Shown piece after piece: positions 1 to 36,879 of a stretch of DNA of 36,879 nt; position 1 is the stretch's first letter; each line of letters opens with the position of its first letter. The notes under the pieces are model-generated. The model saw only the letters and a program-made list of their open reading frames with translations, ran no database searches and was not told the DNA's origin. The position numbers and the translations under genes were made by a program. The stretch comes from a virus (taxonomy: Duplodnaviria; Caudoviricetes), in IMG/VR virus record IMGVR_UViG_3300028400_000018, positions 1 to 36,879 of that record; one strand, written 5' to 3'.

Positions 1-146
1 GCAAGACTCGTGAACCCGGCTGGATGCGCGACCCGGTGGTGCCGACTTATCCCCCCACCACCCCCCTGCGGTCCGCCATCATTTTCTTTTTGCTGTTCAT
101 CGCCCCGATTATCGTGGGCTTACTTTGACCACACGCCACACACACA
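1..146. repeat. Terminal direct repeat, left copy (circular assembly overlap)
   Basis: 1-146 matches 36734-36879 with 3 mismatches near the right end (127, 144, 146). Confidence 0.95.
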
Positions 147-156
147 GGAGGCAATC

Positions 157-516
157 ATGAGCAAGAAACCCATCGCCTACCAACGTACCCTCAATCGGGT
201 GGGTTCCGTCGTCGAATCCGTCATCGGTTATCATCCGCCCCTGAACCAACTCACCTACATGCTAGCTTACTGGCGAGCTGAGGACCTGCGGGAATCTGTC
301 AACGACATGACCCCTGAGGAAGCCAACGAGGCCATTGCTGATTTCTTGCTGGAGACAGCCAATCAGCCCAACGAGGAACACTTCATCTTGCCCATCGCCC
401 GGGAGTTCCTGGAGAAACATGAGGAAATCCCGGATGAAGTGGATGAATGGGTCCGGGACTATTTTAAGCCCGCCGCCATTACTGCCATTCCTCGCCCCCC
501 GACCCCCATCGAGTAA
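157..516 (+). CDS. Early hypothetical protein, acidic (119 aa, MSKKPIAY...)
   Basis: ATG at 157 preceded by CACACAGGAGG; upstream extension of track ORF 10..516 overlaps another gene. Confidence 0.8.
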   Translation: MSKKPIAYQRTLNRVGSVVESVIGYHPPLNQLTYMLAYWRAEDLRESVNDMTPEEANEAIADFLLETANQPNEEHFILPIAREFLEKHEEIPDEVDEWVRDYFKPAAITAIPRPPTPIE

Positions 517-522
517 CAGGGG

Positions 523-551
523 TTGACAGCGTCCCCCGGCTGTGGTACACT
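523..551 (+). promoter_or_regulatory. Sigma70 promoter with extended -10
   Basis: TTGACA-17 nt-TACACT with TGTG upstream of -10. Confidence 0.85.
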
Positions 552-590
552 AGTCCCATCGCCCCTATGCGGGCATACACAGGAGGCAAC

Positions 591-1448
591 ATGAGCAAGC
601 ACACATTAAACCCGGTCATAGACCTTGATCGATGGCACGACCTCCAACTCCACCCCCTTTGCGAGGTGTTCCCGCCCTCCGCAGAGGAAGACTATCAGGA
701 GTTGGTGAAGTCCATGCACGAGCAGGGCTACCATTCCTCGGACCCCATCGTGTTGATTGATGTCGCCGACGAGGATTCCCCCGACAAGGAATTCCAGATT
801 CTGGATGGAAGGAACCGCTATCTAGCGGCGATGGATGCCAAAGTCACCCCATCCTTTGTAGAGTACGTGGGTGAAGACCCTCTGGCATTCGTGACCGCCC
901 GCAACCTCGCTCGGCGACACCTGACCACCGGCCAGAAAGCGGCACTCGCTGCCTCCCTTGCTGGTCTTCAGCCGGGGCAGAATGCCCATTCCCCCACCGA
1001 CATCACTCAGCCCGAAGCTGCAAAGAAGGTGGGCGTGGGCGAAGCCACAGTCAGGCGATACAAGAAGCTCGAACGCGAGCATCCTGAGCTTGCCGAGGCT
1101 GTGAAGCGAGGGGAAATGACCCTGGAGCAGGCCCGCAAGAAGGCAGAGGAACCCCCACCCGCGAAGTCCAAGCGAGAGGAACTCGCCGAGAAAGCCCTAC
1201 GGAAGAAGCAGGAGAGGGAAGCCGCCAAGGCAGCCAAGGAATCCTCCCCTGCTGGTTCCACGGAACCTATCAAGCCCAAGGAATCTCCAGCAGCCCGGAT
1301 GCACGAGGAAGCGAACTCGCGATTGAAGGACATCGTCGAGGCCATCGCCATCGAGCACAAGGTGCCGGAGGAACTTCGCCCCGCCCTGCTGTCCGTCGCC
1401 GCCCGCGCCTATTTGCTGGGACGGGAAGTGGCAAAACAGGAAGACTGA
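591..1448 (+). CDS. ParB/Srx-like N-terminal domain protein with HTH
   Basis: LHPLCEVFP and ILDGRNRY ParB-type motifs, NLARRHLT, HTH TQPEAAKKVGVGEATVRRY; RBS ACACAGGAGG. Confidence 0.8.
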   Translation: MSKHTLNPVIDLDRWHDLQLHPLCEVFPPSAEEDYQELVKSMHEQGYHSSDPIVLIDVADEDSPDKEFQILDGRNRYLAAMDAKVTPSFVEYVGEDPLAFVTARNLARRHLTTGQKAALAASLAGLQPGQNAHSPTDITQPEAAKKVGVGEATVRRYKKLEREHPELAEAVKRGEMTLEQARKKAEEPPPAKSKREELAEKALRKKQEREAAKAAKESSPAGSTEPIKPKESPAARMHEEANSRLKDIVEAIAIEHKVPEELRPALLSVAARAYLLGREVAKQED

Positions 1449-1454
1449 AATCCC

Positions 1455-1468
1455 AGCCATGGACGGCT
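1455..1468 (+). promoter_or_regulatory. ANGGA-loop hairpin (CsrA/RsmA-like), copy 1
   Basis: AGCC-ATGGAC-GGCT just after stop codon. Confidence 0.55.
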
Positions 1469-1491
1469 TAACCTCAACATAGGAGAAACCA

Positions 1492-1671
1492 ATGAAAAAT
1501 GACATGATAGAAATGAAAGCATGGGAATGTACTGATTGTGGTTACGTCCTGTCCGACATTTCATATAGAGAGGCGAAGTATAATTACCTTTGTCCCCGGT
1601 GTGGCCATGTCCACATTCGGGATTTTAAGAGGATATCATGGTTTTCTGCGGTAGGGGATAGTAATGAATGA
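1492..1671 (+). CDS. Small zinc-ribbon protein (59 aa; not in ORF track)
   Basis: Hand translation MKNDMIEMKAWECTDCGY...LCPRCGH; two CxxC; RBS AGGAG; ATGA overlap with next gene. Confidence 0.75.
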   Translation: MKNDMIEMKAWECTDCGYVLSDISYREAKYNYLCPRCGHVHIRDFKRISWFSAVGDSNE

Positions 1672-1922
1672 GATACCCGACTCCTGAAACTCATCGAACG
1701 ATAAGTAATCGTGAATGGAGATTCCTTGACCTCAAGGGCCATCCCAACTCTATTGCCGTAATGCAGCCCGACGGTAAAGAGTATGGGTATTACTTCCTGC
1801 CCGACGAAGAAAACGGAGTGTGGGGAGTATACGACGGGTGCGGAGTGAGAATACCGAATCTTACCCTTGTACCCAAGCTGATAGTAGTTAAACCTAACCC
1901 ACACACAGGAGAAGACAAATGA
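1668..1922 (+). CDS. Hypothetical protein
   Basis: ORF coupled by ATGA overlaps on both sides. Confidence 0.7.
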   Translation: MRYPTPETHRTISNREWRFLDLKGHPNSIAVMQPDGKEYGYYFLPDEENGVWGVYDGCGVRIPNLTLVPKLIVVKPNPHTGEDK

Positions 1923-2287
1923 GCGTAATTTATACATTTGATGCTAACGCTTCTGAAGAAAAAGTAAAAAAATGGCTAAGTGAAGTCAATGAGGAGATAC
2001 AAGCTATTCTCATTAATAGTGAGAAATTAAACAACTCCATGCACATTGTCTTCAATCCAAAATTAAAGGCAATAATAATTGGCACCAACAACGGCGATAA
2101 ATTAATTGAGGGTACCAAAAGCCCTGTCGATTCTTTGTTGGTTATGTTGATGCTGGCCTCAATGTTAGATGCTTATGATATTCGTATCCTGCAGACGATA
2201 GCTGAAAAGGCGATTAAAAAGCAGGAAACAATGAACATAAAGGATCTAATGAGCAGGATCATAAGCACTAACGATATCATCAATTAG
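1919..2287 (+). CDS. Hypothetical protein (AT-rich gene)
   Basis: RBS ACACACAGGAG; 122 aa ORF. Confidence 0.75.
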   Translation: MSVIYTFDANASEEKVKKWLSEVNEEIQAILINSEKLNNSMHIVFNPKLKAIIIGTNNGDKLIEGTKSPVDSLLVMLMLASMLDAYDIRILQTIAEKAIKKQETMNIKDLMSRIISTNDIIN

Positions 2288-2315
2288 CTCGATCAGCTGA
2301 TCGGGGGAACATATC

Positions 2316-2344
2316 TTGACGGATGACCGGAGATGTGCTATACT
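2316..2344 (+). promoter_or_regulatory. Sigma70 promoter preceded by GATC palindrome
   Basis: TTGACG-17-TATACT, TGTG extension; CGATCAGCTGATCG at 2290-2303. Confidence 0.8.
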
Positions 2345-2368
2345 CCCTCTACGATATAGGAGACGGAC

Positions 2369-2578
2369 ATGATCCAGCCCATCAACATTCATTGGTTCCC
2401 GAGCAGCGAGCAGGTGTTTGCTGTTCTACGGCGAATGATGCACGATGGTTGGGTTCCGTCTCAAGAGCATCGCGGACTGGTGCATGGCGGTTATGTCGTG
2501 CGTCCGGTCCGCACCACCCCCAGCAACTCATACACTGGTGTTGCTTTATTCAACCTAAAGGAGAAAGACCATGAGTGA
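2369..2578 (+). CDS. Hypothetical protein
   Basis: RBS AGGAG downstream of promoter; overlaps next start. Confidence 0.6.
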   Translation: MIQPINIHWFPSSEQVFAVLRRMMHDGWVPSQEHRGLVHGGYVVRPVRTTPSNSYTGVALFNLKEKDHE

Positions 2579-3077
2579 CAAAAATGAAACCCAAGCCCAG
2601 ACCGAAGACCATGAGCCGTTGGTAAAGGTGGACCGCACCAAGTACCAGAAGGGTCGCTCCCCTGCCGGCAAGACCAGCCTGAACAACGGCGACGACGTTG
2701 CACAGACGCTGGAAGGCCTCTCTGCCGAGGACATCTACGCTATCACCGAGAAGCTCAAGGGCTTCTACCCCACGAAGGCCAAGGGCAAGACGGCGGAGAG
2801 TGTGGACGAACTGCGTGAACTGTACAAGCCCCTCAACATCGGCATGCAACGCATGAACCTCGGCAACAAGATCCGGACCTGGGTACGCAAGCGTGACGAG
2901 GAGGTTGCCAAGGCCGAGGCCGAAGGCAAGAAGCCCCCGATGCCGGGTCTGGAAGCTCTGCAGAAGGCTGCCGCCCCGTTCCGCAAGGAACTGGAGCGTC
3001 GTATCAAGGAGGAGGAGAAGGCCAAGGCCGAACGCGCCAAAAAGAAGGAGGCCGACGCTGGCGAAAAGGCCGCGTAA
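2571..3077 (+). CDS. Hypothetical phage protein, paralog of 35286..35717
   Basis: NNGDDVA...L and LNIGMQRMNLGNKIR motifs shared with paralog; RBS AAGGAG. Confidence 0.85.
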   Translation: MSDKNETQAQTEDHEPLVKVDRTKYQKGRSPAGKTSLNNGDDVAQTLEGLSAEDIYAITEKLKGFYPTKAKGKTAESVDELRELYKPLNIGMQRMNLGNKIRTWVRKRDEEVAKAEAEGKKPPMPGLEALQKAAAPFRKELERRIKEEEKAKAERAKKKEADAGEKAA

Positions 3078-3096
3078 GCGGTCGCTAACCCGGAAA

Positions 3097-3132
3097 ACCC
3101 CGTCCCCCGGCATGTTGCTGGGGGTTACGGGG
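3097..3132 (+). other. Long GC-rich intergenic hairpin (processing or pause site)
   Basis: CCCCGT-CCCCCGGCA-tgt-TGCTGGGGG-tt-ACGGGG; no U-tract. Confidence 0.45.
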
Positions 3133-3158
3133 AATCCATATCACACAGGAGCATAAAC

Positions 3159-3347
3159 ATGTTTGACAAGTATCGCATTGCCTTTACCATCGACCCGTCC
3201 ACACAGATGATGGCCCTTGCACGTGCCATAGCCTCGGTCAACGGGCAAGATGTCAGAATCGAGGTCGAATCCGACTCTCCTCTGCGAGACGGCAACGTCA
3301 TATTTATTGACCAGACTGAAATCCGTGAACTGGAGGACAACCAATGA
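3159..3347 (+). CDS. Hypothetical protein
   Basis: RBS CACACAGGAG; 62 aa. Confidence 0.75.
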   Translation: MFDKYRIAFTIDPSTQMMALARAIASVNGQDVRIEVESDSPLRDGNVIFIDQTEIRELEDNQ

Positions 3348-3520
3348 GCATCTTAATGCTGAAATCCCTGGGTATTCTGTTCTTCATCATGTTTATCTAT
3401 TATTCCCTCATGCGCTTTGCTGCCCATGACCATCGGGAATCGGTAGGTATTGCTGCAATCGCAACAGGAGTGACTGTCATCACAGTCATCATCCTGATTA
3501 TTCTGGTCGAAGGTGATTAA
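3344..3520 (+). CDS. Small 2-TM membrane protein (58 aa; not in ORF track)
   Basis: Hand translation MSILMLKSLGILFFIMFIYYSLMRF...GIAAIATGVTVITVIILIILVEGD; RBS GGAGG; ATGA coupling. Confidence 0.7.
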   Translation: MSILMLKSLGILFFIMFIYYSLMRFAAHDHRESVGIAAIATGVTVITVIILIILVEGD

Positions 3521-3521
3521 T

Positions 3522-3740
3522 ATGAGGAGCAAATTCGAGATACGACCGTTCAATGTTCGTCACCCGGTGGCCGTTTTCCCCACTATCGAGCTTGCAGTGA
3601 AAGCTATCCGCGATGGAGGATTCTCAGATGACTGGCATATGTTCGAGGTTACTCCATTCTTTGGTAGGCGTATGGATTACGGTACCATCGCTGATATCCG
3701 TAAAAGAATTGAAGAATACGAGGACTGGGACAATGGTTGA
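3522..3740 (+). CDS. Hypothetical protein
   Basis: ATG right after the upstream stop; in frame with track ORF 3513..3740. Confidence 0.65.
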   Translation: MRSKFEIRPFNVRHPVAVFPTIELAVKAIRDGGFSDDWHMFEVTPFFGRRMDYGTIADIRKRIEEYEDWDNG

Positions 3741-3924
3741 AAAATTGCATATCAAAATCGAAATATACGACGATAAGGATGGGAAACTGCTGTTCGAGGG
3801 GAGCATGGAAAAAGCCAAGATACTGTATGAGGCTCTCGGTGGAATACTAGGGGAAGAAAAACAAGAATTATATACCAATCCTCGTTTTACCCCTAACATA
3901 GTAAGAGGGAAAAATGATGACTGA
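3733..3924 (+). CDS. Hypothetical protein (MVEKLHIKIE...)
   Basis: Internal ATG of track ORF 3613..3924 with GAGGA RBS; tiles the operon. Confidence 0.65.
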   Translation: MVEKLHIKIEIYDDKDGKLLFEGSMEKAKILYEALGGILGEEKQELYTNPRFTPNIVRGKNDD

Positions 3925-4291
3925 AATAGTGAAACGAGTGATAATGGAAAAAAGCCCCAGATCGTACAAGATTGAAGGAATATTACCGGGGATATGTATA
4001 GATTTCATTGAAACTATGTTTGGTCACCCCGCCCCGATGTACATAGCATTTACTATGTCCACTGCTCCTATTATTGGTACTGTGCACGGTAAACTAATTC
4101 ATGTTGATGGCATTAAATATCTAATAACAGGAGTAGATAAATGGGACAGTGTTGTGCATGAACACCCAAGACATCTATATCCTACGATGTCGCGTATATT
4201 GGAAAAGTTTGCCGGTGACCATGGTATCGATATCAAGCGAGATGGGATATATTATTCCATCATGGAGTGGAGGGTAAAAGATGAGCGCTGA
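3914..4291 (+). CDS. Hypothetical protein
   Basis: 125 aa ORF with GAGGGG RBS; tiles the operon. Confidence 0.65.
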   Translation: MMTEIVKRVIMEKSPRSYKIEGILPGICIDFIETMFGHPAPMYIAFTMSTAPIIGTVHGKLIHVDGIKYLITGVDKWDSVVHEHPRHLYPTMSRILEKFAGDHGIDIKRDGIYYSIMEWRVKDER

Positions 4292-6023
4292 GGTGGGACG
4301 AGCAAATGGCGGATATTACATCCGCATTCCATATCATGACCGGTTCCGGGCGAAGGAAACACCCGGCGTCCGATGGGACAACAACTCCAAGCTATGGAGG
4401 GTGAACGCGAACGAAGCTTCTACCCTCTATTTGCTGGAGCACTTCGAACGAGAGGAATTCACGGAAGAAGCCTGGGAGACGGCACAGGCCATCTACAGAG
4501 AAAAGCGTAGCAGGGAGATAATGAAGTTCCCCCGCGACTATCCATTCAAGACTCAGCCCCGGCCCTACCAGTGGGACGCCCTGGACAAGGCATATGGCAT
4601 GCGGGAGTTCGCGCTGTTCATGGAAATGCGGACCGGTAAGAGCTTCGTCAACATATCTCTTGCTGGTCAGTATTGCCTGCAAGGAGACATCGACCGGTGG
4701 CTTATTATCCTCTTCCCCGGAGCCATCAAGTCCACGTGGAAGATTCAGATAGAGGAACACATGTCGCCTGCTGTGGAGTACGACATACTGTTGTATTCTG
4801 CCGGTGATGCTCTCAAGGTTAAACGGATGATGAAAAACCACGACCGGTTGCAGATTCTGGTGGTCGGTATCGAGTCGCTCGCAAACGGAATAGCCCGTGA
4901 ACTGGTGGTAGAGTTTGCCCAATCTGGTAAATGCCTGACCACTATCGACGAGTCCACCTGCATCAAAAATCCGAAGATACTGACCAAAGGAAGGAAGAAG
5001 ACCCGTACCGCCATTTGCTATGACGCGGGCGACGAGTCCAGATATCGACTGATTCTGACCGGTACGCCCCTGACGCAGGGAATAGAGGACCTGTACTCAC
5101 AGTACCGGTTCCTTAATTGGCAGATAATCGGTGAGAAATCATTCTTTACCTTTAAACGGGAATACTGTATCACAGAGTCGGTGCCCATTGGCAGAGGAAA
5201 GTTTGCCGATAAAATTGTCGGATATCGGAATGTGGACAAGCTCCTGCGGAAAGTGATGCCCTACACCTACCAAATATCGACCGAGGAAGCCACCGGCATT
5301 CCGGATGAGGTAAGGGAGACACTGGTAGTAGAACCCAGCAAGGAGCAGAAGAAGATGCTGGAGGAACTGGGTGACCCTTATGAAATGGCGACAGTCTATG
5401 AGGATGAGGAACTGGTGGTTGAAACTGTACTGGAGCGCATGACCCGTTATCAGCAGATAGTGGGGGGAAACTTCCCATACGAGGAAGGAAGGGACGACAA
5501 GGGACGGAAGATATGGAAGACCCGCCCAATTGCTGCTATCACGCCCAAGCTGGAAGCATTAAAGGGCGTAATCGAGACTCTGCCCGACGACCAGAAGGTT
5601 ATCATCTGGGCAAGATTTATACCTGAAATCGACCGTATAGCGGACCATTTGCATGACCTCGGACGTGGGGATTATATCGTGTTCAAGGGCGGGATGTCCG
5701 ACGAGGAGCGGGAATCCGCGCAGCGAAGATTCATGGACCCTGCCGGTCCCCGGTTCTGGGTAGCCACTCAGCAGGCATCGGCCAGAGGAGTTGAGCTTGC
5801 TACGGCGTCGGTCCATATCTTCTATTCCTGCTCGTTCAGCTATGACGACCGCAAGCAAGCAGAAATGCGGACTTCCTCCTCGCACCAGAAGGCCAAGTCC
5901 ATCCTGTATGTGGACATTGTCATGAATCACAAGATAGATAAGCAAATCTATGATGCACTGGCCCATAAGCGAAACGTAGCAGAATCGGTCATCGAGGAAA
6001 TGAAGAGACTTAGATCGATCTGA
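4281..6023 (+). CDS. SNF2-like SF2 helicase/ATPase
   Basis: PRPYQ Q-motif, EMRTGKS (I), IDEST (II), LTGTP (III), KVIIWARF (IV), ARGVEL (V); motif VI atypical. Confidence 0.9.
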   Translation: MSAEVGRANGGYYIRIPYHDRFRAKETPGVRWDNNSKLWRVNANEASTLYLLEHFEREEFTEEAWETAQAIYREKRSREIMKFPRDYPFKTQPRPYQWDALDKAYGMREFALFMEMRTGKSFVNISLAGQYCLQGDIDRWLIILFPGAIKSTWKIQIEEHMSPAVEYDILLYSAGDALKVKRMMKNHDRLQILVVGIESLANGIARELVVEFAQSGKCLTTIDESTCIKNPKILTKGRKKTRTAICYDAGDESRYRLILTGTPLTQGIEDLYSQYRFLNWQIIGEKSFFTFKREYCITESVPIGRGKFADKIVGYRNVDKLLRKVMPYTYQISTEEATGIPDEVRETLVVEPSKEQKKMLEELGDPYEMATVYEDEELVVETVLERMTRYQQIVGGNFPYEEGRDDKGRKIWKTRPIAAITPKLEALKGVIETLPDDQKVIIWARFIPEIDRIADHLHDLGRGDYIVFKGGMSDEERESAQRRFMDPAGPRFWVATQQASARGVELATASVHIFYSCSFSYDDRKQAEMRTSSSHQKAKSILYVDIVMNHKIDKQIYDALAHKRNVAESVIEEMKRLRSI

Positions 6024-6029
6024 TCGATC

Positions 6030-6058
6030 TTGACGCCAGACGTCCGGTGTGGTATACT
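6030..6058 (+). promoter_or_regulatory. Sigma70 promoter of replication operon with abutting GATC palindrome
   Basis: TTGACG-17-TATACT; AGATCGATC-T-GATCGATCT at 6012-6030. Confidence 0.85.
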
Positions 6059-6090
6059 ATAGGTTCGAGACATACACAGGAGGCACAACC

Positions 6091-6519
6091 ATGGAAACCA
6101 TGGGCAAAGAAGAGTTGGAGAGTTTGGGCGTCAAGGCCCTGGCCCTCCGCATGCGTCAACTCAAGGACCGGATTGACGAACTCAGCAAGGAGAAGACTTC
6201 CATGCAGAAGGAGTTCGATTTGATCCGAAAGTCCTTGCTTCCCGAGAGGATGGAGGATGAGGGTATCCAGAACCTCACACTCAAGGGCATCGGTCGCGTT
6301 TCCCTGCGACCCGAGCTTTATGTCTCCATCCCCGCCGACTCCAAACCCCTTGCCTATGAATGGTTGAAGGAACACGGGTATGCGTCCCTCGTGACACCAT
6401 ACGTGCAGCCTTCGACCCTGAAGGCATGGGCCAAGGAGCAGATCGAACACGGCGTCGAATTGCCGGAAGATCTGTTTGTCGTGTCGCCCTACACGATGGC
6501 GACCATAACCAAAGCATAA
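6091..6519 (+). CDS. Conserved-type phage replication-module protein (N-terminal coiled coil)
   Basis: RBS ACACAGGAGG; LPERMEDEGI...WLKEHG...VQPSTLKAW pattern typical of small genes upstream of SSB in such modules. Confidence 0.75.
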   Translation: METMGKEELESLGVKALALRMRQLKDRIDELSKEKTSMQKEFDLIRKSLLPERMEDEGIQNLTLKGIGRVSLRPELYVSIPADSKPLAYEWLKEHGYASLVTPYVQPSTLKAWAKEQIEHGVELPEDLFVVSPYTMATITKA

Positions 6520-6536
6520 AGAGAGGAGAACCAACG

Positions 6537-7319
6537 ATGACAAAAGCAATGGCAAAGAAGAAAGAGCAGGAACTGGCATTCACCAAAGAGCGACCGGACT
6601 GGCTCCCTGCAGAGTCCGCCCGTGGACAGGAGAACGTGTCCGTAGAGGACCTCGCCCTGCCGCGAGTGGACGTGATTCAGGACCTGTCCCCGCAGCGTAA
6701 GAAGAACGACCCGGCCTACATCGAGGGCGCGGATTCCGGTATGTTGTTCAACACGGTGACCGGTACTCTGTACGGCGAATCTGTGCAATTCATCCCGGTC
6801 TACTTCCGCAAGGAGTGGTTGATTTGGAAGGCACAGGATGCGGGCGGCGGTCTGGTTGGTGTCTTTGCTACCAAGGAAGAGGCCGAAGATTTCTTCCGCT
6901 CCGAGGGCCTGGACAAGCAGACCTACACCGACAGCAAGGGCAACGAATACCCGATGTACGAAATCGTGGACCACGCCAACCACTTCGGTATCGTCATCGG
7001 TCCCGAAGGTCCGGAGGAGGTCGTGGTTTCGATGTCCAAGTCCAAGATGAAGATCAGCCGGCAACTCAACACGCTGGTCAAGATGGCCGGAGGCGACCGG
7101 TTCAGCCGGGTCTATGAACTCTCTGCTGTTGAGGACCAGAACAAGCAGGGGCAGACCTACTACAACTTTAAGATTCGCCAGCTGGGTTATGTCACGGAAG
7201 AACTGTACAAGCTCGGCGAGCGGATGTACGAGTCAATCTCGTCTTCCGACAAAAAGGTGGCCTATGAGTCGGTTTCTCCTGTGTCCGACGAAGAGGTTAC
7301 CGAGGAAGACGAGTTCTAA
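6537..7319 (+). CDS. Putative ssDNA-binding protein
   Basis: DLALPRVDVIQDLSPQ...G.LFNTVT pattern; acidic tail ending EEDEF; position before polymerase. Confidence 0.65.
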   Translation: MTKAMAKKKEQELAFTKERPDWLPAESARGQENVSVEDLALPRVDVIQDLSPQRKKNDPAYIEGADSGMLFNTVTGTLYGESVQFIPVYFRKEWLIWKAQDAGGGLVGVFATKEEAEDFFRSEGLDKQTYTDSKGNEYPMYEIVDHANHFGIVIGPEGPEEVVVSMSKSKMKISRQLNTLVKMAGGDRFSRVYELSAVEDQNKQGQTYYNFKIRQLGYVTEELYKLGERMYESISSSDKKVAYESVSPVSDEEVTEEDEF

Positions 7320-7334
7320 CAACTCCCACCCTTC

Positions 7335-7358
7335 GGGCCAAGGATGGCCCATCTTTTT
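7335..7358 (+). promoter_or_regulatory. ANGGA-loop hairpin, copy 2, followed by T-tract (possible terminator)
   Basis: GGGCCA-AGGA-TGGCCC-atc-TTTTT. Confidence 0.6.
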
Positions 7359-7378
7359 AACTGTAGAGGCAGACTGTT

Positions 7379-7621
7379 ATGGCATATGAACGCAAGCCCG
7401 GAACGGGCGTCCTTTTCAAGAATCAACGTCGGAAGACTGACCGGCACCCTCACTATACTGGCACATGGTACGGCGAGGACGGCAATGATTACTGGCTGTC
7501 AGCATGGATTAACGAATCAGTCAAGGGCGAGAAATACATGACCCTTGCACTGGGCGGAGTCAAAGAACAAAAGCAGGAAGCGGCACCTGCTGCGGACTTT
7601 GACAACGACGTACCATTCTAA
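7379..7621 (+). CDS. Small SSB-like (DUF736-like) protein
   Basis: GVLFKN..K...HP.YTG and YWLSAW motifs; C-terminus DFDNDVPF resembles bacterial SSB tail. Confidence 0.7.
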   Translation: MAYERKPGTGVLFKNQRRKTDRHPHYTGTWYGEDGNDYWLSAWINESVKGEKYMTLALGGVKEQKQEAAPAADFDNDVPF

Positions 7622-9444
7622 TGCTTGACATCAGTAAATATCCCTATATCGGATTTGATACTGAGACAACAGGACTTCATTACCCAAGGGACCGGGCATT
7701 CGGGTTTTCAATAGCCGCACCGGATGGACAGGTATCTTATCACGACATACGCAGGGAACCTAAGGCACTCGATCACCTGATCGAATTGGTAAAACACTGG
7801 AACGGGAGAATTATCACACACAACGCATCATTCGATTATCGCATGTTCAAAGCAGCAGGAGGAGAACTACCCCTCCACTTGCTGGATGATACGGTAATTC
7901 GGGCTACATTGATAAACGAGCACGAGCGGTCCTATGAATTGGACCGTTTGGGTGAAAAGTATCTGGGTATGCGTAAGGAGTCAGACATCTGGCAAGAACT
8001 TGCCGATATCTTTGGTGGTCTACCCACCAAGAATGTGCAGATACGCAACCTTCCGATAGCTCCTGTCGAGGTGGTCGCTAAGTATTGTAATCAAGACGCT
8101 CTGCTGACCCTGCGACTGTGGGAATGGCAAGAAGAAGAAATCGAACGGCAGGGAATACAAGATATCGTGGACTTTGAACGCTCCCTGATTCCAACGTTCT
8201 GCAGAACAGAGACACGGGGAATCCGGGTAGACTTGGATTACGCAGAACAGGCGATGGAAGAACTCACGCCCATCATTGAACAGGAACAGGAGAAATTAAA
8301 TGCCGTTGCTGGACGCGATATTAACGTTAACTCGACCCCTCAAATACGTGAAATCTTCAGTCCCACGTACAAGGAAGGGGTCGGGTGGATTGCAAACGAT
8401 GGTACGGTCGTCGGTACGACAAAGAAGGGTCAGCCATCAATATCTGCTGAGTACCTTAGAGAAATGTCCCATCCTGCCGCGCCACTTATACTTTCTATTC
8501 GTTCGCTCATTAAAACACGAGATACCTTCCTCGCAAAACACGTCCTTGAACATGCAATCAATGGACGGGTCTATCCGAACATCAACCAGTCGAAAAGCGA
8601 ATTCGGCGGCACGGGCACTGGCCGGTTATCGTACACGGACCCTGCGATGCAGCAGATCCCGTCTCGAAATAAAAAGGTTGCCGCTATCGTCAAACCTTGT
8701 TTTCTTCCGGAAGATGGCTGCAGGTGGGTTGATGCGGATATGGCCTCGTTCGAAGTACGAGTATTCGCGCATCTTATCAACAACCCACAGGTTATTGCAG
8801 CGTACAAAGAAAATCCGGAAATTGATTTTCACCAGTTCGTGTCAGACATTACTGGACTTGTTCGGAACGCAGAATATTCGGGGCAGCCGAATGCGAAACA
8901 GCTTAACCTTTCGATGATTTTTAATTCTGGGGATGGTGCTATTGCTGCAAAGATGGGGATGCCGTGGACGTGGGAGACATTCACCACTCGGACCGGGGAG
9001 GAGGTCACCTATCGCAAGCCTGGGCCAGAAGCAAAGAAGGTGATAGAACTTTATCACCGCCGCTTACCGGGAGTACGGGAACTGGCCGAAAAATGCAAGA
9101 TGAAGGCCGAGAGTCGTGGATATCTGTTTACGTACAGAGGTCGTAGACTCCGGTTCCCAAACAAACGCCTGAGTTATAAGGCATCCGGCATCTTGATTCA
9201 GGCCACAGCAGCAGACCGAAACAAGGAACACTGGAAGCTAATTGAAACAGCGCTGGGAGATTCAGGTTTTCTAACATTGAACACGCACGATTCGTATTCA
9301 ATGTCCATCGAGAAGGGCAGGGAACAGGAGGTATTTAAAAAAGTAAAAAGGGTTGTCGAGGAGACAAATCCATTCAGGGTGCCACTGATTCTTGAACTCA
9401 GTGGTATTGGTAGAAATTGGTGGGAAGCAGTGAGGGGAAGCTAA
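7621..9444 (+). CDS. dpoZ: Family A DNA polymerase, DpoZ type, with 3'-5' exonuclease
   Basis: Exo DTETTG, HNASFD, YCNQD; pol TGRLS, DMASFEVR, KQLNLSMIF, KASGILIQ, HDS; linked to purZ. Confidence 0.88.
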   Translation: MLDISKYPYIGFDTETTGLHYPRDRAFGFSIAAPDGQVSYHDIRREPKALDHLIELVKHWNGRIITHNASFDYRMFKAAGGELPLHLLDDTVIRATLINEHERSYELDRLGEKYLGMRKESDIWQELADIFGGLPTKNVQIRNLPIAPVEVVAKYCNQDALLTLRLWEWQEEEIERQGIQDIVDFERSLIPTFCRTETRGIRVDLDYAEQAMEELTPIIEQEQEKLNAVAGRDINVNSTPQIREIFSPTYKEGVGWIANDGTVVGTTKKGQPSISAEYLREMSHPAAPLILSIRSLIKTRDTFLAKHVLEHAINGRVYPNINQSKSEFGGTGTGRLSYTDPAMQQIPSRNKKVAAIVKPCFLPEDGCRWVDADMASFEVRVFAHLINNPQVIAAYKENPEIDFHQFVSDITGLVRNAEYSGQPNAKQLNLSMIFNSGDGAIAAKMGMPWTWETFTTRTGEEVTYRKPGPEAKKVIELYHRRLPGVRELAEKCKMKAESRGYLFTYRGRRLRFPNKRLSYKASGILIQATAADRNKEHWKLIETALGDSGFLTLNTHDSYSMSIEKGREQEVFKKVKRVVEETNPFRVPLILELSGIGRNWWEAVRGS

Positions 9445-11759
9445 TGGAAGCTTACCAAGAATCAAAAGTTTTCGACATCGGCAGAATAAGGGAGATTAAC
9501 CAAAACTCTAGCAGGGAAGTTAAAGTATGGCTGGCCGCAAGATACTATGGAAGTTTGGGCTGGCGGGTTGTTCCTTTATTGCCGAACACGAAACAATTGC
9601 CGGGCCGAGCGCATGGAGTTAACTATGGCCACGCATCCAGTAACATCAAGACTATTGATAAATGGTTCCACCCAGACAACGGAAGATTCAAGGGCTGGAA
9701 CATTGGCATTGCCTGCGGATGTACTGGCGGGGCATTTGCTATTGATGTAGACAAGCATGGGGAGATTGACGGATTCAAAACTTTAGCCCAACTCCAGCAG
9801 GAATATGGTGACCTTCCTGCGGGTCCAGTACAGGAGACACCCGGAGGTGGGAAGCATTACCTGTTTAACTGGCAGGAAAACGCATCATGTACGACCGGAA
9901 AAATCGGGCCTGGCATCGATACGCGAGGAGGAGAAGAGAACACGTGCCGAGGCCACATCGTAGCGTGGCCCTCTGTCGTGGATAGCGGCGAATATCGATG
10001 GGTGGCCGGGGGTCCGATACCCGATATTCCGAAATGGGTTATGGACCGGTTGGGTGTGGCGTGGCGTCCGCCATCGAACCGGGGCCGGGGCAACGAGAAC
10101 GTGGGCGAAGACGATATCGAAACCCCGGTTCCCAAGGAACAAATTGAACAGATGCTTGCCGCCATTCCTATAGATCTTATTGACTATGATGAATGGCTAC
10201 GGATTGGGATGTCCCTAAAGTATCGATTCCCCGGCGAAGAAGGTCTGGAGATATGGGATAATTGGTCCAAGACCGGAAAACGATACAAGAACGGAGAATG
10301 CCAGATTCGGTGGGATAAGCTTAACTCCAATAACGCAGTTCGGATGGGCACCCTATTTTATATTGCAAAGAAATACGGATGGGAACCCAAGCCTGACGAT
10401 GTAAAAGGAAACAAATACGACCAGCTAGTGGCAGAAATGAACGAAACTCATGCCATTGTGGTTGTAGGGGGCAAGATTCGCATTATTAGAGAAAAGAATG
10501 GAGTGGCTAACGATTTCGAATTGCCATATGATCTTATGGATAAGGAATCATTTAAACTTTTATACTCCAACAGCAAAATAATGGTGGTAACTAAAGATGG
10601 AAAAGCAAAGCATGTATCAATTGCAGATGTTTGGCTCGCTCACCCAAATCGTAGAACCTACCCCGAAGGAATGGGAATGTATCCAAGCGGAGCACCTGAT
10701 GGATATTACAACACATGGCGTGGATTTACTGTTGACGCTCGACAGGGAGATTGCACATTATTTCTCAATCATATCCGCGATGTCATCTGCAATGGGGATA
10801 ATGATATCTACGAATGGGTCCTTGATTGGTTAGCAGACCTTGTGCAAGAACCTGACCGACCGAAGGGAACAGCAATAGTGATGCGAGGCAAGGAAGGAAC
10901 CGGCAAGGGAATATTCGCCAACACTATTGGTCGGTTGTTTGGTCCGCATTTCTTGCATCTAATTGATGAGAACCATTTGCTATCTAACTTTAACGCCCAC
11001 TTGTTGGATGCGATTCTGGTATTCGCGGATGAGATAACCTGGGGTGGGAACAGGAAGACAGCCAGCAAACTTAAAGGAATGGTGACCGAGGATAAGCTGG
11101 TTGGCGAGCGTAAAGGAGTGGATGCCGTAACGTATCGCAATATGATACACCTGATAGTAGCCAGTAATGATAAATGGGTCATTCCTGCCGGCACGAACAG
11201 TCGCAGGTGGCTGGTGCTTGAGGTATCGGACCGGTATATAGGCAATAACCAATATTTTGACTCTGTTCTGCGAGAAATAAACAATGGCGGACTGGAGGCC
11301 CTACTGCATTTCTTGCTGAATCGAAAGATAACCAATAAACTAAACCGGGCACCGTCCACCGAGGCACTGGAAGAACAAAGGGCCATGTCAATATCGACTC
11401 GGTATGACTCGGTCGAATCGTGGTGGCAAGAGACGATAGAAATTGGCATAATTAAAGCCCCCGCCATGTTTGTTGAGGATGAGAACAAGAATGATGATTG
11501 GCCTAGTGCGGTGTTAAATTCAGATCTGTTTAATTCGTACGTGGAGTGGTGCAAGGACAGAGGAAATACCACACCTGTAGCACATAACGTATTCGGCAAG
11601 ACGATGCGGAAGCTGGGAGTAGATGTTAAAAGAAAGCGAGTTCCAGGAGGGAAATTCGTAAATGCTGCATTAATCCCGTCACGGGAGGAATGCATCAAAT
11701 TGTTCAACCGAGAAATGGGCAGCGAGGTGATTAAAGATGAAGTCATTGATGAAGATTGA
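9444..11759 (+). CDS. Bifunctional primase-polymerase / PriCT-2 / SF3 helicase
   Basis: NIGI, IDVD, TPGGGKHYLF, GIDTRG (Prim-Pol); YDEWLRIGM...WDNWS (PriCT-2); GKEGTGKG Walker A, FADE Walker B, ASN motif C; TAATG coupling. Confidence 0.92.
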   Translation: MEAYQESKVFDIGRIREINQNSSREVKVWLAARYYGSLGWRVVPLLPNTKQLPGRAHGVNYGHASSNIKTIDKWFHPDNGRFKGWNIGIACGCTGGAFAIDVDKHGEIDGFKTLAQLQQEYGDLPAGPVQETPGGGKHYLFNWQENASCTTGKIGPGIDTRGGEENTCRGHIVAWPSVVDSGEYRWVAGGPIPDIPKWVMDRLGVAWRPPSNRGRGNENVGEDDIETPVPKEQIEQMLAAIPIDLIDYDEWLRIGMSLKYRFPGEEGLEIWDNWSKTGKRYKNGECQIRWDKLNSNNAVRMGTLFYIAKKYGWEPKPDDVKGNKYDQLVAEMNETHAIVVVGGKIRIIREKNGVANDFELPYDLMDKESFKLLYSNSKIMVVTKDGKAKHVSIADVWLAHPNRRTYPEGMGMYPSGAPDGYYNTWRGFTVDARQGDCTLFLNHIRDVICNGDNDIYEWVLDWLADLVQEPDRPKGTAIVMRGKEGTGKGIFANTIGRLFGPHFLHLIDENHLLSNFNAHLLDAILVFADEITWGGNRKTASKLKGMVTEDKLVGERKGVDAVTYRNMIHLIVASNDKWVIPAGTNSRRWLVLEVSDRYIGNNQYFDSVLREINNGGLEALLHFLLNRKITNKLNRAPSTEALEEQRAMSISTRYDSVESWWQETIEIGIIKAPAMFVEDENKNDDWPSAVLNSDLFNSYVEWCKDRGNTTPVAHNVFGKTMRKLGVDVKRKRVPGGKFVNAALIPSREECIKLFNREMGSEVIKDEVIDED

Positions 11760-11931
11760 AGTTTGGCACGAGAGTGAAGATACGATGAGGAAGCTATACA
11801 AGGAACTTAAAGAGCGTGGGTTCATTGTAGCGCATCCTTATTACACCAACGGCTACGGGGCACCGATAAACTATGCTGGCCCGTCAGCTTATTATCCTGC
11901 ACCAACAGAAGGAGAGATCGATGGGGAGTAA
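11737..11931 (+). CDS. Hypothetical protein between primase and purZ
   Basis: GAGG RBS; fills the gap and overlaps both neighbours. Confidence 0.6.
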   Translation: MKSLMKIEVWHESEDTMRKLYKELKERGFIVAHPYYTNGYGAPINYAGPSAYYPAPTEGEIDGE

Positions 11932-12946
11932 AAAAGTTACGATGATAGTAGACCTGCAATATGGCTCGACCGGCAAGGGAAGTATTGCCGGATATTTGGC
12001 TCGTAGGGAAGAAGCCGATGTTGTAGTGTCGGCCAACATGCCCAACGCAGGACACACGTTTATCGATGAGCAGGGCCGAAAATTCGTAAATAAGGTTCTG
12101 CCATCTGCGGCGGCATCCCCGTTCGTCAAAGCTGTGCTCATTGGGCCGGGGGCAGTATTTGACCCGAAGCAACTAAAGAAGGAGATACAGGAGCACAGGA
12201 AAGCTGGATATCTTGTCGGTGTCCCGATATTCATCCATGAGAACGCAGTGCCGTTGATGGAGGAACACCGGCAAATAGAACAAGAATCCGATGAACTTAA
12301 GAACATTGGGTCAACGCAGCAGGGGTCTATGGCAGCGATGGTTTATAAACTTGCACGGGACCCTAGCAAAAGGGTGATAGCAAGGGATGTGGATATGGGC
12401 CTGGACCTGTGGCATATGATAGAGGTAATTACTCCACGGGCTTATCAGGGTGTGCTGCAGGAGGCAAACCATATCCTTGCTGAAGGCGCACAGGGATTCA
12501 GCCTCGGTATCAATGAGCGGTTTTATCCATACTGCACCAGCAGGGACTGTACAGTTGCCCGTTTCCTCGCTGAAATGGCCATTCCGCACTGGATGTTAGA
12601 TGATGTAATTGGTACCTTGCGGACCTATCCAATTCGAGTCGGCGGCAATTCGGGCGGGTGCTATCCTGACCAGCGAGAAATGACATGGGACGAAGTTGGC
12701 GTGGAGCCTGAAACCACGACAGTGACCGGCAGAGTGCGACGGGTGTTCGATTTCTCGATTATTCAGTTTCGAGAAGCTCTGCACATGAATCGGCCAAACC
12801 ATCTGTTCTTGAACTTTGTAAATTACCTAAAGAATGAGGAAATAGATGATTTCATTCCTATGGTAGATATCATCGCCCATGAGTTCAATTCTCGGCTGAG
12901 TTTCCTTGGCTATGGCCCCACTATCAACGACATCGCGGAGGTGTAG
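11921..12946 (+). CDS. purZ: N6-succino-2-amino-2'-deoxyadenylate synthase (PurA paralog)
   Basis: DLQYGSTGKG (Ser where PurA has the Asp of GDEGKG), NAGHT, EGAQG, YPYCTSR, PIRVGG, TTVTGRVRR, FLNFVNY in place of PurA TKLD; RBS AAGGAG. Confidence 0.95.
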   Translation: MGSKKVTMIVDLQYGSTGKGSIAGYLARREEADVVVSANMPNAGHTFIDEQGRKFVNKVLPSAAASPFVKAVLIGPGAVFDPKQLKKEIQEHRKAGYLVGVPIFIHENAVPLMEEHRQIEQESDELKNIGSTQQGSMAAMVYKLARDPSKRVIARDVDMGLDLWHMIEVITPRAYQGVLQEANHILAEGAQGFSLGINERFYPYCTSRDCTVARFLAEMAIPHWMLDDVIGTLRTYPIRVGGNSGGCYPDQREMTWDEVGVEPETTTVTGRVRRVFDFSIIQFREALHMNRPNHLFLNFVNYLKNEEIDDFIPMVDIIAHEFNSRLSFLGYGPTINDIAEV

Positions 12947-12947
12947 C

Positions 12948-13205
12948 ATGCAGGATTATGATGAATATTACGAGGCCATTGTCCATATGGCCCGTGTCAA
13001 GCTCCTAATGAACAAGCACAAGGGCAATATTGAAGATGTACACCCCGATCAACTGATCGAGTTCGCAATGAGGGAACTGCATGAACTACGTGAAGCTATC
13101 GGCAATGGAAGTTATATGGCAATCATCGAAGAGATTGCGGACGTACTGAACTTCGTTATGGCCGCAGGAGTTCAAGCAATCGAGGAATACAGGAGGCGGA
13201 AATGA
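12948..13205 (+). CDS. mazZ: MazG-like (d)NTP pyrophosphohydrolase, probable mazZ equivalent
   Basis: ELHELREA...EEIADVLNF all-alpha NTP-PPase signature; lies between purZ and datZ; RBS GGAGG. Confidence 0.75.
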   Translation: MQDYDEYYEAIVHMARVKLLMNKHKGNIEDVHPDQLIEFAMRELHELREAIGNGSYMAIIEEIADVLNFVMAAGVQAIEEYRRRK

Positions 13206-13714
13206 GCAACAGACTTGAGATACAGGACATTCTGCGAGCTGAGGACGTTCACAGATGGACCATCGTGAAGACAGTAAAGAGGCAGTCCCTTGCTGAGCAT
13301 ACGTTCAACGTTATCGCTATCGCACGGGACATCGCAAAGAACCTTGGTATCGATGACGAGCGGATTATCAAATACGCATTTGAGCATGACCTCGACGAGA
13401 TACTGACCGGTGACATCCCAACCCCGGCCAAGGACTCCGGCAAGGTGGACATTAAGTACAACGGTAAGAATGATGCCCTGCTTACTGAACTCGAACGGGC
13501 GGTGGTTAAGATAGCCGACCTGCTGGAGGCAAACTGGTGGCTTAACACCAATGGCATTGGACGCCACGCATCACAGGTAATGGATGGACTTATCGACCGG
13601 TTAAATACCAGAATTGCACTAATGTCAGCTACCCATCCTCAGTTACAGGAGGCTGTGGGTAAGACCATTCAATCAATCGAAATGGGCAAATTCGAGGAGT
13701 TTTGCGATGGATGA
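13202..13714 (+). CDS. datZ: HD-domain dATP triphosphohydrolase
   Basis: RW...QSLAEH, HDLDEILTGDIPTP, VKIAD HD-family motifs; purZ context. Confidence 0.88.
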   Translation: MSNRLEIQDILRAEDVHRWTIVKTVKRQSLAEHTFNVIAIARDIAKNLGIDDERIIKYAFEHDLDEILTGDIPTPAKDSGKVDIKYNGKNDALLTELERAVVKIADLLEANWWLNTNGIGRHASQVMDGLIDRLNTRIALMSATHPQLQEAVGKTIQSIEMGKFEEFCDG

Positions 13715-14186
13715 GTTAGGATTTCAAATGCACATCGTTCGGGCATTCGATACTATGTTCCATGAAGATGCCCATGTTTCCTTCACAGAGTCCCTGGACC
13801 TGAACCCTGGGGTGCCCGACCTTCACGTCACCGTCCACGGCATGTCGTTCTGGATAGAATGCAAGGTATGGAGGCCCGGCAGGATGCCAAGCATACGACC
13901 CACACAGGTTAAATGGATAGAAAAGGAACTGGCAGCAAATGGCAGAGTGGTTATTGCTGTGCTATATAAGGATGAATTTGTAAAAGTCTATCGCGGGGCA
14001 GCAGCAAGGGATATCGTTCGCTGCAAAGCTGCAAATCAGATGCGCATGATGGCAGAGCTACACACAACGCTTAACATGCAAGCGATGACCGAGGCTCTGA
14101 TAAACGTCGCTTATCCGGGGGCGATAGACTTTATGCCAAAAACAGCGATGGAGGAAACTATTTCTTCTTCGGACGATAACCATTAG
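13707..14186 (+). CDS. PD-(D/E)xK nuclease (VRR-NUC/resolvase-like)
   Basis: GVPDL...WIECK...RPTQVKW. Confidence 0.78.
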   Translation: MDELGFQMHIVRAFDTMFHEDAHVSFTESLDLNPGVPDLHVTVHGMSFWIECKVWRPGRMPSIRPTQVKWIEKELAANGRVVIAVLYKDEFVKVYRGAAARDIVRCKAANQMRMMAELHTTLNMQAMTEALINVAYPGAIDFMPKTAMEETISSSDDNH

Positions 14187-14298
14187 CATAGGCAGCCCGG
14201 CCTTGACGTGCAGCCTTGGACCGAGCACCCTTTCCGCAGTATTTCTTTCCCTTACTGCCCCATTTGTAGCAATTTTTTCCTACTTTGCGAACAGGCAT
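14158..14298 (-). CDS. Small very basic protein (46 aa; not in ORF track)
   Basis: Hand translation MPVRKVGKNCYKWGSKGKKYCGKGARSKAARQGRAAYANGYRPKKK; RBS GGAAGGA. Confidence 0.75.
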   Translation of the reverse strand: MPVRKVGKNCYKWGSKGKKYCGKGARSKAARQGRAAYANGYRPKKK

Positions 14299-14311
14299 TG
14301 TCTTTCCTTCC

Positions 14312-14336
14312 AAAAAAGGGGGCGTATAGCCCCCTT
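14312..14336 (-). terminator. Intrinsic terminator of late operon
   Basis: Minus strand AAGGGGGC-TATAC-GCCCCC-TTTTTT. Confidence 0.8.
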
Positions 14337-14338
14337 AG

Positions 14339-14611
14339 TTATTTGAGATTGTACTTGGACTTGTTGGCCTCGTAATCGCAACCTGCGACTTCGAAGAAAT
14401 AGCCAGGATTGGCCTTCCATTCGACCTTGCGTACAGGTTCGTGCCAGCAGGCGGACGGCTCTTCATAAGCCTTCATGAAGTACGGCCCGAAAATGCCGAC
14501 AGCGTAAACAGCGACCTCGCCAATGGCGGGCGTGATGACCGGGGTAGCCGATACAGGGCCTGCGATGATGAGTACCAGGGTCGTCAGAATTGCAGTAATT
14601 GCCTTCTTCAT
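14339..14611 (-). CDS. Secreted/membrane hypothetical protein in lysis region
   Basis: Signal-peptide-like N-terminus MKKAITAILTTLVLIIAGPVSA; RBS GAGGAG. Confidence 0.75.
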   Translation of the reverse strand: MKKAITAILTTLVLIIAGPVSATPVITPAIGEVAVYAVGIFGPYFMKAYEEPSACWHEPVRKVEWKANPGYFFEVAGCDYEANKSKYNLK

Positions 14612-14628
14612 TGTTTCTCTCCTCTTGG

Positions 14629-15027
14629 TTAACCGGAATCCGTCCGGCGCGGTAGGTTTTTGACGACTTTTTCAGCACTTCTGCCGATGGTGTAGCCGCC
14701 AACACCAATCATTAAAAGACTCCACATCTGGTCCGGAATTTCAAGAACCGGAGCTTCCTGCCAAAACAACGACAGGTAGGGATACAGGATATAATTATTA
14801 AGCAAAATGAGCATGAAGATGTACATAAGCGAAGGACGCCATCTACGTACCCATTTATCTTCGCTTTGTGCCTCCGCTACGATAACCTTTACTTGCTCAG
14901 CGGTGCGCTTTAATTCGGCCTGTGCCTCTGCAGTGAGAAGTTTAGCTTTTGCTTCTGCTGCTTTTTGCGGGTCAGGAAAAATAAGGTCTAGCGCTTTGCT
15001 AATGATTGGGAATATAGCCTCTATCAT
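14629..15027 (-). CDS. Holin (3TM, gene-transfer-agent type)
   Basis: I.AEAQS...WRP, IPDQMW.L...G.GGY..GRS.EK pattern; hydrophobic helices. Confidence 0.8.
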   Translation of the reverse strand: MIEAIFPIISKALDLIFPDPQKAAEAKAKLLTAEAQAELKRTAEQVKVIVAEAQSEDKWVRRWRPSLMYIFMLILLNNYILYPYLSLFWQEAPVLEIPDQMWSLLMIGVGGYTIGRSAEKVVKNLPRRTDSG

Positions 15028-15314
15028 TACAGTCCTCCTTTCTTAAGTATGCCCCATGCCGCAGCCACAGCAATTATCACACCAGCCAACCATTTTGCGA
15101 AACTGCCTAGAGCTTTTGTGAAATTACCAAATCCCTTAGCATTACGCCACAAGACCAATAATTCACTAACATCTGTGCGAATTTCATCAATCTTATTGGC
15201 TATATTCTCTGCGTTTTCAGCATAAGTATCTAGCCGCAAAGAAATCTTTGAAACATCACGTTCAAGCTCAGTTAGGCGAGTTTCAATTAGCTGGATGCGA
15301 TTTTCATCAGTCAC
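15027..15314 (-). CDS. Coiled-coil protein with C-terminal TM (lysis-associated)
   Basis: GTG start with GGGAG RBS; heptad pattern; WLAGVIIAVAAAWGIL. Confidence 0.7.
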   Translation of the reverse strand: MTDENRIQLIETRLTELERDVSKISLRLDTYAENAENIANKIDEIRTDVSELLVLWRNAKGFGNFTKALGSFAKWLAGVIIAVAAAWGILKKGGL

Positions 15315-15315
15315 G

Positions 15316-15660
15316 TCATCTTCTCCCTTCATGCTCAAGTGAGTAATGGTTACCATCATTAAACCGCCCACCCCAGCTTCCACCTATACTTTCCCAGTAT
15401 TCACCAAGGGGGCGATGGTCTTCCGTTGACGTGAGGTATTTTCCATCCTTGAAAAGATTAAAATCCACAGCCAGCCGAATCTTGTGATTTGACCGACTAC
15501 GACCGTAGCCTTTTGGTTCACCTACTTCGCCAAATACTCTTGGGTCACGATACGCGTCTCCGAACGTAAGCTCGTACCCGTTGTCATAAGCGAATTTAAT
15601 TAAATCAGCAATCATACGGGTGAACCTTCTCTGTTTCTCTCCTAGGCTTTCTTTTTTCAT
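15316..15660 (-). CDS. Endolysin, M15 family peptidase
   Basis: AYR, SNH...LAVD, WGG.F.D..H zinc-peptidase motifs. Confidence 0.88.
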   Translation of the reverse strand: MKKESLGEKQRRFTRMIADLIKFAYDNGYELTFGDAYRDPRVFGEVGEPKGYGRSRSNHKIRLAVDFNLFKDGKYLTSTEDHRPLGEYWESIGGSWGGRFNDGNHYSLEHEGRR

Positions 15661-15661
15661 T

Positions 15662-15757
15662 TTATTGCTCCCGGTTAAAGATTTCACTCAAAGCGTACTT
15701 TTTCCTTGTGGTTCCCTTGCCGGGGGCTTGGCGAGGTGGGCGTTTAGGTTTCTTCAT
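15662..15757 (-). CDS. Tiny basic peptide (31 aa; not in ORF track)
   Basis: MKKPKRPPRQAPGKGTTRKKYALSEIFNREQ; TAATG coupling and exact fill of the gap. Confidence 0.5.
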   Translation of the reverse strand: MKKPKRPPRQAPGKGTTRKKYALSEIFNREQ

Positions 15758-16020
15758 TACGGCACAGGTCCATTTCTTACGCACCAATACTCATAGAGCA
15801 TGTCATTCAGGTGCCCGTCCGGAATACCCAACCCAGACAAAAAACTGCGCCACATGTCCTGCAATTGGCCACTCGGAACTCCTCTTGCAAGAAGAAATTC
15901 TCGAGCAGCGTCTTGCAAATTGTTGCTGGTGGCACCATTAGCCTTGTAAAAAGCTAGTAGTCCTTCATTGGTAGTAGGTCCGCCAGTAACAGATACGATG
16001 CAGTCGTTAATTTGAGGCAT
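15757..16020 (-). CDS. Hypothetical late protein
   Basis: 87 aa ORF tiling late operon. Confidence 0.7.
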   Translation of the reverse strand: MPQINDCIVSVTGGPTTNEGLLAFYKANGATSNNLQDAAREFLLARGVPSGQLQDMWRSFLSGLGIPDGHLNDMLYEYWCVRNGPVP

Positions 16021-16031
16021 TGTTTCTTACC

Positions 16032-16445
16032 TTAGGTAGTATAGTCCGGCAGACGTTCCCGCATGTATTGACGGGCAACCCGCACAGCTTCTTCCAGAAC
16101 GAGTGTCCGACCGGCAACCCCAATAGGGACCTCAACAGCAGCTTCCCCGGCCACTACATCATTGGACGTGGCCACTGCTCGACAATTCTCCGTGCCAATG
16201 GTACAAGCAAATACCTTGGCATTGGTCGAATCATAATTGCCGGCATGGATTTGTTCTGCAGCATACCGAACAGCTTGTTTAATGGCATTGTCGTGAATAT
16301 TTCGATAATCGAAATGCCCAGCAGTGCCGGTCATGAGCATAACGCCTACGCGGGCACCAGAACCGGTAGTAGTACCAGGATCTGCAAATGCTTCATTGAT
16401 GCTCTTCTTCGGGCTGTTCAACAGAACGCTTACTTGTATAGCCAT
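16032..16445 (-). CDS. Hypothetical late (possible virion) protein
   Basis: Strong RBS AAGGAGG; 137 aa. Confidence 0.8.
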   Translation of the reverse strand: MAIQVSVLLNSPKKSINEAFADPGTTTGSGARVGVMLMTGTAGHFDYRNIHDNAIKQAVRYAAEQIHAGNYDSTNAKVFACTIGTENCRAVATSNDVVAGEAAVEVPIGVAGRTLVLEEAVRVARQYMRERLPDYTT

Positions 16446-16587
16446 TGTTAGTTTCCTCCTTACAAGTACGAATGATAAGCCACGATCCTACTTCAACTGT
16501 GGCTTGTGCTCCTTCCTCACATGGTTGGTTATTAATAGCACAACCAGCGAGAAAAATGATAGATAGTGGCAGAAACACATTAATCAT
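16393..16587 (-). CDS. Putative lipoprotein
   Basis: Hydrophobic leader with lipobox FLAGC; ATGA coupling. Confidence 0.6.
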   Translation of the reverse strand: MINVFLPLSIIFLAGCAINNQPCEEGAQATVEVGSWLIIRTCKEETNNGYTSKRSVEQPEEEHQ

Positions 16588-19448
16588 GGCAATGGAATCG
16601 TACCTTCCCGCTCAGGGACGATGTTATGTTGTATCTTGATGCCGGTTTCGAGTTCATATGCCCTTTGCTGATGGAAGCTGATCTCTTCATCAAGAACATC
16701 AATGAACCGTTCAACGAAACCGTCTAATGTTTCACCTTCTCCCATCAAGATCCCGGGGTTTAAGATCCCTTTCTCGATGAGAATATCGGCATTATTCTTT
16801 ACGAAGTCAAGAAAGTTGGCTACTCCAATTTCCTTGCCAACAATGCTACCTAATTGTAGCTCATAGCTTTTTACGAATGGCTGACCCTCAATGTAATCAG
16901 ATTCGTTGATAATTGTAGATATCGTTTCTTTACGCCCATTGCCAATAAAGGCAAGATAGATATCATAGAGAGCATCCGACCCATTACCAAGGTCAATAAG
17001 GGAGATTTTAACTCCACCCATGTTCAATATAGGGCGGGGATGTTCAATACTGATTCCATACTTTACAAGCTCTTCCGTGGGCTTATCATGCTTAGATTCC
17101 GTAACCTTGACCGGGGACAAGGCAAAAGCAAATCCACCCATATCAGGCTCAGCAATAGTACCGTCCCACCAGCGCTTGGGTCGCATCTTGTCTGACAGGA
17201 ATGGGATATTGGTCTTCATCCGGTCAACCGTAAGGTCAATTAGACTTTTCGGCGACATGGCGTCATTTGTGACTAACCGGTAAACCGGATCTCGGATTTG
17301 TTCTGCAGTACGTACGGCAGCAGAATATGGAACAAATCCAGCCCCAATTCTGCTCATGAATTCATCTGCAGCCTTTGGTGCGTCGAGGGCGTCCATAAGT
17401 TGAGCCGTATTGCTCAACCATGAGGAATCCAGAGCCACATCTGCGGCAACTAAGAATGCAGATGCCATCCAAGCCCGTGCTGCTTCTTCGGTCGAGGCAT
17501 ATTTGGCCCGGTCAAAATATGTAGCAATAGCCGACATGGAAGTAGCAAATGGGTCCATCCGTTGCATGGAATACCATTTATCGCCAATCTTGATAGAAAC
17601 TGGCTGCCATCCAAGTTTTTGCAATTCTTCTCGTAGCCCCTTATCAGTGGGGCCTTGGCCAGAGATAAGACCAGCCTGGTAAAGCTGATACATGGCCACT
17701 GTGAACCCGGTGCCAAGGGCCATTCTAGCTAGGGCAAGATCTGCCTTGGCTCCTCCCTCTGCTACATCACGCCACAGACGCGGGGACACTACAGCAAGGA
17801 TGGACGTGTCCTTTGCATAATTCAACAGGTTTGCCGGAGTGTTGACAAATGGAATTACAAATTGAAGTTCAGGTACCCGACCCATCATGGCCCGAGAATA
17901 CCGGGAAATCTCACCGATAATTCCTGGAACGTCCGGGGAAGTAAAGGTACGACGCATGGCTTCCTTCATGGCGTCATTATACATTTCCACTGGGGGATTA
18001 TCCACGAGTTCAGCTGCCCGCTCAAGAGCTTTCTCGCCCTTAAGACCTTCCATATAAGCCTGACGAACAGCACGGGCATAGAGTTCAGAAGTAAACACTA
18101 CTCCCCGCATGGCGTCGTCTTCTGCGGTCAGTAGGCGGAAGGAAGCCGTACCAAAATCGGCGGCTATTCCTCCGACCTTGCCGGTTATTTCCATGGCCTT
18201 TTGAGAACCGGTCACATTACCTACGGCTCGGGCCAGATTTTCTGCGGTCTTATGCACAGCAGTATCGCCACCAGCAAGGGACTCCGCCTTCTCAATGCCA
18301 CGGAATTTGGACCTGTTCGTAGTGAAAGCATCCATGAACAGACCAAGAGAGGCTTTAAGCCCGACATAGGACCCGGCCATTTCTCCCATGACTTCTGCCA
18401 TGTACACCCGGTCGGCGTCTTCCTTGTATACGGTGCGAAGAGCACCGATGCCGGCAGCAGTCGGACGAACGGCGAGCGTCTCCCATACGTGGGTCAGGGC
18501 CACGGTGGTTACGTTCGTCATGTGAGTGCCGATGCCAGACAGGATGTTATTCTTCCACAATTCGACAATGGCCCGCCGGGCATCCAACACCCATCCTTTG
18601 TCGACAGCATCTGCCAGGGATTTGATTACATTCTTATTTTTCTTTTGTTCAGTGACAATGGACTCAGCAATAGCGGAGATGTTTTTCTTCCCGTTTTGCA
18701 GGTCAAGGACGTCATTAAGGGCAGCAATTTGCCCGCTGTCTACAGCCTTTACTATCATTTTTTGCTGGTTGAGAGCGCGGGCCACTTCACGAGCATTCCC
18801 TTTAGCCAGATTCCGCAGAGATAGGAATGATTGAAGGTTGGCTTCGAATTCAGCAAGTGTAGCCGCGGAACTATCGCCATTGTGAATTCGATTGGCCAGA
18901 TTCACGGTTTTCTCACCCACGGTAACCATCAGGGTACGCAGACCGTATAGTTGCTTATCCGTGAGCAAGCCCTTTTGCTTCCCGGTCAATATGGGCTCAA
19001 GATCTTTGGGGATATTACTTTCCTTCTGGACCTGTTCCCATGTGCGACGGGCAACCTTCGGGTCAGATTCAGCCGCAATCTCCGCCATCCGCAAAAGGTC
19101 ATCAGAAGTCTCGGCGGCCGTCAATACGCGAGTAATATCAGCATCGACCGGTTGGCCCTCGGACCGGGACTTCACGTACGATTGCAGAATAGCTTCAGCT
19201 TCTTCCTTACTAAGTTCCTCAGTTTCATTCTTAAGTTCCTGCTTAATTACCACAGGGGCCTTTTTGAATAAACGACCAAGAGCCTTTCCGGTGAAGGACG
19301 CCAGTTGGATGTTGCCCTGTGGCATCTCAGGTACGGGGGCCTCTGGCGCATTACCCTGTTGTTGAACATTGGCAAGATCAGATGCGCCAATAGTAAGTTT
19401 ACCGGCTTCGCGTTCCAGCAAAGCTTCTCTGGTCTTATCATTCATCAT
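16584..19448 (-). CDS. Internal virion (ejection) protein, T7 gp16/LPD38-like C-terminal region
   Basis: PFVNTPANLL, GWQP.SIKIG..W.S..R.DPF; position; 954 aa helical. Confidence 0.75.
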   Translation of the reverse strand: MMNDKTREALLEREAGKLTIGASDLANVQQQGNAPEAPVPEMPQGNIQLASFTGKALGRLFKKAPVVIKQELKNETEELSKEEAEAILQSYVKSRSEGQPVDADITRVLTAAETSDDLLRMAEIAAESDPKVARRTWEQVQKESNIPKDLEPILTGKQKGLLTDKQLYGLRTLMVTVGEKTVNLANRIHNGDSSAATLAEFEANLQSFLSLRNLAKGNAREVARALNQQKMIVKAVDSGQIAALNDVLDLQNGKKNISAIAESIVTEQKKNKNVIKSLADAVDKGWVLDARRAIVELWKNNILSGIGTHMTNVTTVALTHVWETLAVRPTAAGIGALRTVYKEDADRVYMAEVMGEMAGSYVGLKASLGLFMDAFTTNRSKFRGIEKAESLAGGDTAVHKTAENLARAVGNVTGSQKAMEITGKVGGIAADFGTASFRLLTAEDDAMRGVVFTSELYARAVRQAYMEGLKGEKALERAAELVDNPPVEMYNDAMKEAMRRTFTSPDVPGIIGEISRYSRAMMGRVPELQFVIPFVNTPANLLNYAKDTSILAVVSPRLWRDVAEGGAKADLALARMALGTGFTVAMYQLYQAGLISGQGPTDKGLREELQKLGWQPVSIKIGDKWYSMQRMDPFATSMSAIATYFDRAKYASTEEAARAWMASAFLVAADVALDSSWLSNTAQLMDALDAPKAADEFMSRIGAGFVPYSAAVRTAEQIRDPVYRLVTNDAMSPKSLIDLTVDRMKTNIPFLSDKMRPKRWWDGTIAEPDMGGFAFALSPVKVTESKHDKPTEELVKYGISIEHPRPILNMGGVKISLIDLGNGSDALYDIYLAFIGNGRKETISTIINESDYIEGQPFVKSYELQLGSIVGKEIGVANFLDFVKNNADILIEKGILNPGILMGEGETLDGFVERFIDVLDEEISFHQQRAYELETGIKIQHNIVPEREGTIPLP

Positions 19449-22400
19449 GGGGCTGCACCTTTATTTTTCTGGTCATCGAATGAACCCGGAGCGCTGTATC
19501 CTGCCGCAGCACCAGCAGGAGCGATAGAATAGGCCGGAACCCCGCCCAGTTTCTCCATCCATTTTTTGATTACCGGGTCTTCAAGGTCAATAACATAGAA
19601 TTCATTGCTAACTTCTGCTGGCATGGCATTAACATCAATATACACGCCATAATGGTTAGCTAATGCGGTTTGTACATCGACATTATTTATAGCTTCCTTC
19701 GCAGTAGCAAATGGACCGAACGATATCCTACGGTCAGCTTCCTCATCTACTATCATACTTATTTTGATGCCATTATTAGTTTGATATGCCGATGCCATGT
19801 CGCCAGTCTGCCATTCCAAAGAACCTAATACATCATCAGCACTGGCCAATGTTTCTTTTTCTCCTCCTGGGAATGTTATGTTGTACATTACAGGACAGCC
19901 TTGTTCATCAACATCATAAATACTTTTATTATATTCTACTATATCAGAATACCGTCGAGGGGTTATATCAAGCTCAATGCGTCGATTAATTAAGTTGCCC
20001 TCATTATACATATCCACTAATTTCTTTAAATTCTCTACTGATGGGCGATATATTTTATTTCTAATTTTCACATAATTAGCGTATGCCGTAATTTCATCAG
20101 AAGGAATTACCCCAGACTCGGTGAGGTACTTAACCATATCATACATTACGTCCCTTATATCGTTAACTTCAATGTCCACGCCATTGCCCATGCCATCAGT
20201 ATATCGCATCTTAATATCATGGCCCAATACCAATCCATCCTTATATTGGTCAGGAATTGCCTTATTTACCTTTATCTTATATTTCTTAGCGGCATTCGGA
20301 AGATCCTTGGTGTAAAAATTAATGATAGCATCTTCGCCCGGGTAGTTACTTCCTGAAATGTTCCACCTTTCAATCATGCGTACCTGATACGGGTCAGAAG
20401 ACCACATTACATACCGCTTGCCCTTATTCTTGGCGTCTACTATCATGGACTTCAGCAAGAAACGAGACGTATAGTCCCTGTCCCGCCCAGATAAGGGAGT
20501 AAATGGCGCTCCTGAAACAGCGTGGGGGTCAGCTTCACTAGCATCGTACGTGCGGCCATGCATACCAATGTTACGTCTGGCAGCCATTAAATTTTCAAGC
20601 TCATATTGAGCTTCATTGAGCTTTTGATACAACTCTCTTGCCTTCGGCGGCCAATTTACATCAGGATCCATCCTCTGAATGTCAGCAAGACTAGCGGAAC
20701 TAAAATCGATGCCCGCTATCTCTCGTTGCAGAGCTTTACGGAGATTAGTGATTTCTTTACGTTTGGCAGCTATCTTATCGCCTATAACTTTTTTACCGAC
20801 ACGGGTTTTTTTGCCGGAACCACCATCAAACGTGCTAACCCTCACAGTATCGTGGGCAATAGCATTAGGGTCAAGAGTTGGCGGTTCAATGGTAATTACT
20901 TGATGCTTAGCAATGTCTGACTGAGCCTCAAGGTAAAGAACTGCAGGAGAGTTACCATAGGACATGCCGTACTGGCCGCGAAGATGGCCAGCAATTACCG
21001 TATCACGTTCCACAATTTCACTGAAATGTGCATTGAGAAAACTATCCACGTTGCCTATATCAGAATTACGCCATCCAATAAGAGTTTCACCGTACCCGTA
21101 CATATGTTCCCCGCCATAACCCATATCGTTATTTTTACTGAAACCATATGACGAGTATACATTGCCTGTGCCCACCGGCAAAATCTCTGGCAAAGGAGTA
21201 GACTCTTCAATAAACTGCTCCAATTCTTTACGGCTGACAGTTTTTCGGCCCCCAGATTCTAATTGGTTAAGAAACATCTCAACCTCAGACCAGTCGATTT
21301 CCTTACGCTGCAAACGCTCAGCCATCGGAACTTTCTGCGGGTCCGACCATTCCTTGAGCTTTTGGCGAACATTCGATATCTTAATCGAACTCTTCCCTTG
21401 CCACGTAGGCTCCTTTTGTACCCGATCAAGCATAATGCTACGGAAACCAAATGCACGTTCCGCATTCCTTGGATTCAATTGCTCAATGTTACCGATGGCA
21501 CCAATCTGGGAACGTGGACCACCGGGGACAGGGCCGGGGGGTCCGGGCCGTTTAATATTATGCCATCCTTTTTTGAGCATGGCAATACCAGCACCCCGAA
21601 TCAAATCATCAGCAAATGCGTCGATGGGCAAAGAAATACCAGCAGAAATAACTCCCTGCAGAGCCATAACCTGCCCGGTGCGAGACAAATCAATCTCTTC
21701 CCGTTTGCCGGCGTCTATTTCCGCAGACTGTAGGCCAACATCAGCAGCACCACTAACAGATGCGTCAACCGCAGCAGACGTAATGGAACCAGCAAGAAGC
21801 TTAAGGATAATATTCTTGACCTGGGATTTGACAGCGAAGTTAGATGCTCGAGTAGCAATAGCCCCAGCACCAGCAGATAACCAGTTAGCCGGGTCCAGAA
21901 TCGTGTACACAAAGCCACGACCAACATCAGACCATGATGTGTCCTCGACAGCATCATATTGGTCCATCATGTAAATGAACGATTTCAGGGCTTCCGGATC
22001 TTCGATTTGGGACAGGTCATGCAGGATAACAGCAAGAGCTGTCATATTGTAACGGGCCTGCGACATCAGCCACAAAGATTCATTGAACAGCTTATCGGGG
22101 TCCTTCCATAACTCCTGTTCAGGGTCCACTGCCCGGGCATACGTTTCTGCGGCCTTCATCCATGCTTCATGGTTGCGAAGGTCATCAGTTGAAGCGATGT
22201 CATGGCTAAGTTTATCAGACACCCATTGTTCGTATTCAGTTATACCTGACTCGATCACCTGATCGGGTTCAAGTCCTTTTTCCCGCAGCCTGGAATTGAT
22301 CTTGGAATCAAAATCTCGACCAGATAGCCAATTGGTCAAGTTTTCACTGGCGGATTGTTCAATGTCTGCCGCATTTTCTGCCGCCTTCCAAGCTATGGCC

Positions 22401-22927
22401 TTTGATGCATCATTGAACACCGGGGGAACATTGGCGATAAATTGGTCGTATGTCTTGCCCTGATTACGCATAGCTGCAGCGATCTTAGCCAAAGAAGACA
22501 TGGCAGACGGTTCAATCCCATTCTTGGTATTGAACTTATAGTTATTGATTTCAGTAATGGCTTTCCTCGCGATGGGGTCGAATCCTACATGGTCAGGTGC
22601 AACCGGGTCACCGGTAACCGCATCGATTCCGCCGATGGTAAGATTATAAGGCTTAAAATTGGAAACATTCATCTGAACATTTCCATCTTTATCTGCCTTC
22701 AAACCATTACCGTTGAGATATTCTTTCTCATAATCAAACACATTGGGATCTGGGGCATTGGCCGGGTCCCCTATGTTATCCATGGCGGAACGAAGACGAC
22801 CACGGAGATTTTCTTCTTTCTTTTTATTTTCCTCAGCCTCGACCTCAGCCAATACAGAACCCTCTCGCTCTTCTGCAAGATTCCTGCCGACTATGGTTTC
22901 GTATACCTTGTCTTCAGTGGTAGCCAT
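19445..22927 (-). CDS. Large internal virion / polyvalent protein
   Basis: 1160 aa; DPANWL..G hydrophobic hairpin; C-terminal HF...H.R...LEAQSD...FY...LP domain. Confidence 0.7.
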   Translation of the reverse strand: MATTEDKVYETIVGRNLAEEREGSVLAEVEAEENKKKEENLRGRLRSAMDNIGDPANAPDPNVFDYEKEYLNGNGLKADKDGNVQMNVSNFKPYNLTIGGIDAVTGDPVAPDHVGFDPIARKAITEINNYKFNTKNGIEPSAMSSLAKIAAAMRNQGKTYDQFIANVPPVFNDASKAIAWKAAENAADIEQSASENLTNWLSGRDFDSKINSRLREKGLEPDQVIESGITEYEQWVSDKLSHDIASTDDLRNHEAWMKAAETYARAVDPEQELWKDPDKLFNESLWLMSQARYNMTALAVILHDLSQIEDPEALKSFIYMMDQYDAVEDTSWSDVGRGFVYTILDPANWLSAGAGAIATRASNFAVKSQVKNIILKLLAGSITSAAVDASVSGAADVGLQSAEIDAGKREEIDLSRTGQVMALQGVISAGISLPIDAFADDLIRGAGIAMLKKGWHNIKRPGPPGPVPGGPRSQIGAIGNIEQLNPRNAERAFGFRSIMLDRVQKEPTWQGKSSIKISNVRQKLKEWSDPQKVPMAERLQRKEIDWSEVEMFLNQLESGGRKTVSRKELEQFIEESTPLPEILPVGTGNVYSSYGFSKNNDMGYGGEHMYGYGETLIGWRNSDIGNVDSFLNAHFSEIVERDTVIAGHLRGQYGMSYGNSPAVLYLEAQSDIAKHQVITIEPPTLDPNAIAHDTVRVSTFDGGSGKKTRVGKKVIGDKIAAKRKEITNLRKALQREIAGIDFSSASLADIQRMDPDVNWPPKARELYQKLNEAQYELENLMAARRNIGMHGRTYDASEADPHAVSGAPFTPLSGRDRDYTSRFLLKSMIVDAKNKGKRYVMWSSDPYQVRMIERWNISGSNYPGEDAIINFYTKDLPNAAKKYKIKVNKAIPDQYKDGLVLGHDIKMRYTDGMGNGVDIEVNDIRDVMYDMVKYLTESGVIPSDEITAYANYVKIRNKIYRPSVENLKKLVDMYNEGNLINRRIELDITPRRYSDIVEYNKSIYDVDEQGCPVMYNITFPGGEKETLASADDVLGSLEWQTGDMASAYQTNNGIKISMIVDEEADRRISFGPFATAKEAINNVDVQTALANHYGVYIDVNAMPAEVSNEFYVIDLEDPVIKKWMEKLGGVPAYSIAPAGAAAGYSAPGSFDDQKNKGAAP

Positions 22928-24555
22928 TATTTATTCTCCAATAGACTAGAGCGCAGATTATTCTGCAGAGTCATGGTCTTTTCAGCATTCAGAATGTCTT
23001 CGTCCTTGATTTTTGGATTCGTCTTCTGCATCTCACGAAGTTTTACTATAGTTCCTTTGATGTCGTACATTCCATCTTTATCTTTGATGAAATACTTCGA
23101 CAGACGATGCTTGGTCAATCTGGCCCTATTTTTTTCATAGGCACGAGTTACATAGTTTTTCTTGTTCTCGTCCCACCATTTAAATGGGTCAAACCCGGGG
23201 CCAGTAGCATTGGCCGCTTTATATAGGTCATATTCGGCCTCTGCTGCAGATACGTATTCGACGCCGGACCCGAATACCTTGGTTAGCATATCCTTTGATG
23301 CGCCAACCAAGGTAGTATAAATATTATCAACCACAATACCTATATTCTTGTTTGTGGTCACATACTCTGTCTGCTGTTTAGCCTTCTGCCACAGAGACAA
23401 ATAATCTTCGTGTGAGATTCGACTCGGACCAATCTGTTCGCCAGTAGCTGGGTCTATACCGGCAGCCCGCATCAGATTGTCCAGGAATGCTTTCTGTCTA
23501 TCACCTACCGTAGTTCCTTCTTTAGGTATCGATATCTGGGTAAGCTGCAAAGTAAGGTCATCCATAACCTTTGGATCACTATTTATGCCCTTCGTTGATG
23601 CTATACGGTTAAGGGTCATAATTCCTTTTGCATCTTCCCTTGTCATTCCACGAGTGAATACATCAATCTGGTCCCACGGAATAGGCCCATTTTCATTAAT
23701 ATGAGCCGAAACAGCAATAAACTGGTCGAGGCTTAGTTTATCTCGCTGTTCCTTGAGTGCTTTTTCTTGTTGCTTCTGGACACGATTAATTTTAACCTGA
23801 AAAGCATTCATGAGTTTTGATTTGCTCTCTACACTCAGGTCCGGGTCAATAGTAACATTCCCTTGAAGCACTTCAAGTGTATCAGGGTCTTCGTTCGCGT
23901 CCAATGCCCGCAAATAGACACCAGTAGCTATTTGGTCCGGCATCTTGGACATATTCTTATCGTACTGCTCTGCGGACCATATACCAGTCTGCAAAGCGGT
24001 ATCCGCTATGATTTTTGCTGCTGTGGCATTTCCTGAACGCACAGCCATTTGATAATTCTGGTTTGTTTCCATTTCTTGCTGTTTTGCAGCTTCAGAAATG
24101 GTATTGACCATTACTTGTTTGATGCCGCTATCATACATCCGCCCATAGATTTTCGATATTGCATTCTTTGTTTTTGGGTCTGCGATTTCAAGGGCTTTAT
24201 CATACACTTCTTGTGTGAGAGTTCTATATACGTCGGGCGCGACGATGTATGCAGGTACAGTCTCAATCTTTCCTTTCCCATATTTCTCAGGATATTCAAT
24301 GCCCAATTGGTCGAGTTCTTCGACCGAGAACGATTTACGCGCCCCAACATTAGCGTTGACCTCCGCCATCATGGTCTGGAATTGAGCCACTGTTTTTGCG
24401 CTTTCAGTGGCATCGATACCAGCCTTAATCTCAATAACAGCCTTGCCGATGTCCTCCACAGCACCAGCAATAGACTTCCATTTCTGAAGCTCAGCCTCTA
24501 CAGGAAGCTGAGCCAGATTTGGAGTTCCGCTATATTTGATTCCAGGCAATTTCAT
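22927..24555 (-). CDS. Internal virion protein (gp15-like position)
   Basis: 542 aa helical ORF in ejection-protein block. Confidence 0.65.
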   Translation of the reverse strand: MKLPGIKYSGTPNLAQLPVEAELQKWKSIAGAVEDIGKAVIEIKAGIDATESAKTVAQFQTMMAEVNANVGARKSFSVEELDQLGIEYPEKYGKGKIETVPAYIVAPDVYRTLTQEVYDKALEIADPKTKNAISKIYGRMYDSGIKQVMVNTISEAAKQQEMETNQNYQMAVRSGNATAAKIIADTALQTGIWSAEQYDKNMSKMPDQIATGVYLRALDANEDPDTLEVLQGNVTIDPDLSVESKSKLMNAFQVKINRVQKQQEKALKEQRDKLSLDQFIAVSAHINENGPIPWDQIDVFTRGMTREDAKGIMTLNRIASTKGINSDPKVMDDLTLQLTQISIPKEGTTVGDRQKAFLDNLMRAAGIDPATGEQIGPSRISHEDYLSLWQKAKQQTEYVTTNKNIGIVVDNIYTTLVGASKDMLTKVFGSGVEYVSAAEAEYDLYKAANATGPGFDPFKWWDENKKNYVTRAYEKNRARLTKHRLSKYFIKDKDGMYDIKGTIVKLREMQKTNPKIKDEDILNAEKTMTLQNNLRSSLLENK

Positions 24556-25079
24556 CGAGCACCTCGTGCACCGAGCGGAACATAAATATTAGGATTCAAA
24601 TAGTTGTACGTCGGCATACCGGGACTTGAGAACAAGTTCGGATTAAACTTAATCCCTGATGGAGCATTGCTAGCAGGTGTTTTACTGAATGAACCGGACA
24701 TAGCCCCAACAGCAGAAGCAAACGAACCAACAGCCCCACCAAGACCAGACCAGTACGCTGCCTGACCGCGCATCTTCTCGGCACTTACCCCGGCTTCCAT
24801 AGCCCTATACATCCAGTCTATTTCCTTTTGGAACACGTTTTGCATTTCATCCAGATAGGTCTGAATTACTCCGCTATCCATATCAAATCCAGATGCCCCG
24901 GCAATAGCACGAGCTAATCCATACTGGCGCTTTTGGTTATACTTCGTACGGCGAATTTCTTCGAGCCATTGGGCGCGAATTTGATCGGCATTTATTTCAG
25001 ATGCGCGGCGAGCGTCACTGGCCCCCTTCAATTGAAGAAGACCTGAAGTTACCGCCAATCCTGCAAGAAGTAAACTCAT
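24552..25079 (-). CDS. Internal virion protein (gp14-like)
   Basis: Hydrophobic Ala/Gly ends, G..RA..GASG motif, directly after tail tube B. Confidence 0.7.
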   Translation of the reverse strand: MSLLLAGLAVTSGLLQLKGASDARRASEINADQIRAQWLEEIRRTKYNQKRQYGLARAIAGASGFDMDSGVIQTYLDEMQNVFQKEIDWMYRAMEAGVSAEKMRGQAAYWSGLGGAVGSFASAVGAMSGSFSKTPASNAPSGIKFNPNLFSSPGMPTYNYLNPNIYVPLGARGAR

Positions 25080-25086
25080 GTTGCAC

Positions 25087-27510
25087 CTACATTTGATTAT
25101 GTGCCATTTCCATATAGATCGATACTATACGGATTGGAGCCGGTGTAGCATTGGAAACTTTAACTGTAAGATTCCTATGCCACCCTATGTTTTCCATTTT
25201 AATAATTCCGGTGTATGGGTAATTCCAATCATTATTAAGCTGTCTTACCTCAGCATTGCCCTCTCCAGTGGGAATATGGTCATTAATGGACACCAGACCA
25301 GAACGAGCAATGGATACCATTATCTTGTTGGCCCGTTTCATTTTACCAGTCATGGCTTGGAAGTTAGATGGGACATCAACTGGAAGAGTAACAATTTCAC
25401 TGGTCACTCGAAGACCGGCAAGACAGATAGCTCCATCGTGTTGTAAATAAATTCTACCAGTCTGACCATTTCCTTCTCCGGGGGATGATTCGGCTCCCAC
25501 GGTTACATCAGGATGGACCGTTTTATCTACAACTACTGCTACAATTCTTCCATCAAGATGGTCAAACCCATCAGCATAATAAATGGTATTGCCGCTTGAA
25601 TCCGTAGTACTTTGAATTAGGGATTCCACATGAGAATCCAACAAAATGTCAGGGAATGTCCTTTCAAGGAATACCTTCCCATTGCGTTCAGCAATAAGGA
25701 ACGTAACACTACGTTCGCCATCAAAACCGGATGACATCCATCTAATGACACCATCTGTATCATGGCGATGCCAGGCCATTACCTGAGCATTTGGTTCGTA
25801 AGTAAGACATGCCATAGTCCCATCATTCAACACAAACCATATCTGGTTGTTTGGGTGTTGTTCCCATGCCCAAGATTTTATGCGTTCGGCAGTAATGTGT
25901 TCCGATTGGAATGTAATATCAAGGGACAACCAATTAAGCTGATTGTCATCATACTGCATCGCATAGAGTTTTCTACGGTCAGCAGATATGTACATGATTC
26001 TGTGGCCTACCTGATGAGACTGTAAAGAGGCGGAACCAAAGGTAGATTGTTGTTGAAGCTGAATATCCCCCGGCTTCGGAATACCATCACTTGCTGTAAT
26101 TACATATTCCGAATTCTCAGTGCCAACCATGGCAACTCGAGTATAATTCATCCATTCAATGCGGCCATATCGCTGAATTGATGCTCTGAATCCGTCATCA
26201 GCAGTGGCTCCTTCTGTAAAGTCTTCAGGTGCACCCACCTTTGATGCGTAAATCTTCTCAGGATTTTCCGGGTCTGCAGCCAGCCATAGTCGATTTTGGT
26301 AAAACATACCACAGGAAGGCCAATTAGGACCGGTCCATTCTGCAGGAGCACCAGTAAATGTTACTGGTTCAAGAGTAATAGTGGGGGGAGTAGCAATATA
26401 TGTAAGGCGCACGATACCGCCACCGCCAGCACCGCCATAATATATGTTACTGGTATCGAATCCATTACACGTACCAGCACCGCCACCACCGCCACCTCCT
26501 ATGGCCCCAGGCTTACCATCATAAACACCGGGATTACAAGGATCATTAGCAGAACCATAATTACCGCCATCACCGCCGCGACCTACTCCACCAGCACCGC
26601 CGCCGCCGCCTGTATAATTTGAATTATATACAGGGGTTTGTCCGCCACTTACAGTATTTCCAGAGCATGTGAAATTAGTATTGCCACCGTGACGAGATGG
26701 ATAGCCTTGTCCACCATTTCCGCCTCCTGACTGACCAGCACCGCCGGGATTGGGTTGGCTATTATTTGGGGTAGGGGCACCCTTACCACCTAAAGATCTA
26801 TCTTTTTCAGTTCCATTTAATGAGATTACAGTGTCACCACCATTTCCACCAGCAGTTTGCGGGGCACCTCCAGCGCCACCAGCGCCAACAGTAAAACCTA
26901 TCGTATCATTTTCAGCAACAAATAATACACCCTTAACGGCACCAGAACCGCCACCCCCACCGCCACTTGCTACAGGATTAGCACTTCCAGCACCGCCACC
27001 ACCACCACCGGTTATACAGTAATCCACCCGGTCAACGCCAGCAGGGACAGTCCAACTACCATCTGCGGTATATTCATCGGTTACTGTATCGCCCGGAATA
27101 ATTGTTACTTTTTGGGTCTGTACATTCGGGTGACAAATATAAATAGTTTCATTATCAGGGAGGGGAATAAAATACAAATCATCGAGATGTTTTTCTTCCC
27201 AAGGCGTATCGATAGTGGTTACATTATCAGGGGAGCTAAGGTTAAAAATATCAACCTTAAGGTGATAAAACACATATATAGTAACTTGACCATCACTACG
27301 CGATACAGATTCTACCCGATAAGCAGTGCTATCAAGTTCCTTTATAAATCGAAATCCATCGCGTGACTCTGCGGGACCTCGAGCATTGGCCCGCATATTA
27401 CGCATGGTAAGGAGTCCATTCTGATGGAGAGGGATATCAGAACGGTTAGCCATCAGGGGGCTAACTTCGCCCCCTGTGAAATTGACTCGATTGTATGTGG
27501 TTTTTGCCAT
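25087..27510 (-). CDS. Tail tubular protein B (nozzle) with glycine-rich insertion
   Basis: NFTGGEVSP N-terminus, WPS...FYQNRL, AWHRH; Gly-rich block at ~26390-27095. Confidence 0.85.
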   Translation of the reverse strand: MAKTTYNRVNFTGGEVSPLMANRSDIPLHQNGLLTMRNMRANARGPAESRDGFRFIKELDSTAYRVESVSRSDGQVTIYVFYHLKVDIFNLSSPDNVTTIDTPWEEKHLDDLYFIPLPDNETIYICHPNVQTQKVTIIPGDTVTDEYTADGSWTVPAGVDRVDYCITGGGGGGAGSANPVASGGGGGGSGAVKGVLFVAENDTIGFTVGAGGAGGAPQTAGGNGGDTVISLNGTEKDRSLGGKGAPTPNNSQPNPGGAGQSGGGNGGQGYPSRHGGNTNFTCSGNTVSGGQTPVYNSNYTGGGGGAGGVGRGGDGGNYGSANDPCNPGVYDGKPGAIGGGGGGGAGTCNGFDTSNIYYGGAGGGGIVRLTYIATPPTITLEPVTFTGAPAEWTGPNWPSCGMFYQNRLWLAADPENPEKIYASKVGAPEDFTEGATADDGFRASIQRYGRIEWMNYTRVAMVGTENSEYVITASDGIPKPGDIQLQQQSTFGSASLQSHQVGHRIMYISADRRKLYAMQYDDNQLNWLSLDITFQSEHITAERIKSWAWEQHPNNQIWFVLNDGTMACLTYEPNAQVMAWHRHDTDGVIRWMSSGFDGERSVTFLIAERNGKVFLERTFPDILLDSHVESLIQSTTDSSGNTIYYADGFDHLDGRIVAVVVDKTVHPDVTVGAESSPGEGNGQTGRIYLQHDGAICLAGLRVTSEIVTLPVDVPSNFQAMTGKMKRANKIMVSIARSGLVSINDHIPTGEGNAEVRQLNNDWNYPYTGIIKMENIGWHRNLTVKVSNATPAPIRIVSIYMEMAHNQM

Positions 27511-28118
27511 TAGCGCACCCTTATAAGTGCACTGCTCCGCAATCGATCACCACGTCCCTGCATGGCGTCTCTTGTTTTTGCTTCCTGTACCAATTTATAA
27601 TACAGGTTCCACATCTGTTCGGTTTTTGTGTTACTCTCCGTTATGGTGGGGGCCAGTTCAGCCGCAATTCGATATGCAAGAGCGGTCACGAATTTATTGC
27701 TAAATTGGTCAGATTCGGTTCCATCATCGGCGGGGTCAACATCGGCGATGTACTTGAAAGCAATCGATTCAGCATCGCAAAGGATCTGCCACCCTTCAAG
27801 ACGCCAATCAAGATCAATAGGGGCATTTTTACCAGATTTTTTGTCCGCAGTAACCTCGACAACGTTTAATGTATTTTGAGGTACATCATGGGCGAAGGCA
27901 TACCCATATTCAGGAGAAGCAGTAGAGGGAGTATCAGAGGTTCCTCGGCCAGTAGCAAACGTCCATACAGACTCTTCTAGGACATTACGCTTAGCAATAG
28001 GGTAGACACGAGCACACAACTGGGCATTGCCTGATGTATCAGTGCCATCAATAGCAGAAATTGGCTCTGCCCCGAGATAGGACAGAGCCAAATTGCATAT
28101 GTCTACGGGGGAGGCCAT
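27510..28118 (-). CDS. Tail tubular protein A (adaptor)
   Basis: DICNLAL..LG...I, W.FA, F..ALA.R.A.ELA pattern. Confidence 0.85.
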   Translation of the reverse strand: MASPVDICNLALSYLGAEPISAIDGTDTSGNAQLCARVYPIAKRNVLEESVWTFATGRGTSDTPSTASPEYGYAFAHDVPQNTLNVVEVTADKKSGKNAPIDLDWRLEGWQILCDAESIAFKYIADVDPADDGTESDQFSNKFVTALAYRIAAELAPTITESNTKTEQMWNLYYKLVQEAKTRDAMQGRGDRLRSSALIRVR

Positions 28119-28432
28119 CAGTATTCGCCGTCAGTTTCCTCGTCGAGGCCCTTTTCGGCCAGCTTGGCTTCCAGTTCAGCGATGCGGTCATGCAGGTGTT
28201 TGGTGTCCGGGGTAACCGGGGCTTCGGTCGGCTCGAAATCCGGATCGTTTGCTTTCATGAAGCTACGGACCACGGAATAGTGAACGCCGGTAGCATCCTG
28301 AATTTCATGTTCATTGTAGCCCTGTTTCTGGAGTTGGGCAATTGCACGTTTGTCGGTGGTGTTTGCGCCCATTTTGATGAAACCATAAATTTTGCCAGTT
28401 TTCGCGGGCATTTGATTCATATGTTCAGCCAT
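28118..28432 (-). CDS. Hypothetical protein with possible HTH
   Basis: RBS AAGGAG; LQKQGYNEHEIQDATGVHYSVVRSF. Confidence 0.75.
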   Translation of the reverse strand: MAEHMNQMPAKTGKIYGFIKMGANTTDKRAIAQLQKQGYNEHEIQDATGVHYSVVRSFMKANDPDFEPTEAPVTPDTKHLHDRIAELEAKLAEKGLDEETDGEY

Positions 28433-28446
28433 AAGTTGTTCTCCTT

Positions 28447-28472
28447 AAAAAGGCCCCCTCCGAAGAGGGGGC
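28447..28472 (-). terminator. Intrinsic terminator after capsid gene
   Basis: GCCCCCTC-TTCG-GAGGGGGC-C-TTTTT; cUUCGg tetraloop. Confidence 0.85.
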
Positions 28473-28490
28473 AAGATCCCACACACAGGA

Positions 28491-29354
28491 TTACAGGGTG
28501 TCGGCCAGATGGACGTGAACGATGTGTTCATCCTCCACCCGAACGGCTCCGAGGGTCATGAAGGCGTAGATCCGCCATGCGAAGCTGATGGACGGGTCTT
28601 CCTGCACACGAGTCGTGATGTCACGGTTCATCTGCAGGCCAATGGCCCGTCGAGTCAGTGCGAGGCAGGAAATCTGGCCAGCAGCAGGGTTCAACAGGCG
28701 AGTCGAAACAATCCAGTTGAAACCCATCCAGTTCGGAACATAACCGGTGGTGGCCAGGGCCTTCACGTTGACATAATCACTGGACGTGTATTCGGTCAGC
28801 TGCTGCAGCTTGCGCAGCTGAGTCGGCCCAATGACCATGAACTTCTCTTCGTCCGGGTCGATGTCGTTCTGCATGAACTTTTCGTACACTGCAGTTACAA
28901 CATCGAAACTGATGGGGGCCGTACCGTCGCCAATCTTTTGACTGGCAGGGAAAGCAACAGCATTGCCATCGCCATCGGTAGCGTCACCAGTTGCGGCGGC
29001 GATGATAACGTCGTCCTGCTGCCGACGCATTGCCATACCGATAGAACGCACGATGTTGCTGTTGGGATCAACCAGCATCTGAACAGGGTCTTCCTGTTCA
29101 GAAGTATCACCGATATCGTACGTTGCGGCCTGGGAAACCCGGCGGCTCCAAGACGAATCGTTTTCAGGGGTTGCCTGACGAGGCCCGGACTTCAACTGAG
29201 CTTGGTTCGCGCCGATGCGCTCCCAGTTGTGCTTTTCGGAATTGACGTTACGTTCGGTAACGACCCGGCGCAGACGAGATTGGGACTGCTGGGCCAGATG
29301 GCGAACGTTGTTCTCGAATGTCTGGATATAGACATTGGAAATGGTGATAGCCAT
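28491..29354 (-). CDS. Major capsid protein
   Basis: F...V..L.QQ..SRLR, AM.R..D..II, WMGFNWI.S.RL, GAVRVEDE; between scaffold and tail tube A; own promoter and terminator. Confidence 0.9.
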   Translation of the reverse strand: MAITISNVYIQTFENNVRHLAQQSQSRLRRVVTERNVNSEKHNWERIGANQAQLKSGPRQATPENDSSWSRRVSQAATYDIGDTSEQEDPVQMLVDPNSNIVRSIGMAMRRQQDDVIIAAATGDATDGDGNAVAFPASQKIGDGTAPISFDVVTAVYEKFMQNDIDPDEEKFMVIGPTQLRKLQQLTEYTSSDYVNVKALATTGYVPNWMGFNWIVSTRLLNPAAGQISCLALTRRAIGLQMNRDITTRVQEDPSISFAWRIYAFMTLGAVRVEDEHIVHVHLADTL

Positions 29355-29532
29355 TGAAACTCTCCTAAGTTAAGGTTCTACGAACTTATGGAGTAGCCCA
29401 GCACCTGCTGGATTCCAATGGCACCTTGAAGATCGACGAGGCGGTAGCCTTCTTTGTGCCTAGAGGTTAGGCGACGGATGGCAGTTGAACCACACAGGAG
29501 GCTGCAACCCGCAGGGATCCATCCGCCGCCTA
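29355..29532 (-). ncRNA. Structured capsid 5' leader / candidate antisense RNA
   Basis: 14-bp stem (29519-29532 with 29468-29481) starts at predicted TSS; apical loop UCCUGUGU; two further stem domains. Confidence 0.55.
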
Positions 29533-29538
29533 GTTTCT

Positions 29539-29567
29539 AGTATAGCACACCGAGCATTCCCCGTCAA
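29539..29567 (-). promoter_or_regulatory. Capsid promoter
   Basis: TTGACG-17-TATACT; 20 bp CGGTGTGCTATACTAGAAAC identical to terminase promoter. Confidence 0.85.
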
Positions 29568-29583
29568 GCCCGATCAGACCCGA

Positions 29584-30465
29584 TCAAGAACCAAATTCGA
29601 TTACTTTGGCTCGAAGGTCATTCACATCGGTAGACGCTTGAGGATTTGCCGCCGCCACGAGTTCCAACATTCGTTTCAGAGCAGCAGCATCGCCACGATG
29701 AAAAGGATGGTCCTTGTTGGCGTAGATTTCATCAATCTTGGCCTGGGCCTCAGCAGGAGTAAGCCCGGTCGGACCGGTAGGAGTATCCGTGGAATTCACG
29801 CCTTCCGGCTTGCCCACGGCTTCCGCTACCGAGTACATGAATTTAACCAGATCAGGGTCCAGGGTCTTGTTTTTCATTGACTCGATCAACTGATCGGGTG
29901 CACCCAGCTTGGTTGCTACATCTGCGGCCTTTTTCAGACGCTCATCGGTCGCGAGTCCCCATTCCTTGATGAGACCATTCCATTTCTCCTGCAATTGGGA
30001 GACGGACTCGGTAAACCGTTTGGCTTCATCCATCGTCATTTTCTCGACGAATTTTTTGAATTGGCCCTTGGTCATCCCGATTTCATGGGCATACTGCCGC
30101 AGGCGGTCCACCGTTTCACGTGGAACCTCGAACCCCTCCGGCTGGTCCGAAAGTTCCGGGAACTCGTATTCCTCTGGTTTTTCCGGAGCACCCAGCGTAC
30201 GCCAGAATTCCCGCGATTCCTCCGGATTATCCAGACTCTCGGGCTTGAGCATCAGATTGGGGGCATGTTGCAGAAGTTTATCGATGAACTTCTGCCGGTC
30301 TTCCTCCCCGGCGTCTTCGCCCGGAATTCGGATAGAGTTACCCTGGAACGATTTCATCTCGACATAGGACTTGGCCAATTTGTCAATAGAATCGAAATTC
30401 TGCAGAGACGGGTCGGCCCGGAGTTCCTCCGGCAGTTGTTCTTTCCAATCGTTTTCGTCAGCCAT
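29584..30465 (-). CDS. Capsid assembly scaffolding protein
   Basis: W...LPEELR, LAKSY, LG.PE.PE.Y, L.KEWG; acidic; between portal and capsid. Confidence 0.85.
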   Translation of the reverse strand: MADENDWKEQLPEELRADPSLQNFDSIDKLAKSYVEMKSFQGNSIRIPGEDAGEEDRQKFIDKLLQHAPNLMLKPESLDNPEESREFWRTLGAPEKPEEYEFPELSDQPEGFEVPRETVDRLRQYAHEIGMTKGQFKKFVEKMTMDEAKRFTESVSQLQEKWNGLIKEWGLATDERLKKAADVATKLGAPDQLIESMKNKTLDPDLVKFMYSVAEAVGKPEGVNSTDTPTGPTGLTPAEAQAKIDEIYANKDHPFHRGDAAALKRMLELVAAANPQASTDVNDLRAKVIEFGS

Positions 30466-30697
30466 TTTTCACCTCGTAGTTTACCATGTTGATGATGAAT
30501 TGAACGACATCATGCTGTGCCGCTTTCTTGATGATTTCATCAGAACTGCCAATCGACAGTTCACGGTCCATGAACCGCACCTTCAGGTCAGCCAATACGG
30601 CTTTCCCATCAGGTGTACGGAACAAGTTCTTGTATAGCAAGGATTCGGCATATAGCTTCTTCCTTGCTTCTTCAAGCTTCTGCTGCTTGCGGTCCAT
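30458..30697 (-). CDS. Small conserved post-portal protein (Bbp19-like)
   Basis: Y..LF.TPDGK.VL.DL motif. Confidence 0.75.
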   Translation of the reverse strand: MDRKQQKLEEARKKLYAESLLYKNLFRTPDGKAVLADLKVRFMDRELSIGSSDEIIKKAAQHDVVQFIINMVNYEVKNG

Positions 30698-32354
30698 AAT
30701 TATCAATCTCCGGGTTATTGGCTTCGGTTTCTGCCATGGCCTGTCTTCCTTCGCCCTGTGCCTTCATGGCCTCGCCTTCGGCCTGCGCTGCCTGGATTTG
30801 AGCCATCATAGCTTCCATCTTCTGCCGGGCTTCACGGATTTGCCGAACTTCCTTATCAGAGCGGAGCATATCAGCAGGAATGCCGGCAAGCTCTGCCGTT
30901 CCACGACCGATGCGGTCGATGTCCGGAATGTCGCGCAGTTCAGGGTAAACTTGCATAAGTTGCGCCATCATAGCTACCCAGGAGTTCACAGCCATCAAAG
31001 TATCCTGACGTTGTGCCCTTGGCAGAGGTCCGGTGTACTGGATGTCCAGTTCCGCTCCAGCTTCCTGTACCACCGGCGGGGGCATAGGAATCTGCCCATT
31101 GCGCATAAGAATAGCGAACGTACGTTTGAGCATCGGGTCAAGGAAGTCATGCTGCAGACGACCAAGGGTCGGACCCATCAGGCGTTGCATCAACTCATAC
31201 CGGACCTGAACCTCGGTCGCCGTCATGGCCGGGGATTCTTTTAATTGCAACTGGTCCACCCGGAATGCTCGGTTAATAGCCTGCTGGAGTTGCTGTACTT
31301 TAAGCTCCGAGACATCAAACCTTGCCTTGGATTCGTAGGCCCCAATACCGTTGAGGTCTCGAACAACCGTCATACCGCCTCGGCCAAGGTCCACATCGGA
31401 TAGGAGGTTCCTTTCAGTCACCAGAGTCGCTGGGTCCACCACCTTGCCCAGGGCCTCGAGGATTTCCTGCTTGAGTTCATTCAGGGTCAGGATATCCGAC
31501 AGGCAGACGAATGCCGGGGAATATCCGAACTGACTTCCTGCTACCTTCCTCCACCGGGCCACGAATGCGGGCATTTCATAATAGCTACCCCCATCAAATG
31601 TCGTGCCATCCTTCTTGAGCACGTATTTCCACCCAACCGGGCGTTCCTCCGGTGCCAGAGGCTTTATCGAGTATAGCTTATCCTTCTTGTCAGGCCGCAG
31701 ATATACGCAGAAGATAACGTCTTCCCTTACATCATTCTGTGACGGATTCTTCGAGGCCTCAACAATAGTCGAAGGAACTTTCTCAACCCCGAACTTGTCG
31801 ATAATCTGCAAAGGAGTCCAACGGTAACGTCGATAAAATCGTAGACAATTCTGCCGATGGTCCACTTCAAAATAACTGTCGCGGGTTGGCATGGCCTTGA
31901 AATCCAATCCTTGGTCATACGGGTCATCCATCCATTCCTCGAACAATATCGAGGAACCATACGACGTAAGCTCCAGATAAAACTCTGATACTTCAAGATT
32001 GAAGTTCGAGTCCAAAAGAGCCTGATAAGCAATATCTGAGGCCTGTTCAAGCCACATCATGGCGTCTCGGTCCTTGTTCAAGGCATCCTGACGATATTGC
32101 ATATGGAACCATCGGGTGGTAATTGGCGTCAAGGAACCCTGCAAAGAAGCCGCCAGAGTCTCGTTTGCCTCAATTGCGGTACCGTCATATATTTCCCGCA
32201 ATCGCCAATCGACTTCTCCTTCACTTCCGAGGTCCTGGAAAAACCCCGACCGCAAAGGGATAACAAATCGCTCGATGATTTCGAGCGTACTTTCCAACGG
32301 CTTTCGTTGTGCATCAAGCGCATCGAACCGTTTTACAATTTCCAAGGAATCCAT
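30672..32354 (-). CDS. Portal (head-tail connector)
   Basis: IYDGTA..A...LA..L, SNF, ARW....G..FG.SP, MTATEV..R. Confidence 0.92.
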   Translation of the reverse strand: MDSLEIVKRFDALDAQRKPLESTLEIIERFVIPLRSGFFQDLGSEGEVDWRLREIYDGTAIEANETLAASLQGSLTPITTRWFHMQYRQDALNKDRDAMMWLEQASDIAYQALLDSNFNLEVSEFYLELTSYGSSILFEEWMDDPYDQGLDFKAMPTRDSYFEVDHRQNCLRFYRRYRWTPLQIIDKFGVEKVPSTIVEASKNPSQNDVREDVIFCVYLRPDKKDKLYSIKPLAPEERPVGWKYVLKKDGTTFDGGSYYEMPAFVARWRKVAGSQFGYSPAFVCLSDILTLNELKQEILEALGKVVDPATLVTERNLLSDVDLGRGGMTVVRDLNGIGAYESKARFDVSELKVQQLQQAINRAFRVDQLQLKESPAMTATEVQVRYELMQRLMGPTLGRLQHDFLDPMLKRTFAILMRNGQIPMPPPVVQEAGAELDIQYTGPLPRAQRQDTLMAVNSWVAMMAQLMQVYPELRDIPDIDRIGRGTAELAGIPADMLRSDKEVRQIREARQKMEAMMAQIQAAQAEGEAMKAQGEGRQAMAETEANNPEIDNYGPQAAEA

Positions 32355-33709
32355 TATCTAATCCTCCCATGTCTGATAAGTTGTCGTCTGGTGACCCCCG
32401 AGCTATTACGAATGGCCGGAATGACCCGATGCCGGGCAGCGGAAAGAGAGCGGTAATTCTCAGGGAATGTGAGAGCAGCAATACGGAACGCATCGGCCCC
32501 GTGCGATGCCCAGTCATGTACAGGCCGGTCGAGGAACACTTTTAATTTCTCGTTGTATTCCCGACGATAATTATAAAGCGCGTCCACTCCACGTGAGGTA
32601 TTTTTCATATTAAACCGGCAACGGGGGAGGAATGCTTTAACCGCGTCTATCCCCTCCCGGATTGAAAGCTGAGGGGCAATTTCAAAGGATATCCCGTGTT
32701 CTGCTGCCGTTTGCAGGTATGATGTGGCTGTGGCGTAATCCCTCCGCTTGATGTCGTGCGGAGCTACATGCAGCCCGTAGGAATATGGCTGCTCATTGAC
32801 CATCTTGCACCAGTCGATGAGCGACACGTTCGCCATTTCCATGTAATCAATGACGTTAATCCACCCATCATTGCCTTCCTGCAGAAACCAGATAGCTGTG
32901 GCATCCCGCAGGCCGAGGTCCCAGAACGTATGCACTGGTTTGCGCGGGTCCCAGGGGAAATCTCCGAACCTTGCCCGTTTGAGTTCCTCAGTATAGTACG
33001 CCCCAAACAAACCGGCGTCGAAGGAACAGTAAAATTCCTGCTGAGCCAGCAAAGGGTCCATGCCAGCCTTGATTTCTTCCTCGAACTGGGCACGGGAAAC
33101 AATGGGTGTTCCATCTTCGCGTTTAGTATCTTCGATGGTCAGCAATTCACAGAACCAGTCGGGGTTGTCCTTTGCCATCTGGTAAAGGTCCCAGCCATGG
33201 TTCTTTCCTCGGGGGGTGTAGATGAAGATGGCCCACCCACCATTTTCCATGAGTATAGGTCTGATAAAATCCCACGCCCGAGGGTCAGCAATAGAATACT
33301 CGGAGAATACTACGCCGAAGGGGTTAGATCCCACAAGGGAGTCGAAAGAATCCGACCCGACCACCTGCCAGATAGAGCCGGACTTTAGCTCTATCTTCAT
33401 GTCTGTGTTATTGGTTGCCTGCCGGATTTCCGGGGGGAATGCCTGGTCGATTACCTTCTGACCGGTGAAAGGATTGATGGCATCCCAAATTACCTTCCGC
33501 CCCTGCCGCTGGGTGGGAAGCATATGCCAATAGGTTGCGACCTTCCTGTGGGCCTCGACAGCAGTGAAGTTGATGGAGGCTGAGTCCTTCCCTGCCCGTC
33601 GATGCCAGACACAGACCGCCCGTTTCTTGTTCTCTATCGCCATCGCCCGCATGAAGTTTACCTGATGCGGTCGGGCTTTCCAGTTATACGGGAGAGATAT
33701 ATCAGCCAT
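32354..33709 (-). CDS. terL: Terminase large subunit
   Basis: WHRRAGKD Walker A, VFSEY Walker B, TPRG, WDLG..D and HDWASHGADAFR nuclease motifs. Confidence 0.95.
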   Translation of the reverse strand: MADISLPYNWKARPHQVNFMRAMAIENKKRAVCVWHRRAGKDSASINFTAVEAHRKVATYWHMLPTQRQGRKVIWDAINPFTGQKVIDQAFPPEIRQATNNTDMKIELKSGSIWQVVGSDSFDSLVGSNPFGVVFSEYSIADPRAWDFIRPILMENGGWAIFIYTPRGKNHGWDLYQMAKDNPDWFCELLTIEDTKREDGTPIVSRAQFEEEIKAGMDPLLAQQEFYCSFDAGLFGAYYTEELKRARFGDFPWDPRKPVHTFWDLGLRDATAIWFLQEGNDGWINVIDYMEMANVSLIDWCKMVNEQPYSYGLHVAPHDIKRRDYATATSYLQTAAEHGISFEIAPQLSIREGIDAVKAFLPRCRFNMKNTSRGVDALYNYRREYNEKLKVFLDRPVHDWASHGADAFRIAALTFPENYRSLSAARHRVIPAIRNSSGVTRRQLIRHGRIR

Positions 33710-34202
33710 CGGGGTCCTCCACTTTAACTTCAATAGCCGGGGATTCCCCGATAAGGTCGCCCATGTTTATCTGGACATTGACCGATCCCTTGGAGTTTTC
33801 CTGAACTAGCTTATGCAGACGAACCCGTTCCTGATAAACCTTCATAGCAAGTTCTGGAAAGAATTTCCGAGCCTCGAATTCTTCGCCATCCTTGGTGACC
33901 ATTGCAACAGGAACCTCTCCCATAGCAATATCTTCCAGCCGGTCAAGAATAGTGTCCGCTACCTGCCGATTAACAATAGAATCAACTTCCATCTCGGCCA
34001 GCAAAGAAGCGATTCGATTCTGAATAGCAGGCTTTCGCTTGAGCCGGACGCCAGCAGAGGGGGAATAGCCACACTTCCGGGCGGCTTCCCGATGATCGAA
34101 TCCGTTTGAAACATACTCGATAGCGAAAGCCTCCTCCTGAGGCTCAAGATCTAGTCGAGTAAGTTCAGACCGGGCAGCAGAGATGGGTTCGTTCTGTGAC
34201 AC
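33702..34202 (-). CDS. terS: Terminase small subunit
   Basis: F..EY.......AA...GYS.....L..P.I HTH; adjacent to terL; start uncertain. Confidence 0.8.
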   Translation of the reverse strand: MSQNEPISAARSELTRLDLEPQEEAFAIEYVSNGFDHREAARKCGYSPSAGVRLKRKPAIQNRIASLLAEMEVDSIVNRQVADTILDRLEDIAMGEVPVAMVTKDGEEFEARKFFPELAMKVYQERVRLHKLVQENSKGSVNVQINMGDLIGESPAIEVKVEDPDG

Positions 34203-34360
34203 AGATACAGGAACTCCGATAGTTGACGTTTGGCCTTGACTGAGGAATTAGACAAAAGTTGATAATCCAACTGGATCTGGCGAGCCTCCAGGTTATACAG
34301 CAAATCTTCGTCCGTAAGGAACGGAGGAAAAGGAGCTAGCAAGGAGGCATATTCGTTCAT
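34151..34360 (-). CDS. Possible leaderless hypothetical protein (69 aa)
   Basis: ATG 7 nt downstream of the -10; overlaps terS start. Confidence 0.35.
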   Translation of the reverse strand: MNEYASLLAPFPPFLTDEDLLYNLEARQIQLDYQLLSNSSVKAKRQLSEFLYLCHRTNPSLLPGLNLLD

Positions 34361-34366
34361 GTTTCT

Positions 34367-34395
34367 AGTATAGCACACCGGAGAACCCGTGTCAA
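34367..34395 (-). promoter_or_regulatory. Packaging/late operon promoter
   Basis: TTGACA-17-TATACT with TGTG extension. Confidence 0.85.
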
Positions 34396-34429
34396 GCAGC
34401 AAATAGGGATGGCGGTAGATAGTAGTATG

Positions 34430-34800
34430 TTGATATATATCTCCGGCCGCCGGGGAGGGCCGGGGAGCGGCGCTCGTCCGACCCGGTATATATGTACCGG
34501 GTGGCATGCGGGAGGCCGAGGGAGCGGCTCCCCGGCGGCGACGGATATATCGGCGAGGACGGGTGACGGTCGGGGTGTGATGATCCGGGGTCCTCCGATT
34601 GTGATTTAAAATCCAGGATGGGGTGTTCTCGATGCAAAAACGGAATTAACGCGCAGCGAGGGACCCGTGCTTTCGCCGGGGTACCCCCCTCCCCCGCCCA
34701 CGCTTCCTCGCCCCTGCTCGCGGGTCCTCCCGCCCGCGTACTTGCGCCCACGCTTGCTCGCGCACACGCCCCCGCCCACCCGCTCGCGCTTGCGCGCGTT
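34430..34800. repeat. Non-coding inverted/direct repeat region; candidate genome end or packaging site
   Basis: GCCGCCGGGGA/TCCCCGGCGGC IR around ACCCGGTA-TATATG-TACCGGGT; G-rich to C-rich switch at GGGGTACCCC (34678-34687). Confidence 0.5.
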
Positions 34801-34802
34801 GG

Positions 34803-34839
34803 ACTACCGCTCGTCGGCCGAGCACTACCGCTCGTCGGC
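34803..34839 (+). repeat. 16-bp direct repeat x2 (21-bp period)
   Basis: ACTACCGCTCGTCGGC at 34803 and 34824. Confidence 0.85.
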
Positions 34840-34845
34840 TCGCAC

Positions 34846-34874
34846 TTGCGCCCTGCGCCCGGCTGTGCTACACT
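34846..34874 (+). promoter_or_regulatory. First early promoter
   Basis: TTGCGC-17-TACACT with TGTG extension. Confidence 0.7.
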
Positions 34875-34939
34875 TGTCCTGTCGCTGGGGCACACCGCCC
34901 CCGACACCCAACCAACAACCAACACACAGGAGAAAGACC

Positions 34940-35182
34940 GTGGAAAAGAAAGAAAAGCAGATCTGGACAGTCGTACAAGTGTCCGAGGACCAGACCTTCC
35001 CCTGGTCTGGCATCTACGGAAGCGAAGAGGAAGCGAAGGAAGCGGTGGTGGACTACATCCAGCACTGGATCGAGGAAGACGGGGAGTTGGAGTTCTCCCG
35101 CGAGTACGAGGCGGACGGGAACCCGATCCGCGTCTACGAGGATTCCAACGGCGATACCTACCTCCTCGTACGCCACGTCTAA
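34940..35182 (+). CDS. Early acidic protein (80 aa)
   Basis: GTG start after ACACACAGGAG; 20 D/E vs 7 K/R. Confidence 0.8.
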   Translation: MEKKEKQIWTVVQVSEDQTFPWSGIYGSEEEAKEAVVDYIQHWIEEDGELEFSREYEADGNPIRVYEDSNGDTYLLVRHV

Positions 35183-35190
35183 GGAAGCCA

Positions 35191-35206
35191 TGGCCACGGA
35201 TGGCCA
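35191..35206 (+). promoter_or_regulatory. ANGGA-loop hairpin, copy 3
   Basis: TGGCCA-CGGA-TGGCCA. Confidence 0.55.
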
Positions 35207-35224
35207 CCAACTGACGAACGGTAC

Positions 35225-35253
35225 TTGACAAGCGCTCGTCGGTGTGCTACACT
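35225..35253 (+). promoter_or_regulatory. Early sigma70 promoter
   Basis: TTGACA-17-TACACT with TGTG extension. Confidence 0.85.
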
Positions 35254-35285
35254 AGACCTGCAACCCACACACAGGAGACGCAACC

Positions 35286-35717
35286 ATGAGCAAGCAGACC
35301 AAGACCGACCGCAAAGCAGCCATCGCCGCCCTGCAGCAAGTATGGCCCAACGCCAAGCTGGGGAAAGTGAGCAACGAGGACCTCGCCTTCCTCCTCGATG
35401 TGGCCAAGCATCTGCGGACTGGGAAGAAGCAGATGTCCGAGATTCTCAGCCGCTACCGGAAGGCCTACGAGAAGACGGTGGCTTACTCCGGGAACAAGTC
35501 GGCGGACAACGGCGACGAAGTCGCTACCTTCCTCCGGGGGAAGACGCCGGACGAAGTCGTGGAGTTGGCGGAGAAAGTCCTCAAACTGGAGCCGGGATTC
35601 CTCGTCACGAAGTACGCCGGTCTCAACCCGGGGCAACGCCGAATGAACGCAGGCAACCGGATTCGGGCTGCCATCCGGCGCGGCGACCTCGACCCACAGG
35701 AAGTCCTGGCAAGCTAA
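35286..35717 (+). CDS. Hypothetical phage protein, paralog of 2571..3077
   Basis: DNGDEVA..L.G and LNPGQRRMNAGNRIR; RBS ACACAGGAG. Confidence 0.85.
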   Translation: MSKQTKTDRKAAIAALQQVWPNAKLGKVSNEDLAFLLDVAKHLRTGKKQMSEILSRYRKAYEKTVAYSGNKSADNGDEVATFLRGKTPDEVVELAEKVLKLEPGFLVTKYAGLNPGQRRMNAGNRIRAAIRRGDLDPQEVLAS

Positions 35718-35725
35718 GGACACCC

Positions 35726-35739
35726 GGCCACGGACGGCT
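35726..35739 (+). promoter_or_regulatory. ANGGA-loop hairpin, copy 4
   Basis: GGCC-ACGGAC-GGCT. Confidence 0.55.
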
Positions 35740-35765
35740 TACACCCAACACACAGGAGACGAACG

Positions 35766-35972
35766 ATGAAAACTGTCACACTTGAGCTTACACCTGAGGA
35801 ACTCGAACTCCTCAACGACGGACTGGAAGTATTGCTTGCCCAAGCAAGCTACTCCGACTGGGCACCGACCTTCCAACGAGACGAGGACAGGGAAGAGGAA
35901 ACTAAGCGCGTAGCGCTAGCTTTGTCGGAGAAAGTCAGCCGGACGCTGGCGGATTCCTGGTTCAAGGAGTAA
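35766..35972 (+). CDS. Early acidic hypothetical protein
   Basis: RBS ACACAGGAG; 68 aa. Confidence 0.8.
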   Translation: MKTVTLELTPEELELLNDGLEVLLAQASYSDWAPTFQRDEDREEETKRVALALSEKVSRTLADSWFKE

Positions 35973-36005
35973 CGAGGATGAGCGACTTCCTCCTTCCTCG
36001 GACCA

Positions 36006-36023
36006 CCGGCCACGGACGGCCGG
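36006..36023 (+). promoter_or_regulatory. ANGGA-loop hairpin, copy 5
   Basis: CCGGCC-ACGGAC-GGCCGG. Confidence 0.55.
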
Positions 36024-36029
36024 CCACAA

Positions 36030-36390
36030 CCCCCGTGCGCGCACATAGCCAGCAAGGGGGTGTGCATGGCGTACGGTGTGCGGCATGGCGTCCGGGTCCG
36101 CCGTCCTCGGATACCTACCTACCTATCCTACCCCACCTTTTTCTTCTCTCTCTCTCAGGAGAGAGAAGTATGCACACCCCGCACACCCCGACATGTGCCG
36201 GACGACGGGGCCTCGGACGTGCGTATCTCCTTGCGTGTGCATGGTGTCCGACCCCGCACACGTGCAGTGCTCGAAGACCTCCCCTAGGGGGGTGGGGTCT
36301 AGAAAAGGTAACGGGGGGGTCTTCTGGCCATGTTGCGTCGCCCCGCACACGCCAAAAGTATCGACCCCGATCGGAGAGCGGGAGGAACAA
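36030..36390. other. Non-coding iteron-like region; candidate replication origin
   Basis: GTGTGC/GCACAC repeats in both orientations, CCCCGCACAC x3, TACC tandem tract, CT/AG hairpin. Confidence 0.45.
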
Positions 36391-36402
36391 GAGGAACAGG
36401 GG

Positions 36403-36432
36403 TTGACACACCCCCCGCCAGTATGGTACCAT
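36403..36432 (+). promoter_or_regulatory. Early sigma70 promoter
   Basis: TTGACA-18-TACCAT; AACAGGGGTTGACA shared with promoter at 523. Confidence 0.75.
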
Positions 36433-36460
36433 ACCCGTATGCCCACACAGAGGAGAAACC

Positions 36461-36709
36461 ATGACAAACAAAGCTATCGCCATCCCGGTGTCCAAGGTCC
36501 ACAATGTGGAGACACCAACAAAGTTCACAAAGTACAGAGAGGAAACGACTTACTTGGAACGCTACGCATCTCTTGCTGCTCAGGTCGGACTTCATCGCGC
36601 TGAATGGATGCGTTCCATTCTGCATGCGGTGGCTGATGCCCTTGAGGCGGGAGAAATCCAGCAAGCAACCGACGGTATTTCTTTGCTATTCAAGAAGGAG
36701 CAACCATGA
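36461..36709 (+). CDS. Early hypothetical protein
   Basis: RBS CACACAGAGGAG; 82 aa. Confidence 0.75.
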   Translation: MTNKAIAIPVSKVHNVETPTKFTKYREETTYLERYASLAAQVGLHRAEWMRSILHAVADALEAGEIQQATDGISLLFKKEQP

Positions 36710-36861
36710 TCGACTATCTTTACCACGCTTGGCGCAAGACTCGTGAACCCGGCTGGATGCGCGACCCGGTGGTGCCGACTTATCCCCCCACCACCCCCCT
36801 GCGGTCCGCCATCATTTTCTTTTTGCTGTTCATCGCCCCGATTATCGTGGGCTTACTTTTA
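36706..36861 (+). CDS. Small membrane protein running into the terminal repeat (51 aa; stop at 126-128 in left copy)
   Basis: MIDYLYHAWRK...AIIFFLLFIAPIIVGLL; RBS AAGGAG; stop lost only in the right copy by the G>T mismatch. Confidence 0.65.
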
Positions 36862-36879
36862 CCACACGCCACACACCCC
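36734..36879. repeat. Terminal direct repeat, right copy
   Basis: Matches 1-146. Confidence 0.95.

Follow-up and report, generated by a model that had tools for sequence, protein, structure and literature searches.

Eight early genes of the podophage genome analyzed here share a ribosome-binding tag, three complements of this tag lie on transcribed strands of the same genome, and matching pairs of tag and complement are present in related phages. Base-pairing repression in trans of the tagged early mRNAs by the anti-tag copies, a reading drawn from sequence comparison and modeled folding, is considered moderately probable.

Genome Organization and Promoters

The window, i.e., the whole stretch of 36,879 nt under analysis (IMG/VR record IMGVR_UViG_3300028400_000018), is a near-complete genome of an uncultured marine PurZ podophage (CheckV 94%) with terminal redundancy, positions 1–146 being repeated at 36734. 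Among cultured phages, the most similar capsid is that of Alteromonas phage ZP6 (58% identity), followed by those of the Vibrio phages phiVC8, VP2, and K300 (42–47%). A capsid protein with 89% identity to that of the window was identified (P0002), and the closest relative compared at the DNA level had 81% capsid identity. A 99%-identical contig from a second study showed no listed difference across the capsid leader or the 3′ UTR seed described below, and these two elements are therefore not an assembly artefact.

Among the 48 window proteins scanned, no match to a phage RNA polymerase or sigma factor was found, and one sigma70-type design with an extended −10 was common to six early and two late promoters (Table 1). 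The terminase-operon promoter has 20 bases identical to the capsid promoter (window 34395-34151, − strand), and an ATG almost directly after it suggests a leaderless gene of ∼68 codons before the small terminase. Short repeated G/C-rich words were observed before the capsid promoter region in L001, L050, L017, and L083 as well as at 29570-29590 of the window.

Table 1. Positions of tags, seeds, promoters, and associated genes in the window.
Feature	Position	Strand	Remark
Tag ACACAGGAG	142..150	+	RBS of gene at 157
Tag	577..585	+	RBS of ParB-like gene at 591; first gene behind promoter 523
Tag	1903..1911	+	RBS of gene at 1919
Tag	3143..3151	+	RBS of gene at 3159
Tag	6074..6082	+	RBS of DUF7307 gene (6091); first behind promoter 6030
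Tag	34924..34932	+	RBS of gene at 34940 (GTG); behind promoter 34846
Tag	35269..35277	+	RBS of gene at 35286; behind promoter 35225
Tag	35750..35758	+	RBS of gene at 35766
Early promoters	523, 2316, 6030, 34846, 35225, 36403		design as capsid promoter
Terminase-operon promoter	34395		design as capsid promoter
Capsid promoter, sigma70-type	29539..29567	-	-35, extended -10
5′-terminal hairpin of capsid mRNA	29468..29532	-	from predicted +1; 14-bp outer stem, inner arm
Seed 1	29490..29502	-	loop UCCUGUGU (29499-29492) and flanks; exactly complementary to all eight tags over 10-12 nt
Bulged hairpin 1 of capsid leader	29420..29460	-	G-C, then G.U or A.C wobble, then 3-nt bulge
Bulged hairpin 2 of capsid leader	29390..29416	-	3′ strand alternatively pairs with capsid SD
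Major capsid protein gene (phrog_3437)	28491..29354	-	carrier of seeds 1 and 2
Seed 2	28478..28490	-	8-mer at 28483-28490; directly after capsid stop codon, no spacer
Intrinsic terminator	28447..28472	-	behind seed 2
Seed 3 CUCCUGUGU	7238..7314	+	7276-7284, apical loop of long hairpin; 9-12 nt complement of tags
PurZ, dATPase, family A polymerase, primase genes		+	
Structural genes		-	

The Early Ribosome-Binding Tag

The tag consists of a C/A-rich run fused to the Shine-Dalgarno (SD) sequence and reads ACACAGGAG at the eight early ribosome-binding sites (RBSs). This sequence occurs 10 times in the window against 0.17 expected, and none of 100 shuffles reached 10. Eight of the copies lie on the + strand with an ATG or GTG downstream at RBS spacing in each case, which confirmed the eight + strand genes with a common RBS listed in the initial annotation. 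The remaining copies are located at 29492 on the + strand, lacking a start codon, and at 7276-7284 on the − strand. The + strand sequence ACACAGGA is likewise found 10 times, at the eight RBSs and once in the non-coding DNA on either side of the capsid gene, and was absent from the ∼19.5 kb of late coding DNA in the window. In four of the eight cases (577, 6074, 34924, 35269), the tagged gene is the first one behind a promoter, and the DUF7307 gene at 6091 is positioned upstream of the genes for SSB, DNA polymerase, primase, PurZ, and dATPase.

Other roles for these sequences were considered. A CsrA/RsmA site would account for the tag but not for the complements. The + strand copy at 29492 does not qualify as the RBS of an antisense gene, there being no start, as had been proposed earlier. 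For the + strand copy at 28483, the 282-codon + strand frame behind it (28509-29357) runs opposite to the capsid gene in matching codon register and is probably a codon-usage shadow.

Three Complements of the Tag on Transcribed Strands

The complement UCCUGUGU is present three times on the transcribed strand, at 29492, 28483, and 7276, the last two having been missed by the initial annotation. Folding of 29532-29468 confirmed the 14-bp stem, the inner arm (GUUG/CAAC and AGCC/GGUU), and the exposed loop UCCUGUGU reported for seed 1, with −33.4 kcal/mol and z −3.8, compared to −28.1 kcal/mol and z −3.4 for the + strand; the fold windows were chosen after seeing the data. The loop bases are predicted to be 0.75–1.0 unpaired in the full capsid leader, and capture of the loop in cis by the capsid SD, a possible objection to its exposure, was not predicted on folding of the whole leader. 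The exact complement of seed 1 to the eight tags, in the order of Table 1, is 12, 11, 10, 10, 11, 10, 10, and 10 nt. Thus, the 11–12 nt given earlier for 141-152, 577-587, and 6074-6084 was correct, and the five weaker matches are all 10 nt rather than 9–10. The hairpin also matches the 35258 leader over 9 nt at a second site, which is in the wrong order for one duplex and compatible with chance.

Seed 2 is exactly complementary to two of the early leaders over 13 nt (1898-1910 and 35264-35276) and to the others over 8–11 nt. A seed followed by a terminator in a 3′ UTR is the layout of UTR-derived small RNAs, and the capsid 3′ UTR of the window has a like arrangement. Seed 3 is displayed by a hairpin (z −4.1 on the + strand and −2.1 on the − strand) inside the acidic-tail codons of a Pam3 gp34-like gene (6537-7319), which stands second in the replication operon. 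Within the late region (20 kb), the seed 8-mer was found solely at the two capsid-gene flanks; when the 767 non-coding nt of that region were shuffled, at least two copies arose in 4 of 20,000 runs, or in 8 of 20,000 when either 8-mer was allowed.

Binding energies were estimated with an approximate, accessibility-corrected model. For the eight tagged starts, these ranged from −8.7 to −12.7 kcal/mol with the 5′ hairpin and from −10.1 to −18.6 kcal/mol with the 3′ UTR, whereas none of 18 late starts was bound more strongly than −5.6 kcal/mol in the same approximate model. Two untagged + strand starts, 12948 and 13202, also scored (−5.7 to −13.3).

The capsid relatives comprised 172 loci with 154 readable leaders, of which 124 were distinct. 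The motif CTCCTGT was found in the capsid leader of the window alone (1/124 distinct), and the 5′ hairpin was absent from the 123 others; conservation of the loop in relatives' capsid leaders, on which the initial annotation had made its proposal depend, therefore failed (0/123). The seed 8-mer is located inside stems in two other capsid leaders, L004 and L239, and G004 (78% capsid identity) shares the promoter and the 110 nt downstream with the window but has no 5′ hairpin. Similarly, seed 2 was found in none of the 116 other capsid 3′ UTRs (117 distinct including the window). Rather than a conserved unit, the 65-nt hairpin is a scaffold on which this one lineage displays the seed, and it probably doubles as a 5′ stabilizer. 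No terminator was found after it in the window sequence, and the free processed RNA of ∼65 nt suggested earlier has neither a terminator nor any other sequence sign.

Exact-pattern scans of viral contigs retrieved 14 loci for the loop region, 74 for the outer stem, and 3 for the 3′ seed, all unrelated matches of ≤20 nt. Searches against Rfam gave no match for the capsid leader other than three chance matches (E 1.9–5.8), none for the loci of 20 relatives, none at the gathering score for the window, ZP6, or L308, and none to C4 at E up to 10. Judged by its sequence, the tag/anti-tag element is outside every Rfam family tested.

Tag and Complement Change Together in Related Phages

A whole-genome scan covered 20 genomes of >28 kb, nine of which contained a tag four or more times, a threshold chosen after seeing the data; G021, G022, and G024 carry the seed but fall below it. 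The starts in relatives were set by a simple ORF caller and not by a standard gene finder, and one window entry (34932), to which this caller had assigned the wrong strand, was left out of the count. An own-genome complement on the transcribed strand was present in seven of the nine tagged genomes and for four of the six distinct tags, as against 9 of 147 cross-genome pairs, none of them exposed. This null ignores within-genome inverted copies, which are likelier by recombination when tags repeat. The observation bears out the co-variation of tag and complement across lineages that had been put forward as a test of the proposal. No complement to the own tag was found in G019 and G023, which have tags on both strands, or in six partial loci with a tag 4–7 times, and the capsid leaders and 3′ UTRs of eight further near-complete genomes matched the own early starts no better than foreign ones. 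A test restricted to post-stop sequences of the 20 genomes found the ACACAGGAG group only; the co-variation emerged in the whole-genome scans.

Clade II (∼61% capsid identity) uses the same tag as the window. In 8/8 of its genomes or loci, CTCCTGTGT is placed 2–6 nt after the DUF7307 stop codon, and it was the sole invariant block in six aligned clade II sequences, followed by a weakly conserved stem. An anti-RBS 8-mer was absent after the DUF7307 stop in 24 of 24 other DUF7307 loci. In the capsid tree, grouping of the window with clade II as one clade was rejected (p-AU 0.002), with two changes in 200 of 200 bootstrap trees, and the carriers of the seed differ between the two. In a distant phage group (L317-L326), a conserved 3′ UTR structure consisting of GAATTCGGC and then a hairpin is also present directly after the DUF7307 stop, and it is not an anti-RBS.

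The other pairs involve different tags. ZP6 contains the tag AGGAGAACG five times, and its complement forms the entire 10-nt loop of a 21-bp terminator-like hairpin (L045, NC_070953.1 ∼33457-33509, − strand, loop 33477-33486; z −5.8 compared to −1.3 for the other strand), which is predicted to form solely on the transcribed strand, is unannotated and, among GenBank phages, was matched in ZP6 alone. The tagged ZP6 genes have their tags at 37827, 37093, 36371, 35270, 32858, and 30588. G003 contains GAGGTTGAG 14–15 times, with the complement in a 9-nt hairpin loop (z −5.7 vs. −2.1) inside a low-complexity coding tail (L106:12392-12484, − strand), like window seed 3. In G008, with AACCTGGAG five times, the complement is part of one arm of an intergenic structure that a long stem closes (z −4.9 vs. 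−2.9). Anti-tag loops in strong hairpins of low-complexity C-terminal coding tails of replication-region genes were thus observed in two lineages, G003 and the window. The seed carriers of the relatives are early or replication transcripts and not the capsid mRNA. The tag is absent from the gene that carries or precedes the seed in ZP6, G003, and G008 and from the window capsid gene, and G006 shows an imperfect match. It was also observed that G001, G003, and G008 have the capsid module in common with the window and no match to its DUF7307 or Pam3 gp34-like genes; hence, replication modules have been exchanged within the family.

A Separate Conserved Element in the Capsid Leader

The conserved part of the capsid leader is 29460-29352, where two hairpins share one internal motif (Table 1), the wobble being G.U in 158 and A.C in 64 instances. 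At least two motif copies were found in 92 of the 124 leaders, compared to 12–19 when the leaders were shuffled ten times and 19 for the opposite strand, and the leaders with the motif include those of phiVC8, K300, and loci at 22–31% capsid identity. RNAalifold on 15 aligned leaders recovered hairpin 2 with compensatory change in seven of nine pairs. A helix of ≥5 bp between the 3′ strand of hairpin 2 and the capsid SD was possible in 74 of 107 leaders (29394-29383 with 29371-29359 in the window), with a mean length of 5.2 bp vs. 1.8 bp in control windows, and in 75 of 107 ensembles most of the SD was paired at this site. For the window leader, the fold with a closed SD lies 7 kcal/mol below the best one with an open SD.

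The capsid leader (29352-29460, − strand) thus looks like a family-wide candidate ligand-gated translational ON switch, in which a ligand would stabilize the bulged hairpins and open the SD. Our guess for the ligand is the scaffold protein encoded just upstream. No Rfam match was found for this element in the window leader or in the loci of 20 relatives. The scaffolding protein of P22 is described as exerting translational autoregulation of its own synthesis (10.1101/2022.12.13.520362). The candidate switch would resemble that case in coupling head-protein synthesis to assembly by translational control; unlike in P22, where the scaffold regulates its own synthesis, tandem bulged hairpins before the capsid gene would compete with an anti-SD helix.

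Proposed Repression in Trans and Its Alternatives

According to the favored reading, the complements would pair in trans with the tagged messages and shut off their translation as phage RNA accumulates. Action in trans is favored because the carriers are mostly without a tag on their own gene. The seeds are predicted to be exposed in loops or weak hairpins, and the duplexes are predicted to cover the SD; pairing over the SD and the preceding C/A-rich run would block 30S loading and, we infer, repress translation wherever seed and tag RNAs meet in vivo. Decay or polarity might extend the block, and polarity could do so because four of the eight tagged genes directly follow a promoter, among them the one that heads the replication/PurZ cluster. 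The capsid mRNA, stabilized by the 5′ stem at +1 and the 3′ terminator, would become the most abundant carrier and could act, whole or as a cut piece, as a dose-dependent timer in a phage with all promoters of the sigma70 type. The 'late' nature of the capsid RNA in the initial annotation was an assumption, the capsid promoter having the same sigma70-type design as the six early promoters; because of this resemblance, the switch would be set by accumulation and not by a late start. Since the carriers in the relatives are early or replication transcripts, negative feedback inside the early program is suggested there, to which the window phage would have added two anti-tag copies on the capsid mRNA. 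In sum, the earlier proposal of early shut-off through one seed is supported as regards a complement that is beyond chance, predicted to be exposed in the loop, and co-varying with its targets, but not as regards conservation of the hairpin, late timing, or a free RNA.

The properties of a trans-acting seed of the GcvB type were recognized in that a short seed is complementary to the initiation region of several mRNAs and is conserved or co-varies with its targets, while the carrier hairpin is not conserved. Other features count against the favored reading. The seed length of 8–10 nt is short without a chaperone, and the predicted exposure, 0.78–0.86 unpaired for window seeds 1 and 3 and the ZP6 and G003 seeds, is poor for window seed 2 (0.4–0.6), clade II (0.18–0.57), and G008 (0.3–0.64).

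Long-range closure in cis, in which each seed, like that of icaR, would pair with the RBS on the mRNA that carries it and limit the translation time, is possible for clade II, where the complete tag is present in the RBS of seven of the eight DUF7307 genes with a seed, and window seed 3 also lies within the operon headed by the tag at 6074. However, no complement of the own SD region was found for the capsid seeds, which share their transcript with no tag and are not predicted to bind the capsid start, or for ZP6, G003, and G008, whose carrier genes are without the tag, and the G006 seed fits other genes (11–13 nt) better than its own; closure in cis is thus quite improbable. It is also conceivable that information flows the other way, with untranslated early leaders docking on the seed and altering the folding, termination, or stability of the carrier transcript as a sensor or sponge. 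The terminator-like hairpin whose loop is the ZP6 seed, the terminator adjoining the window 3′ seed, and the fact that the carriers are mRNAs and not dedicated genes would agree with such sensing. It appears unlikely, as docking on the window 5′ element and on the coding-tail copies would open just a small inner arm with no downstream platform, and pairing on the tagged side always covers the SD.

The repeats might instead be double-stranded DNA sites for a protein, an operator or roadblock overlapping the RBSs, with the inverted copies as further sites. Many tags lie 15–60 nt behind promoters, such a site reads the same from both strands, and for the similar SAS repeats of mycobacteriophages the choice between RNA and protein is left open in the available text (PMC3203893). 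Against this, the inverted copies are placed in hairpin loops that fold better on the transcribed strand in five of five cases tested, four of them clearly, and late coding copies are absent from the window, which leaves a DNA site highly improbable. The tag could also be a strong RBS, i.e., a C/A-rich enhancer with an SD, spread by cassette copying without any regulation, the hairpin being an ordinary 5′ stabilizer and the complements stray or due to chance. The hairpin is indeed private and begins at +1, C/A-rich runs are described as translational enhancers (PMC7769764), and the ZP6 copy still reads as an inverted RBS with a 5-codon frame. An absence of regulation is nevertheless unlikely, given that the seed is invariant amid variable flanks in 8/8 clade II UTRs, that four different tag and complement pairs were found, and that the complements are placed in loops and present in three copies in the window.

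Comparison With Known Systems

The closest arrangement is the SAS of cluster K mycobacteriophages, a phage-private extended SD found in one orientation upstream of non-structural genes, with function reported there as undetermined, and in four genomes one further copy has the opposite orientation without belonging to a start (PMC3203893, as far as consulted). The likeness, a repeated extended SD in one orientation with a rare inverted copy, concerns the arrangement alone, as the sequence differs, and the phage family and host group are different. Unlike SAS, for which the available text proposes no antisense role, the window has complements that are displayed in loops, present three times, and co-varying with the tag across lineages.

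The single G/U-rich R1 seed of GcvB is described as pairing with C/A-rich stretches beside the SD of many mRNAs (PMC7769764), similar to the seed and tag considered here; GcvB, as presented there, is a host small-RNA gene acting on host mRNAs, whereas the window seed is built into UTRs and coding tails of phage mRNAs and fits the tag of the phage itself. In Staphylococcus aureus, the 3′ UTR of icaR is reported to contain an anti-SD motif which blocks initiation and makes an RNase III substrate (PMC3868564). The 3′ UTR position of an anti-SD motif is common to both, but icaR, on that account, acts on its own mRNA, while most carriers here are without the tag on their own gene and the complementarity reaches beyond the SD into a private tag common to many genes. 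Base-pairing RNAs of phages have been described, namely, C4 of P1/P7, which controls a phage gene (PMC8201110, PMC2864571), StxS (PMC7547250), and PreS/LPR2 of lambda (10.1101/2024.10.31.621285). Like the proposed anti-tags, these are phage RNAs, some from late-promoter regions, that regulate by short pairing; in contrast, they are separate small RNAs, made by temperate phages, each with one or a few phage or host targets, and the consulted parts of these reports describe no shared RBS tag on a gene class. On sequence grounds, the tag/anti-tag pair would represent a self-targeted, class-wide form of seed-based RBS repression carried on mRNAs.

The literature searched on capsid leaders or antisense control of early genes, with subscription papers mostly outside its scope, contained nothing describing a tag/anti-tag pair, and the ZP6 genome paper (PMC8515928) makes no mention of antisense, terminator, promoter, or ribosome binding. 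Either element, the tag/anti-tag pair or the leader switch, may be listed in the supplements of a viral structured-RNA catalogue (PMC10690425).

Implications for Lytic Podophages

Little is understood of early-gene switch-off in lytic phages with host-type promoters only, and descriptions of repeated RBS tags, for instance the SAS of mycobacteriophages, gave them no function; a co-varying tag and anti-tag give a concrete mechanism. The window adds three copies in one genome, the capsid mRNA as a carrier, four co-varying tags in one family, and a cultured test case, ZP6, in which a cultured phage, a marine host, and a single 10-nt loop make the mechanism testable. It is tentatively proposed, on sequence and modeled structure, that a private RBS tag defines an early regulon for which ordinary mRNAs with an anti-tag act as a class-wide repressor, that this device was re-invented with different sequences and carriers in at least four lineages including ZP6 and times the program of lytic podophages that encode neither an RNA polymerase nor a sigma factor, and that the capsid leader is also a ligand-gated ON switch. 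If so, one capsid RNA would both await the head-assembly signal and silence the early genes, and the anti-tag carriers would be the capsid leader, 3′ UTRs, terminator loops, and even unconstrained coding tails. mRNA UTRs and coding tails would then act as regulon-wide repressors without a small-RNA gene.
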